Source: Desulfomonilia bacterium
GTDB lineage: Bacteria; Desulfobacterota; Desulfomonilia; UBA1062
Direction of reading: 5' to 3'
Assembly (NCBI GenBank): GCA_963664325.2
Contig: CAXXDQ010000008.1
Coordinates: 256,001-320,000, forward strand
DNA: 64,000 nucleotides
Of this stretch, positions 1 to 64,000 are shown piece by piece (position 1 is the first letter of the stretch; each line of letters starts with the position of its first letter). The position numbers were made by a program, and so were the translations under genes. The notes under the pieces were generated by a model that did not search any database, had not been told where the DNA came from, and worked only from the letters and a program-made list of their open reading frames with translations.

Positions 1-2
1 GA

Positions 3-1010
3 GATATCCTCCGCGAAGGCCAATGCATTGCACGCGTGTCGGCGGTTGACAGAAATTCTTACATGATCAGGAATGAACTCGGGGATATCCCTGCCGAACT
101 TGCAGGGAAGTTCTATTTTACTATCGAGTCGTCTGCCGAGATGCCATGTGTTGGCGACTGGGTTGCCGTGCAGTATTACAATGACGACACCTCGGCTATC
201 ATACATGCGGTTTTTCCGCGGAGGACCGTTTTACGCCGGAAGCGCGCCGGAACGGAAGTAGACCACCAGATGATCGCAGCCAACATCGACATTGCTTTCA
301 TTGTCCAGTCGTGCCACTTTGACTTCAATCTGCCCAGATTGAACCGCTATCTCGTGATGGCGGCTGACGGGCATGTCGAGCCGGTCATCATTCTTGCCAA
401 AACGGATTTGATCTCCCAGGATGAGCTTGAGGAAAAGCTTGCGGCTGTCAGAAAGGCCGGCATTACGGCCAGTGTTATTACCCTCAGCAATATAACCGGC
501 TCGGGTTTTGACGAATTCAACCTGGTGTTGATGCCCGGCAGAACATATTGTCTGCTGGGGTCGTCGGGTGTGGGAAAGACCACACTGATAAATCGTCTGA
601 CCGGGCGGGATGATCTTGCTACCAAAGCCGTCAGCGGAACAGGGGAGGGCACGCACTCAACAACGCGCCGGCAGCTCATTGTCCTTGATAAAGGCATCAT
701 GTTCATTGATACGCCGGGAATGAGGGAACTGGGCCTTCTGGGCGCAGGTGAAGGGGTGGACAAAGGTTTTGAAGATATTATTGAACTGTCAGCAGCCTGC
801 CGTTATGCCGACTGCCGCCATACGGAAGAGGCCGGCTGCGCTGTTCTTGAAGCAATTTCAAAAAAAGAACTGAGCGAAGAGCGCTATTCAAGTTATATGA
901 AACTCAAGAAAGAATCGGAATTTCATGAAATGTCGTATCTTGAGAAACGTAACAAGGACAAGGCATTCGGCCGCTTCATCAAGACGGCAAAGAAGACCAT
1001 GAAAAGATGA
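3..1010 (+). CDS. rsgA: Ribosome small subunit-dependent GTPase A (5' partial; frame open from window start)
   Basis: Circularly permuted GTPase motifs AKTD, GSSGVGKT, HSTT and DTPGMRE; C-terminal Zn motif CRYADCRHTEEAGC. Confidence 0.95.
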   Translation, partial: DILREGQCIARVSAVDRNSYMIRNELGDIPAELAGKFYFTIESSAEMPCVGDWVAVQYYNDDTSAIIHAVFPRRTVLRRKRAGTEVDHQMIAANIDIAFIVQSCHFDFNLPRLNRYLVMAADGHVEPVIILAKTDLISQDELEEKLAAVRKAGITASVITLSNITGSGFDEFNLVLMPGRTYCLLGSSGVGKTTLINRLTGRDDLATKAVSGTGEGTHSTTRRQLIVLDKGIMFIDTPGMRELGLLGAGEGVDKGFEDIIELSAACRYADCRHTEEAGCAVLEAISKKELSEERYSSYMKLKKESEFHEMSYLEKRNKDKAFGRFIKTAKKTMKR

Positions 1011-1070
1011 ATTGAAAACCAGGGATTAAGCTAGCGATAAATGATAAAAGAGTTCTTGAAGGGTTGCCTG

Positions 1071-2297
1071 CTATAAGAACGCGAAGCCTTCACCCCTGTA
1101 GGTCTTGACCTTGTCGACGACTTTACCTGACTTGATAAGATAAAGCTCATTGAACCTCTCGCAGAGTTCACCTGCCTTTGCATGCTGGAAGACAACTATA
1201 TCACCGATTTCTATGTCAGGGCCGTTTTCAGGCAGGACTAAAGGGGTTTGCACCTCGCCGGCTGCCTCCATGGGAAGCAGCTTCAAACCGGGAGGGAAGA
1301 CCGGCACCGGCAATTTATCAATACCTGCAGGGCCGGATGCGGAATAGCCGCCGCCGTGGCAGGTGATTATTCCGGGCGCAGGTTTTCTGACAACCTGCAG
1401 CGCGAAAAAGGCGGCGGGTCTGAACTCGACTTCCTTGAAATGATGGAAAAGCGCAGGGCAGTAAAAAGCGGAACCCGCAGTCACCTCGGTAAGATCCGGA
1501 TCTGCTCCGGACGACACAAGGCTGCCGCTGCCGCCGCCGTTGACTGTGCGAAGTTTTATGCCTTCCCTCCTGAGCAGGTCTACAACCGAATCCCGCCTTT
1601 TTGTGAGTTCCCTGACGGACAGTTTTTTAATGATCCTGATGATCGAGTTTTTCAAACTCTGTCCCGGCATGTCGTCTTCAAGGCTTGCTATATGGGCCTC
1701 GTATCCCATGAGGCTGTCGACCTCGACACCGGTTAAGGTTTTTGAATACCTGGCCAGTTCAAGCACGTCTTCAGGGGTTCTGAGCGGACTTCTCCTTACT
1801 CCTAGATGGATTGAACTGCCTGCCGGCCGGTAAGACATATCAAGATCGATGCAGGCCTTAAGCCTTACTCCCGCCTTTGTCCCTGCCACGGACATCGCTT
1901 TCATCTGATCGAGGCAGTCGACCATAAGGCTTACTGTCTTTCCTGAACTGATCATCCCTGCAAGGATCATCATATCTGAAGGCTGAACGCTCGGGTAAGC
2001 GACAATGAAATCATCAAAGCCTTTTTCTGCAAGAAACGCAGCTTCTTCGACCGTAAAGGAAAGAATGCCTTTATATGCGTTTCCGCCGATATCGAAAATC
2101 CTTTTTAACAGATTTACACACCTGACGGACTTTGACCCTGTTCTTATGGTCTTGTTAGTATTCTTCTGAGTCGCAGCAACGTAGGCTATATTCGAATCAA
2201 ACTTGTCCAGATCGACAAATGCGAGAGGGAGACGGTAAGCGTTAAAAACGCCTTTGTATAAATTGTATGAATCCATATGAGACAAGGTGGTCTTCAT
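1071..2297 (-). CDS. PLP fold-type III enzyme, alanine-racemase/DSD1-like amino acid deaminase-aldolase family
   Basis: IRTGSKSVRC PLP-lysine motif, LMGYEAH, VNGGGSGS, EVTAGSAF, GAGEVQTP-like and HAKAGE motifs. Confidence 0.8.
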   Translation of the reverse strand: MKTTLSHMDSYNLYKGVFNAYRLPLAFVDLDKFDSNIAYVAATQKNTNKTIRTGSKSVRCVNLLKRIFDIGGNAYKGILSFTVEEAAFLAEKGFDDFIVAYPSVQPSDMMILAGMISSGKTVSLMVDCLDQMKAMSVAGTKAGVRLKACIDLDMSYRPAGSSIHLGVRRSPLRTPEDVLELARYSKTLTGVEVDSLMGYEAHIASLEDDMPGQSLKNSIIRIIKKLSVRELTKRRDSVVDLLRREGIKLRTVNGGGSGSLVSSGADPDLTEVTAGSAFYCPALFHHFKEVEFRPAAFFALQVVRKPAPGIITCHGGGYSASGPAGIDKLPVPVFPPGLKLLPMEAAGEVQTPLVLPENGPDIEIGDIVVFQHAKAGELCERFNELYLIKSGKVVDKVKTYRGEGFAFL

Positions 2298-2306
2298 GAT
2301 TAATAA

Positions 2307-2517
2307 TCAGTCATCATTTGTAAAGGGATGACTTTCATTGTCAAACCCGTCCTGAAGTTCTTCCGGAGTTACTCTTATATTACAGGCCAGCCTGTTCCTG
2401 CTTGGGCCTGTTGACAGAAGAAATTTGCAAAGAAGTATTTCACCTGGATGTATGCATGGAAAGTCTCTCTTTCCCATTTTCCCAACCTCTTTAATGATAA
2501 TATGTTATTCCGATTTC
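2307..2517 (-). pseudogene. higA: Decayed higBA toxin-antitoxin remnant (last codons of HigB plus internally deleted HigA)
   Basis: My translation of minus 2477-2307 is MGKRDFPCIHPGEILLCKFLLSTGPSRNRLACNIRVTPEELQDGFDNESHPFTNDD, with the HigA HPGEIL motif but no HTH core. Just upstream, EIGITYYH-stop resembles the HigB C-terminus (VEITDYH). Confidence 0.65.
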
Positions 2518-3028
2518 TATTTGAAAAAATACCATTAAAAAATCGTGTCAGTTGTTTAAGATTTAATGCCTTTAAATATATACAGAAATTAGTATCTTAA
2601 AAGATATATTGATGTCAAATTTAATGTAATAGCCGCAGATTCCGATATGATGTTATCATGGGAATAAAACATATAAGAAATAATGATATAAATATAAATC
2701 TCCCACATATTTCAGAACCGGGGAGTTCACGCCATCCAACGGGTGAAACATTATTTGAGGAAAAGAATACACTTCTTTCGATATGCTTCAAGAGAAGCAT
2801 TTTTGATGAGATTGGAAACGGCATCTCCTTTGTATTGATCGCAAATACAGAAAAAGAACATGCCAATAATTCATACTGCGGCATTTCTCAGGAATATTTT
2901 TATCGGAAAATATTGGAAAAACACCGCATGGGAAACCGGCCCATCCACCGATGCACTGAAACAGCTATGAAGTACGGGAATGCCTTGGCGAACAAGGGAA
3001 TGGCAGACCATTCAATGGAGGTTATGAT

Positions 3029-6000
3029 TTGATGAATGATAAACAAACAAAAGGTCGCAGCAGAAAAAGCGGCCTGAGTATTACCGACATGATCGTAATG
3101 GTTCTGATTGTCGGAATACTTTTGTCATGGTGGACTTTTCAGCGCACCGACCGCGAAATGCGCCACGAACTCCTGCTGCAGGCGCGCCTGGTGGCAAAAT
3201 CGCTTGACCTAAAACAGATCATGGCGCTTTCCGGCACAAGAGCCGATTTGGGCCTGCCGGAATATCAGCAGCTCAAGCAGCAGTTCATATCCATAAGCAA
3301 GGCCAATCCGAAGTGCAAGTGGTTTTACCTGTTGAGCCGCAAGCCTGACGGTACAATATTCTTCTATCTGGACAGCGAACCTCTGGATATCCAGGACCCG
3401 ACCCTTCCCGGTGATGTCTATGACGAGGCTCCCGACGGGTACCATACCGTAATGACCGTCAAGGAAACAGTAATCGGCCCCCTGACAGACCGATGGGGGA
3501 CATGGGTCACAACGCTGATTCCGCTGACCAACCCGAAAACCGGTGCCGTGTTTGCAGTGCTGGGAATGGACATTGACGCCAGCAACTGGACAAGGGACGT
3601 GATCATCAATGCGGCCCTGCCTGTGAGTCTGATGATCGGACTGCTTATTATGATAGTTTTAGGGGTGATACTGGCCCGCTCGCGGGCGCAACTCCATAAG
3701 AGCGAGTCCGTGCAGCGCCTACTGCTTGAAAATATTGATGCAGGCATCGTGATCATTGATGTCGGCACGCATATTATCGAACAGGTTAACAAGAAAGGCT
3801 TGGAACTCTTTGCCGGTACTGAAGACCAGCTCGTAGGGAAAGTCTGCCATTGCTTTCTTTGTACGGCCGAAAAAGGAAACTGTCCTGTTACCGACCTCGG
3901 CCAGAATATCGACAACTCCGACCGTATTCTGCTGAGGGCCGACGGAAGCCATCTGCCCATAATAAAATCAGTCAGACATATCAGGATTTACGGCAAGGAA
4001 AAACTCATTGAAACATTTACGGACATCACCGATCGCAAACGGGCAGAGGATGCCCTGCAAAAGAGTGAACAAAGATACCGTCTTCTCGTGGAAAACGCCA
4101 ACGAATCCATTCTCGTGATACAGGACGGAAAGGCCCAGTTCGTGAACAAAAGGGCGGTGGAATCCCTTGGCTATTCAGAGCAGGAATTTATGTCTGCCAG
4201 TATTTTCGAACTCATTCACCCGGATGACCGGGAAGAGGTGGTGAATGGATATCTTGAAAAGATCGGGGGGGATACTACTACCACCCGGAAAATATACCGG
4301 GTCCTGCGCAAGAACGGCCAGGTCCGATGGGTGGAAATCAGCTCGCTCCTGATCGACTGGGAGGGACAACCGGCGACCCTGAACTTTATCAAGGATATCA
4401 CCGAACGCAAGCTGGCCGAGGAAGAGCTTGTCCGTTCAGAAGAAAAATACCGGAATATACTGGACAGTATGCAGGATGCATATTTCGAAATGGACCTGGC
4501 CGGCAATTTCACCTTCTTTAATGAAGCCACCTGCCTCAGTCTCGGTTATACCAGGGAGGAATTGCTCGGGCATAACTTCCGCATGATTGCCGCCAGCGAA
4601 GACGAGATAAAAGCAGTCTATGCAACCTACAAAAAAGTATTCGAGACAGGACAGCCGAACAAGGGTTTTACCTTTAAGGTCATGCGCAAGGACGGCAGCG
4701 AAGGATATACCGAGGCCTCGGTTTCCCTTTTATTGAATGAGCACGGCAAGCCGATAGGATTCCGCAGCCTGGCCCGGGACATCACCGAGAACAAGCTGGC
4801 GGAGGAAAGGCTTGCTCGCTCGGAGGAAAGGTACCGGGGCATACTGGACAGCATGCAGGATTCATATTTTGAGGTGGACCTGACAGGAAGGTATACTTTC
4901 CTTAATGAATCTACCTGCCGCAACCTAGGCTATACCGCGGAAGAATTGATCGGGCAGGACATGCGTATTGTCATTGCGACAGAAGAGGAGAAAAAGGCCG
5001 GCTTTGAGGTCTACAAAAATGTGTTCGAAACCGGAGAGCCTAACAAGGGTTATGCCTTCAGGGTCTTCAGCAAGGACGGCAGGAGCGGATATGCAGAGAC
5101 CTCGATTTCTCTTTTAAAGGATGAGCACGGCAATCCTATAGGGTTCCGCAATGTTGCCAGGGACGTCACCGAGAAGAAGAAGGCCGAGGAGGAACTGACC
5201 AAGCTGGCGGCGATTGTCCGGTACTCTTCTGAACTGATAAATCTTGCTACACTGGATGGCAGGATGATCTTCCTCAATCTAGCCGGCGCGGAAATTCTCG
5301 GGATTGATCAAGAAAACCTTGAGCAGACAAATATCATGCAGGTGATACCTGACAAGTTTAAGGAAAAGGTCCAGACCGAGATAATACCTGCGCTGCTGAA
5401 GGGAGATACCTGGGAAGGTAATCTTCAATACCTTAATATCAAGACCGGACATCTGACCGATGTCCATACGAGCGCATTCGCAATCAAGGATCAAACTACG
5501 GGAAAACCCTTGTATCTGGCCAATGTCTCGCTCGACATCACCGAGCGCAAGCAGGCTGAGGACAAGCTTAAAGACAGCGAAGAAAGGTTCAGGATAATCA
5601 GCAACAGCGCCCTGGACAGCATAATCATGATGGACTCCTCGGGCAATGCGACTTTCTTCAACCCTTCAGCCGAGAAGATGTTCGGATATTCGGCGGATGA
5701 AATAATAGGAAAACCCCTGCATGACTTTATCGCCCCTGAGAGATTCAGGAAGGTATTTGAAGAAAAGTTCCCGGAATTTCTCAGAACAGGCCATGGTGAT
5801 GTTATCGGTAAGGTGGTCGAGCTCACCGGCTTGAAAAAAGACGGGACGGAGTTCCCGATAGAGATTTCTCTTACAGGGTTCAAAAAAGACGATCAATGGG
5901 TGGCAGTGGCTACTCTCAGGGATATTTCCAAGCGCAAGAAAGCAGAGGAGGCATTAAAGAAAAGCGAAGAGAGCTACCGCACACTCATAGAGAATATCAA

Positions 6001-9000
6001 CGATGCTTTTTATGTGCTGGATGCCCAGGGTAATATAACCTATCTCAGCCCGGTCATCGAACGGTTATCCAAATACAAGATAGCCGATCTGATAGGTAAG
6101 TCCTTTGCCACGGTGATTTATCCGGATGATCTGCCCGGCCTGGTTGAAAGTTTTCAGCGGCTGCAGGCAGGCCAGGAGGAACCGGCGGAATTCCGCATTA
6201 TGGACAAAGACGGCAGGATCATATATGTCCGCACCTCCAGCCGTCCTATATACACGGATGGCCAGATCACCGGATATACGGCAATCATGAGCGACATCAC
6301 CGAACGCAAGCGGGTTGAGGATGAACTTTTACGCTCGGAGGAAAGATACCGCAATATATTGGACAGCATGCAGGACTCGTATTTCGAGGTGGATCTTGCA
6401 GGCAATTTTGTCTTCCTCAATGAAGCCACCTGCCATAACCTGGGTTATACCAGGGATGAGTTGATCGGGCACAGCTTCCGTATTATCACAGACAGCGAAG
6501 ATGCCATAAATACCATCTTCGAGGCTTACAACAAAGTTTTCATAACAGGAGAGCCGAACAAGGGCTTTGCTTTTGAGGTCATGCTCAAGGATGGAACTAA
6601 AGCGTATACGGAGACATCGATCTCCCTGTTGAAGGATAAGAACGGCAATCCTGTCGGGTTCAGAAGCGTCGCCCGGGACGTCACGGAGAAAAAGAAGGTT
6701 GAAGATGCGCTAAGGGAGAGCGAGGAAGTATTCAGGAGGAGCATGGAATTTGCCCCGGACGGCATTTACATGAGCGACCTTGAAGGCAACTTCCTTTTTG
6801 GCAACCGCAGGTGCGAGGAGATAATAGGCAGTAAGCGTGAGGAACTGATAGGTAAAAACTTCCTTGAGCTGAATCTCCTGCCGGAAAACGAACTGGTCAA
6901 GGCCGCAGAATTGCTTCAGGCAAATATCGAGGGCAAATCCACGGGCCCGGATGAATTCAATCTGATAAGAAAGGACGGCCGCAGCATACCCGTGGAAATC
7001 AACACCAGCGTGATACAGCGCTATGGAAAAACGGTTGCGCTGGCCTTTGTCAGGGATATTACCGAGCGCAAGATGGCCGAAGAAGCCCTTAGATCGACTC
7101 ATGAATATCTCGGCAACCTGCTGGAGTGCGCCAATGCCCCCATCATCGTCTGGGACGCCGAATTTAAGATCACCCAGTTCAATCAGGCTTTTGAGCGGCT
7201 TACAGGACGGAAGTCTGCGGATATTATGGGGCATGGGCTTGACTGGCTCTTTCCTGAAAACAAAAGACAGGAATTACTTGATTATATTTACTCCACAAGT
7301 GACGTGGCATGGGAGGCGGTGGAGATACCTATTCAGGCTGCTGACGGATCGGCCCACACCCTGCTGTGGAACTCGGCCATGCTGTATGCGGCCGACGAAA
7401 AAACTATTGTGGCAACTATTGCCCAGGGTCAGGACATAACGGACCGCAAGAGGGCTGAGGCAAAATTGCAGGAAACCAACCGCCACCTCGAAGAGGCCAA
7501 AGCGCAGGCGGAAATGGCCAATACGGCCAAGAGCGAGTTCCTTTCAAACATGAGCCACGAAATCAGAACCCCGATGAACGCAATAATCGGCTTAACATAC
7601 CTGGCGCTTCAGACAGGGCTTACATTAAAGCAGCGCGATTATCTGACAAAAATCCATGATTCCGCAGGCAACCTGCTCAGGATCATCAACGATATACTTG
7701 ATTTCTCCAAGATTGAGGCCGGACGGATTGAGCTCGAAAATATTGAATTTTCTTTTGATTCCATGCTCGCGGAAATTTCAAATATAGTAAGCAAGCCGGC
7801 AGACGACAAAGGAATTGAATTTATATTTGACATAGACTCCCATGTCCCGACCATGCTTTTTGGAGATTCATTGAGGCTCAAACAGGTACTAATAAATCTG
7901 ACAAACAATGCAATAAAATTCACACAAAAGGGACAGGTCGTCCTGAGAACAGAGCTCTTGAAAAGGACGAGTGTCGATGGAAATGAGCTTGCCAGAATAA
8001 AATTCTCGGTCAGCGATACGGGCATAGGACTGAAGCCCGAACAGATAGAAAAGCTCTTTGAGTCGTTCTCGCAGGCAGACAGCACCATAACACGAAGGTA
8101 TGGCGGGACAGGGCTCGGCCTCTCCATAAGCAGGCGTCTTGTCAACCTCATGGGCGGAGATATAGAGGTTGAAAGCACATTCGGCAAGGGCAGCACCTTC
8201 TCATTTTCCGCTGATTTCAAGGTCACGAAGGGCATCGGTGACGGAATGGCTTTCCCCGTCAATATCCAGGGACTCAGGGCGCTCGTTGTTGATGACCATG
8301 AAATAGTGACGGATATTATGGAAAATTATCTGACACGGTTCGGTTTCACCGTCATGACCGCATCAAGCGGGATGGAAGCTGTCGGTATACTTGAAAAAGA
8401 GACTGTCCCTTTCAGCGTTATGCTCCTTGACTGGAAGATGCCCGGGCTTGATGGTATTGAGACGTTGAAAAAAATCAAGGCGAACGGCAAAATCACTCAG
8501 ATCCCTCCTGTTATAATGGTCTCGGGATATCCGCCTGATGATGCCAAATCAATGATGGACAAACTCGGGGTCAAGGCGTTTTTAAAGAAACCCATGTCGC
8601 GCTCTGACCTGTTCGATGTGATTATGGAAGTATTAGGGAAGAAGAGTGAAAAACCGGAGAAGGCACGCAGTTCGTCAATAGAGAAAGGAGTTTTTGAAAA
8701 GCTGAAAGGTAACAGGGTGTTACTGGTAGAGGACAATCTGGTCAACCAGCAGGTGGCTTCTGAAATACTCAAGAGCGCCGGAATGCTTGTGACGGTTGCA
8801 GGCAACGGGATAAAGGCTTTAAAAGCCCTTGATGAAAGCACGTTCGATATAGTCCTGATGGATGTTCAGATGCCTGAGATGGACGGGATAGAAGCGACAC
8901 GCATAATAAGGTCAGATGAAAAATACAGCAAGCTCCCGATAATAGCGATGACTGCGCATGCAATGTCCGGTGACCGTGAGCGGTTTTTGGAAGCGGGCAT

Positions 9001-9748
9001 GAACGACCACACCCCAAAACCGATTAATCCGGATTCATTCTTTTCCACATTGTCGAAGTGGCTTGATAAAAAAAGCATGCCTGAAAATGCCATTATTGAA
9101 CCTTTCAGACCGAAAAGTATTGATGTTCTGCCAGATGAACTCAACGGGATAGATGTCAGTGATGCTCTCAGGCGTATAATGGGCAACAAGATCCTTTTGA
9201 GAAACATCATCCTTGACTTCTGTGTGGTGTTTTCAGATGCGGAAGGTAAAATAAAAACCCTGATTGAACAGGGTGATATGACAGGCGCCGAAACACTCGT
9301 GCACAGCATAAAGGGAGCTGCAGGAAACATTGGTGCATTGAAACTGCATCAAGTGGCGTCTGAGTATGATGATAAGTTAAGAAAGAAACAAACAGGCGCA
9401 TTAGCCAAGCTGCATACAAAATTTGCACTGGAATTTGAAAAGGTGCTTTCAAACCAAACACTGCTTGCCAGACTGCCGGTTGTAAGCGGTGATACCCCTG
9501 TTTACGTGAGCGAAAAAGAAAGCATGGAGCTTGCAATGCTCATAGAAAACCTTGACAAGCAACTTGTAGACAACAGTTTTGACAGCGCAGATACGTTTGA
9601 AAAGATATTGAATATAGGGTGCGGGCCGCTGGAGAACGAACTGAAAAAGCTGGGTAATGCAATCAACAGGTTTGATTTTGAAGAGGCGATTACGCTGCTT
9701 GCGGAGATCAGAAAAAAAATCGGCATCTGTGCAGAGGGGGAAAAATAA
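3029..9748 (+). CDS. Membrane hybrid sensor histidine kinase: 2 TM/extracytoplasmic domain, 10 PAS, HisKA-HATPase, 2 REC, HPt
   Basis: Repeated DITERK PAS linkers; H-box [11 protein letters not shown]; G boxes DTGIG and GGTGLGL; REC motifs LLDWKMPG and LMDVQMP; HPt HSIKGAAG. Confidence 0.95.
4448..6690 (+). repeat. Three paralogous ~350-nt PAS-coding repeats starting at ~4448, ~4832 and ~6347
   Basis: YR(N/G)ILDSMQD(A/S)YFE(M/V)DL...GEPNKG...G.P.GFR..ARD.TE recurs with visible DNA-level similarity; the first two copies are 384 nt apart. Confidence 0.9.
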
Positions 9749-10683
9749 TGAAAAAAATACTTATCGTTGACGATCTCCCGACCAATATAAAGGTTCTCGG
9801 AGAACTTCTGCGAGGGCAATACGAACTGCTTGTGGCTACAAACGGTTTGAAGGCTGTTTCAATTGCTAAAGAAATGATGCCCGACCTGATACTTATGGAT
9901 GTGATGATGCCAGAAATGGATGGTTTCAGTGCCGCAGAAATAATTAAAAAAGATGAGATCACCTCTGATATCCCCATAATATTCATTACAGCCAAGGGAG
10001 AGACCAGCGATATCGTAAAAGGCTTTGAAGCCGGGGGCCAGGATTACATAACAAAGCCGCCCAATCCCGAGGAGCTTTTCGCCAGGGTTAATACACACAT
10101 TGAGCTGAAACAATCCAAACAGGCAATAAAAGATTATGCGGCCGAACTAAAGAAGGCGAACAGTGATCTCCAGGAGTTAAACGCAAAGCTGGAATTCATG
10201 GCCTGGCATGACCAGCTGACCGGACTTCCAAACAGGCGCCACATGAGGAACAGAATAAAGGATGAACAAGCAAGGTCGGTCCGCAACAATAAACCGTTCG
10301 CCCTTGTTATGGGCGATATCGACAATTTCAAGCACGTTAACGATACCCACGGGCATGAAGCCGGCGACGAAATTCTCAAGCATATTTCACAGATCATCAT
10401 GTCATCATTGAGGAATCAGGACTCGATGAGCCGGTGGGGCGGAGAAGAATTTCTGATCCTGCTTCCCGAAACCGATATAAAAGGGGCCGTGACCGCCTCG
10501 GAAAAAATACGGTTAAGAATAGAGTCGGAGCCTCTTGATTATAACGGTGAAAACATTCATGTTACTATTACTTTCGGCGTAGCCGTATACGATGAAACAA
10601 GAGGGATTGAAGGTACAATAAAGCTCGCCGATGAGGCTCTTTACAGGGGAAAGAAAGGCACAAAGAACTGTGTAGTGGAGTAA
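9748..10683 (+). CDS. Response regulator diguanylate cyclase (REC-GGDEF)
   Basis: REC motifs IVDD and LMDVMMP; DQLTGLPNRR; RNQD I-site before GGEEF; TAATG overlap with the kinase stop. Confidence 0.95.
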   Translation: MKKILIVDDLPTNIKVLGELLRGQYELLVATNGLKAVSIAKEMMPDLILMDVMMPEMDGFSAAEIIKKDEITSDIPIIFITAKGETSDIVKGFEAGGQDYITKPPNPEELFARVNTHIELKQSKQAIKDYAAELKKANSDLQELNAKLEFMAWHDQLTGLPNRRHMRNRIKDEQARSVRNNKPFALVMGDIDNFKHVNDTHGHEAGDEILKHISQIIMSSLRNQDSMSRWGGEEFLILLPETDIKGAVTASEKIRLRIESEPLDYNGENIHVTITFGVAVYDETRGIEGTIKLADEALYRGKKGTKNCVVE

Positions 10684-10871
10684 GCTCCGGTAAAGGCATA
10701 TACAAAACACGCCCTGTAAAAAAGGCTGGGACCGAATATTCTGCGGTCATATTTGAGTCAAGGAAGCGTCTATTCTTTCCAACCTATTAATAAAAAGCAA
10801 AACGATAATACAGTATGGTGTAATAATTATTATTAGTGTATCTCAAAAAAACCAAATAGCAGGAGGCAGGT

Positions 10872-11450
10872 CTGGAAGCTTTATTGTTTTCAACAGCGAT
10901 TGTGGCATTGGCGGAAATGGGAGACAAGACACAGCTTCTGGCCTTTGTGCTGGCTGCAAAATTCAAACACAGGATCCCGATCATTTTGGGCATTTTCTGT
11001 GCTACGCTAGCCAACCATTTTCTGGCCGGATCTGTCGGGACGTTGCTGGCGAAGATGATATCTCCTGAAGCATTAAAATGGATTGTTGCCGTATCATTTT
11101 TTATTTTCGGACTCTGGACGCTTAAATCTGATGACCTTGACAAAGATAAAAAGCTGATGGGATCGAGTATCTTTGTAACAACCCTGATCGCCTTTTTCGT
11201 TCTTGAGATGGGCGATAAAACGCAGCTGGCGACCATCGCCCTGGCTGCGCGCTTTGATTCGCTTGTATATGTCGTGATGGGGACCACCCTGGGCATGATG
11301 ATTGCGGATGTTCCTGCAGTCTGGCTTGGAGAAACGCTGGCTCACCGCATAAACATGAAGGCGATGCGTGTGATAGCAGCGCTCTTGTTTGTCCTCCTCG
11401 GCATACTCACCTTATTCGGAGACAGGCTGAAAGCTTGCATTGCATTATAG
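10872..11450 (+). CDS. UPF0016/TMEM165/GDT1 family cation (Mn2+/Ca2+) transporter, probable CTG start
   Basis: Two EMGDKTQL motifs; AGGAGG at 10861-10866 lies 5 nt before an in-frame CTG, giving MEALLFST. Confidence 0.9.
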   Translation: MEALLFSTAIVALAEMGDKTQLLAFVLAAKFKHRIPIILGIFCATLANHFLAGSVGTLLAKMISPEALKWIVAVSFFIFGLWTLKSDDLDKDKKLMGSSIFVTTLIAFFVLEMGDKTQLATIALAARFDSLVYVVMGTTLGMMIADVPAVWLGETLAHRINMKAMRVIAALLFVLLGILTLFGDRLKACIAL

Positions 11451-11809
11451 TTATATCGACAGAGGCGTCTTTGATGGCAGTAAGCCGTGCAAAGTCAATG
11501 TCAATGCAGCGATACGCTTTATCAGTTACTTCGGGAACCTGGACACCTTTCAAACGGCTTCAGCACGGACCGGCATGCAGAGCTTCTGAACAGGAACGTA
11601 AACAATATGTCGGAGATGTTCTTGAACGGGTAATATATCAAGGGGACAATTAAAGGAGGTGAAATCAGAAAACACTAAAATATATAATGAAACTTAAACG
11701 GAATTTAATCTTTTACCATGCAACATTTTCATATTTGGAATTGATTTTTTATAAAATAATATTATAATATATATACATATTTATAAACTGTTTATTACTA
11801 ATTCTGGAG

Positions 11810-13633
11810 GTGCATATGAGGAGATATTCAGGCCTGGTATTATTTGTTGTTTTGGTTTCCATAGTCCTTACCGGATGTCCCAAGCTGGGTTATATCCCTT
11901 GTTCAATTCAGATTATAAGTCCTGTCAGGGGAAGCGTACTGTCCCCAGATGCGGGACCTGTAACCATAACCGGCAGAGTCGTAAAAGGGGACAGCGATCC
12001 CTGGATTCTAAAGGTCAACAACAAACAGATTGTTTTCGATCAGGCTACCGGCAATTTTACCTATTCTTTCCAGCCTAATACTGCATCGATCTTCAACACC
12101 ATTGTATTTACGATCATGGACAAAAAACTGGTGTCCAACATTGAAAGGGTATCATTTCCGGTCGGTAAGTCGATGAAGGTCGGAGATCCCGGAGTGGTTA
12201 ACGATGCATTAAGAGTTCACATGGACCAGGATCTGCTTGATCTTGCAACCGCGCAAATAAGTGATGTGCTAAATTCAGTAACCAGGCCACTTGTATATGG
12301 TCCTGTTGAAGACAACGAGTTACTCGCCATGCTCGGAATAACAGAGCCTCTTCTTGTGAACCCGATATCCATTAGCTTGAATCCGTTTGGCGTTCTTAAT
12401 ATTGACAAAGATGAGCCAAATCCCAGATGGAATGGGCAAATAAATATCGGCAACATAAGTATCGTTCCAGATATCGTCGCCGGAAACAAGATAATGGCTT
12501 CGGTTATCATATCTCCAACCGAAGGAGTGGACCCGGACAGAACAGCCGCTTTGTACATCCAGGGATACCATTGGAATCTCATACAGACTAATCATTTCGC
12601 TTTAAGTATCAAGCAATTAAAGGTGGAAAATGCCGAGATATCTCTGTACATGAATGAAGACGGCACGATCGGAGCAAAGCTGGATCTGACAAAAGGCAAT
12701 ATTGTTATCGGCCTGATAACTACTGACTATGGCTATCTGGAGATGCCAAACTACCTGCTCACTGCGCTTATTAATGTCGTCATCAAACAGTATCTAATGG
12801 AAAGCCTTTCCATAAGTTTTGACCTGATGAACGTTTCCGACCTGAACCTGAACCTGCTGGACATCAACATGGGTATATGGCCCATGTATTCCAGTATCCT
12901 GACGACAACTGATGATGATTTGAATCTGGACCTCGGGATATCTGCGGTTTACGCCGGGTTAACACCTGCAGTTCCGGGCCTGGATACTTTCTATGCCACT
13001 CCGGGGGATGTCCTGCCGGCCCTTGATAAAGTCGAGGATGAAAACATAATGATTGCAGTCAGCGATGACATGATGAATCAGACTATGGTTGCGTTGATAC
13101 AGACAGGCATGTTGAACAATCTCAATTTGGATGATCTTATCTCTTCTCTGACTTCAGAGCCGGCACAGATGACTGTATCGTTGCTGACTCCTCCTGTCAT
13201 GGATTTATCAGGCAAAAAGCCTGCGATATTTACCGACAAAATAACCAGTCTGGGCTGTGTCCTGGTAAGAGACCTGCTCGTCGAGGTGAGGTTGAAGGCC
13301 GGAATTATGCCTCTTGTACTCAGGCTTAATATCGATGCTGACGCATATCTTATGCTCAAAATCAAGGAAACAGGAAACATAGGCGTCACCATCGATCCTT
13401 TGAGAACAAACTTTAACATTAAAATCCTTTATCTTAACGGCTTGAACACTTCTTTGGTGCCTGGATTCGGAAGGCTTATTTTCAACGCTGTCCTTCCGCC
13501 ACTGCTTGATTCCATGCTTGACATAGCTCCGCCGGCGATTGATCTTATCGGAAAGAACATCAGCATTCAGGTTGTCGGCACTGAAGCGAAAGACAACTTC
13601 CTGGTTGGAAGGGCAAAGATTGTAGTCAACTGA
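11810..13633 (+). CDS. Hypothetical 607-aa lipoprotein (Ig-like N-terminal region, possible BPI/TULIP-like body)
   Basis: Signal peptide with lipobox LTGC; GGAGG near the start; followed by a terminator. Fold guess is by eye only. Confidence 0.7.
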   Translation: MHMRRYSGLVLFVVLVSIVLTGCPKLGYIPCSIQIISPVRGSVLSPDAGPVTITGRVVKGDSDPWILKVNNKQIVFDQATGNFTYSFQPNTASIFNTIVFTIMDKKLVSNIERVSFPVGKSMKVGDPGVVNDALRVHMDQDLLDLATAQISDVLNSVTRPLVYGPVEDNELLAMLGITEPLLVNPISISLNPFGVLNIDKDEPNPRWNGQINIGNISIVPDIVAGNKIMASVIISPTEGVDPDRTAALYIQGYHWNLIQTNHFALSIKQLKVENAEISLYMNEDGTIGAKLDLTKGNIVIGLITTDYGYLEMPNYLLTALINVVIKQYLMESLSISFDLMNVSDLNLNLLDINMGIWPMYSSILTTTDDDLNLDLGISAVYAGLTPAVPGLDTFYATPGDVLPALDKVEDENIMIAVSDDMMNQTMVALIQTGMLNNLNLDDLISSLTSEPAQMTVSLLTPPVMDLSGKKPAIFTDKITSLGCVLVRDLLVEVRLKAGIMPLVLRLNIDADAYLMLKIKETGNIGVTIDPLRTNFNIKILYLNGLNTSLVPGFGRLIFNAVLPPLLDSMLDIAPPAIDLIGKNISIQVVGTEAKDNFLVGRAKIVVN

Positions 13634-13664
13634 TCAAGTAGAACGTTAACTTGAGAAAAAATAG

Positions 13665-13701
13665 AAACCGCCGGTGTCTCCCGCAGACTCCGGCGGTTTT
13701 C
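13665..13701 (+). terminator. Rho-independent terminator (possibly bidirectional)
   Basis: GAAACCGCCGGTGTCT-CCCGC-AGACTCCGGCGGTTTTC hairpin between convergent genes. Confidence 0.8.
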
Positions 13702-13810
13702 TGCAAGGATTGCTTGTACGTACCGGCAGTAACGGTAATTTTTGCCGGGCAGGATTTCTGAACTAATAGAAAAATCACCAGGGGTGCAAAATCCTTATTG
13801 CTTTAAAAAA

Positions 13811-14440
13811 TTATTCGAATTGATCTTTAAATTTGTTAAAGGCGGTCTTAAGTTCTTCTAGTTCCTTTCTTAATGCTGCGATCTCCGTGGTGATTTCATC
13901 CGCAGCGAAGTGCATGTTGGATTCGGGAGGTGCCATGTCGCTAATTTGAAGTGCCGGTTCTCCACAAAGAAGATGGGTAATGCGTTGCTCTTTCTGTCCG
14001 GGTTGCCTGGGAAGTCTGGTGATCAATCCTTTCTCATAAAGGGTTTCCATGGCGGCATTCAGGTCGTCATGTGAATGGAAGGTGTGCATTTTTTCAGCAT
14101 TGACTTTCAATTCACCGGGAGTCTGAGCTCCCCTGAGCATAATCGAGCTGATCAGGGCAGCTTCAGGATATTCCAGATTCATGGATTTCAGAAAATTTTC
14201 TTCATATTTAGGTGCACGCCCGAGAGTGCTCTCCCATGCAAGCCTTCTTAATATAAGGCCTTTAATTGCCGAAAGGACATTCTCCTCGGTATATTCCGTG
14301 ACCGGATTACGGCTGGTTTTCTGGTTGCAGGCAAGTGTCAGCGAATTCAAGGTCAAAGGATAATAATTGGGCGTTGAAAGTTTTTTTTCAACAAGAGAAC
14401 CAAGGATCCGGACTTCAATGTCGGTTAGAAGGTGATTCAT
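13811..14440 (-). CDS. YceH/UPF0502 (DUF480) family protein
   Basis: RILGSLVEK..STPNYYPLTLNSL..ACNQKTSRNPV, LRGAQTPGEL and HLLCG motifs. Confidence 0.9.
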   Translation of the reverse strand: MNHLLTDIEVRILGSLVEKKLSTPNYYPLTLNSLTLACNQKTSRNPVTEYTEENVLSAIKGLILRRLAWESTLGRAPKYEENFLKSMNLEYPEAALISSIMLRGAQTPGELKVNAEKMHTFHSHDDLNAAMETLYEKGLITRLPRQPGQKEQRITHLLCGEPALQISDMAPPESNMHFAADEITTEIAALRKELEELKTAFNKFKDQFE

Positions 14441-14466
14441 TCGGGTGTCAGAATGACCTGCTCAAA

Positions 14467-14874
14467 TCAGCACGGGATATCCCTGCCCAACTGCGAAAAC
14501 CATTCTCGGGCAGCCTGCTCGGAAGTTATTGCCCGGCCTTCGTTTTTCTTTATGTCTGTCCTGTAATTTTCGATGAGACATATCTGTTCGAACATAACCC
14601 TCTTGGTATCACCAACAATATCATGAAATTTAATACCCACCTCATAAAATGAATCAGAATGATGACACCATATGACAGAGGCAAAAGTTTTAAATAACGG
14701 GCTTGTATAAGGGATATGGACGATAATGTGTGTGCCTGACTGGAAATGGTAATGTGATTTGAATGAGAGCCCGCCAAGGCTGACGTTTCTGAGCTGCCCT
14801 GTTTTATTGACAGGCATACCGTAACCGTAATACCTCAAGGGTATTTCTGTGTTGCGTCTTGCATGCTGCCTCAT
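14467..14874 (-). CDS. PilZ domain protein
   Basis: RQHAR (RxxxR) and NVSLGG (NxSxxG) c-di-GMP-binding motifs; VGIKF. Confidence 0.85.
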   Translation of the reverse strand: MRQHARRNTEIPLRYYGYGMPVNKTGQLRNVSLGGLSFKSHYHFQSGTHIIVHIPYTSPLFKTFASVIWCHHSDSFYEVGIKFHDIVGDTKRVMFEQICLIENYRTDIKKNEGRAITSEQAAREWFSQLGRDIPC

Positions 14875-15244
14875 TGGTTCCTCTCCTGTAGCCTTTTTCA
14901 GTAAAAATAATATCGGCTGTGCAAAAAAAATAATTAAGGCATTATATTAAGATCATATAATGATATCCATAATGCCTGGTTCAATAGGCTATTTTTAATG
15001 GAGTTTTTGTTAATAACCTTCTCCAAAATAACTGAAAGTGATTCAACCGTCTGCATTTTAAAAACGGCTGCGCCATCAATATCTCAAAGATATTCGTTCA
15101 CAGATTTTTCAACATGTACGATCACATTGCCAAGTCTGAAAATGCATGTCACACTAATGAATATTTTCAGCCATGTGCAAAATGTGTATTAATGATAATA
15201 ATAACAGAATCATCAAATGTTAACAACCCTTGGGAGGTTGAATC

Positions 15245-15664
15245 ATGGGTGTTGAAATTTCTATTGATTATCAGGGAAGTCTGCATTGCATAGCAAAACA
15301 CTCTGTTTCAGGAGAAAGCATCATAACGGATGCACCTCTTGACAACGGCGGCAAGGGGGAAGCGTTTTCCCCGACCGATCTTGTAGGAGCAGCGCTCGGG
15401 ACATGTATAATTACAGTCATGGACCTTGTTGCCCGGCGTTCAGGGATAGATCTTGCCGGTACGAAAGTACATGTAATTAAAGAGATGACGTCAATCCCGA
15501 TAAGACGCATCGGCAAACTTACGGTTACTCTCGATTTCCCAAAGGGACTAAGTCTATCTGAAGCAGACAGGAAGAAACTTGAAAAAACAGCCCATGCGTG
15601 CCCTGTAAAGCAGAGTCTTCATCAGGATGTTGAGGTTGAGATTAATTTCAGTTATCCAGGATAA
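15245..15664 (+). CDS. OsmC/Ohr family protein
   Basis: TDAPLDNGGKGEAFSPTDL..ALGTC and ACPVKQSL. Confidence 0.9.
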   Translation: MGVEISIDYQGSLHCIAKHSVSGESIITDAPLDNGGKGEAFSPTDLVGAALGTCIITVMDLVARRSGIDLAGTKVHVIKEMTSIPIRRIGKLTVTLDFPKGLSLSEADRKKLEKTAHACPVKQSLHQDVEVEINFSYPG

Positions 15665-15706
15665 AAACTTGACTATCGAGTTCAGTCACATAATCAAAGG
15701 GCAGTT

Positions 15707-16360
15707 ATGGATATAATCAGACTGTTTGAAAAAAGCGATCTTTTTACCGGTATGGAAGGGGAGCTTAAAAACCTTCTCAATGCCGGATCTGTAATAAACA
15801 TATCACACGGTGAGCTGCTTTTTACAGAAGGTGAACCCGGAAAACATTTTTTTCTTCTGATCAACGGGGGGATAAGGCTATTCAAAACATCTCCTGCGGG
15901 ACAGGAGGTCGATATCAGGCTGGTCAGATCAGGAGAAATATTTGCCGAGGTGATACTGTTTGAAAAAGATATGTATCCTGTCAGTGCAATGGCCGTTATG
16001 CCGAGCTCTGTTTTTGCCGTCAACAGGACTGCATTCAATGACCTGCTTACGGATGAGCCTTTCAGAAAAAAGTTTATTACCAATCTGATGCAAAAGCAGC
16101 GCTATCTTGCTGAGCGAATCGTATACCTGACATCATATGACGTTGAAGAAAGGTTCTTCCGTTTTCTCCTTGATCATTACGGTCGTTTTGAGGAAATCCG
16201 GATCGACATGTCCAAGAAGGACATTGCATCTGCAATCGGGACAATTCCCGAAACGTTTTCAAGGTTGATTGCGAGACTTAAAAATCACGGTGCAGTGGAA
16301 TGGGAAGGAAACCGTCTGAAGGTAAGTCCGGAATGGTGGAAAATGTATGAAGGCGAATAA
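15707..16360 (+). CDS. Crp/Fnr family transcriptional regulator
   Basis: cNMP-binding-type domain (LFTEGE, GEIFAE) and HTH IASAIGTIPETFSR. Confidence 0.9.
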   Translation: MDIIRLFEKSDLFTGMEGELKNLLNAGSVINISHGELLFTEGEPGKHFFLLINGGIRLFKTSPAGQEVDIRLVRSGEIFAEVILFEKDMYPVSAMAVMPSSVFAVNRTAFNDLLTDEPFRKKFITNLMQKQRYLAERIVYLTSYDVEERFFRFLLDHYGRFEEIRIDMSKKDIASAIGTIPETFSRLIARLKNHGAVEWEGNRLKVSPEWWKMYEGE

Positions 16361-16382
16361 TAATAAATTTTCCGCTTTATAA

Positions 16383-17813
16383 TTACAACTTCTCCCAGGT
16401 CGTTCCTTCAAGGGAGTCTTTCAGTTGTATACCTTTATCCTTAAGCATGTTCCTGATTTCATCCGCGCGTTTGAAATTCTTGTTTTTACGGGCTGCATTC
16501 CTTTCCTTGATAAATGCCTCAATGTCAGATTCGGTGAAGCCTGCCTCAATCAGGCCGGAATGTTTCATCTTTTCAAGGAATGCGGAAGGTTCTTCTTCAA
16601 GTATTCCCAGTACATCATTGATCAAGCTGACTGCTCCGGACATGGATATCTTGTCCATCGGCGTCAGAGATGAAGATTCATTTATTGTTTTGTTGACTGC
16701 TGTTGTAAGTTCATGAATGCAGGCTATTGCTCGCGCTGTGTTGAAATCGTCACACATAGCCTCGTCAAAACCTGTAATGAAGGTCTGTACAGTCTCTGTC
16801 AGCTTGGGTTCTCCTGAAATCTCGGGCGAAAGGCGGACACGCTCAAGCATCTCATAAAATCGGATAAGGGCCTGTCTCGATATTTCGAGGCCTTCCTCCG
16901 AGTAATCAATAGGGGTCCGGTAATGACTGGAAACAAGCATAAGCCTCAACACTTCGGGATGGGTAGTTTTTGTGATCTCTCTGATAGTGAGAAAGTTTCC
17001 GAGCGATTTGCTCATTTTCTCACCATTGATTGTTACAAAGCCGTTGTGAATCCAGTACTTGACGAAGGTCTTCTCATAAACACCCTCGGACTGTGCAATC
17101 TCGTTTTCATGATGCGGGAACATCAGGTCCTTGCCGCCGCCGTGAATGTCGAGCTGGGGTCCCAGATAATGAGTGCTCATGGCGGAGCACTCTATGTGCC
17201 AGCCTGGCCTGCCCTGAGACCACGGGCTTTCCCAATAGGGTTCTCCGGGCTTGCTCTTTTTCCACAGGGCGAAATCAAGCGGGTCCTCCTTGCTTTCATC
17301 GATATCAACTCTTGCCCCAGCAATCATCTCTTCGAGCCTGCGGCCGCTCAGATAGCCGTAAGGCCGGAATTTTGACACCCTGTAATAAACACTGCCGCCT
17401 GATTCATAGGCAAGCCCTTTATCGATAAGGATTCTGACCATTTCAATAATCTGAGGGATGTGCTCGGTGGCCCTGGGTTCGATGTCGGGTTTTTTTACCC
17501 TGAGGATGTCCATGTCTTTTGAAAATTCATCGATATACCGTTCTGCAAGATTCTGTGATGATACGCCTTCTTTGTTGGCGCGCACGATTATCTTGTCGTC
17601 CACGTCTGTATAATTGCGTACATATGTCAGGTCATAGCCCTTGTGACGCAGAAAACGTGACAGCACATCAAATACGATCTGGCTTCTGGCATGTCCGATG
17701 TGGCACATATCATATACGGTCATCCCGCAGACATACATGCCTACCTTGTTGCCGTTAAGAGGTTTGAACTCTTTTTTCCTTTTATCAGGTGTCGAATATA
17801 TCTCCAGGGCCAT
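16383..17813 (-). CDS. cysS: Cysteine--tRNA ligase
   Basis: CGMTVYD, HIGH, PGWHIECSAM and KMSKS. Confidence 0.98.
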   Translation of the reverse strand: MALEIYSTPDKRKKEFKPLNGNKVGMYVCGMTVYDMCHIGHARSQIVFDVLSRFLRHKGYDLTYVRNYTDVDDKIIVRANKEGVSSQNLAERYIDEFSKDMDILRVKKPDIEPRATEHIPQIIEMVRILIDKGLAYESGGSVYYRVSKFRPYGYLSGRRLEEMIAGARVDIDESKEDPLDFALWKKSKPGEPYWESPWSQGRPGWHIECSAMSTHYLGPQLDIHGGGKDLMFPHHENEIAQSEGVYEKTFVKYWIHNGFVTINGEKMSKSLGNFLTIREITKTTHPEVLRLMLVSSHYRTPIDYSEEGLEISRQALIRFYEMLERVRLSPEISGEPKLTETVQTFITGFDEAMCDDFNTARAIACIHELTTAVNKTINESSSLTPMDKISMSGAVSLINDVLGILEEEPSAFLEKMKHSGLIEAGFTESDIEAFIKERNAARKNKNFKRADEIRNMLKDKGIQLKDSLEGTTWEKL

Positions 17814-17818
17814 TTATA

Positions 17819-18301
17819 CTAATCCTTTCTTTCTTCAATAAGTGCGACTGCCTGTGCCGCTATTGCTTTAGAACTGCCGATCTCACCAAGGCCCTCGTGC
17901 GTTCGGAACTTGATAGAAACCTGTGATTTGCTTATTCCTGCGGCATTTGAAATCTTTTCTATCATTGCATCACGGTATCCGGAAAGCCTCGGTTTTTCGC
18001 AGATGCAGCTGCAATCTATATTGGAGATCGTGTAGCCTTTTTTCGCATTTTCAGCAACCGCTTCAAGCATTCTCAGTGAATAAATATCCTTCGTTTCCGG
18101 TGAGGTGTCAGGGAACATAAGACCTATATCACCCATTGCAAGTGCGCCAAGTATTGCATCACATATGGCATGTATAATGACATCACCGTCAGAATGGCCC
18201 AGAAGGCCTTTTTCGAAAGGGATAGTCACTCCGCCAAGTATAAGCGGCCTGCCTTCAACGAGTCTGTGAATGTCAAACCCTGTTCCGATTCTGAAAGGCA
18301 T
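17819..18301 (-). CDS. ispF: 2-C-methyl-D-erythritol 2,4-cyclodiphosphate synthase
   Basis: GFDIH, GHSDGDV..HAICDA and GDIG..FPD. Confidence 0.96.
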   Translation of the reverse strand: MPFRIGTGFDIHRLVEGRPLILGGVTIPFEKGLLGHSDGDVIIHAICDAILGALAMGDIGLMFPDTSPETKDIYSLRMLEAVAENAKKGYTISNIDCSCICEKPRLSGYRDAMIEKISNAAGISKSQVSIKFRTHEGLGEIGSSKAIAAQAVALIEERKD

Positions 18302-18968
18302 AAATCGCCTCCGCCAAGATTATGTCTTCCGGGAGCGTTATCTTTATGTTGAAACGCTCTCCTTCTGTTATTTTAACTCTTCCGCCTGATTCCTCGATTA
18401 GGATGCTGTCGTCGGTCGGTATATATTCTCTTCCAATGGCCTTCTTATGCGCGCTAATTATCTTTTCCATTTTGAATGCCTGAGGTGTCTGAACAGCAAA
18501 GAGGTATTCACGAGGTATGGTTTTCCTGATAAAACCATTTTCGGCAATCTTGATTGTATCTATGACCGGCAAAACCGGGATACATCCGTCGGCATCCTTT
18601 GTCCCTTCAATAACCCTTTGGATAAGGGAGGCTGTTACGAAGGGTCTCACGCCATCATGGATAAGCGCGATATCACAAACACCTGCCGCATTGAGACCGT
18701 TCATGACAGAGTCAGACCTTGTCTTACCGCCAGATACCACTCTGATTTCATTTTTGAATTCCTTGAGCAAGGTTTGTGCTTTATCGATATCTTCATCCGG
18801 TACTACAACGATAATCCTGTTTATATGAGGGACGTCAAATGCCCTAACGGTTATTTTAAGGACGCTTTCTCCCGCAAGTTTTATAAACTGTTTTTTTCCT
18901 CCGAACCTTTTGCCGCTGCCGCCTGCTACGATTATCGCACTACAGGTTTCCATTCTTTGAAGAGGCAA
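18273..18968 (-). CDS. ispD: 2-C-methyl-D-erythritol 4-phosphate cytidylyltransferase (start may be the internal ATG at 18953)
   Basis: AGGSGKRFG..KQF, IHDGVRP, QTPQAF and NIKIT.PED. Confidence 0.95.
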   Translation of the reverse strand: MPLQRMETCSAIIVAGGSGKRFGGKKQFIKLAGESVLKITVRAFDVPHINRIIVVVPDEDIDKAQTLLKEFKNEIRVVSGGKTRSDSVMNGLNAAGVCDIALIHDGVRPFVTASLIQRVIEGTKDADGCIPVLPVIDTIKIAENGFIRKTIPREYLFAVQTPQAFKMEKIISAHKKAIGREYIPTDDSILIEESGGRVKITEGERFNIKITLPEDIILAEAIYAFQNRNRV

Positions 18969-19926
18969 ATATCATACGTCCCGCAGGTGTTTGCAGGATC
19001 GAGGTTACGACTGCTTCGATTTCTGTATTCAGGAGATTCTCTCCCTGTTCAATTACGACCATCGTCCCGTCATCAAGATATGCAACGCCCTGTCCTTTTT
19101 CCTTGCCCTGCTTTGTCACTGTAACCGTGAGTGTCTCGCCCGGAAGAACGATAGGCTTAATGGCATTTGCCAGCAGATTTATATTAAGAACATTAACACC
19201 CCTTATCTGTGCAACTTTGTTCAGGTTAAAGTCGTTTGTCAGAATATCGGCATCAAGGTCTTTTGCAAGAGAGATCAGTTTTGAGTCAACCTCTTTAATC
19301 TTTGCATATTCACTTTCGTTTATCTCTATTTTTATATTCGGGATAGTCTGAAGCTTGTTGAGCACATCAAGACCGCGCCTTCCTCGGGCCCTCTTCAGAC
19401 CGTCTGTCGAGTCAGCTATATGCTGCAGCTCATTCAGAACAAATTGCGGTACAATTATCTTGCCCTCTATAAAGCCTGTGGAGCAAATATCAGGTATCCT
19501 GCCGTCGATTATAACGCTTGTATCGAGAATCTTTGAGCGGGGTACTCCTGTATTTTTCTTTCTTGCAAAAACGGGAAGGTTCCCTAATTCTTTACCCCAT
19601 CCAACGCCTATCGAATATCCCAGGTACCCGAAAATAACGTTTAAGATAAAGAAGATGTAAATCCCGCCCGAAACCTTATCGAGAAAATTATATCCGATGA
19701 GTGTTCCTATGATCAGCCCGAGAATTGTGCAGAGAAGTCCTCCAACATATGCCATTGGATGCAATGAAAATCCTTTTATTTCTGAAATAACAATCGACCC
19801 GAAGGATAAAAGTCCTATGGCAGGGAATATAATCATCCAGTACCATTCATTCATGTTTTGCTGGGCATAGGTGTAGGTGCCATAAAAAATAATTACTGCG
19901 ATGGCTAATCTGATTACCCACTTCAT
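18940..19926 (-). CDS. PIN/TRAM domain membrane protein (YacL family)
   Basis: Four TM segments; KILDTSVIIDGRI, TNDFNLNKVA and GVAYLDDGTMVV. Confidence 0.93.
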   Translation of the reverse strand: MKWVIRLAIAVIIFYGTYTYAQQNMNEWYWMIIFPAIGLLSFGSIVISEIKGFSLHPMAYVGGLLCTILGLIIGTLIGYNFLDKVSGGIYIFFILNVIFGYLGYSIGVGWGKELGNLPVFARKKNTGVPRSKILDTSVIIDGRIPDICSTGFIEGKIIVPQFVLNELQHIADSTDGLKRARGRRGLDVLNKLQTIPNIKIEINESEYAKIKEVDSKLISLAKDLDADILTNDFNLNKVAQIRGVNVLNINLLANAIKPIVLPGETLTVTVTKQGKEKGQGVAYLDDGTMVVIEQGENLLNTEIEAVVTSILQTPAGRMIFASSKNGNL

Positions 19927-19947
19927 GTCAGTTCATCCTGAAAAGTT

Positions 19948-20433
19948 TCATTCCTTGCCAAGGGCATCCGTAATCTTTTTCTCGACCGCTGTTTTATCCA
20001 GTTTTCTGGAGATGAAGATTTCGTTGACCAGCAATGTTTTGGCCGTATCATACATCTTGCGTTCGCCGAAAGAGAGATCTTTTCCTTTTTTCAATATATT
20101 GAGGTCCCTTAGTACCTCAGCAATTTCCGTCGCATTACCGCTTTTAATTTTTTCCATATATTCCCTGTAGCGGCGGTTCCATGTCTGGTTGTCAATTTGA
20201 ACGTCCTTTTGCTTTAAAATGTTATATACCTTTTCAATCTCGGCCTTGCCTATCAAGGGTCTTATTCCGACATTATTAATGTTGCTTACAGGAACCATAA
20301 CCGTCATCTGGGTATCAAGGACTTTCATTATCATGAATGAAAGCTTAGTGCCTGAAATATCTCTTTCTTCGATGGATTCGATCTCAGCTACACCATGAGC
20401 GGGATAAACGACCACATCATTAACTTTGAACAT
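19948..20433 (-). CDS. carD: CarD/CdnL family RNA-polymerase-binding transcription factor
   Basis: MFKVNDVVVYPAHGV, WNRRYR and LSFGERKM. Start moved to ATG 20433 because of its RBS and upstream promoter. Confidence 0.93.
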   Translation of the reverse strand: MFKVNDVVVYPAHGVAEIESIEERDISGTKLSFMIMKVLDTQMTVMVPVSNINNVGIRPLIGKAEIEKVYNILKQKDVQIDNQTWNRRYREYMEKIKSGNATEIAEVLRDLNILKKGKDLSFGERKMYDTAKTLLVNEIFISRKLDKTAVEKKITDALGKE

Positions 20434-20458
20434 GTCTGATTTTCCTTTCAATCTGAAA

Positions 20459-20487
20459 ATAATACCAAACGCTGGGAAATAAGTCAA
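20459..20487 (-). promoter_or_regulatory. Sigma70-type promoter of the carD operon
   Basis: Minus strand TTGACT-17 nt-TATTAT with an extended -10 TG. Confidence 0.65.
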
Positions 20488-20544
20488 TATAACCCCTGGC
20501 GGGGCTCTTGACTTTAGCACCTTTGATATGAGAATCATGAATAC

Positions 20545-21399
20545 ATGAAATATCCGAATATCGATCCGGTTCTTGTTAATATTTGGGGGCCATTGCAGAT
20601 AAGATGGTATGGACTGATGTATGTTATTGGTTTCGTCATAGCCTTTCTAATCGTAAACGCCGCTTCAAAGAGAAGAGAAAATGGTTTGTCAAGAACTGAT
20701 ATTGAGGATCTGTTTGCCTATTCGATTGCCGGACTTATTATAGGCGCACGTGTGGGGTATTGCATTATCTATGATTTTTCATATTACATGAGCAGGCCGC
20801 TTGAGTTCATTATGCCATGGAAGGGAGGTATGTCTTTTCATGGAGGATTTGTAGGTCTGCTTTTAGCAGGCTATATTTTTGCTAAAAGAAGAAATAAAAA
20901 CTTCATGATGCTTGCGGATATGGGTGCACTCAGTGCTCCGCCAGGTCTTTTCTTCGGAAGAATTGGAAATTTCATAAACGGCGAACTGTATGGACGCATC
21001 ACGGATGTTCCATGGGGAATGATATTTCCCGGGGGTGGTCCGCAGCCAAGGCATCCATCTCAACTGTATGAAGCATCCCTTGAAGGTATTGTACTTTTTA
21101 TTATAGTATACGGACTTAGTTACAAAACAAAAGTTCATGGTGTAATACTGTCGGCATTCATTTTCTTTTATGGACTGTTCAGGTTCATATTGGAATTTTT
21201 CAGGCAGCCGGACATCCAGAAGGGATTCGTATTAGGTCCTTTCAGCATGGGACAGGTTCTTTGCTTTATGATGATGGGGATGGGAGTCTATATCTTTTTC
21301 TATGCAAGGACTCATAATGAACCTGAAAAAGCTGTATCCCTGAAGCAGACTGTCGGCAGACAGAATCAGTCAAAAAAGAAAAAAGTAAAACCAAGATAA
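20545..21399 (+). CDS. lgt: Prolipoprotein diacylglyceryl transferase
   Basis: IRWYGLMY, GGMSFHGG, GRIGNFINGEL.GR and RHPSQLYE. Confidence 0.97.
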   Translation: MKYPNIDPVLVNIWGPLQIRWYGLMYVIGFVIAFLIVNAASKRRENGLSRTDIEDLFAYSIAGLIIGARVGYCIIYDFSYYMSRPLEFIMPWKGGMSFHGGFVGLLLAGYIFAKRRNKNFMMLADMGALSAPPGLFFGRIGNFINGELYGRITDVPWGMIFPGGGPQPRHPSQLYEASLEGIVLFIIVYGLSYKTKVHGVILSAFIFFYGLFRFILEFFRQPDIQKGFVLGPFSMGQVLCFMMMGMGVYIFFYARTHNEPEKAVSLKQTVGRQNQSKKKKVKPR

Positions 21400-21402
21400 T
21401 TT

Positions 21403-23300
21403 ATGGTTGCCGGCAGCAGTCTCATCTCAAACAAAAGGGCATTTCTAAACTACAACCGTTATAAACACAGAATAATGTATGAAAATGATTCCGTTAGGGC
21501 GGACATGGTATTGAAACTGATTCCGCTGCTTCTTCATTTGAACCATCCCAGGTTGCCGGGATATTCGGAAAGTGAAGATTGTCCATGTGGCATTAAAATC
21601 ATGGAGAGGCCAGATGAAACAAAAATGGAAATCCTCTCAATGATACCTGATAAAATATCTTTGAAGTCCATTCAGGAAAGCATGCCTCGAGCGCGCGAAA
21701 TTGAAGGGCTGTTTACAATAGGCAGTCTTGGAAGCGTAGGTGAAACACAAGATAGTGATTGTGACATATGGGTTGTGGTCAATGCAGGCGACATTGGCGC
21801 TTCCCGTATCAAACTGCTTGAGAAGAAACTTGGAATCATAAGCAAATGGGCTTCAGTGTTATACAATATGGAAGTGTATTTTTACCTGCTGGACATTAAT
21901 GACATTAGAAACAACAATTTCGGAGCGATTTCTCATGAAGGGGCAGGATCATCTCTTAAAAGTCTTCTCAAAGAAGAGTTTTACAGGACTATGACCCTGA
22001 TTGAGGGAAGGATTCCCGTCTGGTGGATAATACCAGTAACCGGAAATAAAGATGCATACAAAGAGTCTCTAAACAACTTATCTTCCATTGATGGAAACAA
22101 TCCGGATGATTTTCTTGACCTTGGTGACCTTGAAGAAATTCCAAGGGACGAGTTACTGGGAGCTGCTTTATGGCAAATGCATAAAGCATTAAGCGACCCA
22201 CTTAAAAGCGTTTTGAAAATGGCACAGGTAAAGATGCATCTTGAAACTAAAGGCAGTGCGGAATTATTCTGTAACAATCTTAAGAAGAAGGTTCATGAAG
22301 CAAGGTATGAGGAGGTTATTGATCCGTATATAGAAGCCTTTAAAAGCATCGAAAGGCATTATTCACAGGAAACGCATTCCTATACGGCAGATCTGATGAG
22401 AAAGTGCATGTACCTGAAATCATCACCCGGCATTAAACCTTATCATCTGCTGTCAATCGGAAAAGCCGATAAACAGGCCTTGATTTCAGACCTTGTAAGA
22501 GAATGGGGATGGTCTTTAAAAACAGTTGAACATCTTAATGACTTTCCGGACTGGAACACAAAGACATATAAACTTTTCGGCAATCAGATACATGAATTCC
22601 TGAACGTGTCAGCTATGGCACTTCTTAAAGATACCCCATCGGCAGATTCAAAAGCCAATGTTTCTCAAGATCTTGAAATAGAGGTTTTAAGGCGCAGAAT
22701 AGAATCAGTTTATGTTAAAAAAGAAGATAAGATAGAAAGTGAAAAAAGGATACAAAAACATGAAAGGGCATATGATGACCTTTATTTCGGTTATACACGA
22801 GGGGTCTGGGAAGTGTTCAATAATCCTGATTTTACGGATCAAGCCGGTGTGATTTCATCCGCAAGGAGAATTTCATCAGTTATAGCCTGGCTCGTTTTAA
22901 ACAGACGGTTCAGCAGCACCACTTCATGCCACATGCTTCCAAACCCCACCAGTACTTACCTGTCTGATGTCCAGACCTTGATGAGGGACATAATGAAAAT
23001 AATACCAGATGCGGCCACGATTGGTCTTGACAGGGAATCACTTCTTAAAAGAATGTCGGTAAGTACTGTAATCCTGATCGGAAACCTCGAGCAGCCTTTG
23101 TCCCCGTAATAAAAGAAATAGATGTAATGGCATTGAACAACTGGAGCGAACTTTACTGTATGCAGATGGATAAAGAAGAATTAAAAGCATGGTTTAACAA
23201 TGCAAGTTCAAAAGATACAAAGATTAATCTTTGGCTGCCGGGAGGCGGTGATTCAAAAAGCCTGGCAAGGGAGCTTATGGCAGTAATAGGCAAGGGGTGA
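21403..23300 (+). CDS. Class I adenylate cyclase-like protein (frameshift at ~23097; continuation ends 23300)
   Basis: IPLLLHLNHP.LPGY, GLFTIGSLGS..ET.DSDCDIW, LKEEFYRT, ALWQ..KAL.DPLKSVLK. The alternate frame continues IKEIDVMALNNWSELY, matching the family D...NSW.E motif. Confidence 0.8.
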
Positions 23301-23303
23301 TGA

Positions 23304-24143
23304 TTGGCTGAGAATAGGGTTAAAATCGGAATATGCCAGTTAAAGCAGGACCTTGATATTTCCTGTAATATTCGGAAATCAGCAGACATGGTTGAAGAAG
23401 CAGCCGGAAACGGGGCTGATATCGCTGTCCTGCCAGAGATGTTTTTGTGTCCTTATGAACCTTTTTATATAAAAAGAGCGGTAAAAAGCGCGGAGTATGC
23501 AATTGACATATTGAAAAAGACGGCTCTAAGAAATCGGATATATGTTGTCGCTGGAAGCGTACCCTGGACTATCGCCGGTGCAAAGCCGTATAACAGGGCG
23601 TATGTAATTGATCCCGCGGGAGAAGAAATATTCTTGCATGATAAAATACACCTGTTTGACTGTTATCCTCCGGGTGGAGCGGAAGTTGTTGAATCGGCGG
23701 CTGTGCAGCCTGGAAATACTCTCGGTGCATTTAAAACCCCATGGGGTATGTGTTCGGTCATTGTTTGTTATGATATCAGATTTACGGCCCTTTCACAGCT
23801 TCTGGCAAATATGGGGGTGAAGATATTGTTTGTTCCTGCAGCATTTTCAATGACAACAGGCCCGGCCCACTGGGATATGCTGGTGAGGATGCGTGCCATG
23901 GAACTGCAGGGATATGTTGCGGGAATACAGCCTGCGAGGAACAATAAGTTTAACTATATTCCTTATGGCCACTCGATTATTGCGGGACCCTTCGGGGAAG
24001 TCATAGCCGATTTGGGAGAAGATGAATCCTCAAGCGTAATCGGGATCGATCTTAACGAATGCGACAATTTAAAAAAACGCTTTCCCCTTCTTGAACACAG
24101 AAGGTCGGATATTTACAGGACGGTATGGCTGAATGAAGATTGA
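23304..24143 (+). CDS. Carbon-nitrogen hydrolase (nitrilase/omega-amidase family)
   Basis: Catalytic triad motifs LPEMF, KIHLFD and VCYDIRF; PAAFSMTTGPAHW. Confidence 0.92.
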   Translation: MAENRVKIGICQLKQDLDISCNIRKSADMVEEAAGNGADIAVLPEMFLCPYEPFYIKRAVKSAEYAIDILKKTALRNRIYVVAGSVPWTIAGAKPYNRAYVIDPAGEEIFLHDKIHLFDCYPPGGAEVVESAAVQPGNTLGAFKTPWGMCSVIVCYDIRFTALSQLLANMGVKILFVPAAFSMTTGPAHWDMLVRMRAMELQGYVAGIQPARNNKFNYIPYGHSIIAGPFGEVIADLGEDESSSVIGIDLNECDNLKKRFPLLEHRRSDIYRTVWLNED

Positions 24144-24885
24144 AATTAATGGGCTGAGAAAATCATTTAAAGGCCAGAAGATTCTCGACGGCATTGACCT
24201 TATAATACCTGAAGGGAAAACTACGGTAATCATCGGACCCAGCGGCACCGGCAAAAGTGTCATGATTAAACATATCCTCGGGCTTATAAAACCTGACGAT
24301 GGAGAGATATTGATCAACGGCAAAGATGTTACAAAAATGAATGATATCGAACTGAATGAAATAAGAAAAGACTTTGGCGTATGTTTCCAGGATGCGGCAT
24401 TATTTGATTCGATGTCTGTCGGTGAAAATGTCGGGTTCCCGTACATGGTTCATAAAAAAATGACAAAAAATGAAATTTTTATGAGGGTATCAGAACTTCT
24501 GAAAGAGGTCGGTCTGGCAGGAATTCATGAAAAACTTCCTTCCCAGCTATCAGGGGGCATGAGAAAAAGGGTCGGCCTTGCAAGGGCGATTGCTATGGAT
24601 CCCAAAATATTGCTTTTTGATGAGCCGACCACCGGGCTTGATCCTGTAATGAGCAATGCAATCAACATACTTATTAAAGAGGTCCAGAAAAAGACCAGGG
24701 CAACGAGCCTTGTGATAAGTCATGATATACACGGGGCACTCATGATGGCCGACTATATGGCCATGCTCTATAAGGGCAGGATCGTATTCACAGGAGGGCC
24801 TGAGGATTTTGTCGACACAAACGATCCACTAATACGGCAATACATGGAGGGCGGAATCGAGGGCCCTATCAATCCGATTCAGTAA
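24133..24885 (+). CDS. ABC transporter ATP-binding protein (MlaF/Mkl-like)
   Basis: GPSGTGKS, FQDAALFDSM, LSGGMRKRVGLARA and DEPTTGLDP. Confidence 0.92.
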   Translation: MKIEINGLRKSFKGQKILDGIDLIIPEGKTTVIIGPSGTGKSVMIKHILGLIKPDDGEILINGKDVTKMNDIELNEIRKDFGVCFQDAALFDSMSVGENVGFPYMVHKKMTKNEIFMRVSELLKEVGLAGIHEKLPSQLSGGMRKRVGLARAIAMDPKILLFDEPTTGLDPVMSNAINILIKEVQKKTRATSLVISHDIHGALMMADYMAMLYKGRIVFTGGPEDFVDTNDPLIRQYMEGGIEGPINPIQ

Positions 24886-24887
24886 TC

Positions 24888-25347
24888 TCAGGGCATCTCA
24901 AAAGAAGCATCCGGGCTTTTTACCGTAAGAACAGGACATGCCGATTTTTTTTATTACTTTTTCAGCCGTACTTCCGAATAGCACATGCCGGATGCCTGTG
25001 CGGCCATGAGACCCGATCACGATCAGATCAACGCCTTCATCCCTGGAAAACTGGATGATTTCATAGAACGGTACCCCATGGATGATATAAGTATCGCAGG
25101 TTGTATCTTTTGGAACCAGTGTACTTACGATTTCCTCAAGCTTGCTCGTGGCGTTCTGCTCGAATTCCGCATACAGTTGCGGCAAAATAGTAGGACTGAG
25201 ATTGAACTCCGAAAAGTCTGTTATATCCTGCAATACATGAAGGATGTAAAGTCTAGCGCCAAAAGACTTGTTAAGCTCGATTGCATACTTCAAAGCATGC
25301 ATGGACGAGGAACTGAAATCGGTAGGTATCAGTATTTTTTTTATCAT
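24888..25347 (-). CDS. Universal stress protein (extra base in the A8 run at 24945-24952)
   Basis: KILIPTDFS and DLIVIGSHGRTG..HVLFGSTAEKV. Removing one base restores the canonical KSACPVLTVK...FEMP-stop. Confidence 0.9.
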
Positions 25348-25444
25348 GTATTCTAAACTAATTATAAATATACATGAGTCAATACCCGTGAATGAATTTT
25401 TTAAGAAATTGCATTGTCATCTTGTTATGGTTTATAGACCAGAC

Positions 25445-26041
25445 ATGAAACAGTCATTTCCTTTAATAGTTTTCTTGATCCTTATTATGGCAGGCTGTGC
25501 AACAGTAAAAATCGAGAATAAAAATGTTTTCCCATTCAGGGCCGGTTTTAAAATCAGGGGAACTGTCAGCAATTCGGGAATAGATCTGGATGGAGCGATG
25601 CTCGTTTCATCACCCGAATCGGGGGTTTTACAGTTATACGGACCAGGAGGGATAGCTGTTAATACGTTAGTGATGGATGATGGCACTGCAAGGCTTACAG
25701 ACACATGGAACAGAGAGATCGGCAGCTATAAAGTGCCTGTTAAGAATATGGCGGGGTTGCTTGCAGGCCTGCCGCCTTCCGGCTTGCGGTGTACAAAGAA
25801 AAATGAAAAAGGTGAAACAGAGATGAAATATCTCTGGGGTAATATTGTCCTCGACGAATATCTTCTTCCCGTCAGGATAATTATGAAAGGCAACCAGCAT
25901 ACAAATGCTGTTTTTTCAAGGATGGCCCGTGGTATTGACTTGATGATAACACGGGGTTCTGATAATTTTATTGTAAATATTTACCCCATTGAAGGCGGGA
26001 GATGGAAAGATGCTGAAAGTGAAATGCAGGACGTGCGGTAA
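25445..26041 (+). CDS. Hypothetical lipoprotein (possibly LolB-like)
   Basis: MKQSFPLIVFLILIMAGC lipobox; the LQLYGPGG segment resembles the LolB-like L.L..PLG turn. Confidence 0.55.
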   Translation: MKQSFPLIVFLILIMAGCATVKIENKNVFPFRAGFKIRGTVSNSGIDLDGAMLVSSPESGVLQLYGPGGIAVNTLVMDDGTARLTDTWNREIGSYKVPVKNMAGLLAGLPPSGLRCTKKNEKGETEMKYLWGNIVLDEYLLPVRIIMKGNQHTNAVFSRMARGIDLMITRGSDNFIVNIYPIEGGRWKDAESEMQDVR

Positions 26042-26399
26042 CGAAACTTTCTGGAATGATTTTGACGGGAGCACATTCAAGTGCCCCAATTGCGGTGAAA
26101 CCATGAATATCCATCAGTCGTTAAAGGATAACATAGACCGCAGGGTATTCGGTGAAGGAAAGAAAAAACACCGTTGCCCGAACTGCAAGAATTTTATTGA
26201 AAAAAGATATTTTGCCAAATGCCCGTCGTGCGGGAAATGGCTTATCGGCAAGTATTCGATGAGCGGGAAATGGTTCGTATTTACAATCATCGTGGTTTTA
26301 TACCTGATTGTATCAATAATTTATCATAATTTTGGTATAAACGAGAATCCTCGTTCAACTAATTCAAAAAATGTTGTGAAAGAATGGCTGTATCGCTAG
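26010..26399 (+). CDS. Double zinc-ribbon membrane protein
   Basis: Four CxxC pairs (CRTC, CPNC, CPNC, CPSC) followed by one TM helix. Confidence 0.7.
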   Translation: MLKVKCRTCGNETFWNDFDGSTFKCPNCGETMNIHQSLKDNIDRRVFGEGKKKHRCPNCKNFIEKRYFAKCPSCGKWLIGKYSMSGKWFVFTIIVVLYLIVSIIYHNFGINENPRSTNSKNVVKEWLYR

Positions 26400-26743
26400 G
26401 AAAAATAAAGTCACTCCAGGAAAGATTTGGCGCACTTGGTATTGATGAAAAGGATATCATTGAAAAATTTGTCCGGTCGCAGGGCAAGGGCGGGCAGAAG
26501 GTAAACAAGACATCCACATGCGTGTATCTCAGGCATGGCCCAACAGGCATTGAGGTAAAATGCCAGGAGGACAGATCACAGGCCTTGAACCGTTTTTATG
26601 CAAGGCGCATACTGGCTGATAAGATTGAGGAATCGATTACAGGCAAAAAACCTGAAAAAGTTCAGAAGATACGAAAACAGAAATGCAGGCGGGCCAGAAG
26701 GGCAAAAGCCAAGGTCAGTAATAATAATGATATTTCATCCTGA
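26384..26743 (+). CDS. Stand-alone peptidyl-tRNA hydrolase (GGQ) release-factor-like protein
   Basis: FVRSQGKGGQKVNKTST, HGPTGIEVKCQEDRSQ..NR and a basic C-terminal tail. Confidence 0.9.
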   Translation: MAVSLGKIKSLQERFGALGIDEKDIIEKFVRSQGKGGQKVNKTSTCVYLRHGPTGIEVKCQEDRSQALNRFYARRILADKIEESITGKKPEKVQKIRKQKCRRARRAKAKVSNNNDISS

Positions 26744-26778
26744 ATATAAGAAAACCTGTTTGCAATAACAGACATTTC

Positions 26779-27732
26779 ATGATCTCAACTCTCAAATTCA
26801 TAATTTTTCAATCGATGATCATCATTCCTTTTGGGTTTGGCGCATTTCTTAAGAAGAATTTCAAGGACCCCGGGGCGTCTACAAGGCGCCTGATCATGAT
26901 AAATCTGGTTGTTATCGAACCTCTCATTGTATTCTGGAGTATCTGGGGGCTCAGAATAACGGCCGAGCTTATTTATCTTCCTTTGGCCGGGATATGCATG
27001 GTTTTGATCGGGCTCGTTGCAGGTAAATTTCTCGGACCGATTCTGAAACTTGATTATAAATCAGAAACAAGTTTTATCATAAGCTCTTCCATAGCAAACC
27101 ATGGTTTTACAATGGGAGGTTTTATCTGTTATCTTTTTATGGGCGAAGCAGGCCTTGGGCTTTCATTTATATTCCTGTCATATTTTATTCCGTATCTCTT
27201 TATAGTAATATTTCCCTATGCAAGGCAGACTGAAAGCGGAAAATCATATAGTCTTGACACAATAAAGGACTTCATTAAAAGCCCCCGGAACATGCCTCTC
27301 TATGCCATGATTCTGGCCATATTTCTCAGGCTTTTCGGTGTTGAAAGACCCGGGATGTTTTTCCCTGTCGATATTTTGCTGATGCTTTCCATAGGTTTGT
27401 ATTATTTTGCGCTTGGCATGAGCTTTTCAGTGAAAGATATGTTCTCATTCAAAAAGGAAAGTCTAGTTCTGTGCCTGATAAGATTTTTAATTGTGCCTGC
27501 AGCAACAGTACTTGTGCTTGTTCTTGTAAACCTTGATCCAGGAGTTGAGGCTGTCATACTCATCGAATCATTCATGCCTGCGGCGGTATACTCTGTTATG
27601 TCGTCCGTATTGTTCAGCCTTGATGAAAGAAGGGCTTCGACAATGTTTGTTTTTAATACAGTGGCTTTTCTGCTATTTGTTCTTCCTCTGATGTTTGTTT
27701 TTATAAAAAGATTGATGGGTTTTATCAGTTAA
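26779..27732 (+). CDS. AEC (auxin efflux carrier) family transporter
   Basis: About 10 TM segments; N.GF..G motif; RFLIVP; ESFMPAA. Confidence 0.75.
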   Translation: MISTLKFIIFQSMIIIPFGFGAFLKKNFKDPGASTRRLIMINLVVIEPLIVFWSIWGLRITAELIYLPLAGICMVLIGLVAGKFLGPILKLDYKSETSFIISSSIANHGFTMGGFICYLFMGEAGLGLSFIFLSYFIPYLFIVIFPYARQTESGKSYSLDTIKDFIKSPRNMPLYAMILAIFLRLFGVERPGMFFPVDILLMLSIGLYYFALGMSFSVKDMFSFKKESLVLCLIRFLIVPAATVLVLVLVNLDPGVEAVILIESFMPAAVYSVMSSVLFSLDERRASTMFVFNTVAFLLFVLPLMFVFIKRLMGFIS

Positions 27733-27750
27733 TCTGTTTCAGGAGAATAT

Positions 27751-28362
27751 ATGATCGATGCGGTATTATTTGATGTAGGCGGCGTTCTGTTCGAAGAGGG
27801 CTACAGGAAAGGACTTCATGCGATTGCAGAAAGGAACGGTCTTGACCCGTTAAGGTTTGAAATTATTTCAGACAGGCTGATACTTGAAACAGGCTATATC
27901 ACAGGAAAAGCAGACGAAAATGTATTCTGGGAAGCTATCAGGCATGAAACTGGAATTATGGAACCGGATGTTGAATTAAGAGAGGCACTTTTGGAAAGAT
28001 TTGTTCCCAGAGCTTGGATGTTTGAGATTGTACATAAATTGAAAGACCATGCCAAGGTTGCGATATTAAGCGATCAGACGAACTGGCTTGATGAGCTGGA
28101 AGAAAGGTATGGTTTTTTTAGCCTGTTTGATACGGTACTTAACAGTTATTACACCGGGCGCAGTAAAATCGATCAGTTGACATTTGATTTTGCAGCATCG
28201 GTCCTTGGGGTGAGGCAGGAAAAGATTCTTTTTATTGATGATAAAATTGGTAATATCAAAAGGGCGGAGGCCAGCGGTTACAAAACCATTCTTTATAATG
28301 AAAGGCAGAAGTTCCTGGCTGATATGGGGCAATATTTTTCTGATATTTGTGATTTCGATTAG
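27751..28362 (+). CDS. HAD family hydrolase
   Basis: FDVGGVL, ILSD and FIDDK.GN..RA motifs. Confidence 0.88.
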   Translation: MIDAVLFDVGGVLFEEGYRKGLHAIAERNGLDPLRFEIISDRLILETGYITGKADENVFWEAIRHETGIMEPDVELREALLERFVPRAWMFEIVHKLKDHAKVAILSDQTNWLDELEERYGFFSLFDTVLNSYYTGRSKIDQLTFDFAASVLGVRQEKILFIDDKIGNIKRAEASGYKTILYNERQKFLADMGQYFSDICDFD

Positions 28363-28464
28363 CATCAAGGAGCAGAAACGGTTTTTTATTCGGATTTTGG
28401 CATTGTGCAGCTTGACTAGTGCAAATCTCATGTAGTAAAAAACTGGGTTCTGAGGGGGATTGTA

Positions 28465-29502
28465 ATGAGTATGACATATAAGCAGGCGGGAGTGGATGTA
28501 GAAAAGCAGAACACTTTCGTTGAAGAGATCAAACCGATTATCAAAACCACGTTCGGTCCTGAGGTTATGGGCGGAATCGGAGGCTTTTCAGGTCTTTTCA
28601 GATTTAACAAGGGTAATTTCAAGGATCCTATACTTGTATCCTCAACAGACGGTGTAGGTACCAAATTGAAGATAGCATTCATGGCCGACAGGCATGATAC
28701 TGTGGGTATCGATCTGGTTGCTATGGTTGTGAATGATATTATTGTCGGCGGGGCGCAGCCCCTGTTCCTGCTGGACTATTTTGCTACCGGCAAGCTTAAT
28801 CTCGAAAGGGATAAGCAGATTATATCAGGTATAGCCAACGGATGCATGGATGCCGGATGTGCGCTTATCGGCGGGGAAACGGCTGAGATGCCGGGTCTGT
28901 ACAAGGAAGATGAATACGATCTTGCGGCATTCGGGGTGGGTGTTGTTGAGGCCGACAAGCATATCAACGGTTCACTTATAACTCGCAATGACATCCTCAT
29001 CGGCATTGATTCATCGGGCCTTCACAGCAACGGATTTTCGCTTGCCAGAAAAGTGCTGCTCGAAAAATCGGGGCTGAAGATAGATTCTTATGTCCCGGAA
29101 TTAGGCAAGGTGCTGGCCGATGAACTGCTGACGCCGACAAAAATTTATGTAAAAAATGTACTTAATCTTTTCAGGGATTTTGAGATCAAGGGGATCGTTC
29201 ATGTCACAGGCGGAGGATTTATTGATAACATCCCCCGCATCCTTCCCGAGCGCTCTTCCGCCATAATCGAAAAGGCGCTTTGGGAGGTTCCTCCCGTATT
29301 CAAACTTATACAGGAACTTGGCGGGATTGAAGAACAGGAAATGTTCAGGACCTTTAACATGGGCATCGGCATGATACTTTTCGTGGGATTAAATGAAGCA
29401 GATGACGTATTGGTGAGGCTCAAGGGACTCAAACTGGACGCCCAGATCATAGGGGTGGTTGATCAGCGTAAGGATGGACCCTCAGTCTCCATCCTGGGGT
29501 GA
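28465..29502 (+). CDS. purM: Phosphoribosylformylglycinamidine cyclo-ligase
   Basis: TYKQAGVD, TDGVGTK, GGETAEMPG, SSGLHSNG and RTFNMGIG. Confidence 0.98.
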   Translation: MSMTYKQAGVDVEKQNTFVEEIKPIIKTTFGPEVMGGIGGFSGLFRFNKGNFKDPILVSSTDGVGTKLKIAFMADRHDTVGIDLVAMVVNDIIVGGAQPLFLLDYFATGKLNLERDKQIISGIANGCMDAGCALIGGETAEMPGLYKEDEYDLAAFGVGVVEADKHINGSLITRNDILIGIDSSGLHSNGFSLARKVLLEKSGLKIDSYVPELGKVLADELLTPTKIYVKNVLNLFRDFEIKGIVHVTGGGFIDNIPRILPERSSAIIEKALWEVPPVFKLIQELGGIEEQEMFRTFNMGIGMILFVGLNEADDVLVRLKGLKLDAQIIGVVDQRKDGPSVSILG

Positions 29503-29508
29503 CAAGAC

Positions 29509-30153
29509 TTGATGAAAATAGGAGTCCTGGTATCTGGAAGCGGAACAAATCTCCAGTCAATAATCGATACCTGCGAGTCCGACAAAATAGCCGAAGTAGC
29601 AGTTGTCATAAGCAACAGGGCAGATGCCTATGCGCTTAAAAGGGCTCAATCCAAAGGAATTCCGACCAGGATATTATCCCATAAAGATTACCCCGACAGG
29701 AAGGATTTTGATAAGGAGCTGATACGTATACTGAATGAATTCAAGGTCGAACTGGTTGCCCTGGCGGGTTTTATGAGGATACTGACCGGAGATTTCTTAA
29801 AGGCGTTTCATGGCAGGGTGATGAATATACATCCTGCATTATTGCCGGCTTTCCCGGGTCTTGAAGTGAGGCAGGCTGCAATTGATTATGGCGTCAGGTT
29901 CTCAGGATGTACGGTGCATTTTGTTGACGAGGGTGTTGATACGGGGCCGATTATCATTCAGGCGGTTGTCCCTGTTTTTCCCGATGACACGGAAGAAGAC
30001 CTGAAGCACAGGATATTGAACCAGGAACACAAGATTTATCCCCAGGCTATCAAACTGTTTGCAGAGGGCCGGTTAAGGATTGAAGGAAGAAGAGTATTTA
30101 TTGAGGGGTTCAGTAAGGACGAAACGAAGTGGATGATAAATCCGTCAATGTGA
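29509..30153 (+). CDS. purN: Phosphoribosylglycinamide formyltransferase
   Basis: SGSGTNLQ, LAGFMRIL, NIHPALLP and DEGVDTGPII. Confidence 0.97.
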   Translation: MMKIGVLVSGSGTNLQSIIDTCESDKIAEVAVVISNRADAYALKRAQSKGIPTRILSHKDYPDRKDFDKELIRILNEFKVELVALAGFMRILTGDFLKAFHGRVMNIHPALLPAFPGLEVRQAAIDYGVRFSGCTVHFVDEGVDTGPIIIQAVVPVFPDDTEEDLKHRILNQEHKIYPQAIKLFAEGRLRIEGRRVFIEGFSKDETKWMINPSM

Positions 30154-30614
30154 AGCTTGATGCCCCGATAATCGTAAGTGCCTGCCTACTTGGATTTAAT
30201 TGCAGATATAACCTGAAGAAAAGTTCGGGCATAAAATTCAAGATGCCCATGAATGCTCTTCTGATACCTGTCTGTCCGGAGCAGCTTGGCGGCCTCCCCA
30301 CGCCAAGGCCGAAATCGGTTTTTGTAGGCGGTGATGGGGAACGGGTAATCAAAGGTCTTGCCAGGGTTGTTGATGAGGAAGGCATGGATGTCACGGATTA
30401 TTTCATAAAAGGTGCAGAAGCTGTAAAAAGAATATCTTGCATAACAAGATCACTTTCTGCTATACTCAAGGATAAGAGCCCTTCATGCGGCACGCACATT
30501 GTAATGATATCAGATGAAGTTAGAAATGGACTTGGTGTAACAGCAGCAATCTTAAATGGAATGGGTTTATGCATTGTAAACGAATATGGGAGGTCGATAG
30601 CAGAAAAGGAGTAA
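30129..30614 (+). CDS. DUF523 (TudS-like Fe-S) family protein
   Basis: VSACLLG.NCRY, PVCPEQLGGLPTPR and LKDKSPSCG. Confidence 0.88.
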   Translation: MDDKSVNVKLDAPIIVSACLLGFNCRYNLKKSSGIKFKMPMNALLIPVCPEQLGGLPTPRPKSVFVGGDGERVIKGLARVVDEEGMDVTDYFIKGAEAVKRISCITRSLSAILKDKSPSCGTHIVMISDEVRNGLGVTAAILNGMGLCIVNEYGRSIAEKE

Positions 30615-31120
30615 CCCTTACGGAGCTCCTTGTCGTGATTGCCCTTGCAGCTATTCTGGCTGCATTTTCAATACCCTTCATGGGCACGTCAGTAGCAAAA
30701 AGTGACCTTTATAAACAGACGGATTTTGTTGCCGGGACAATTATGACTTCAAGGATAAAGGCGATGGAAAGGGGCCTTCCTTTCAGGCTCGATTTTGACG
30801 CATCAAACATGACTTTTACTTGTTTCGGCGACAAGAATTCAAACGGAAAGAAAGATGATGGGGAAGAAGTCATGGGACCATACAGGCTTGAGAACAGGAT
30901 TGTATTCGGTTCAGGAATATCAAAAGGGCCGAATGATACTGAGGTTCCTGTTGACGGAATAAGTCTGGCTGATAACCGTCTAAGCTTTAATACACTCGGT
31001 TCATCAAATGCCGGAACAATATATCTGAAAAACACGGCGGGTACTGCTGCCATAAGGATAATGCCTGCATCTGGAACCGTCGTATGCTGGGTTTATGAAG
31101 GAAACTGGAGGAAGAAATGA
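30569..31120 (+). CDS. GspH/FimT-like minor pilin (start uncertain)
   Basis: Prepilin motif KG|VTLTELLVVIAL; C-terminal F...G....GTIYL. Confidence 0.85.
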   Translation: MHCKRIWEVDSRKGVTLTELLVVIALAAILAAFSIPFMGTSVAKSDLYKQTDFVAGTIMTSRIKAMERGLPFRLDFDASNMTFTCFGDKNSNGKKDDGEEVMGPYRLENRIVFGSGISKGPNDTEVPVDGISLADNRLSFNTLGSSNAGTIYLKNTAGTAAIRIMPASGTVVCWVYEGNWRKK

Positions 31121-31539
31121 AGAAAGGATTCAGTCTGATAGAGATTTTGGTGGTGATCGCACTGGTTTTTTTAATCAGCTGCGGGACAATAAGTTTCCTG
31201 ATGGCTACAAATAAGACAGGCGTGGATTTGAATTTGAAAACATACGCATCGATTATGGCGCATACGAAGTTTATTTCTTTGAATAAAATTCCACTTGCAA
31301 GTCCTGACATCTCTGAAGGATGGCATGAAGATAAGGGTAATCCAATAATTCAGGGCAGTCAAAATTACTACAGGTTCTGGAGGGTTTCGCTGGACAAGGA
31401 TGGCAGCAGGGCAATAAATGTTTACGTCACATGGAATAATAATGAAATGACCGGTCATATCTCTTCCGAGGATGGACTTAATGTATGCGGCGGGTCAAAG
31501 GTCGAATTCCTGGGTATAAGGGACGCCCTTATGCCATGA
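31117..31539 (+). CDS. PilV-like type IV minor pilin
   Basis: MKKG|FSLIEILVVIAL; YYRFW.V...I.V.V.W C-terminal pattern. Confidence 0.8.
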   Translation: MKKGFSLIEILVVIALVFLISCGTISFLMATNKTGVDLNLKTYASIMAHTKFISLNKIPLASPDISEGWHEDKGNPIIQGSQNYYRFWRVSLDKDGSRAINVYVTWNNNEMTGHISSEDGLNVCGGSKVEFLGIRDALMP

Positions 31540-31600
31540 TCAGGTTTCAGCATCCGGTGTGAGGAAGCCAGTACAGAAAGCCCTTATTTACCGGTTTTAA

Positions 31601-32809
31601 TTACATTACCTCATTTTGCGTTTGGGCGACGGCTGCATCGATCTGGGCCTTCAGATCAGCCGGCAGCCCTGGAATATCAACATTAAGGAATCCCCTTACG
31701 ATTGTTGAAGTAGCTTCAGACTCGGAAAGTCCCCTGGACATCAGGTAGAATATTTCTTCCTGGTTGATTTTACCTACAGCCGCTTCATGTGACATTTCGA
31801 CGCCTTCGGCCTTGCCGTGAAGTTCCGGAACTGCAAATATGTCGCCGCCGTTCAAGATCAGGCCGTTGCACTCAAGGTGTGCCTTTACACCTGACACGTC
31901 TCCCATAAGATGGCCGCGGTTTATGATTGTACCTCCATTGCTTATTGAACGGGCAATAATTTCAGCGCGTGTTTCGGGCGCACTCAGCAGTATTTTCCCA
32001 CCTACATCAAGTTCTGTTCCAGGATGGCCGACCAGCAGGCTGTAGAACCTCGCCACTGCTCCTCTTCCGATAAGTTTAGTCGTCGGATACATCTGGAGCG
32101 ATTTTAACGGTTTCATGCAGATATAATTGTTTATGAAAAGCCCGTCTTCTTCAACAATGCCGACAGAACGGGGCCTGACATTCATGCCCTCTGCCCAGTG
32201 ATGGATCATTGTAAAGCTCAGACTGGCGTTTCTTTTTACAAAGAATTCAGAAATACCAACATGCAGGCCTTTATTTACATGGGTACCTGAAACGCAGCCC
32301 GTTATTACGTGCAATTCGGAATCCTCTCCTGCGATGATCAGGTTATGCACATTCTGGCTTAATGCATCCTGATGGAGGTAAAGGCATGCCTGGACCGGGA
32401 AGGTGACCTTGGCACCAGGCAAGGTCCTTATAACGTAGCCGTTATGAAGGTCAGTATATGCCAGCGCGGTATACTTGTCCTGATCGGCTGATACCAGCTT
32501 CCAGTAATATTCCTTGATCCATTCCAGCTTGAGGGCTTCCTTGATGGGAATTACTTCAAGCCCGTCCATCATGGATTGTGCATAGACCGCTGATGTATCC
32601 TTCTGGACGTACGATCCCGAACGGTCGACCTCGCTGGCATCGACGCCGGCCTTTAACATTATTTCCTTGTCTTCTGAAGGCAACTCTTCAAGCTTTTCAA
32701 TTGGAAGATGGCATTCGCCCTCGATGCAGTATTCATCAAGCACAATATCAGGACCGAAAGCGGCTTTTTTGTCTTTTGCCAGATCTATTTTATCTTCTAT
32801 CTCATGCAT
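31601..32809 (-). CDS. sufB: SufB/SufD-family Fe-S scaffold (SmsB-like)
   Basis: QNVHN.II......LHVITGC, H.GISEF, KAHLECNGL, SHEAAVGKI and YLMSRGLSE. Start placed at MHEIEDK. Confidence 0.9.
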   Translation of the reverse strand: MHEIEDKIDLAKDKKAAFGPDIVLDEYCIEGECHLPIEKLEELPSEDKEIMLKAGVDASEVDRSGSYVQKDTSAVYAQSMMDGLEVIPIKEALKLEWIKEYYWKLVSADQDKYTALAYTDLHNGYVIRTLPGAKVTFPVQACLYLHQDALSQNVHNLIIAGEDSELHVITGCVSGTHVNKGLHVGISEFFVKRNASLSFTMIHHWAEGMNVRPRSVGIVEEDGLFINNYICMKPLKSLQMYPTTKLIGRGAVARFYSLLVGHPGTELDVGGKILLSAPETRAEIIARSISNGGTIINRGHLMGDVSGVKAHLECNGLILNGGDIFAVPELHGKAEGVEMSHEAAVGKINQEEIFYLMSRGLSESEATSTIVRGFLNVDIPGLPADLKAQIDAAVAQTQNEVM

Positions 32810-33555
32810 TTTATACACTCCTGATAACCGGCCTTGCTTATTGTCTGGAATATTTCCTGCGGGTTTCCCCTGCATGCCATGACACCGTTGAACAGCACCT
32901 GGCCTCTGTCGGCAGGGACGTAATTCAGAATATACCCGGTATGTGTGATTATGAGTCCCATCCTGCTGCGGTGCCTGTGGGAATGCTTTTGTGAAAGTTC
33001 GGTGTGGGCCTGGAAACTGCGCTGCAAAAGAGAGCCTATTGTATTGCCGATCAGGGCGATGTTTTCCAGGTCGACCCCTGATTCCGGTTCGTCGAAGAGC
33101 ATAAGATCCGGCTGCTGTGCCATCAACTGCAGCAGTTCCGAACGTTTTATTTCACCGCCGGAAAATCCCGCATTTATGTCCCTGTCCAGAAAGTCCGTGA
33201 AATTCACCTGTGCCGCGAGTCCGTCAACATCGGTCTCTCTGCCCTGTCCGCAGATCTCCACCATCTTTCTGGTTTTCAGGCCGTTAATTGTAGGAGGCCT
33301 CTGATATGACATGCCGATACCGAGCTTGGCCCGTTCATGAACAGGCATATTGGTAATATCAGATCCTTTGAAGAATATTCTGCCTGACGTGATTTTGTAT
33401 TGGGGATAACCCATTATTGTCATTAAAAGCGATGTTTTGCCCGAGCCGTTTGGGCCGAAAAGGATATAGACCTCTCCGGAATGGATTTCCATATCCACGC
33501 CCTTGAGGATTTCCTTATCGCCCAGAGATACATGCAGGCCTTCAATCTTGAGCAT
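32797..33555 (-). CDS. sufC: SufC-family ATPase (SmsC-like)
   Basis: GPNGSGKT, GFSGGEIKRSE, DEPESGVD, IITHTG and C-terminal ECIKC. Confidence 0.92.
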   Translation of the reverse strand: MLKIEGLHVSLGDKEILKGVDMEIHSGEVYILFGPNGSGKTSLLMTIMGYPQYKITSGRIFFKGSDITNMPVHERAKLGIGMSYQRPPTINGLKTRKMVEICGQGRETDVDGLAAQVNFTDFLDRDINAGFSGGEIKRSELLQLMAQQPDLMLFDEPESGVDLENIALIGNTIGSLLQRSFQAHTELSQKHSHRHRSRMGLIITHTGYILNYVPADRGQVLFNGVMACRGNPQEIFQTISKAGYQECIKCMR

Positions 33556-33738
33556 TGTTATCTCCTTATTATAAGTTGATGTATTCTTCTATGTCATTAT
33601 TTTTTAAAACCGAAAGGTTCCATTAAGCGCCTTTTATATTCGAAAAATGAAGTGTATCCTTAACATCCTCCATTCATACTGTCTCAGATAAAGCCGTCCT
33701 AATTATATGACGACAGTATGGCCTGTAATTATACTTGT

Positions 33739-34170
33739 CTATGTTGCTATCCAGGCCCCGAAATAGGATAGGATGATGCCTATGACAAGCCCTACTGTTC
33801 CGATCTGCACACGGCGGTCATTCTGCGAAAGCATGTCCAGTATTCCCATGAATTTGCTTCCGCTGGACGCAGGGCTCATCATCTGTAGAGTCATCTTTAT
33901 TGTCGCAATTATTGAATTTGCCGCCTTGTCTCGGATAACGAGTATTATGATGCTGGCTATTATAAGAATATATGCATTCAACATTATAAAGGTTCCAAAG
34001 ATGAAACCTGAAAGCCCTACCTTTGCCTGGACATGTCCCGCAGGGATTTCAAGCTGAATCGGTATGTCGAGGGCACCGTCGTGATCTTCATGCACGCCTT
34101 TGTCACACGCGATAAATGACAGGCTCAAACATATCAACAGGGTATAAAGCAGTGTCTTAAAACTCCTCAC
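33739..34170 (-). CDS. Hypothetical membrane (lipo)protein
   Basis: GGAGG RBS and GTG start; signal peptide ending FIAC; two further TM helices. Confidence 0.6.
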   Translation of the reverse strand: MRSFKTLLYTLLICLSLSFIACDKGVHEDHDGALDIPIQLEIPAGHVQAKVGLSGFIFGTFIMLNAYILIIASIIILVIRDKAANSIIATIKMTLQMMSPASSGSKFMGILDMLSQNDRRVQIGTVGLVIGIILSYFGAWIAT

Positions 34171-34290
34171 GAACTGCCTCCTAAAAGGTATTTCAAAAGA
34201 TATATGCGTGAAATATCGATAATGTCAACCTGCATTAGGCATGATTACCCGATTGACTTACTACGGCATTTGTTGCATCCAAAAAGAATC

Positions 34291-34905
34291 ATGATTGCAA
34301 TAGTTGATTATAAAGCGGGAAACCTCAGGTCGGTTGAAAGGGCGCTCAGGCATATCGGGGCGGACTGTATTATTACAGCCCATCCCCATGCCATACTGAA
34401 TGCTGAAAGGGTGATTTTCCCCGGTGTCGGTGCCGCCGGAAAGGCGATGGAAGCAATCATGAACACTGGCTTGGACAGGGTTTTATGTGAGGTTGTAGGA
34501 CACGGCAATCCCTTCCTTGGAATATGTCTCGGCACACAGGTAATACTTGAAGAAAGCGAGGAGGACGGCGGAATAAAGTGCCTCGGCATAATACCAGGAA
34601 AAACCAGGCGGTTCCCTGAAATGGGCTTGAAAATACCGCACATGGGGTGGAACAACATATCCATTAAAAACGATCACCCTTTGCTTGATGGTGTAGAGAG
34701 GGACGCCCAGTTCTATTTTGTCCACTCATACTTTCCTGACCCGGCGGATAAATCCGATATAGTTGCCGAAACCGGCTACGGGATTGACTTCGCTTCAATA
34801 ATGGCAAGGAGAAATGTATTTGCAACCCAATTCCACCCTGAAAAAAGCGGGGTTGCCGGGCTCAGGATTCTTAAAAATTTCAGCCGCTGGAACGGAAGGT
34901 GTTAA
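34291..34905 (+). CDS. hisH: Imidazole glycerol phosphate synthase glutamine amidotransferase subunit
   Basis: MIAIVDY.AGNLRSV, FPGVGA, GICLG, PHMGWN, YFVHSY and QFHPEKS. Confidence 0.96.
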   Translation: MIAIVDYKAGNLRSVERALRHIGADCIITAHPHAILNAERVIFPGVGAAGKAMEAIMNTGLDRVLCEVVGHGNPFLGICLGTQVILEESEEDGGIKCLGIIPGKTRRFPEMGLKIPHMGWNNISIKNDHPLLDGVERDAQFYFVHSYFPDPADKSDIVAETGYGIDFASIMARRNVFATQFHPEKSGVAGLRILKNFSRWNGRC

Positions 34906-35552
34906 GCCTCTTCCTTCCAGCCGTTTTCACCTATCAGCTTGACGAATCTGCATCCGCCCAAGCTTTCGGTCTTTACCCCGTTTTTCTTTTTCGTTATGCG
35001 TTTTAAATCCTGAAGATACTGATCTCCGACAGGAATGACCAGCATGCCTTCAGGGGCAAGCTGCTCAATGAGCGCTTCAGGTGTTAAAGGTGCCCCTGCA
35101 GTAACGATTATCCTGTCAAAAGGGGCTTCTTTTGCATAACCCTTTGTACCGTCACCCACGACAATCTGGACATTGAATATGCCGAGTTCATCGAGTATTT
35201 TTCTCGCCTTTGATGCAAGAGGAGCAAGGCGTTCAATTGAATAAACAAAGTTGGCAAGCCTTGAAAGGATTGCAGTCTGATAACCTGAACCGGTGCCTAT
35301 TTCCAGAACCCTGCTTTCAGGCTGGAGCTTCAAGGCCTCGGTCATAATGGCCACCATGTATGGCTGCGATATGGTCTGGCCAAGGCCGATGCTCAAGGGG
35401 TAGTCATCATAGGCCTTATACTTGAGGTAGTCTTCCACGAACCTGTGTCTTGGGATATCTGTAAAAGCCTTTAATATTTTTTCATCCTTAATGCCGCGTG
35501 CCATTATCTGGTCGCGCACCATGGTCTGTCTGGCAAGAAGAGGGTCCATCAT
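34902..35552 (-). CDS. pcm: Protein-L-isoaspartate O-methyltransferase
   Basis: GQTISQPYMVA, VLEIGTGSGYQ and APFDRIIVTA. Confidence 0.96.
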   Translation of the reverse strand: MMDPLLARQTMVRDQIMARGIKDEKILKAFTDIPRHRFVEDYLKYKAYDDYPLSIGLGQTISQPYMVAIMTEALKLQPESRVLEIGTGSGYQTAILSRLANFVYSIERLAPLASKARKILDELGIFNVQIVVGDGTKGYAKEAPFDRIIVTAGAPLTPEALIEQLAPEGMLVIPVGDQYLQDLKRITKKKNGVKTESLGGCRFVKLIGENGWKEEA

Positions 35553-35824
35553 TTATCAGTTCCTAGTATTGGAGTCATTTGTTTTATGGATTATACATAG
35601 GCAAACCAATGTTTACAAGGTTATGAAAATATTGCTTTTCGAATCCTGTTGATGAACAATGTCCGAAAGCGCTAAGTATATCACCTAAGGCAGTGCCTAT
35701 CTCCGTGATACAGACTGTTTTTATATATAATATCGGAATTTCATTTTCCATTCTTACGTCCATACAACTCAAAATTGTAGTTCATATGCTTGACCCTTAT
35801 AGGTGCATATAGTAGTTATCAGTT

Positions 35825-36835
35825 ATGGACTTTGTCTGCATTTCAAAGCTCTCACGCTATCTTGATCCGATGAACGGATTTGCACCTGTGGATGCCTGTT
35901 CCGAAATCAGGTATGATCCGCTTACCGGCCATTCAACAAGGATTCTCAATTTTCCTGTCAGGCAGGTAGAAAAGCCGGACCTGACCGAATTAATCGAGAA
36001 ATCAAAGGCCATATGCCCGTTTTGCCCTGAACTGGTCGAACTGGTTACACCGAAGTTTCATCCGGATCTGATAAGCACCGAGAGGTTTATCAGAGGAGGC
36101 GCTATCTGCTTTCCGAATGCATTTCCAAATGATGAGAATGCCGCTGTCACGGTAATGTCCAAATCGCATTATGTGCCGCTCTCAGGGTTTGATGATGCCA
36201 TCCTGGCTGACTCAATAAACTGCTGCATCGATTACCTCGAAGAGATTTCATCAAGGCAGCCGTCAGCGGTTTATCAATCAATAAACTGGAACTATATGCC
36301 CCTGGCGGGCGGTTCGATCATCCACCCCCATCTGCAGATATCTGCATCATCAACACCGACAAATTATTACAGTTCGATCGAGCCTGCTCTATCTGCCTAT
36401 CCGGAAGGAAACGGGAATCTGTTCTGGCATGCGCTTGTCGAGAAAGAAAAGAAACAGGCCCAGAGATTTATTACAGAGGGTGAAAATATATCATGGATTG
36501 TTGCTTTTGCCCCTCTGGGGATATTCGACATAATCGGAATTATAAGGAATTGCACCAGAGCTTCGGATTTGGCAGGGAATGTCCTCTCGGAAATGATTTC
36601 CGGAATTCTGAGGGTGCTCGCTTATATAGATTCGCTTAATATGTACAGCCTGAACATGTCGCTTTACTTCAGGCTGGATAGTAGCATATTCACACCGCAT
36701 ATAAGGATATGTCCCAGGGTGAGTATTCCGCCGTTCGGCACAAGTCAGATAAACTACATGCGCATGCTGCACAACGAGCCCATGACGACAGTAAGGCCAG
36801 AGTCCGTCTGTGAGGCCATAAAATCGATCTGGTAA
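35825..36835 (+). CDS. GalT-like galactose-1-phosphate uridylyltransferase (HIT superfamily)
   Basis: EIRYDPLTG, CPFCP, FPNAFP and NWNY.P.AGGSIIHPHLQ. Confidence 0.85.
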   Translation: MDFVCISKLSRYLDPMNGFAPVDACSEIRYDPLTGHSTRILNFPVRQVEKPDLTELIEKSKAICPFCPELVELVTPKFHPDLISTERFIRGGAICFPNAFPNDENAAVTVMSKSHYVPLSGFDDAILADSINCCIDYLEEISSRQPSAVYQSINWNYMPLAGGSIIHPHLQISASSTPTNYYSSIEPALSAYPEGNGNLFWHALVEKEKKQAQRFITEGENISWIVAFAPLGIFDIIGIIRNCTRASDLAGNVLSEMISGILRVLAYIDSLNMYSLNMSLYFRLDSSIFTPHIRICPRVSIPPFGTSQINYMRMLHNEPMTTVRPESVCEAIKSIW

Positions 36836-36864
36836 ACAGCAAGTAATAACAAAACCGGAGGTGT

Positions 36865-37650
36865 ATGATGAGGAGACTGATATTTTTTGTTTTTGTATTT
36901 CTGGTCTTTTGCCCGGCAGAATCTTTTGCGGCAATGCCTGAATTTGTGTGGGCCGGCGGCGGACTTATGATATCCGATCAATCGAGTCCGGGATATATGG
37001 CCGACACCATGATTTCATTCGGATCATATAATTCCATTGTTTTCTTTGCCGACCCGATGCTTACTCTGAGGCATGAAAAGCTTGGCATAAGCCTGGGCGG
37101 GGGAGGGCGCTTTTCGATGTTTTCCGGTGAGATCATAGGCGGCCTTAATGGGTATTTTGATTATAACAACGATCATAACCATAGACGTTTTGGTGTCGGT
37201 GCAGAGGCGTTTCATAAATATGGTTCGGCTTATTTCAATGTTTATCTTCCTACATCCGGTTTAAATGACGGCCAGGAGGCTTTGCCCGGGTTTGACCTTA
37301 ACGTTTGCATCCCGATACCGGACTATGCATTTATTACAATCTGGCCCGGGTTATATTATTACAGCGGCAAGCACGAAGACAATCTCACGGGAGGAAGCAT
37401 AAAGGTCAAAGTCCAACCCATAAAGCCTCTTGAAGCCTACCTTGGTTTTAGAAGCGACGCCCCTGAATCCGGAAGAAAAACCGGAGAAGTGTTTGCTGGT
37501 ATCGATATAACGATACCGATAAGCGGGTTTGATATTGACAAACTTGTAAAGTTTTACAATCCCAAATACCCGCTTGAGATCAATTCACAAATGGATTCGA
37601 GGGTGGTCCGGGAACGGTTCATTTCCTATGAAAACTATGATGGGGAATAG
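36865..37650 (+). CDS. Inverse-autotransporter (intimin/invasin-type) beta-barrel protein without passenger domain
   Basis: Signal peptide; ISLGGGGR, GLNGYFDY, R.GVGAE, NVYLP, GFDL and a C-terminal M...V.R linker. Confidence 0.7.
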   Translation: MMRRLIFFVFVFLVFCPAESFAAMPEFVWAGGGLMISDQSSPGYMADTMISFGSYNSIVFFADPMLTLRHEKLGISLGGGGRFSMFSGEIIGGLNGYFDYNNDHNHRRFGVGAEAFHKYGSAYFNVYLPTSGLNDGQEALPGFDLNVCIPIPDYAFITIWPGLYYYSGKHEDNLTGGSIKVKVQPIKPLEAYLGFRSDAPESGRKTGEVFAGIDITIPISGFDIDKLVKFYNPKYPLEINSQMDSRVVRERFISYENYDGE

Positions 37651-37702
37651 GGCTGTTAGCGCTTGACTAAATGAAAGTTTGTCTCTAATAAGGGGATGCA
37701 TT

Positions 37703-37779
37703 CGGGAAGTGGCTCAGCCTGGTAGAGCACAGCGTTCGGGACGCTGGGGTCCGGGGTTCAAATCCCCGCTTCCCGACCA
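37703..37779 (+). tRNA. tRNA-Pro(CGG)
   Basis: CGGGAAG/CTTCCCG acceptor stem, D-arm GCTCAGCCTGGTAGAGC, anticodon arm CAGCG-TTCGGGA-CGCTG, GGTTCAAATCC and encoded CCA. Confidence 0.97.
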
Positions 37780-37987
37780 TAATAAAACATCTGTTTATAC
37801 TATTCTAAAGCTTATCAATCTTTCAACGCAGCTTCCCTGGGTTTTGAGAATGGAATAATATTTATTTCCTAAATTACCTGTTTTTAACAATCTCAGCACT
37901 GGCATATGACCTTTGATTATCCAGGCCTGCCTTATAAGCCGACAGCGCCGGTTAACCGTGAATAATTAAATGTAGATATTTAAGAAT

Positions 37988-38005
37988 TATTGATACATAT
38001 CAATA
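37988..38005. promoter_or_regulatory. Perfect FNR-type palindrome TTGAT-N4-ATCAA
   Basis: TATTGATACATATCAATA. Confidence 0.55.
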
Positions 38006-38044
38006 TTATATGAATCTCCCCTGTTTTTCCGAAGGACTCCGCTG

Positions 38045-38073
38045 TTGACATAAGATGTTTATCGATATAAAGT
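38045..38073 (+). promoter_or_regulatory. Sigma70-type promoter
   Basis: TTGACA-17 nt-TAAAGT. Confidence 0.7.
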
Positions 38074-38079
38074 CATATC

Positions 38080-38157
38080 AAGCTATAGCACAATCTATGG
38101 GCTATAGACCTCCTTTTAAAGCCCGCTGCCTACCAAATTACAGCGGGTTATTTTTTT
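38080..38157 (+). ncRNA. Candidate small RNA (5' hairpin, anti-SD linker, intrinsic terminator)
   Basis: CTATAGC/GCTATAG stem, single-stranded ACCTCCTTTTAAA, GCCCGCTG/CAGCGGGT stem followed by TATTTTTTT, directly downstream of the promoter. Confidence 0.55.
38121..38157 (+). terminator. Rho-independent terminator upstream of iolB
   Basis: GCCCGCTG-N12-CAGCGGGT followed by a U-tract. Confidence 0.75.
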
Positions 38158-38299
38158 GCCGCATTCATGTATCAATTTCTTGAAAAAATCATGAATGGAT
38201 ACAGCATATTTTTCCTGCAGGTTAAAAAACAATAATTGTCGTTGATACTGCTTACAAATTCATTATTATCCTGTAATAATTTCATAACAGGAGGAATTA

Positions 38300-39094
38300 A
38301 TGATTATCAGGCAAGGCCCCGGATTCAAGAAAGGATACAACGAGATAACGGTGGCGGGCCGTATGCATCCCGAGATGCTTATGGACTTCGGGATACTCAA
38401 GTTGGAGAAGGGCGATAGTTTCAGTGATGATTCGAAATTTGAAAAATCATACCTGCTGATATCAGGTGAGATCAAAATTATATGGGAGAATAAAAGCAGT
38501 GTAGTCAAACGTAAAAACTGCTTTGATGAAAATCCGTGGTGCCTTCATGCAGGCAAAGAAACGACGGTTGAGATTGAAGGACTCAGTAAATCAGAAGTTG
38601 CTGTTGTGCGTACGGAAAATGAAACAAATTTTGAGCCCAAACTCTATAAACCTTCCGAATGCAATGTCGAGGAAAGAGGCAAGGGCACGATGAAAGAAGC
38701 CTCGACAAGGCTTGTAAAAACCATCTTCGACAATTCGAATGCCCCTTATTCAAACCTTGTGCTGGGCGAAGTGATAGGTTTTCCGGGCAAATGGTCCAGC
38801 TACCCACCTCATCATCACCCTCAGCCCGAAATATATTTTTACAAGTTCTTTCCTGAAAACGGGTTCGGTTTTTCAGAGCTTGGGGATGATGCTTTCAAAC
38901 TCAGACAGAATGACACCATCCTGATAACCGAAGGTTTGACTCATTCACAGGTTACATCACCGGGTCATGCCCTATATTACCTTTGGGTGATAAGACATCT
39001 TGAGAACAACAGATATACAGCGCCCGTATTTATTGATGAGTATAAATGGCTGATGGACGCTAAATCCATTATCTGGCCCGACAGTAAAGCCTAG
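38300..39094 (+). CDS. iolB: 5-deoxy-glucuronate isomerase
   Basis: LVLGEVI...GKWSSYPPHHHPQPEIYFY; AGGAGG RBS; iol context. Confidence 0.9.
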   Translation: MIIRQGPGFKKGYNEITVAGRMHPEMLMDFGILKLEKGDSFSDDSKFEKSYLLISGEIKIIWENKSSVVKRKNCFDENPWCLHAGKETTVEIEGLSKSEVAVVRTENETNFEPKLYKPSECNVEERGKGTMKEASTRLVKTIFDNSNAPYSNLVLGEVIGFPGKWSSYPPHHHPQPEIYFYKFFPENGFGFSELGDDAFKLRQNDTILITEGLTHSQVTSPGHALYYLWVIRHLENNRYTAPVFIDEYKWLMDAKSIIWPDSKA

Positions 39095-39110
39095 ATGAAA
39101 GGAGTGCAGT

Positions 39111-41045
39111 GTGAAATCGGAGAGAATGACTGTTGCACAGGCCCTGGTGATGTTCCTCAATAATCAGTATGTCAGTTACGATGGAAGAGTAGACAAATTC
39201 GTCAAAGGCGTGTTCAACATATTCGGCCATGGCAATGTACTTGGTCTGGGGCAGGCGCTTGAACAGGATGCCGGAGGCCTGCTCATAATTCAGGGCAAAA
39301 ACGAACAGGCAATGACGCATGCCGCTGTCGCTTTTGCCAAGCAGAAGAAGAGGAGGCAGATTTTCGCATGCACGTCTTCTGTCGGCCCGGGTGCGGCAAA
39401 CATGCTGACCGCGGCGGCTACTGCAACGGCCAATCGTATACCCGTGCTCCTGCTGCCAGGAGATACATTTGCGTCCCGTCAGCCCGACCCCGTATTGCAG
39501 CAGGTGGAAAGTTTCAATGACGTTTCGATCAGCACGAATGATGCGTTCAAGGCCGTCTCAAGGTATTGGGACAGGGTTAACAGGCCTGAGCAGCTCATGG
39601 CTGCCATGATAAACGCCATGAGGGTTTTGACCGATCCCGAGAACACCGGTGCAGTAACAATTGCGCTGCCGCAGGATGTTCAGGCTGAGGTTTATGACTA
39701 CCCGGATTATTTTTTTAAAAAGCGCATACATGAAATTGAAAGGAGAGTGCCTTCATCTGAGGCTGTAAAGTCCGCTGTTAAGCTGATTTCAGGCAAGAAA
39801 AAACCGTTTCTCATATTCGGGGGAGGGGCGAAATATTCAGATGCGGCGATTGCCTTTTTAAAGCTTGCCGAGGAATTCAATATCCCCTGGGGTGAAACGC
39901 AGGCTGGAAAAGGCATGCTCATGTCATCTCACCCGCTCAATCTTGGCGGGATTGGCGTAACTGGAACACTGGCCGCTAATGTAATTGCGAAAGAAGCCGA
40001 CCTGATAATCGGGGTAGGCACCAGATATACTGATTTCACGACGGCCTCGAAGTCGCTTTTCGAAAACAGAGAGGTCGATTTTATCAATATCAATGTATGC
40101 AATTTCGATGCGTATAAGCTTGATGCCGTAAGGGTTGTTGCCGATGCAAGACTGGCCCTGGATATCCTGTATAAAGAGCTCAAGGCCATAAAATATGTTT
40201 CAAAATATAAGAATGAAATTATCCGGGCAAAAAAAGAATGGCAGGCGGAGCTGGCAAGGCTCAGGGGTATCAAGTTCGATAAAGGGCTCAGACCCGAGGT
40301 CTGCGGTCATATGGATGGAATAATCGGGGAATTCAATAAAAGCACGGGTTCCATGCTTACGCAGACACGGGCTATCGGTATAATAAATGAAATGCTGAGT
40401 GGGAATGATGTTATTATCGGCGCCTCCGGAAGCCTTCCCGGCGACCTCCAGAGGATGTGGGATGTGAAAGGTGAAAACACCTATCACATGGAATACGGAT
40501 ATTCCTGCATGGGGTATGAGGTTAACGGCGGGCTAGGCGTAAGGATCGCCGAAGAAGACAAAAAGGAAGTCTTCGTATTCGCAGGTGATGGATCATACCT
40601 GATGCTTCATTCCGAACTGCTGACATCCATCCAGGAAAACAGGAAAATCAACGTGCTGCTTTTCGATAATGCCGGTTTCGGATGCATCAACAACCTTCAG
40701 ATGGGGCATGGCATGGACAGCTTTTATACTGAATTCAGAAAACGGGACTTTAAGTCTGGCAAGGCCTGCGGTGAACTGATAAAAGTCGACTATGCAAAAA
40801 ATGCGGCGAGTTACGGCTGCAAAACATTTACAGCTCTGAACGAAAAGGACCTTGTCAGGGCGTTGGAGGATGCAAGAAAGTCGAAGGTATCAACTCTTAT
40901 CGATATTAAAGTAATGCCCAAGACCATGACAAAAGGCTATGAAAGCTGGTGGAATGTGGGTCTTGCACAGACTGCAAGGAAGAAAAAAATTGTTGAAAAG
41001 GGCCGGGAGATCATTGAGACCCGAAAAAGGATAAGGAAATATTGA
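39111..41045 (+). CDS. iolD: THcHDO acylhydrolase (ThDP-dependent, decyclizing)
   Basis: [48 protein letters not shown] and GCINNLQ. Confidence 0.96.
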
Positions 41046-41170
41046 TATGTAATAAGGAAATATGAGTAAGTAATAAGAAATAAATGCAATAAAAGATCAA
41101 AGCATTATGGAAAAATATTTTTTTCTGACTACTGTATCCTCAACACTGACTAATGATTTAGGGGTTAAGA

Positions 41171-42241
41171 ATGAAAAAATATAAACTGGCTGCAATTCCC
41201 GGTGACGGCATAGGAATTGAGGTTATGAATGAAGGCGTCAAGGTCTTAAAGAGCCTTGAAAAGCGTTTCGGACTTAAATTCGAAATCGAAAGTTATGGAT
41301 GGGGCTGTGAATATTATCTGAAACATGGCCGCATGATGGATGATGACGGACTTGAAAGGCTCAGGAAATATGATGCAATCCTGCTGGGCGCTGTTGGTTT
41401 TCCCGGAGTGCCTGACCATATATCGCTGCGTGACCTGCTTTTGAAAATCAGACAGGGATTCAACCAGTATATAAATTACAGGCCGGTCAAGCTGCTCGAT
41501 GCCGGGTTCTGCCCTATAAAGAATAAAACACCCCTGGATATCGACATAATTTTCATCCGTGAAAACAGGGAGGGGGAATACTCGGGCGCAGGCGCTATTC
41601 TTAATCAGGGCAAGGAAGATGAGATGGCGCTGCAGACCGGTGTATTTACCAGGAAGAACACCGAAAAGGTGATGCGGTATGCCTTCGATGTGGCGAAGAA
41701 AAGGAAGAAGCAGGGCAAATTGACGAGCATTACTAAATCCAATGCGCTCAATTACAGCATGGTGTTCTGGGACAGGGTCTTTGCTGATGTCGCCAAAGAT
41801 TATAAGGATGTTAAGACCAATTCATTTCATGTTGATGCCGCTGCCATGTTCATGGTCCAGAAGCCCGAGATGTTCGATGTAGTAGTGGCGTCGAACCTTT
41901 TCGGAGACATACTGACAGACCTTGGAGCAGCTCTTCAGGGCGGGCTGGGTTTCGCGGCAGGCGCCAACCTTAACCCCGAGGGAGAGTATCCTTCAATGTT
42001 CGAGCCTGTTCACGGCTCGGCCCCTGACATTGCAGGCAAGGGCATGGCGAATCCGATTGCAATGATATGGACAGTGGAACTGATGCTTGAGCACCTCGGC
42101 GAACGTGAGGCCGCCTCGTGCGTCCTTGATGCAATAAGGGAAGTGATAAAGGACAGGAGCAGGCTTACGGCGGATATGGGCGGAAGCGCCACCACTGCCG
42201 ATGTCGGGGATTCTGTCTGCAGGATCATCAGGGAGGGATGA
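41171..42241 (+). CDS. Tartrate/D-malate/3-isopropylmalate-family decarboxylating dehydrogenase
   Basis: IPGDGIG.EV, VPDHISL, IRENREGEYSG, TKSNAL, SNLFGDILTDL and SMFEPVHGSAPDIAGKG.ANP. Confidence 0.9.
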   Translation: MKKYKLAAIPGDGIGIEVMNEGVKVLKSLEKRFGLKFEIESYGWGCEYYLKHGRMMDDDGLERLRKYDAILLGAVGFPGVPDHISLRDLLLKIRQGFNQYINYRPVKLLDAGFCPIKNKTPLDIDIIFIRENREGEYSGAGAILNQGKEDEMALQTGVFTRKNTEKVMRYAFDVAKKRKKQGKLTSITKSNALNYSMVFWDRVFADVAKDYKDVKTNSFHVDAAAMFMVQKPEMFDVVVASNLFGDILTDLGAALQGGLGFAAGANLNPEGEYPSMFEPVHGSAPDIAGKGMANPIAMIWTVELMLEHLGEREAASCVLDAIREVIKDRSRLTADMGGSATTADVGDSVCRIIREG

Positions 42242-42242
42242 A

Positions 42243-43133
42243 ATGATTAGCAGGAAAAACGTAAAACTCGGCATTGCTCCTATTGCCTGGACGAATGACG
42301 ACATGCCCGATCTGGGTGCTGAAAATACATTCGAGCAGTGCATCTCTGAGATGGCGCTGGCCGGATTCACGGGAACAGAGATAGGGAACAAATACCCGAA
42401 AGATGCGGCTGTACTGAAAAAGCATCTCGAACTGCGCGGCCTTTCGGTCTGCAACGCCTGGTTCAGCACATATTTCACCTCAAGGCCTGAAGAGGAAACC
42501 ATTAAGTCGTTTATCAGGCACAGGGATTTCCTTCATGAATTAGGAGCTCGCGTGATCGGTGCCTCGGAGCAGGGCAACAGCATTCAGGGTCAGATAGATC
42601 TGCCGGTATTGTTCAACAAGCCTCTGTTCACAGAAGAACAGTGGGACAGGGTCGCAACAGGGCTTGAAAAACTTGCTGCGCTGGCAGAAGAAAAAGGCAT
42701 AAGGCTCTGCTATCATCATCACATGGGAACAGGTGTGGAAAATATGGCCGAGATAGACGGGCTCATGGCCAGAACGAAGAATGTCGGGCTGCTTTACGAT
42801 ACCGGCCATGCGGTTTTTGCCGGGATTGATCATATAAAGCTGCTGGAAAAATATATCTCAAGAACCTTTCATGTCCACCTGAAAGATATCAGAGAGAATG
42901 TGCTTGCCCGGGTCAGGTCTGAAAATATGAGCTTTCTCAATGCCGTGAGGGAAGGGGTGTTTACTGTTCCGGGAGACGGCATGATAGATTTTTCCGGGGT
43001 CTTTAAGATACTTGCAGATAGCAGATTTAAAGGCTGGTTTGTAGTTGAAGCGGAACAGGACCCTGCAAAGGCAAACCCGTTTGAATATGCGCTGAAGGCA
43101 AGGCGTTTCATCAGGGAGAATACCGGGATATAA
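42243..43133 (+). CDS. iolE: Myo-inosose-2 dehydratase
   Basis: LGIAPIAWTNDDMPDLG, YHHHMGT, DTGH, HVHLKD, FTVPGDG and VVEAEQDP. Confidence 0.96.
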   Translation: MISRKNVKLGIAPIAWTNDDMPDLGAENTFEQCISEMALAGFTGTEIGNKYPKDAAVLKKHLELRGLSVCNAWFSTYFTSRPEEETIKSFIRHRDFLHELGARVIGASEQGNSIQGQIDLPVLFNKPLFTEEQWDRVATGLEKLAALAEEKGIRLCYHHHMGTGVENMAEIDGLMARTKNVGLLYDTGHAVFAGIDHIKLLEKYISRTFHVHLKDIRENVLARVRSENMSFLNAVREGVFTVPGDGMIDFSGVFKILADSRFKGWFVVEAEQDPAKANPFEYALKARRFIRENTGI

Positions 43134-43158
43134 ACGAAAAGTTCAAAGGAGATAAGAG

Positions 43159-44157
43159 ATGAGCAAGACTGCCGTCGGAGTAATCGGGGCCGGTAGAATC
43201 GGCAAGGTCCATACCCAGAATATACTAAACTTTATCCCTGATGCTAAGGTGAAATATGTCGCCGATGTTAACCAGGGGGCAAGGGAATGGGTGGATAAAC
43301 TGGAAGGAACGGCTTTTACTACGGAAGTTGAAAAGGTTTTCAGCGATCCTGAAATAAAAGCCGTGCTCATCTGTTCCTCTACCGATACTCATGTGAAGTA
43401 CATAATTGAGGCGGCCGTGGCGAAAAAACATATTTTCTGCGAAAAACCGGTTGACCATGACATAGGAAAGATACTCGAAGCCCAGAAGGCCGTAGAGGAC
43501 AACGGTGTAAAATTCCAGATCGGTTTCAACAGAAGGTTTGACCATAACTTTTCAAAGGTTAAGCAGCTGATAAACGATGGACAGGTCGGTGATATATATT
43601 TTATCAACATCACATCAAGGGATCCCGACGCCCCGCCAATAAGCTATGTCAAGGCCTCCGGAGGCATGTTCATGGATATGACAATTCATGATTTCGATAT
43701 GGCCAGATTTTTGGCGGGCACTGAAGTCAAGGAGGTTTATGCAAAGGGCGCCGTATTCGTTAACCCGGAAATCGGAGCTGCAGGAGATATTGACAGCGCT
43801 GCTATAATCCTGACCTTTGAAAACGATGCGATCGCCATAATCAACAACTGCAGAAAAGCAGTTTACGGTTACGACCAGAGGGTTGAAGTGTTCGGCTCAA
43901 AAGGCAAAGTGGAGATCGCCAATGATACGCCCTCAACTGCAGTCCTGAGCAGCAGCGAAGGGATTATCTCGGAAAAGCCTCTGCATTTCTTCATGGACAG
44001 GTACACACGGTCTTATGTCGATGAAATAAAGGATTTTCTTGACGCGATAATCAACGGCAAAGAAACACCTACTGACATGGTTGACGGACTGAAGTCTGTT
44101 GAGATAGCTTATGCGGCAAAAAGGTCACTGAAAACTGGGCTGCCAGTGAAGATATAG
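43159..44157 (+). CDS. iolG: Inositol 2-dehydrogenase
   Basis: GAGRIG..H, CEKP, GFNRRFD, SRDP, DMTIHDFD and YGYDQRVEV. Confidence 0.93.
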   Translation: MSKTAVGVIGAGRIGKVHTQNILNFIPDAKVKYVADVNQGAREWVDKLEGTAFTTEVEKVFSDPEIKAVLICSSTDTHVKYIIEAAVAKKHIFCEKPVDHDIGKILEAQKAVEDNGVKFQIGFNRRFDHNFSKVKQLINDGQVGDIYFINITSRDPDAPPISYVKASGGMFMDMTIHDFDMARFLAGTEVKEVYAKGAVFVNPEIGAAGDIDSAAIILTFENDAIAIINNCRKAVYGYDQRVEVFGSKGKVEIANDTPSTAVLSSSEGIISEKPLHFFMDRYTRSYVDEIKDFLDAIINGKETPTDMVDGLKSVEIAYAAKRSLKTGLPVKI

Positions 44158-44172
44158 GAAAAGGAGAAAGAA

Positions 44173-45194
44173 ATGGTAAAAGTCGGAGTAGCCGGATATG
44201 GAGTCATCGGTCAGAGATTGGCTGATGGTGTCGCCCTTCAGAAGGAAATGGAACTTGTCGGGGTGGTGGATGCCGCTCTCAGCCTATCTGTGATGGCGCT
44301 TAGGAAAAGGGCATGCCTTACAAGCTTTATGCAGTCAACAAGGATGCATATGAACTCTTCAAGGCAAACGGAATCCCTGTCGAGGGACTGATGGAAGACC
44401 TGCTTGGAAGAGTTGACATCATGCTTGATGCAGCACCCGGCGGTATAGGCGCCAGGAACAAAGAGCTTTACAAAAAGCATAATGTCAAAGCCGTATTCCA
44501 GGGCGGCGAAAAAGACGAGGTGGCTGATGTCTTTTTCCATGGTTATGCCAATTATGAAAAGGGTCTCAAACAGAATTACCTGAAGCTTACCTCCTGCAAC
44601 ACAACGGGTCTGATCCGTGCCGTTGACTGCCTTGATCGCATATGGGGCATCGAAAAGGTTGCGATCACAATTGTCAGAAGGGTCGCTGATCCAGGCGATT
44701 ATCACAGGGGACTGACAAACGCCCTGCAGGTGGATAAAGCGCCCAGCCATCAGGCAGTCGATCTGATGACCATAATGCCGCATATAGAGGCTACGGGTAT
44801 CCTTGTACATACGCCGGTGACGCACGGACACTTCATAACCGTCGTCGCCACACCGAAGAAAAAGCTCGATGTAGACAATGTCATTAAGGCTTTCAAGGAT
44901 CATGACAGGATAAGGGTTGTGAGCCTCAAGGAGGGATTCCTCGGAAACGCCTCCATATTCAAATATGCACGCGACCTCGGGAGGTCCAGGGGCGACCTTT
45001 ACGAAATTTGCATCTGGAAAGACACGGTCGTCATGTCAGGCGGTGACGTCATGTTCGGCATACATATCCCCCAGGAGTCCGTAACAATACCGGAAACGAT
45101 AGACGCGGTAAGGGCTGCTCTTGGAATGCAGGCCGACAGGCTCGAAGCGGTAGGCATGACGAACAAGTACCTCGGCCTGCCGAGCTGGAAGTAG
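44173..45194 (+). CDS. Archaeal-type (type II) GAPDH-family dehydrogenase (one base missing at ~44303-44308)
   Basis: GYGVIGQRLADG in the first frame; FQGGEK, SCNTTGL, RRVADP and QES..IPETIDA.RA in the second frame. Confidence 0.85.
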
Positions 45195-45324
45195 GAAAGG
45201 AAAGAAAACAGGGGTTGAGAGGCTGAATGGAACAGTGAGACTGGGATCAGAATAGATTCGGTTCCGGTTTTCTGCCATCTCCTTTCTGCTGTCTCATGAC
45301 CCCTTATTTCTGAAGGGATTTTTT

Positions 45325-46585
45325 ATGAGCCAGATGAAGATCTTATCCATGCGGGAGATGAATGTAAACGGCAAGGTTGTGCTGTTGCGGCTGGATATAA
45401 ATTCGCCAATCGACCCGGTGACAAAAAGAATAGTCAACAGGAACAGGCTCAATGAAAGCCTTCCGACGCTGAATTTCCTGATTGAGAACAACGCGAAGAT
45501 TGCGATTATCGCCCATCAGGGCGATACGCTTGATTATCAGAACCTGATACCCTTAAACGAGCATGCTTCTATCTTAAGCGAACTGCTCGGGAAAGAGGTC
45601 GAATATATTGATGATGTCTGCGGCCCTGCAGCTCAATATCTGGTAAAAAGGCTGAAAAAAAGCAAAATAGCCCTGCTGGGAAATCTGAGATATTTGAGCG
45701 AGGAAATCTCCACGTTCGAAAATGCCGTCAAACTGGAGCCGTCCGATATGATGGGCACTTTCCTTGTGCGCAGTCTATCACCTCTGGTTGATATTTATAT
45801 AAACGACGCATTTGCAGCGGCGCACAGGAATGCACCGTCAATGGTCGCTTTTCAGGAGATTAAACCTTCCGCCGCAGGGGACCTGCTTTTCAGGGAGGTC
45901 GAAGCATTAACGAAAGTGATGAAGTCGCCAGTGAGGCCTTCCGTGTTTGTACTGGGCGGGGCGAAAATTTCAGACGCATTCGGCATGATGAAACAGGTCC
46001 TGGAAAATGGCACGGCCGATAAGATCCTTACCTGCGGCATAACCGGCGAGATATTTATAATGGCATCCGGAAAGTATATCGGTGCAAAAAAGGAAAAGTT
46101 TCTGAAAGACAGGAACCTGCTGGAATTCATCGAACCTGCAAAGGAATATTTGAAGGATTACCCAGGAAGGATTGAGATGCCGGCAGACCTGGCCTTCGAC
46201 TCAGGAGGGCAGAGGAAAGAAATCGACCTACAGAACCTGCCAGTTGAGGAGTTGTTCATGGATATCGGGACAAAGACCATTTCGAGATATTCGGACATCA
46301 TTGCCGGCGCCAATACCATTTTCACAAACGGCCCGGCAGGGGCTTACGAAAACGCTTTGTTTGAAAAGGGTACAAAAGATGTTTTACAGGCAATCGCCGG
46401 TTCAAAGGGTTATTCAGTCATAGGCGGCGGGCGATACAGTGGCGGCTGCCGAGAAACTGATCGACATTAAGAAAATCGGCTATGTCTGCACAGCAGGCGG
46501 CGCCATGGTCAGGTTCCTTACCGGCAAAAAACTCCCTCTGATCAAGGCCATGGAAAAGGCATACCTGAGAATGAAGGCGGAATAA
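45325..46585 (+). CDS. pgk: Archaeal-type phosphoglycerate kinase family protein (extra G at 46429-46431)
   Basis: RLDINSP, NLRY, NDAFAAAHR, LGGAKISD, DIG..T and NGPAG.YE; corrected frame reads GGGDTVAA...CTAGGA. Confidence 0.85.
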
Positions 46586-48110
46586 ATGTTTTATACCGGG
46601 GCCGGACGTTTAATGGTTTTCATCATTGCCGTTTCTCTGGCTGCCTGTGCCACATTACCGAAGGACATCCCGAAAGTCCCGTCCTATGCCGTTGAAAACA
46701 GAGGTGATACAAGGATAGCAAAGGCCGTAGAGAGAGAGGCTGTCAATCATCCCGGTGTGTCCGGTTTTTATATGCTGCCGTCGGATATGGATGCATTCAT
46801 CGCGCGGGCAGTTCTCATCGAAGGGGCCGAGCATACTCTTGATCTTCAGTATTACATTGTCAGCGACGACCTGACGGTCAGCTTTCTTATGGAGAGGCTC
46901 ATTTCGGCAGCAGACCGCGGCGTCAGGATAAGGCTTCTTTTTGATTATCTCGGGACGGGACTTAATGATTCTCAACTGTGGATGCTAAACAGCCACCCCA
47001 ATATCGAGCTGCGGCTGTTCAATCCAACGGGAAGCCTCAGGCAGTTGAACCACAGGATGCACAACAAGGCTTTTATAGTCGATAATGTCGTTGGAATAGT
47101 CGGAGGCCGTAACATGGCCGATGAATATTTCGGGGCAAGGGAAGACGTTAACTTCGCGGACATGGACATTATGGCGGCAGGCCCTATTGTAAAAGACATA
47201 TCGAAAAGTTTTGACATATACTGGAACTGCGAATGGGCGATTCCGTATGAATGCCTCTCATCAGACAAACCTGATGATGAAAATTTAAAGAAGTCCTTGG
47301 ACTCCTTGAAAGAAACAAACAAAAATGCGAAGGATTCGAAATATGCGGTTCGCCTGAAGGAATCGGATTTTTTTAGGCAGGCTTGTGAAGGGTGATATTT
47401 CTTACAGCTGGGCCGATGGCTCCGTAGTCTATGACCTGCCTGAAAAGATTTCGGCAAAGAACAAGAAGGACCCCGATGCCGACCTTATGACGCAACTGAT
47501 CCCCCTTGCCAGAAATACGAAGACTGAACTGATCCTCATATCCCCATATTTTGTCCCGGGAAAATCGGGTGTTGATATTATTGGAATGTTTAGGAAAAGC
47601 GGTATGCGGGTCAGGATTGCAACCAATTCCCTGGCGTCCACAGATGTGATTTCAGTGCATTCCGGTTACGCAAAGTACAGGAAAGAATTGCTTGAAGAGG
47701 GCGTTGAACTCTATGAGATGAGAGCCGATCCGGAAGAAAGGGGCAAGGAGGCCAGACGCAAGGCTTTAGGCTCATACCGCGGCAGCCTGCACGCTAAAAT
47801 GTATATATTTGACAGGAAAGCGGTCTTTATAGGCTCCCGGAATCTTGATGCCAGGTCCAGGCAGATAAATACTGAAATCGGTATTTATGTTCAAAGCCCT
47901 GAAATCGCCTTTCAGGCGGCGAGGATGTTCGAATTAACGACTGTACCGCTATACTGCTTTAAGCTGGGCCTCTCCGATGATTCCCGCCTGGTCTGGACAA
48001 CAGAAGTAAACTGCAAGGAAGTCAAGTATTACCATGAACCGATGACAAGCTTCTGGAGGCGTTCCTCTGCCTGGTTTGTATCTATATTCGTACCCGAATC
48101 ACAATTGTGA
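46586..48110 (+). CDS. Phospholipase D family lipoprotein (ClsC/YmdC-like; extra T at 47368-47374)
   Basis: Lipobox LAAC; two HKD motifs (RMHNKAFIVD and SLHAKMYIFD); SPYFVPG; TNSLASTD. Confidence 0.9.
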
Positions 48111-48252
48111 AAAACGGTTTGATGAAGAATCACGGGCACTGAAATTTATATACTCTAAGAATGGCGTTTTTTTAAGGATTCGATATTGTAATTGCCTGAG
48201 TGATACGGAGGCTAGGACAAATCAGGCCAAGAAAAGTTGCCGGAATGCGGAG

Positions 48253-49218
48253 TTATATGGTCCAGTGTAAAGAACCGTAGAGGGCATCAATAACCATCAT
48301 ATTCTTCACTGCATCATCCATGCCCCAGCGGGGAGGTCTTTTGTTTGTTACCGCATCCATGAAGTCTTCCAGTTCAAGGACATAGCAGTTGGCTCCGGGG
48401 GTAGTGACAATTTCATCACCACTGTTCGTGCGGATGATAAAACTGGCTTCTTTCTCGCCCGGGAACCATGGACTTTCGATGATGATTGAACCTTCAGATC
48501 CGGCAATTTCAGTGTAATGACGCTCGAAATTGTTTATGCTTGTTTCAAAATGGGCAAGGATGCCGCCGGGAAATTCAAGCATGCCGGTCATGGTTTCATC
48601 GACTTTTCCGCAAACAGCAAAGGCTGAAGATTTTAACGGCTCGGCACCAGTGATAAGACGTGACACGTTGACACAGTAGCAGCCAACATCCATAAGCGCT
48701 CCGCCGCCGAGTCTGGGATTTGCAGTAATTGTTCCGGGTTCGTCAAGCATGAATGTGAACCGGCTGAAGATTGTAGAGAGTTCCCCGATTTTATTTTGGG
48801 AAACGGATTCAATGACTTTCTGATAAAGCGGGTGAAACCTGTACATGAAGGCTTCGGCGACAGGCACCCCTGTCTTATCGGATGCTTTGGCACATTCAGC
48901 GGCCTGGCCCGCATTCAGGGCAAAAGGCTTTTCACACAGGACAGGAATGCCTTTATCTATTGCCTTCAGGCACCACTCGGCATGCATGCTGTTCGGCAGG
49001 GGTATATAGACCGCATCAATTTTTCCACAGTCGAGTAGTTCAATATAAGATCCATATGCTTTTTCAATACCATACAAATGCTGCCATTCTCCGGCCCTTT
49101 TGGCATCGCGGCTGGCAATGGCGTGTACAACGCCGTTTTCTGTAAGCTTCATAGCGTCTATGATAGCCCTGCTTATATTGGCGGTTCCCAGTATTCCCCA
49201 TTTGAAATTGTATGGCAT
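48253..49218 (-). CDS. Gfo/Idh/MocA family oxidoreductase
   Basis: WGILGTANI, YIPLPNSMH.EW, LCEKPF, EAFMYRFHP and GGGALMDVGCY. Confidence 0.92.
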   Translation of the reverse strand: MPYNFKWGILGTANISRAIIDAMKLTENGVVHAIASRDAKRAGEWQHLYGIEKAYGSYIELLDCGKIDAVYIPLPNSMHAEWCLKAIDKGIPVLCEKPFALNAGQAAECAKASDKTGVPVAEAFMYRFHPLYQKVIESVSQNKIGELSTIFSRFTFMLDEPGTITANPRLGGGALMDVGCYCVNVSRLITGAEPLKSSAFAVCGKVDETMTGMLEFPGGILAHFETSINNFERHYTEIAGSEGSIIIESPWFPGEKEASFIIRTNSGDEIVTTPGANCYVLELEDFMDAVTNKRPPRWGMDDAVKNMMVIDALYGSLHWTI

Positions 49219-49221
49219 ACT

Positions 49222-50081
49222 CTATAGACTTATATCTGGTAATGACTGGCGGGAATGTGCTGAAATGGCATTCCCGAGACCTTTTTTAAGAGCTTCGACA
49301 ATTTCAGGATAGATATTGCCGTTATGTTCATTCATATAAACCTTGGAAATCTCGGTAGGAAGGATGAGTATGTTTTTGTTCCAGCTGCTCAGCCTCCTGC
49401 AGAGTTCTCCTTTCCCGGAAAAAACCAGATTTTCCGCAACAGTTGTTGGAATGTCCGGGATGGTGATCTTACCCAGCCGGTCAAGCCAGTCGTCAATTGT
49501 TTTACCCCAGCGTTTCCTGTCCAGGAGTTCTGTCCCAAGGTTAAAAACCGGAGGATGCATTATCCCTTTTTCGACCTGACGGGAAATGTTGTACGAATGG
49601 ATGTCATAGATTATACAGACCCCGAACTTTTTCAATAGGACTGTGATACAGCTTCCTATGAACCTGTAAAATGCATCATGTTTGAAAAGACTTTTCAGGT
49701 TCATCTCATCGGTGGGCTGCTTGCCGTAAACCTGAACACCCCAGAATCTGTCCGGGGTGAGAGGAAGTGCAAGTTCAGGCGGCCGGTTCAAATCGTATTC
49801 AGCCCTGGAATCAAGTACCCATATGGCGCTTTGGCTATCCTGAATCATCAGGTCAGTCATGGGATCTTCTTCAAAAAACGGGCATTTTCTGATATGTGAA
49901 TAAAAGGCAGCAGTTCATTCCTGACATTATGTCCGGCATGGATCGCCATAGCGATATAGGGCACGGCCAGATCAATATTGAATGAATATCCGCCTGTGGG
50001 GCTTACACCGCTAAACCTGGTCAGGCTGCCAATCTGCTCGATAATGCCTGGATCACATGGGATATTCACTATCGCATCCAT
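49222..50081 (-). CDS. N-formylglutamate amidohydrolase-family Zn hydrolase (one base missing at 49873-49878)
   Basis: AIHAGH; corrected RFFEEDPMTD; DSRAEYDLNR; YDIHSYN; FNLGT; TEISKVYMNE. Confidence 0.85.
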
Positions 50082-50089
50082 CCTTTGAT

Positions 50090-51076
50090 TTATTCGATGC
50101 CATACCTTTCAAGGGCGGATGAAACAATAAGGTGGAGCATTTCCCGATATTCCTCCATATGCCCCTTTCCTGATGGGTGGTAGAGCGAGTAAATCTGGGG
50201 GCTCCAGCTTTTGAACGGCTTCAGGCCGGGTATGCCATTGATTTCTATGACTCTAAGTTTATCATCCGCCCCGACTCGCATATCAACCCTTACATGATCA
50301 AGGCAATTAAGGGCATCGGTCGCCTGTTTGCACAGTTCTTTTGATTCCTCAAACCTTGTCTCTGGTATGCTTATTTTGGTCAATCCCACACCGCGCAAGT
50401 CGCTACGGAGGATATGATATTTGCCGTAGTGTGATTCTTCAACAGTGACGAGTCCGGGCAGTATTTCCTGGAGCCTCCCGTTTCCGAACATCAGTACAGT
50501 ATATTCCTGCCCTGGAAGGTATTCCTCAACAAGAGCGGCCTGTTCGAGCTTTTCGTGAACATACCTTATGCGGTTTTCAAGTTCCGGTTTGGAATGAACA
50601 ACGCTTTCATCACTGATCCCGATTGATCGAGATTCGCAATTTGGTTTAACAAATGCAGGGAAAGGGATATCGGCGATGTCATCACCGATATCGATCAGAT
50701 AATGTTTGGGTACCAGAGCCCCGTGCTCGTGCATGATGCGGTGGGTGTCATATTTCTGGATAAGCTGTTTCATTGTGAGAGAGCTGGGGCCGATATAAGG
50801 AATGCCCTTGTCGTCCATGATGTCCGCCACCCAGTCGATATCGCCTTTGATTCCAATGATGTCCTCACGTTGGGATATGTAATAGAGCGCGCTCCACACG
50901 ATATCGTACGACTTGTTGCTGATGGCCTTCATGAAATCATCAAGGGTCTCGACATAGGCAATTTCAGCCGATCTGTCCCCAGTGTTAAGCGTCTCGCACA
51001 TTACGTTGGTCACCTTCATGTCTCCCCATCCCTGAGCATCACCACCAGGGCCGGTAACTATAAGTATCTTCTTCAT
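50090..51076 (-). CDS. Divergent D-Ala-D-Ala-ligase-like ATP-grasp ligase
   Basis: GIPYIGPS, FPAFVKP, LVEEYLPGQEYTV, RVDMR and IEINGIPG; TGATG coupling to the upstream racemase. Confidence 0.85.
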   Translation of the reverse strand: MKKILIVTGPGGDAQGWGDMKVTNVMCETLNTGDRSAEIAYVETLDDFMKAISNKSYDIVWSALYYISQREDIIGIKGDIDWVADIMDDKGIPYIGPSSLTMKQLIQKYDTHRIMHEHGALVPKHYLIDIGDDIADIPFPAFVKPNCESRSIGISDESVVHSKPELENRIRYVHEKLEQAALVEEYLPGQEYTVLMFGNGRLQEILPGLVTVEESHYGKYHILRSDLRGVGLTKISIPETRFEESKELCKQATDALNCLDHVRVDMRVGADDKLRVIEINGIPGLKPFKSWSPQIYSLYHPSGKGHMEEYREMLHLIVSSALERYGIE

Positions 51077-52011
51077 CAACAATCTCCTTGTTTTTTAAAT
51101 ATGAACAGATCCGGATCATATCTGTAATTTTTTAAGGCTGTTGCAGTCAGGGGTGATATTGGCTGAAGTATATTTGATATTGAGGTGATTTTTTCATCAC
51201 TTAAAATGATTTTGGACACCACTTCCAAATCAATATGAATGTCCGGATATCTTTCCTTGATGTCATCAAGGAACAGGCAGTCGCTCATTGCCTTGTTCGG
51301 GTTGAGGATTGTCACAGGGCCGTCAAAGTATTTTTCAAGCTTTTCTCTGAAAATATCGTGGCTGTATCCGTAATGGGTGCAACAGAAGGCAGAAATAACC
51401 GGCAGTGTTTTATCACCGGCCTTTTCAGAAGCCTCGAGTATATAGCGGTCTATCATATCAGTCACGGTTCTGCTCGCCGGTGCTTTTTCAATCTCGCCTG
51501 CAAGCTTGTCGCATGGTTGGAGAATTATGCGATCTTCGCTTATGCCGTTTTCCATCAATCTGGTTTTGTGCGAGTACGCTTCAATGGTTGTTGGCGTCCC
51601 AAGGATAATAACCCGGCTGTCAGGATGGGAGATCAACTCTTTGTAGATCATCATGACCCCGAAATCAATGATATCGACAACCGGTATTGCTGTATTACGG
51701 CTGAATTCAGTATGTGAATAAATTGTCGAGAGTGTGTTGCATGCGATCATTATCATGTCAGGTTTAAACCGTTCCATACCCTTAAGAGCGCAGTTGAACA
51801 CACGGATTTTTTCGGCCATGTCGGGAAGCAGGTTGTAGCCCCTGTTTTGTTCGGGCCAGGCGTTAAAGTAGGTCAGTTTCGAATTTTTGAAGCTGTGGTA
51901 CAGATTCAGGTTTTTGACGATTTCAGCACATACAGAAAGTCCTCCAAGGCCTGAATCGGTGATCAATAAAGACAAGTTGTCCTTGTTTGCTAAAGAGTCC
52001 ATTCTGATCAT
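51076..52011 (-). CDS. Asp/Glu racemase family protein
   Basis: TDSGLGGLSV; both catalytic Cys motifs present (IACNT and CCTHY); ATGA overlap with the capA-like stop. Confidence 0.88.
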   Translation of the reverse strand: MIRMDSLANKDNLSLLITDSGLGGLSVCAEIVKNLNLYHSFKNSKLTYFNAWPEQNRGYNLLPDMAEKIRVFNCALKGMERFKPDMIMIACNTLSTIYSHTEFSRNTAIPVVDIIDFGVMMIYKELISHPDSRVIILGTPTTIEAYSHKTRLMENGISEDRIILQPCDKLAGEIEKAPASRTVTDMIDRYILEASEKAGDKTLPVISAFCCTHYGYSHDIFREKLEKYFDGPVTILNPNKAMSDCLFLDDIKERYPDIHIDLEVVSKIILSDEKITSISNILQPISPLTATALKNYRYDPDLFIFKKQGDC

Positions 52012-53246
52012 CGCTTTTCTGTTAGCCATTTAGCTGTCAGGTCATATGCCCAGGCTGGGGAGTCGTCTATCGTCCCATCCATGATCCTTGTCATTGCATC
52101 AATCCAATGCTGGTTGTGCTGCATTGTCGACACGCGGTTGCGGAACATGGCAGCCCCTTTATTAGGCTCATCCTCCAGTTTCTTCATAATCATATTGATC
52201 TCTTTTTGAAAACCGGTGACTCCGTAATAACGCAAAAATCCGTACCAGGCATCCATGACTGAATGTTCATCTGCAAGCGGCTGGGATATTATTTTCAGAT
52301 CATTAAAAAATCGGTCACATTTATCTTCTTTAAGCAGGCTGATGCCCTCGGCGCCTATCTCATAAGGGATAATTCTTAAATTGGAAATACAGCCTTTCGC
52401 AAGCCCGGCTTTAACAAGATAACCCGTTTTGCGATAGAGGAGGTCGGTTTCCTGATAAAATACAAAATTACCCAGGCTGTAGCAGATCGGCGTATTGTTG
52501 TGTATTTGAATGCCTTGCGGAACGTGGGGATGGTGGCCTATGATCAGATCCGCGCCAGCCTCGGCGATGAGCTTGAATGCATTTGTCACATAGGGGGGAG
52601 GAAAGGCTATATACTCAACACCGCAGTGGCAGATAACGATAATAATGTCGGCAGCTTTTCGAAGTTCCTCAACCAGACATGCAACCCTTTCAACTTCCCA
52701 TCCGAATACGCCAGGCCCGTGAACAGCCGCTGTCAGGTCTTCTCCTTCGCTGAAGTTGACTATTCCGATTTTAATTCCCTTGAGGTCAATAATCAGCGGG
52801 GATCGGGCTTCTTCGGCAGAATTTCCAGCGCCAAGGAAACGAATGGAATTTTCTTCCAAAAGTTTTTTAGTCTGATTGAACGCTTCAATACCATAATCAA
52901 ATACGTGATTGTTTCCAAGGGTCACGACATCAAAAGGAACCGATGTGAGTCCCCTGATATGTTCAGGACGGCCTTTGAAAACTGCGCCGCTCTTCCATAC
53001 CGGGGTATCTCCAAATAGCGTACATTCCAGATTGGTGATGCGGAGATCGCTGTTCCGTAAAGAAGGCAGTACATCTCCATAGATGACTTCGGGTGTCTGC
53101 TCTATTATCCGATCGAATTCACGAATTGGTGCCCAGTCGCCGGAAATTATGATTTCGACCTCGGTCCCGGATGATTTCTCATTTATCCAGTATCCGTTAT
53201 CCCAATCAAAACCATCAGGTGTCTGGTGGTTGCTATTAATGTCCAT
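52008..53246 (-). CDS. CapA/PgsA family metallophosphoesterase-fold protein
   Basis: SGD, TNLE, LGNNHVFDYG, CHCGVEY, IIGHHPHVPQ and YSLGNFVF. Confidence 0.9.
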   Translation of the reverse strand: MDINSNHQTPDGFDWDNGYWINEKSSGTEVEIIISGDWAPIREFDRIIEQTPEVIYGDVLPSLRNSDLRITNLECTLFGDTPVWKSGAVFKGRPEHIRGLTSVPFDVVTLGNNHVFDYGIEAFNQTKKLLEENSIRFLGAGNSAEEARSPLIIDLKGIKIGIVNFSEGEDLTAAVHGPGVFGWEVERVACLVEELRKAADIIIVICHCGVEYIAFPPPYVTNAFKLIAEAGADLIIGHHPHVPQGIQIHNNTPICYSLGNFVFYQETDLLYRKTGYLVKAGLAKGCISNLRIIPYEIGAEGISLLKEDKCDRFFNDLKIISQPLADEHSVMDAWYGFLRYYGVTGFQKEINMIMKKLEDEPNKGAAMFRNRVSTMQHNQHWIDAMTRIMDGTIDDSPAWAYDLTAKWLTEKR

Positions 53247-53260
53247 AAGTGTATCTGCCT

Positions 53261-54433
53261 TTATACATAAACTCTCGGTACACGTGATGAAAAAGATGAT
53301 ACAATCTCATAATTAATTGTTCCTATCGAGCGGGCAATCTCATCAGCGGTGATCTCATTGTCACCCTGCTTTCCTATCAAGACGACCTCATCTTCAACAT
53401 CAATGTTTTCAAGATTTCCAACATCTATCATGGTAAGATCCATACAGATCCTTCCCACGACAGGGGCTTTCTGCCCCCTTACCAGCACAAAGCTGTTGGA
53501 AGAGAACAGCCTTTTGTAGCCATCCGCGTAGCCTATAGGTATTGTGGCAATTTTAGTAGGTCTGGGACTTTCCCAAGTGCATCCATAGCTGACTTTAAAA
53601 CCCGCAGGCACATCTTTGAGATGAATGACGGTGGATTTAATTGTCATGACGGGTTTGAGGTTAATCAAGTCTCTATTTGTTTCTTCCGAAGGCCAAAGTC
53701 CATACAGGGCAATTCCCGGTCTTACCATATCCAGATGAGTTTCAGGCATTTCTATTGTGGCTGCGCTATTGGCTGCATGGCGTAATTCAACTTCGAAAGA
53801 ATTTTTCTTCAGTTGATCAAGGATATCCAAAAATATGTTGAACTGTGAGAGTGCATGGGTTTTATCACGGCTGTCTGCGCGTGCGAAATGTGTGTATATC
53901 CCTTCAATTTGGAGTCCCGGCATTCCGGCGATATTCAGAATGTCCTTTACCGTCGTGTTCAGGTCACCCTTTGAGAAGGGCATCAATCTCGGAACGTTTG
54001 ACATGACGCCAAGCCTTCCCATCCCGGTGTCGATTTTGATATGCGCCTTTATGCGTTTATGCTGCCTGAAGGCCTCTCCTGAAAGTGCTTTGGCGGATTC
54101 AAATGAGTTAATTGAAGCCCTGATGTCATTTGCTGCCAGATAATCTATGTAACCTGGAGGGCTGTATCCAAAAAGCAGTATTGGCGCGGTTATGCCCGCC
54201 TGCCTGAGCTGTGCTGCCTCGGATATCCTTGCAACTGCAAGATAATCAGCGCCGTTGGCCAATGCTGTCCGGGAGACCTGTACCGCACCATGACCATAAC
54301 CGTCAGCCTTTACAACCGCCATTATCCTGGAGTTTTTTGAGGTAACACGTCTCAGTTCATGCAGGTTATTGGTAAGGGCTTTGAGATTGATTTCGGCCCT
54401 TGTAAGAAGTGGTATTTCGTCGCCGATGTTCAT
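53261..54433 (-). CDS. alr: Alanine racemase
   Basis: AVVKADGYGHG, HIKIDTGMGRLG, YTHFA, HAANSAA, VRPGIALYG, IGYADG, GRICMD and TINYE. Confidence 0.96.
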   Translation of the reverse strand: MNIGDEIPLLTRAEINLKALTNNLHELRRVTSKNSRIMAVVKADGYGHGAVQVSRTALANGADYLAVARISEAAQLRQAGITAPILLFGYSPPGYIDYLAANDIRASINSFESAKALSGEAFRQHKRIKAHIKIDTGMGRLGVMSNVPRLMPFSKGDLNTTVKDILNIAGMPGLQIEGIYTHFARADSRDKTHALSQFNIFLDILDQLKKNSFEVELRHAANSAATIEMPETHLDMVRPGIALYGLWPSEETNRDLINLKPVMTIKSTVIHLKDVPAGFKVSYGCTWESPRPTKIATIPIGYADGYKRLFSSNSFVLVRGQKAPVVGRICMDLTMIDVGNLENIDVEDEVVLIGKQGDNEITADEIARSIGTINYEIVSSFSSRVPRVYV

Positions 54434-54439
54434 TTCTGT

Positions 54440-55285
54440 TTATAGTTTTCCCTCACCATATTCCGTCGTGTATTCTTTGAACAAACGCATGACTTCGAGT
54501 GTGTTTTTCCCGACCATGCCGCCGCCTATCTTCAAATCATTTACCTTCACAACCGGGACTATTTCTTTGTTCGATGCGGTAATGAAAACCTCTTCCATGC
54601 TTTCAAGTTCCGATTTATCGATATCCCGGATTTCCACTTTGAAAGGCTCCTTGACAAGCTTTAAGACCACACTTCTTGTGATTCCCGGTAATATATCCTG
54701 ATTCGATGTTATAAGTTTGCCGTTCTTGAAGAAGAAAAAGTTTGTTGTCGTACCTTCAAGAATGCGGTTTTGCCTGTCAACATAAATGGCTTCAACACCG
54801 CCCTCTTTTTTGGCCTGCTGCTGTGCGAAAACCGCAGAGAGGTAATTCGTGCTCTTGGCTCCGGGGATAAATCTTTCCATGTCGACGGTTATGACTTTAA
54901 CGCCATCGGTGTACCATGAGGGAGGGAGCATATGCTTGTCAGTTACCATGACCATCAGTATTCCTTTGCCTTCAGGTGAGACTCCGTCGGAACTTACGCC
55001 GCCGGTATACACTATGCGGATATTGGATTCCTTATGGTGAGGGTTCTTCTTAATGGTTTCTTCTACGATTTCACAAATCTGAGCGTTTGTGTGTTTTAGT
55101 TCAAGACCGATATATTTGGCTGAGTTCTCAAGGCGCCCGACATGCTCTTTAAGATAGAATGGACGTCTGTTGTAGGTAATAAGGAAGTCGAATACCCCGA
55201 ATCCCCTTAATACGACTATGTCTTTTGCGCATAAAACCGCCTTGTCGTCATCCACGAATTGTCCGTCAATGTAGTAAGTGTCCAT
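54440..55285 (-). CDS. Class IV PLP aminotransferase (D-amino-acid/branched-chain type)
   Basis: LRGFGVFD, H..RLENSA, AKSTNYL, EGTTTN, ILPGITR and EVFITAS. Confidence 0.9.
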   Translation of the reverse strand: MDTYYIDGQFVDDDKAVLCAKDIVVLRGFGVFDFLITYNRRPFYLKEHVGRLENSAKYIGLELKHTNAQICEIVEETIKKNPHHKESNIRIVYTGGVSSDGVSPEGKGILMVMVTDKHMLPPSWYTDGVKVITVDMERFIPGAKSTNYLSAVFAQQQAKKEGGVEAIYVDRQNRILEGTTTNFFFFKNGKLITSNQDILPGITRSVVLKLVKEPFKVEIRDIDKSELESMEEVFITASNKEIVPVVKVNDLKIGGGMVGKNTLEVMRLFKEYTTEYGEGKL

Positions 55286-55540
55286 ATATTTCTCATCCTC
55301 TCAATTATTAGTCTGTATAACGGCATAATTTGAACTGCTTTTTGTGTCAATTAAATAATGACTAAAAAAGAATATTGAATGAGGTGTAAATGTATTAAAG
55401 CTAAATTTCAGGTTCAAATAGTATTGTATAAAGTAATTTAAATATAATCACTGGCTATGATCTGCTTGAAAAGAATTCCAAATATCTAATAGAAATTACA
55501 AGTATTAAAATAAGCAGACGATTGTTTCTGATAGTCGGAA

Positions 55541-55577
55541 ACAGGAAAAAGCGGGAAAATCTTCCGCTTTTTCCTGT
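55541..55577 (-). terminator. Intrinsic terminator after flxA
   Basis: ACAGGAAAAAGCGGGA...TTCCGCTTTTTCCTGT inverted repeat. Confidence 0.8.
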
Positions 55578-55594
55578 AAGGAAAAGATTTGATC

Positions 55595-56434
55595 CTAATA
55601 TTCTTTTGTAAGTTTATCGAGCTCTGCCAGAGAGAACACCGGCCCGTCCTTGCAGACATATTTATGTCCGACATTGCAGCGGCCGCATTTGCCTATTCCG
55701 CACTTCATCCTCATTTCAAGAGATGTGAGGATGTTCTCTTTGGAAAAGTTCAGATCAAAGAAAACCGGCAGTGTAAACCTGATCATGATCGGAGGTCCGC
55801 AGATAACTGTGACAGCGTTTTCATTGCTTGGTGCAACATCCTTGCAGACCGTAGGGACAAATCCCTCCCGGCCTTTCCAGCCTGAATCAGCCTTGTCCAC
55901 CGTAACATGCAGGTCAATATCAGCTCTTTTACCCCATGCTTCGAGCTCATCTTTATAAAGAAGAAGACCCGGATTTCTTGCTCCATATATGCAGGTTATA
56001 TTTCCGAAGTCTTTGCGGTTTTTCTCGTCGAGCATATAAATGATGAGAGAACGCAGCGTCGTAAAGGCAAAACCTCCGCCGACGACAACGATATTTTTCC
56101 CCTTTAGAAATTCAAGAGGCCATGAATTGCCCAGAGGCCCCCTGATTCCCATTACAGCGCCTTCTTCCATTTCGTGCAGTGCGGAAGTAACAACTCCCGC
56201 CTTCTGTACCGTGAATTCGACATAGCCCTTTTGCGTCGGTGAACTTGCGATACCAATCGGGGACTCGCCCTTACCGTAAATGGAAAGTTCACCGAACTGG
56301 CCCGGAATATATGCAAACTTCTGCTCGTCTTCCGGATTGACAAATACAAATCTGAAAGATTTGATATCCTTTGTGTCAACTTCGGTAATTATTTTATCAA
56401 CCCTCACCGGGAAGGGAACATAAGGATTATTCAT
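55595..56434 (-). CDS. flxA: FAD/NAD(P)-binding [2Fe-2S] oxidoreductase, FlxA-like
   Basis: PGQF, RGPLGN, CGPPIMIRF and EMRMKCGIGKCGRCN...CKDGPVF. Confidence 0.88.
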   Translation of the reverse strand: MNNPYVPFPVRVDKIITEVDTKDIKSFRFVFVNPEDEQKFAYIPGQFGELSIYGKGESPIGIASSPTQKGYVEFTVQKAGVVTSALHEMEEGAVMGIRGPLGNSWPLEFLKGKNIVVVGGGFAFTTLRSLIIYMLDEKNRKDFGNITCIYGARNPGLLLYKDELEAWGKRADIDLHVTVDKADSGWKGREGFVPTVCKDVAPSNENAVTVICGPPIMIRFTLPVFFDLNFSKENILTSLEMRMKCGIGKCGRCNVGHKYVCKDGPVFSLAELDKLTKEY

Positions 56435-56437
56435 TGC

Positions 56438-57475
56438 TCACCCCTGACTCTGTTTTGAAATATCTTCGACAATTTTGCGTATATCAAGATTGACAGGGCA
56501 GTACATTACACACCTGCCGCAGCCTACACATGCAATCGCATCGAAGTTGTCTACATAATAGCGGAATTTATGCATCACCCTCTGGCGCCATCTTTCTTTC
56601 TGTGAAGGCCTGGGATTATGGCCCGATGTTTCCTTTGTGAACAGCCAGAACATGCAGGAATCCCAGTTCCTGACCCTTTTCCCGTCTCCACCTTTCGTCT
56701 CGTCCTGTATATCGAAGCAGTGGCATGTAGGACACAAGTAGGTGCATGTGCCGCAGGCCAGGCATTTCTGATGGATTGTATTCCAGAACCCATGTTCGAA
56801 GTTGGCATCCAGCCAGGGTTTGATTTCTTTGGCCGGGATATTCGATTTGATTTGAGAGACAGCTGATGCTGCAATCTCCTCTTTCTTTTTTTCTGCTTTT
56901 TTATCGGCCTTTTTACCACCAAAATGTTCAGCAAGTTTCCCGCCTTTTTCGGTAAGGAATTCAACAAGACAGTTCTCGCCGAGATCGGTTATCATTACGT
57001 CAACACCTTCTGTAGATGTCGGGCTGCCGCCAACCGATGTGCAGAAACAGCTGGTGTAAGGAACCTTTGAACAGGCTATTGCAACTACTGTAGTGTTGTT
57101 CCTTTTCTCGATATAATAGGGATCCTTGTATTTTTCCTGATCAAAGAGAAAATCCAGAAGCCAGAAACTTCTTGCATCGCAGGGTCTCACGCCAAAGAGT
57201 ACAGCAGGCACCGCATCAAGGGTTTCACCTGAAAATTCCACACCGGCCTTTGTCCTCGTGTATTTAAGCATGCATTCGCTTCTGGGGAACATGTAATTTT
57301 TTGGTGCATTCTTGGTATTGCCTGCTCCAAGTTTGACCTTATCGCTTTTCTTAAGAGGTGCGAAAAGAACATTGTCCTCATCTGCAACCGGTGCGATCAC
57401 GGTCATGGTTTCGGCAAGCTTTTCAGCAATTGCAGCCAACTCGTCTTTTGCAATAAGTTTTTTTTCCATAGCCAT
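56438..57475 (-). CDS. flxB: 4Fe-4S dicluster protein, FlxB/AsrA-like
   Basis: GVRPCD, CFCTS.GG.P, CLACGTCTYLCPTCHCF, WDSC and CVGCGRC..CP. Confidence 0.85.
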   Translation of the reverse strand: MAMEKKLIAKDELAAIAEKLAETMTVIAPVADEDNVLFAPLKKSDKVKLGAGNTKNAPKNYMFPRSECMLKYTRTKAGVEFSGETLDAVPAVLFGVRPCDARSFWLLDFLFDQEKYKDPYYIEKRNNTTVVAIACSKVPYTSCFCTSVGGSPTSTEGVDVMITDLGENCLVEFLTEKGGKLAEHFGGKKADKKAEKKKEEIAASAVSQIKSNIPAKEIKPWLDANFEHGFWNTIHQKCLACGTCTYLCPTCHCFDIQDETKGGDGKRVRNWDSCMFWLFTKETSGHNPRPSQKERWRQRVMHKFRYYVDNFDAIACVGCGRCVMYCPVNLDIRKIVEDISKQSQG

Positions 57476-57485
57476 CTCTCTTTCC

Positions 57486-58334
57486 TTAAATGAGTCCGAG
57501 TCCCTTTAGGAGCGGCGTTCCGTCAACATTATGCAGCTTTGCCCAGGTCTCAGGCCCTTCAACTCCCATTGCCAGTGCGAGCAGTTCGGTGAAATAAAAC
57601 ACGGGCAGCTTGAGGTTTGCGCTTGCCCTCATGTCAAGGTTTGCCATGCATATCGGGCATGCAACTACAACGCAGTTTGCACCCGCCTCCCGGGCCATGC
57701 TCATGAGTTTGTCAACCATATTGTTAACGACCTTTGTCATGCTGATAGTAAGGCTTCCGCCGCAGCAGTCTGTCTTGTATGACCACTGCTTGACCTCTGC
57801 CCCCACTGTTTCCATAATCTTGTCCAGCAGGACAGGGTTTTCATAATTGTCGAAATTGCAGATCTCTTTAGGCCTCAAAAGCAGGCAGCCGTAATAAGAT
57901 ACCGGCCTCAAGCCCTTAAGCGGTTTTGTAACCTTTTTTGCAAGCTCTTCCAGTCCTATTTCGTTTATTATGATGTCAATCGGATTGCGGATTGTAATGC
58001 TGCCCTCATACTTGCCGCCGATGATTTTTTCAATCTCTTCTTTAAGCTTGTCGTTTTCCTTCAGGTGATGCTGTGCGCTCCTGAGGCGGTTGAAGCATGC
58101 GGCGCACGGGACCATTACATCCATGCCCGTTTTTTCTGCAGCAACAAGATCACGTGCCGGCAGCGCAACAGAAAGCTTGTAGTTGGTGCTGTGCGCGGCG
58201 GTTGCTCCGCAGCATGACCAGTCCTTGATTTCATCAAGTTCAATGCCAAGGGCGGCGCTCACGGCCGTAACGGATTCCCCGTACTCCCTGGCCGTGCCAT
58301 GCAGTGAACATCCTGGATAATATGAAAGTTTCAA
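57486..58334 (-). CDS. hdrB: Heterodisulfide reductase subunit B-like
   Basis: YYPGCSL, WSCCGA, PCAACF, YYGCLL, DCCGG and ACPIC (two CCG domains); TTG start after AAGGAGG. Confidence 0.93.
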   Translation of the reverse strand: MKLSYYPGCSLHGTAREYGESVTAVSAALGIELDEIKDWSCCGATAAHSTNYKLSVALPARDLVAAEKTGMDVMVPCAACFNRLRSAQHHLKENDKLKEEIEKIIGGKYEGSITIRNPIDIIINEIGLEELAKKVTKPLKGLRPVSYYGCLLLRPKEICNFDNYENPVLLDKIMETVGAEVKQWSYKTDCCGGSLTISMTKVVNNMVDKLMSMAREAGANCVVVACPICMANLDMRASANLKLPVFYFTELLALAMGVEGPETWAKLHNVDGTPLLKGLGLI

Positions 58335-58346
58335 GATGCGCCTCCT

Positions 58347-58880
58347 TTATTTTGTTTCCCTGAATATTTTCCTCACCGCAGTCATATCTTTTGTCCGCGG
58401 TGATATAGGGTGGATCTTACCTTTCATGAACATGCCCATACCCATTATAACGTCCGAGAAAAGATCGCCTGACCAGAGCTTGTACTCGGCCATCATCATG
58501 CCCTCATTTATACGGCCGTTTACCCAGATGTTGTGGAGGAAGGCCTTGTGCAGCTTGTAAATATTCTTTTCCTTGGGCGCATAACCCTGATCGAGCGCCA
58601 TCTCTCTCAAAACATCCATCATATGGGCAATGTCAACCTCATTGGGGCAGCGGGTTATACAGGTCTCGCAAGAGGCGCACATCCAGATGGTTGAGGAATT
58701 TAAAACTTCATCCTTCTGTCCGTTCTGTATCATCTTGATAACCCTGTTCGGGTTATACTCCATGATATTTGCCATCGGGCAGCCAGCCGTGCATTTGCGG
58801 CAGTGGTAACAGCGCTGCAGAGGCACACCGTGTATCTTTTCGTTAACTTCGGCTAGAAAGCTGTTCATATTTTCATCCAC
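58347..58880 (-). CDS. hdrC: Heterodisulfide reductase subunit C-like
   Basis: CYHCRKCTAGCP and IWMCASCETCITRCP. Confidence 0.92.
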   Translation of the reverse strand: MDENMNSFLAEVNEKIHGVPLQRCYHCRKCTAGCPMANIMEYNPNRVIKMIQNGQKDEVLNSSTIWMCASCETCITRCPNEVDIAHMMDVLREMALDQGYAPKEKNIYKLHKAFLHNIWVNGRINEGMMMAEYKLWSGDLFSDVIMGMGMFMKGKIHPISPRTKDMTAVRKIFRETK

Positions 58881-58883
58881 CTT

Positions 58884-59897
58884 TTATGGGTGATATACAA
58901 AATCTTCTTTGTCGTTCTCACGGTATGTGCTGAGTGGCGGCACATCCTCCATTTTTGCTCCTGCCCTCGTTTCGAAGAGTTCCAGTACGTCCTTGTCAAT
59001 CTTTTTGAGGTACGCCCTCAGATCGACTCCCATCGGGCAGGCGTTTATGCAGCTCCCGCAGTCTACGCATCGGCCCACCATATGGAAGATGCGAAGCATC
59101 TGGAAGAGCTGTGTGTCCGATGCATCCGACGAAAGGCCTGTAAACTGGGGCTGTGACTGTTCGACAAAACACATCTTGCAGTAGCAGCTTGGACAGGCCT
59201 GGCGGCAGGCATAGCAGCGTATGCATTTTGACATCTCTTTGACGAAATATGCGAACCTTTCGTCGGTGCTCAATTTTTCGATGGCTTCGATCTTCTCATA
59301 TTCCTTATCCGGCTGCATTGCAGGTGCGGGGTCTCCGGCCATAACGTCCGAGATGAGAGGGTTGTTGAAGCGGCAGGTGATGCAGTTATCAGCCAGCACA
59401 TCGCTTAATGCGATCTTCTTTTCTCCGGATGCCGTCTTTACTGCGACCTGGCCTGAAGCAACCGAGCCCTCGATGATTTCTTCGTTGTCAATAATGATGG
59501 CTAGCTTTTTCCTGTCAATATAGCCGGTGCATGGAACACCGATAATGACTATCTCATCCCTGTCATACTGTTTTTCCTGAAGATGAAGGATAATTGAGCG
59601 GCTGGTGCAGCCCTTTGCTATTATCCCGACTGCCTTCTTTTTTCTGTCTTCCGGATTTCTTATTTTTCGCTGAGCTTCCTTGTGAGCCGAGAGTATATCG
59701 GTTGCAAATTTAGCCAGATTCTGATAGCAGCCTTCATCCCATACAAGCTTGTCTGCATCTTCGGCTTTTGTAATAAAAACGGGTGATGAAATCAGCGGCA
59801 GGGTCCCCTTCTCGTAGCCAATGACGACATCAACCTTTCCGTCTGCGAGGAGCTTTCTGGCTTCTTCCCTTATTTTTGCATTTATTTTTTCATCCAT
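58884..59897 (-). CDS. flxC: 4Fe-4S protein, FlxC-like
   Basis: VIGYEKG, KGC.SRS, CIRCYACRQACP.CYC..C and GRCVDCGSC..ACP. Confidence 0.8.
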   Translation of the reverse strand: MDEKINAKIREEARKLLADGKVDVVIGYEKGTLPLISSPVFITKAEDADKLVWDEGCYQNLAKFATDILSAHKEAQRKIRNPEDRKKKAVGIIAKGCTSRSIILHLQEKQYDRDEIVIIGVPCTGYIDRKKLAIIIDNEEIIEGSVASGQVAVKTASGEKKIALSDVLADNCITCRFNNPLISDVMAGDPAPAMQPDKEYEKIEAIEKLSTDERFAYFVKEMSKCIRCYACRQACPSCYCKMCFVEQSQPQFTGLSSDASDTQLFQMLRIFHMVGRCVDCGSCINACPMGVDLRAYLKKIDKDVLELFETRAGAKMEDVPPLSTYRENDKEDFVYHP

Positions 59898-59911
59898 ATC
59901 GGGGCTCCCAA

Positions 59912-60343
59912 TCAGTAGCTTTTTACGAGCTTGGAGGCAGGCCCAAGTTCCTTGACCTTGGCTGTTACGCCCTTTATAACCTGAGCGAATCGCTCTCCTT
60001 CTGAGGCAGATACCCAGGTGAACATTGTCCTGTCCGGTTCAATTCCTATATAGCCAAGAAATCTCTTCAGAATGGCAAATTTGCGGCGTGCATGGTAATT
60101 GCCAGTGATATAGTGGCATTCGCCCGGGTGACATCCGGATACAAGAACACCGTCAGCCCCTTCCTGCAATGCGCGCATGATGTAGAACGGGTTGATCCTT
60201 CCGGTGCAGGGCACCCTGATAATTCTGACATTGGGCGGATACTGAATCCTGCTGATGCCTGCGAGGTCTGCTCCCGCATAGGTACACCAGTTGCAGACGA
60301 TGGCAACTATTTTCGGTTCCCAGCCTTGTTTAACTTCAGCCAT
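59912..60343 (-). CDS. mvhD: MvhD/FlxD [2Fe-2S] subunit
   Basis: CNWCTYAGADLAG, RVPCTGR, GADGVLVSGCHPGECHY and WVSASEG. Confidence 0.95.
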   Translation of the reverse strand: MAEVKQGWEPKIVAIVCNWCTYAGADLAGISRIQYPPNVRIIRVPCTGRINPFYIMRALQEGADGVLVSGCHPGECHYITGNYHARRKFAILKRFLGYIGIEPDRTMFTWVSASEGERFAQVIKGVTAKVKELGPASKLVKSY

Positions 60344-60368
60344 AAAAGTTCTCCAATCTATCCTTGTC

Positions 60369-63300
60369 TTAATCCGGTAAAGAGAATGCCTGAATCTGTG
60401 TTATGACCTGTTCGTTTGAGAAACCGTTCAAGTCTATTGCATTCATTCGGCATGATGCCGTGCATACGCCGCATCCCTTGCAAAGAACCGTGTTCACTTC
60501 CGCGCAGCCTTCTGCGACATTTACCGCAACCGCTCCGAACGGGCAGTTGGCTTCACAGAGTCCGCAGGCAGCGCAGCGTTCCTTGTTGACGAATGCGGTT
60601 TTGCCTTCCGCTTCGATCAGGTCTTTTGTCAGGATCGTGCATGCCCTGCTTACTGCGGCATTAGCCTGAACGACCGTATCTTCACTCAGTTTCGGTGCGT
60701 GCGCCATGCCGCACATGAACACACCGTCCGTTGCAAAATCAACCGGCCTTAATTTGACGTGCGCCTCGAGGAAGAAGCCGTCCTGATTGGTCGGGACCTT
60801 GAGCATTTTTCCTATTTCCTCGTTCTCCGGGTTCGGAGCGGTTCCAACGCTCAATGCAAGGATGTCGGTCTTGAGGGTGACTGTCTGATTAAGTATCGGA
60901 TCAAGCACCTTGATTGAAAGGCTGCCGCCGTTGTCGGTCACTTCAGGTTTGAGGTCTTCATCATAGCGTATGAACCTGACGTCAAGCTCCCTGGCCTTTT
61001 TGTAGAAGTCTTCCTTGAGTCCGAAGGTCCGGACATCACGATACAGTATGGTTACGTCTTTCGAAGGATCAAGCTCCTTGATCTTGAGGGCGTTCTTCAT
61101 GGCCTCGCTGCAGCAGTAGCGGCTGCAGTACGGCCTTTCCTTCGTCCTTGAGCCTACACATTGAATCATTGTTATGCTCTTGGCGTTCTTTACCTTCGGG
61201 TCATTCTCAACAATCAGGTCTTCGAGCTTGCGCTGCGTAATTACCTTGTCGCTCTTCTTGTTAAGATACTCGTCGGTTTCGAGCTCGTAGCCGCCTGTTG
61301 CGACTATTACTACTCCATGCTCGAATTTGGTCTCTTCACCCTTTACATCAACAGTAGTCTTGTAGTTGCCGATGAACCCTTCTATCTTCCTGATCTCGGC
61401 TGAGGTGAATACCGTTATCTTATCGCTCGTCTTAACTTTTTCAATCAGACCTGCGAGGTGTTTCTTTGTATCAAGCCCTTCCAAAGTGTAATGCAGCTTC
61501 GCATAGTTTCCGCCGAGTTCGGCTTCCTTCTCGACAATGTATGAGGAGAAGCCCTGGTCCGCCAGCGAAAGGGCGGCAGTGATTCCTGCGAGGCCGCCTC
61601 CAATTATCAGTGCTGCATGGTTGACGTTCAACTGGCCAGGCTTGAGTGGTTTAAGATATTCGGCCTTTGCTATCGACATGCGGATAAGGTCTTTCGCCTT
61701 CTCTGTCGCGGCAGCGGGCTCGTGCATATGCACCCATGAATCCTGGTCGCGTATATTGGCCATTTCGAACAGATACCGGTTGAGGCCCGCCTTTTCGCAG
61801 TTTTCCTGGAACAGACCTTCATGGGTTCTCGGTGAGCATGACCCGACGACAACCCTTGTAAGATTCTGTTCCTTGATGATTTCTCCCATTCTGACCGCTG
61901 TATCCTGGGAGCACGTGAACAAGTTGTCGGTTGCAAAAACCACATTAGGCAGTGTCTTGGCATACTCAACGACGGCAGGGACATCTACAACGCCTCCGAT
62001 ATTGATACCGCAGTGGCATACAAATACGCCTGTGCGTGGACCGATTCCTTTGATATCCTTTTCAAGCGGAAGATCCTGTTCGGTGATAAGAGTTCCGCGT
62101 CTTTCCGCAAGCAGACCGGATGCACATGCAGCTGCGCCGCTTGCCTCCATGACCGTCTCGGGAATGTCCTTGGGGCCGCCGAATGCGCCGCATACGAATA
62201 CGCCTTCTCTGCTTGTAAGCACAGGATTCTCCAGCTGAGTCATACAGAAGCCGTGCTCTTCCAGTTCAACTCCGAGCGCTTTGGCAAGCTTCTCGGCTTC
62301 CTTGGGCGGGGTAAGTCCTACGGAGAGAACGACCATATCGAATTCTTCCTCGACGATTGTCCCGTCTTCAAGGACATACTTCATTAAGAGGTTCTTTGAC
62401 TGCTGAAGCTCCTTTATTGTCGACGGCATCGAACGGACATAGCGGATGCCGTATTCATCCTTTGCGCGGTTTACAAAACGGTCGAAATCCTTTCCGTGAG
62501 CACGGATATCCATGAAGAATATTGTAGGTTCGAGGTTCTTGGCGTGCTCTTTTCCAATGATGGCCTCTTTTGTCGCATACATGCAGCATACTGAAGAGCA
62601 CCAGGAGTTGCCGCATGCGGTATCACGCGAACCAACGCACTGGATGAATGCGACCTTGTGAGGTTCCTTGCCGTCGGAAAGCCTCTGGACATGTCCGAAA
62701 TACGGGCCCGACGCCGAAAGGATTCTTTCGAATTGAATGCTTGTAACGACGTTCGGATAAATGCCGTAGCCGTATTCAGGTTTTAAAGTGGCATCAAATG
62801 TTTCGAAACCGGGGGCGGCTATGACAGCTCCCACTTCCACAAACTCCTCGGCCTCTTTATCATCATGTACGATTGCTTTAGCGATACATGCGTTCACGCA
62901 CTGATAACATTCACAGCAGATTCCGCAGCTCAGGCATCTTTCGGCCTCGTATTTCGCTGCCTCTTCGCTCATCCCCTTTATGACCTCTTCCCAGTTTGAA
63001 GCCCTGGTCTTAGGGTCGAGATGATCCATTTTTACTCGTTTTCTCTTTGCAACTTTTGAAGGATCTCCCGGATCTGCGAGGCTGTTTTTCCAGTCTGTCC
63101 TGCGTCCGGCCTTGATGTCTTCGCCCTTCAAAAAGCGGTCAATGGAAATTGCCGCTTCCTTGCCTGCATTGACCGCCTTTACTACGGTCTGCGGGCCTGT
63201 CACTACATCGCCGCCCGAAAATACCTTATCTATATTTGTCTGGAATGTTACTTCATCCGAATCGATATTGTTCCATTTGTTGATCGATACACCGGATTCT

Positions 63301-63998
63301 TTCGTTATAAAGCCAAGGTCTGCCGCCTGGCCAATGGCCGGGACGATGGCGTCGCACTCGACTATGAATTCCGAGCCCTTTATCGGGACAGGACGGCGGC
63401 GGCCGCTCTTATCCGGCTCACCGAGTTCCATCCTCTGGCATTCGATGCCTGTTACTTTGCCATTTTCACCGACTACACGAACAGGCGCCACCAGGAATTC
63501 CATGCGGATTCCCTCTTCAATCGCCTCTTCGATTTCTTCCGGTGCCGCCGGCATTTCTGCCCTTGTCCTTCTGTAAAGGATGAAAACATCTTTCGAGCCC
63601 ATTCTCTTCGATACACGAACGGCGTCCATTGCAACGTTTCCGCCGCCGACTACTGCAACCTTGTCGCCGAGGAAGACTTTTTCGCCAAGATTGACACGCC
63701 TCAGATAATCGACTCCATGGATGACTCCCTGCATCTCTTCACCAGGGATATCGAGCTTGCTCGAAAGCATTGTCCCGCATCCGATGAAGACAGCATCATA
63801 GTTTCTGGTAAGGTCATCGAACTTCACGTCCTTGCCGACCGCCGTGTTGCACCTTATGTCGACTCCCAGATCTTTTATAATCTGGATTTCGGCATTTATT
63901 ACATCTCTCGGCAGCCTGTATTCAGGAATGCCGAGTGTCATCCAGCCGCCTGCAATAGGGGCTGCTTCAAACACAACGACTTCATAGCCCTCGATAGC
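60369..63998 (-). CDS. hdrA: HdrL-type large HdrA with a GltD-like NAD(P)H-binding module (5' partial)
   Basis: GIPEYRLP, VVGGGNVAMD and YRRT..EMPA (GltD-like); QCVGSRD..CSSVCC, GPKDIPE, GVFVCHCG, QCVGSR..YCSRYCC and FFLEAH.KLRP. Frame is open to the window end. Confidence 0.92.
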   Translation of the reverse strand, partial: AIEGYEVVVFEAAPIAGGWMTLGIPEYRLPRDVINAEIQIIKDLGVDIRCNTAVGKDVKFDDLTRNYDAVFIGCGTMLSSKLDIPGEEMQGVIHGVDYLRRVNLGEKVFLGDKVAVVGGGNVAMDAVRVSKRMGSKDVFILYRRTRAEMPAAPEEIEEAIEEGIRMEFLVAPVRVVGENGKVTGIECQRMELGEPDKSGRRRPVPIKGSEFIVECDAIVPAIGQAADLGFITKESGVSINKWNNIDSDEVTFQTNIDKVFSGGDVVTGPQTVVKAVNAGKEAAISIDRFLKGEDIKAGRRTDWKNSLADPGDPSKVAKRKRVKMDHLDPKTRASNWEEVIKGMSEEAAKYEAERCLSCGICCECYQCVNACIAKAIVHDDKEAEEFVEVGAVIAAPGFETFDATLKPEYGYGIYPNVVTSIQFERILSASGPYFGHVQRLSDGKEPHKVAFIQCVGSRDTACGNSWCSSVCCMYATKEAIIGKEHAKNLEPTIFFMDIRAHGKDFDRFVNRAKDEYGIRYVRSMPSTIKELQQSKNLLMKYVLEDGTIVEEEFDMVVLSVGLTPPKEAEKLAKALGVELEEHGFCMTQLENPVLTSREGVFVCGAFGGPKDIPETVMEASGAAACASGLLAERRGTLITEQDLPLEKDIKGIGPRTGVFVCHCGINIGGVVDVPAVVEYAKTLPNVVFATDNLFTCSQDTAVRMGEIIKEQNLTRVVVGSCSPRTHEGLFQENCEKAGLNRYLFEMANIRDQDSWVHMHEPAAATEKAKDLIRMSIAKAEYLKPLKPGQLNVNHAALIIGGGLAGITAALSLADQGFSSYIVEKEAELGGNYAKLHYTLEGLDTKKHLAGLIEKVKTSDKITVFTSAEIRKIEGFIGNYKTTVDVKGEETKFEHGVVIVATGGYELETDEYLNKKSDKVITQRKLEDLIVENDPKVKNAKSITMIQCVGSRTKERPYCSRYCCSEAMKNALKIKELDPSKDVTILYRDVRTFGLKEDFYKKARELDVRFIRYDEDLKPEVTDNGGSLSIKVLDPILNQTVTLKTDILALSVGTAPNPENEEIGKMLKVPTNQDGFFLEAHVKLRPVDFATDGVFMCGMAHAPKLSEDTVVQANAAVSRACTILTKDLIEAEGKTAFVNKERCAACGLCEANCPFGAVAVNVAEGCAEVNTVLCKGCGVCTASCRMNAIDLNGFSNEQVITQIQAFSLPD

Positions 63999-64000
63999 AA

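Follow-up and report, generated by a model that had tools for sequence, protein, structure and literature searches.

What do seven closely packed genes on the minus strand of a Desulfomonilia genome make, and do they form a single unit? The genes lie at positions 48253–55285 of the window, the 64,000-nucleotide stretch of DNA analysed here, and an earlier sequence-only reading described them as one insulated operon that makes, ligates and cleaves a D-amino-acid peptide. The list of open reading frames places seven minus-strand genes (g1 to g7, with g1 at the upstream end) at these coordinates, and profile matches agree with the family named for each. Packing is tight: the coordinates give gaps of 6 nt between g1 and g2, 14 nt between g2 and g3, 8 nt between g5 and g6, and 3 nt between g6 and g7, and the stop codons of g3 and g4 overlap the likely starts of g4 (ATG at 52011, overlap ATGA) and g5 (ATG at 51076, overlap TGATG). 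The upstream insulation also stands. A terminator-like hairpin with a 14-bp stem (55541–55577, minus strand) follows the upstream Flx/Hdr-type genes and precedes an AT-rich spacer (55286–55540, minus strand), the presumed promoter region of g1; its folding energy is −24.5 kcal/mol (z = −5.5), none of 200 shuffles folds as well, and GC content is 0.35 across 55000–55499. The hairpin has a weak U-tract and is not among the sites listed by a simple consensus terminator scan, and the spacer matches no Rfam family at E up to 1.

The single seven-gene unit does not survive comparison with other genomes. Relatives of g5 with 45–78% identity occur at 79 loci in at least six phyla, in Syntrophales-type genomes, Desulfobacterales, Acidobacteriota/Aminicenantes, Lentisphaerota, Kiritimatiellia, and Spirochaetota, and g3 and g4 adjoin g5 in most of them. 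When these loci are clustered together with the window (80 places), the ligase is present at 78, the CapA-like protein at 71, and the racemase at 62. Both g1 and g2 are present at 6 of the 79 loci, and g7, a GFO/IDH/MocA oxidoreductase by Pfam match (48253–49218, minus strand), has no counterpart at any of them. Genome G007 has all seven genes colinear; in G008 and G009, species of the same genus, g7 comes directly after g1, the Flx/Hdr flank is the same, g2–g6 are missing, and murI is kept. The seven genes are thus a composite of three layers and not one ancestral unit: a g1–g2 supply pair, a g3–g6 core, and g7, a local neighbour outside the conserved set. Among Desulfobacteraceae loci, 15 of 20 have an alanine racemase (Alr) gene upstream of the core and four of 20 show the exact order g1-g2-g3-g4-g5-FGase.

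The claim of a conserved, undescribed make-ligate-cleave gene set gains from the 79 loci, the exchange of hydrolases described below, and the Desulfobacteraceae gene order; literature searches returned no description of the g3–g6 core. Widely shared but uncharacterised, these four enzymes probably build a small D-glutamate peptide, epimerise it, and cleave it. At a probability of roughly 50%, we read the whole as a composite operon in which a D-Ala/D-Glu supply pair stands beside a core that would make, epimerise, and cleave a D-Glu product, with g7 as a neighbour.

The hydrolase g6 (49222–50081, minus strand) is an FGase-fold amidohydrolase split over two frames in the assembly. The family assignment made from sequence was right and its extent was not: the listed frame (49222–49860, 31 bits for FGase) covers the C-terminal 212 codons, and the N-terminal part lies in another frame beyond a one-base frameshift at an A6 run (49873–49878, plus strand). 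Contigs assembled independently from runs X1 and X2, both of one sample that is possibly the source sample, have one extra A at this run; with it, g6 becomes one uninterrupted frame of 286 codons that shares 68% identity with the intact orthologue in G007. The frameshift is therefore probably an assembly error. Intact orthologues score 49–61 bits on PF05013. Across the 80 places the hydrolase is FGase-like at 14, M20 at 30, and C26 at four; the M20 form exceeds the TIGR01891 cut-off (172 vs 153.75 bits), and the C26 form is nearest PuuD, yet below the PuuD cut-off. The three types point to no single bond: the FGase and M20D forms suggest an N-acyl amino acid such as X-Glu, and the C26 form suggests a gamma-glutamyl amide.

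The supply pair is separable from the core. Its first gene, g1 (54440–55285, minus strand), is a class IV aminotransferase (PF01063, Aminotran_4, 170 bits) of a non-canonical D-amino-acid (D-Glu/2-oxoglutarate) transaminase type that scores below the canonical DAAT cut-off (TIGR01121) and below the BCAT cut-offs. Alignment to the structures of Halhy (7P7X) and AmicoTA (8AHR) indicates that g1 keeps R27, R90, and the lysine of "ASNK" (around residue 240), the counterparts of the carboxylate binders in those two enzymes; BCAT (5MQZ) has Tyr at the position of R27 and Ala at that of the lysine. By this alignment, g1 bears the residue signature of D-Glu-preferring non-canonical DAATs. Its partner g2 (53261–54433, minus strand) is an alanine racemase (TIGR00492, 405 bits, cut-off 168) and the second copy in the genome, the other lying at G000 C5:148954-150042 (352 bits). 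A VanT model is also among the g2 matches, below its cut-off. The pair stands adjacent, in the window's gene order, in four of 52 genomes of the taxonomic order, and in two of these, G004 and G005, it stands alone, without a g5 relative.

A genome-wide search did not find canonical murI in the source genome (G000). The earlier reading had weighed whether the cluster holds the only alr, murI, and ddl copies: a second alr and a canonical ddl (246 bits) do lie elsewhere, but canonical murI does not, and the cluster is therefore not purely accessory. Canonical MurI is missing from five of the 52 genomes of the order (G000, G007, G004, G005, and G024); the adjacent pair is present in exactly the first four, and 47 of the 48 genomes without it keep canonical murI, a pattern that may represent only two loss events, related genomes not being independent. 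G024 has neither murI nor the transaminase nor the module, which implies either a different D-Glu source or an overlooked gene. At the syntenic site, murI is missing in G000 and G007 and present in G008 and G009, which keep it despite having a g1-type transaminase; canonical MurD is similar in all four species of the genus (378–382 bits). MurI is likewise missing in 12 of 15 Desulfobacteraceae genomes with an Alr-bearing module and present alongside both clearly Alr-less modules, while the Spirochaetota genome G064, together with G160 and G171, has g1, g2, and the core alongside canonical MurI. The g1–g2 pair thus seems to have made the cell-wall glutamate racemase gene murI dispensable, and the proposal that Alr and a D-amino-acid transaminase supply D-Glu is backed by both the residue signatures and this loss pattern.

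The core itself also contains a possible source of D-Glu. In the MurI-like two-cysteine racemase g4 (51076–52029, minus strand), the motifs DSGxGG, CNT, and CTH are intact, as is the PYG-loop Tyr, and both cysteines recur in at least 90% of the 55 members of its family. It differs from MurI in scoring 59 bits on TIGR00067 (cut-off 147), in forming a separate clade, and in having a NAWP....GYN loop specific to its family and some 60 extra residues at the C-terminus. As g4 retains every MurI catalytic and substrate motif, an unlikely alternative is that the core replaces murI, either through g4 as glutamate racemase or through an ATP-driven cycle in which g5 would ligate L-Glu to a carrier amino acid, g3 would flip the C-terminal Glu, and g6 would release D-Glu. 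MslH-type enzymes do act on a C-terminal residue, and the account of MurL in PMC8788868 offers a precedent for one-way, ATP-dependent peptide epimerisation. G000 and G007 gained g2–g6 and lack murI, with G008 and G009 showing the reverse; among 50 genomes from other phyla that carry the module, 37 lack a MurI match above the cut-off, and in a Desulfobacteraceae sample MurI is present in six of 24 module-bearing genomes vs 26 of 47 without the module. However, G004 and G005 lost murI with the g1–g2 pair and no core, eight of ten core-only Syntrophales-type genomes keep canonical MurI beside the g4 type, and the two Alr-less Desulfobacteraceae modules coexist with it. A racemase of free Glu within the module would also make the cyclic route redundant, and the missing canonical match in Aminicenantes is uninformative because these genomes have a second, divergent MurI-like gene (60–68 bits).

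The ligase g5 (50090–51082, minus strand) has the central and C-terminal ATP-grasp domains of Ddl/VanA enzymes (PF07478, Dala_Dala_lig_C, 67 bits), but its N-terminal domain does not align and it scores far below every Ddl/Van equivalog cut-off. A VanA model is among its matches, also below cut-off. By the residue roles described for E. coli DdlB, g5 keeps K97, K144, R255, D257, E270, N272, and G276, so that ATP, Mg, and transition-state residues are retained, whereas invariant Q17, R152, and R226 stand in place of E15, S150, and Y216 and a loop, KPxKSWxPQ, is inserted; the loop alignment around K215/Y216 is uncertain. Because the Ddl residues for D-Ala are missing, plain D-Ala-D-Ala synthesis by g5 is unlikely.

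The same substitutions bear on a Van-like role, in which g5 would make D-Ala-D-Glu or another D-Ala-D-X for MurF to add to the stem peptide and the hydrolase would remove the normal dipeptide in the manner of VanX. The parts list does parallel vanC clusters, in which the Ddl-family ligase VanC goes with the racemase VanT and the dipeptide hydrolase VanXY; in profile comparison g5 matches VanA structures best, and VanA and VanT models appear below their cut-offs. This role is nonetheless very unlikely: both Ddl residues for the first D-Ala (E15 and S150) are replaced, the hosts are diderm (lpxC is present), no VanR/S, VanH, or VanY genes are conserved nearby, and a CapA-like partner has no role there. 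As further differences from Van clusters, the partner racemase is MurI-like and not VanT, and a canonical ddl exists elsewhere.

The CapA-like partner, g3 (52008–53246, minus strand; PF09587, PGA_cap, 206 bits), is a cytosolic CapA/PgsA-family metalloenzyme and a candidate MslH-like epimerase of a C-terminal residue. MslH, the epimerase of a lasso-peptide C-terminal Trp (PDB 8GQ9; PMC10406935), provides the only solved relatives by sequence. D37, E74, N113, H114, and D117 of g3 match D11, E44, N87, H88, and D91 of MslH, and H207 and H241 match H259 and H295, so that seven of eight functional residues are kept, among them the two His/Asp dyads and three of the four Ca(II) ligands; the eighth, H261 of MslH, is Gly209 in g3. 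These residues are largely general metallophosphoesterase motifs and leave epimerase activity unproven. Further differences from MslH are a score of 66 bits on NF038314 (cut-off 700), an invariant, basic C-terminal region particular to g3, and the absence of a lasso-peptide gene nearby.

Membership of the CapA family also invites a comparison with PgsBCA/CapBCA, with which the locus shares D-Glu chemistry. According to PMC6029982, Bacillus subtilis without pgsA makes L-rich polyglutamate (D/L 5/95 vs 75/25), which fits CapA-family proteins acting as epimerases. Cytosolic, CapB-independent synthesis of oligo- or poly-D-glutamate, with g5 processive like RimK and g3 setting stereochemistry as proposed for PgsA, would draw on that result, on several D-Glu sources within one operon, and on C26 and FGase-type hydrolases compatible with Glu-Glu bonds. 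It is nevertheless the least probable explanation weighed here, and highly unlikely: g5 is nearest to dipeptide-forming Ddl/VanA enzymes rather than to RimK or CphA; pgsB/capB, noted earlier as missing from the cluster, was not found genome-wide (best match 24 bits, cut-off 222.7); and no export or anchoring function is conserved around the core. The locus also differs from PgsBCA in that its ligase is an ATP-grasp enzyme, PgsB being of Mur-ligase type, and in that no N-terminal hydrophobic segment or anchor is visible in g3.

The direction of flux could also be reversed. Racemases and transaminases are reversible, as are all supply enzymes here, and the E. coli L-Ala-D/L-Glu epimerase epimerises a dipeptide. 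The module might then recycle or catabolise D-amino-acid peptides from peptidoglycan, the cell's own or that of necromass: the hydrolase would release D-Glu or D-Ala by cutting muropeptide fragments, epimerisation of a dipeptide would fall to the CapA-like enzyme, racemases and transaminase would turn D-forms into L-forms or keto acids, and a precursor would be rebuilt by the ligase. A hydrolase is a constant part of the set although its type varies, and the hosts, judged by their database record titles, are anaerobes that live in sediments, digesters, and guts; some Aminicenantes loci also have GH20 hexosaminidase and GH95 genes nearby. Such a role is quite unlikely: those glycosidases are lineage-specific, the core has no transporter, amidase, or Mpl-type ligase as a conserved neighbour across phyla, and translational coupling of a racemase to a ligase that spends ATP suits synthesis more than breakdown.

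For the composite synthetic operon, we infer substrates, product, direction of flux, and physiological role as follows. In the supply pair, g2 would convert L-Ala to D-Ala and g1 would convert D-Ala and 2-oxoglutarate to D-Glu and pyruvate; D-Glu from the pair most likely also goes to MurD in this lineage, and murI would therefore be dispensable. In the core, g4, translationally coupled to g5, would supply D-Glu, and g5, with its arginine-rich altered substrate site, would join it to a second amino acid. This is most likely D-Ala, to judge by the recurrent Alr/DAAT linkage, and the product would be a D-Ala/D-Glu dipeptide. The metal-dependent g3 would epimerise the residue with a free alpha-carboxylate in the N-acyl-amino-acid product, and g6 (FGase-like here, M20D or C26 elsewhere) would cleave it. 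The oxidoreductase g7 would be inherited from an ancestral g1–g7 arrangement.

Two described routes to D-Glu share logic or enzymes with this locus. In Xanthomonas, according to PMC8788868, MurD2/MurL ligate first and then epimerise the C-terminal Glu in murI-less bacteria, an order common to the g5/g3/g6 cycle considered above; the protein families are unrelated, MurD is canonical here, and the enzymes of the locus probably act on something other than a UDP-MurNAc peptide. The same paper places the Alr and D-amino-acid transaminase route in Bacillus and Staphylococcus. Genes g1 and g2 encode the same two enzymes, with the carboxylate-binding residues of D-Glu-preferring AmicoTA and Halhy in g1; the locus differs in that its transaminase is of the non-canonical type and in that the pair is joined to a ligase module in one operon.

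The sequence-only reading had placed seven minus-strand genes at 48253–55285, and ORF listing together with family scans bears this out. From first to last, they encode a class IV aminotransferase (g1, 54440–55285), an alanine racemase (g2), a PGA_cap/CapA-like protein (g3), a MurI-like protein (g4), a Ddl-like ATP-grasp protein (g5), an FGase-like protein (g6), and a GFO/IDH/MocA oxidoreductase (g7, 48253–49218). The genes are as tightly packed as that reading held, with intergenic gaps of 3–14 nt or ATGA/TGATG overlaps. The proposed upstream insulation is also present: a 14-bp hairpin at 55541–55577 (−24.5 kcal/mol, z = −5.5) lies 3′ of the upstream Flx/Hdr-type genes and is followed by an AT-rich spacer. 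An Rfam scan of 47800–56000 returned zero matches at E up to 1. Elsewhere in the window, positions 3029–9748 hold a plus-strand ORF of 2239 codons.

As assembled, g6 contains a frameshift at an A6 run (49873–49878). At this position, contigs assembled independently from two sequencing runs of one sample, which may be the source sample, read A7, and g6 with A7 comprises 286 codons without an internal stop, with 68% identity to the intact orthologue in a genome of the same genus (G007). Since the extra base occurs in independent contigs and restores an open gene, the shift is read as probably an assembly error, reflecting neither a pseudogene nor programmed frameshifting. A programmed −1 frameshift at T_TTT_TTG was rejected on the strength of that extra base and of relatives that are single-frame.

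Genes g3–g6 form a conserved core. A search for g5 relatives in one genome per GTDB species identified 79 loci (45–78% identity), which the titles of their records place in Syntrophales, Syntrophaceae, Desulfobacterales, Holophagae, Aminicenantes, other Acidobacteriota, Kiritimatiellia, Lentisphaeria, and Spirochaetota. Mapping by tblastn finds g3-g4-g5 grouped almost everywhere among these loci; the Acidobacteriota arrangement is g4-g5 with g3 convergent. When neighbors were clustered across 80 places (the 79 loci plus the window, with many loci cut by contig ends), the ligase was found in 78, the CapA-like gene in 71, and the racemase in 62, accompanied by an M20 hydrolase in 30, the FGase-like hydrolase in 14, or a Peptidase C26 in four. 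The M20 form exceeds the TIGR01891 'amidohydrolases' cut-off (172 vs 153.75 bits), and the C26 form is closest to the gamma-glutamyl-GABA hydrolase PuuD (113 and 77 bits, under the PuuD cut-off). Peptidoglycan peptide recycling was weighed as a rival reading of the core. Other neighbors differ by lineage and are housekeeping genes, among them RuvABC, QueA, NusA, and IF-2. Of the proposed seven-gene unit, the core recurs in other genomes, and g7 has a counterpart in none of the 79 loci. An apparent M20–racemase fusion in Aminicenantes (open frames of ~700 aa) proved to be separate ORFs. One locus (L124, G120:C32:1-9500) encodes an FGase-like protein, a ligase, and a g1-type transaminase, with no CapA-like or racemase gene detected between them.

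The core module is common, as the ligase family comprises at least 1094 clusters (90% identity) at E ≤ 1e-30. Its public names are limited to 'D-alanine-D-alanine ligase', 'hypothetical protein', and 'ATP-grasp domain-containing protein', and the Protein Atlas gave nothing but 'D-alanine-D-alanine ligase family' clusters. The name 'D-alanine-D-alanine ligase' is probably wrong for this family. The g5 protein falls under all Ddl and Van cut-offs, including NF002378 (84.9 vs 243 bits) and TIGR01205 (65.7 vs 245.65 bits). Its invariant K110, K146, R265, D267, E280, N282, and G286 align to K97, K144, R255, D257, E270, N272, and G276 of E. coli DdlB, its ATP, Mg, and transition-state residues. At DdlB E15, H63, S150, and K215/Y216, where E15-S150-Y216 forms the substrate triad, g5 has invariant Q17, Y67, R152, and L225/R226, although the alignment of the loop is uncertain. 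An inserted loop contains invariant Lys, Trp, and Gln residues, and the N-terminal domain, with an invariant TGPGGDAQGWGDM motif, showed no alignment to solved Ddl structures. The loss of the acidic residue that binds the ammonium of the first D-Ala, along with the gain of arginines, suggests a more anionic substrate for g5. Van-like remodelling was weighed as another reading of the core. A canonical ddl is encoded elsewhere in the same genome, at C4:176836 (246 bits), and a second alr lies on contig C5, which answers the question of whether both occur outside the unit.

The g3 protein contains a PGA_cap domain (PF09587, 206 bits vs a cut-off of 27), and its solved relatives are limited to entries for MslH, the lasso-peptide C-terminal Trp epimerase (PDB 8GQ9). 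It scores under the MslH-model cut-off (NF038314, 66 vs 700 bits). PMC10406935 defines two His/Asp dyads and a set of Ca(II) ligands in MslH, namely Glu44, Asn87, His259, and His261. Seven of these eight residues are found in g3, comprising both dyads (His88/Asp91 and His295/Asp11) and three of the four Ca(II) ligands, with His261 replaced by Gly209; most of them are general metallophosphoesterase residues. The genome has three PGA_cap genes, and the two besides g3 lie at C7:514515-515234 and C7:669846-670643, in a genome without PgsB. The absence of capB noted for the unit holds genome-wide, with no pgsB detected (TIGR04012 best score 24 vs a cut-off of 222.7 bits). Oligo-D-glutamate synthesis was weighed as a further rival reading of the core.

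The g4 protein scores under the TIGR00067 cut-off (59.2 vs 146.65 bits), yet it retains the MurI motifs IACNTLS, CCTHYG, and DSGLGG, as well as the loop Tyr. Of 55 family members, at least 90% retain each of the two cysteines (CNT and CTH). The family has its own NAWP....GYN loop and a C-terminal extension, and it branches as its own clade, distinct from canonical MurI (support 100/100). For g6, the PF05013 gathering score of 28.9 is exceeded both by the window's C-terminal piece (31 bits) and by intact orthologues (49–61 bits), and searches of NCBIfam and of PDB sequences returned no match.

Upstream of the core, g1 and g2 form a putative supply pair. The g2 protein passes the TIGR00492 cut-off (405 vs 168 bits) and has both domains, PF01168 and PF00842. 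The g1 protein scores under the canonical D-amino-acid transaminase (DAAT) cut-off (TIGR01121, 136.9 vs 277.45 bits), as it does under those of branched-chain aminotransferase (BCAT) models, and it aligns about equally to the archaeal BCAT 5MQZ and to the non-canonical DAATs of Haliscomenobacter (7P7X) and Aminobacterium (8AHR). In g1, the LRG-motif Arg (R27), R90, and the Lys within ASNK match R27*, R88, and K237 of the Aminobacterium enzyme AmicoTA and R28*, R90, and K241 of Halhy, whereas in BCAT 5MQZ the first of these sites is Tyr and the third is Ala. According to PMC10003956, these Arg/Lys residues bind D-Glu, the best substrate of AmicoTA, by its alpha- and gamma-carboxylates.

Among the 52 genomes of the order to which the window belongs, all of one family, a g5 relative is found only in the window's genome (G000) and in G007, where all seven genes are colinear. 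Two further species of the genus, G008 and G009, share the same Flx/Hdr flank (91–97% amino-acid identity), followed by a g1 homologue, g7, and pgk; the cassette g2–g6 (49222–54433) is missing, and the g1 homologue adjoins g7. The g1 protein of the window shares 92.5% identity with its G007 counterpart and just 73% with those of G008/G009, a contrast suggesting that the G000/G007 allele may have arrived with the cassette. Between G000 and G007 (L096), identity is 92.5% for g1, 91% for g5, 79% for g2, 70% for g3, 69% for g4, and 57–70% for g6, with flanks at 92–96%, so that divergence is uneven inside the cassette. The two copies are about equally distant from Syntrophales-type versions, and differing constraint or some recombination might account for the unevenness. 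A second local insertion lies beside the cassette: two adjoining PLD-like (PLDc_2) genes at 46586–48110, between pgk (45325–46470) and g7. In G007, G008, and G009, pgk follows g7 almost directly with no such pair between them, and the best DNA matches to the pair in these genomes are on other contigs (72–73% identity). In Desulfobacteraceae, 24 of 71 sampled genomes have the module; among 20 loci fetched, an Alr gene lies upstream of the core in 15, and the exact order g1-g2-g3-g4-g5-FGase occurs in four.

Bacteria cannot build their cell wall without a supply of D-Glu, and MurI is a drug target. With canonical MurI defined as a score over the TIGR00067 cut-off, a check for murI elsewhere in the window's genome (4.3 Mb, 95.6% complete, diderm, with lpxC found; the window spans C8:256001-320000) came back negative, g4 being the sole match. 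Across the order, 47 of 52 genomes encode canonical MurI; the five that do not are G000, G007, G004, G005, and G024. In G008/G009, murI lies between acyl-CoA dehydrogenase and helicase genes; at this site G007 has 394 bp, and G000 has 549 bp with a small membrane-protein ORF (C4:452534-453043, minus strand, ~150–170 codons, hydrophobic segments). Some 13 kb away from this vacated murI site in G000 lie two tandem Ddl-like ATP-grasp genes (L002 and L003, C4:437577-439180; PF07478 scores of 91 and 74 bits), neither of which is the canonical ddl. The canonical MurI proteins of G008/G009 (L097, L098) sit on a long branch and share only 32–34% identity with the MurI found in four further genera of their family (L092–L095).

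The g1-type transaminase occurs in exactly six of the 52 genomes: G000, G007, G008, G009, G004, and G005. In G004/G005, a g2-type Alr (56–58% identity) comes immediately after it, with no CapA, racemase, or ligase gene. An adjacent transaminase–Alr pair is thus found in four genomes of the order, all four without murI; G008/G009, with the transaminase and no adjoining Alr, keep murI, as do 45 of the other 46 genomes. In this order, it is the transaminase–Alr pair, not the MurI-like gene, that tracks murI loss. A first reading in which g4 displaced murI was dropped on finding the pair without the core in the murI-less G004/G005. A rival account of the core as a murI substitute, or as an ATP-driven epimerization cycle, was weighed as well. 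MurD is canonical and similar in all four species of the genus (378–382 bits), indicating that free D-Glu is still needed.

Beyond the order, the pattern is consistent but not clean, and only counts are given because related genomes are not independent. Ten core-only Syntrophales-type genomes include eight that keep MurI, one in which it is split, and one with none. MurI is absent from 12 of 15 Desulfobacteraceae with an Alr-bearing module and co-occurs with the two clearly Alr-less modules; across the 71-genome sample, it is present in 6/24 genomes with the module versus 26/47 without. Three genomes run against the pattern by combining the pair and the core with MurI (G064, G160, and G171), and G024 does so by lacking all three. 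Aminicenantes genomes have, in addition to the module racemase, a second divergent MurI-like gene (61–68 bits on TIGR00067), at G075:C5:64310-64948, G081:C12:68095-68727, G077:C3:366599-367237, and G088:C5:35110-35748, which may be their housekeeping racemase.

On the most likely reading, with all substrates inferred, the core would join D-Glu to another amino acid, for which D-Ala is the probable candidate. The core would then epimerize the residue bearing the free alpha-carboxylate and would be able to hydrolyze the ligation product. The g1–g2 pair would feed this pathway and, in this lineage, would also supply cell-wall D-Glu. This ligate-epimerize-hydrolyze view is drawn from Alr, DAAT, and MurI-like enzymes that would all act on D-Ala/D-Glu, from translational coupling of the racemase and ligase, and from a hydrolase that is a constant presence yet comes from three unrelated folds. 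A broader proposal, to which we assign roughly a one-in-four chance, is that members of the CapA family encoded away from capsule loci epimerize small N-acyl amino acids. Here, such an enzyme would act alongside a Ddl-fold ligase of changed specificity, a MurI paralogue dedicated to the pathway, and an amidase that can be exchanged for others, such that a cytosolic D-Glu dipeptide (e.g., gamma-D-Glu-D-Ala or D-Ala-D-Glu) would be made and turned over. If true, this would constitute a new D-amino-acid metabolite pathway in anaerobic bacteria, spanning at least 1094 protein clusters. In a bolder variant of the same proposal, g3–g6 would run an ATP-driven, one-way L-to-D glutamate conversion able to replace MurI.

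A full-text literature search, mostly of journals outside subscription, returned no description of this gene set; a comparative-genomics paper on ATP-grasp amidoligases may bear on the claim that it is unpublished. The analysis adds the mosaic seen within the genus, the loss of murI at its syntenic site, and the tracking of that loss in this order by the pair rather than by the MurI-like gene, along with the DAAT residue signature of g1, the g5–DdlB residue map, and the explanation of the g6 frameshift. Sister species that differ by one gene cassette and murI provide a clean natural experiment on murI dispensability. Among known systems, the polyglutamate operon of Cloacimonadota described in a preprint is of the CapB/CapC/PgsF type. 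B. subtilis without pgsA makes an L-rich polyglutamate (PMC6029982), which fits an epimerase role for the CapA/PgsA family. In g3, the module offers a soluble CapA homologue whose partner enzymes are defined, and hence a tractable test of the chemistry of this family.
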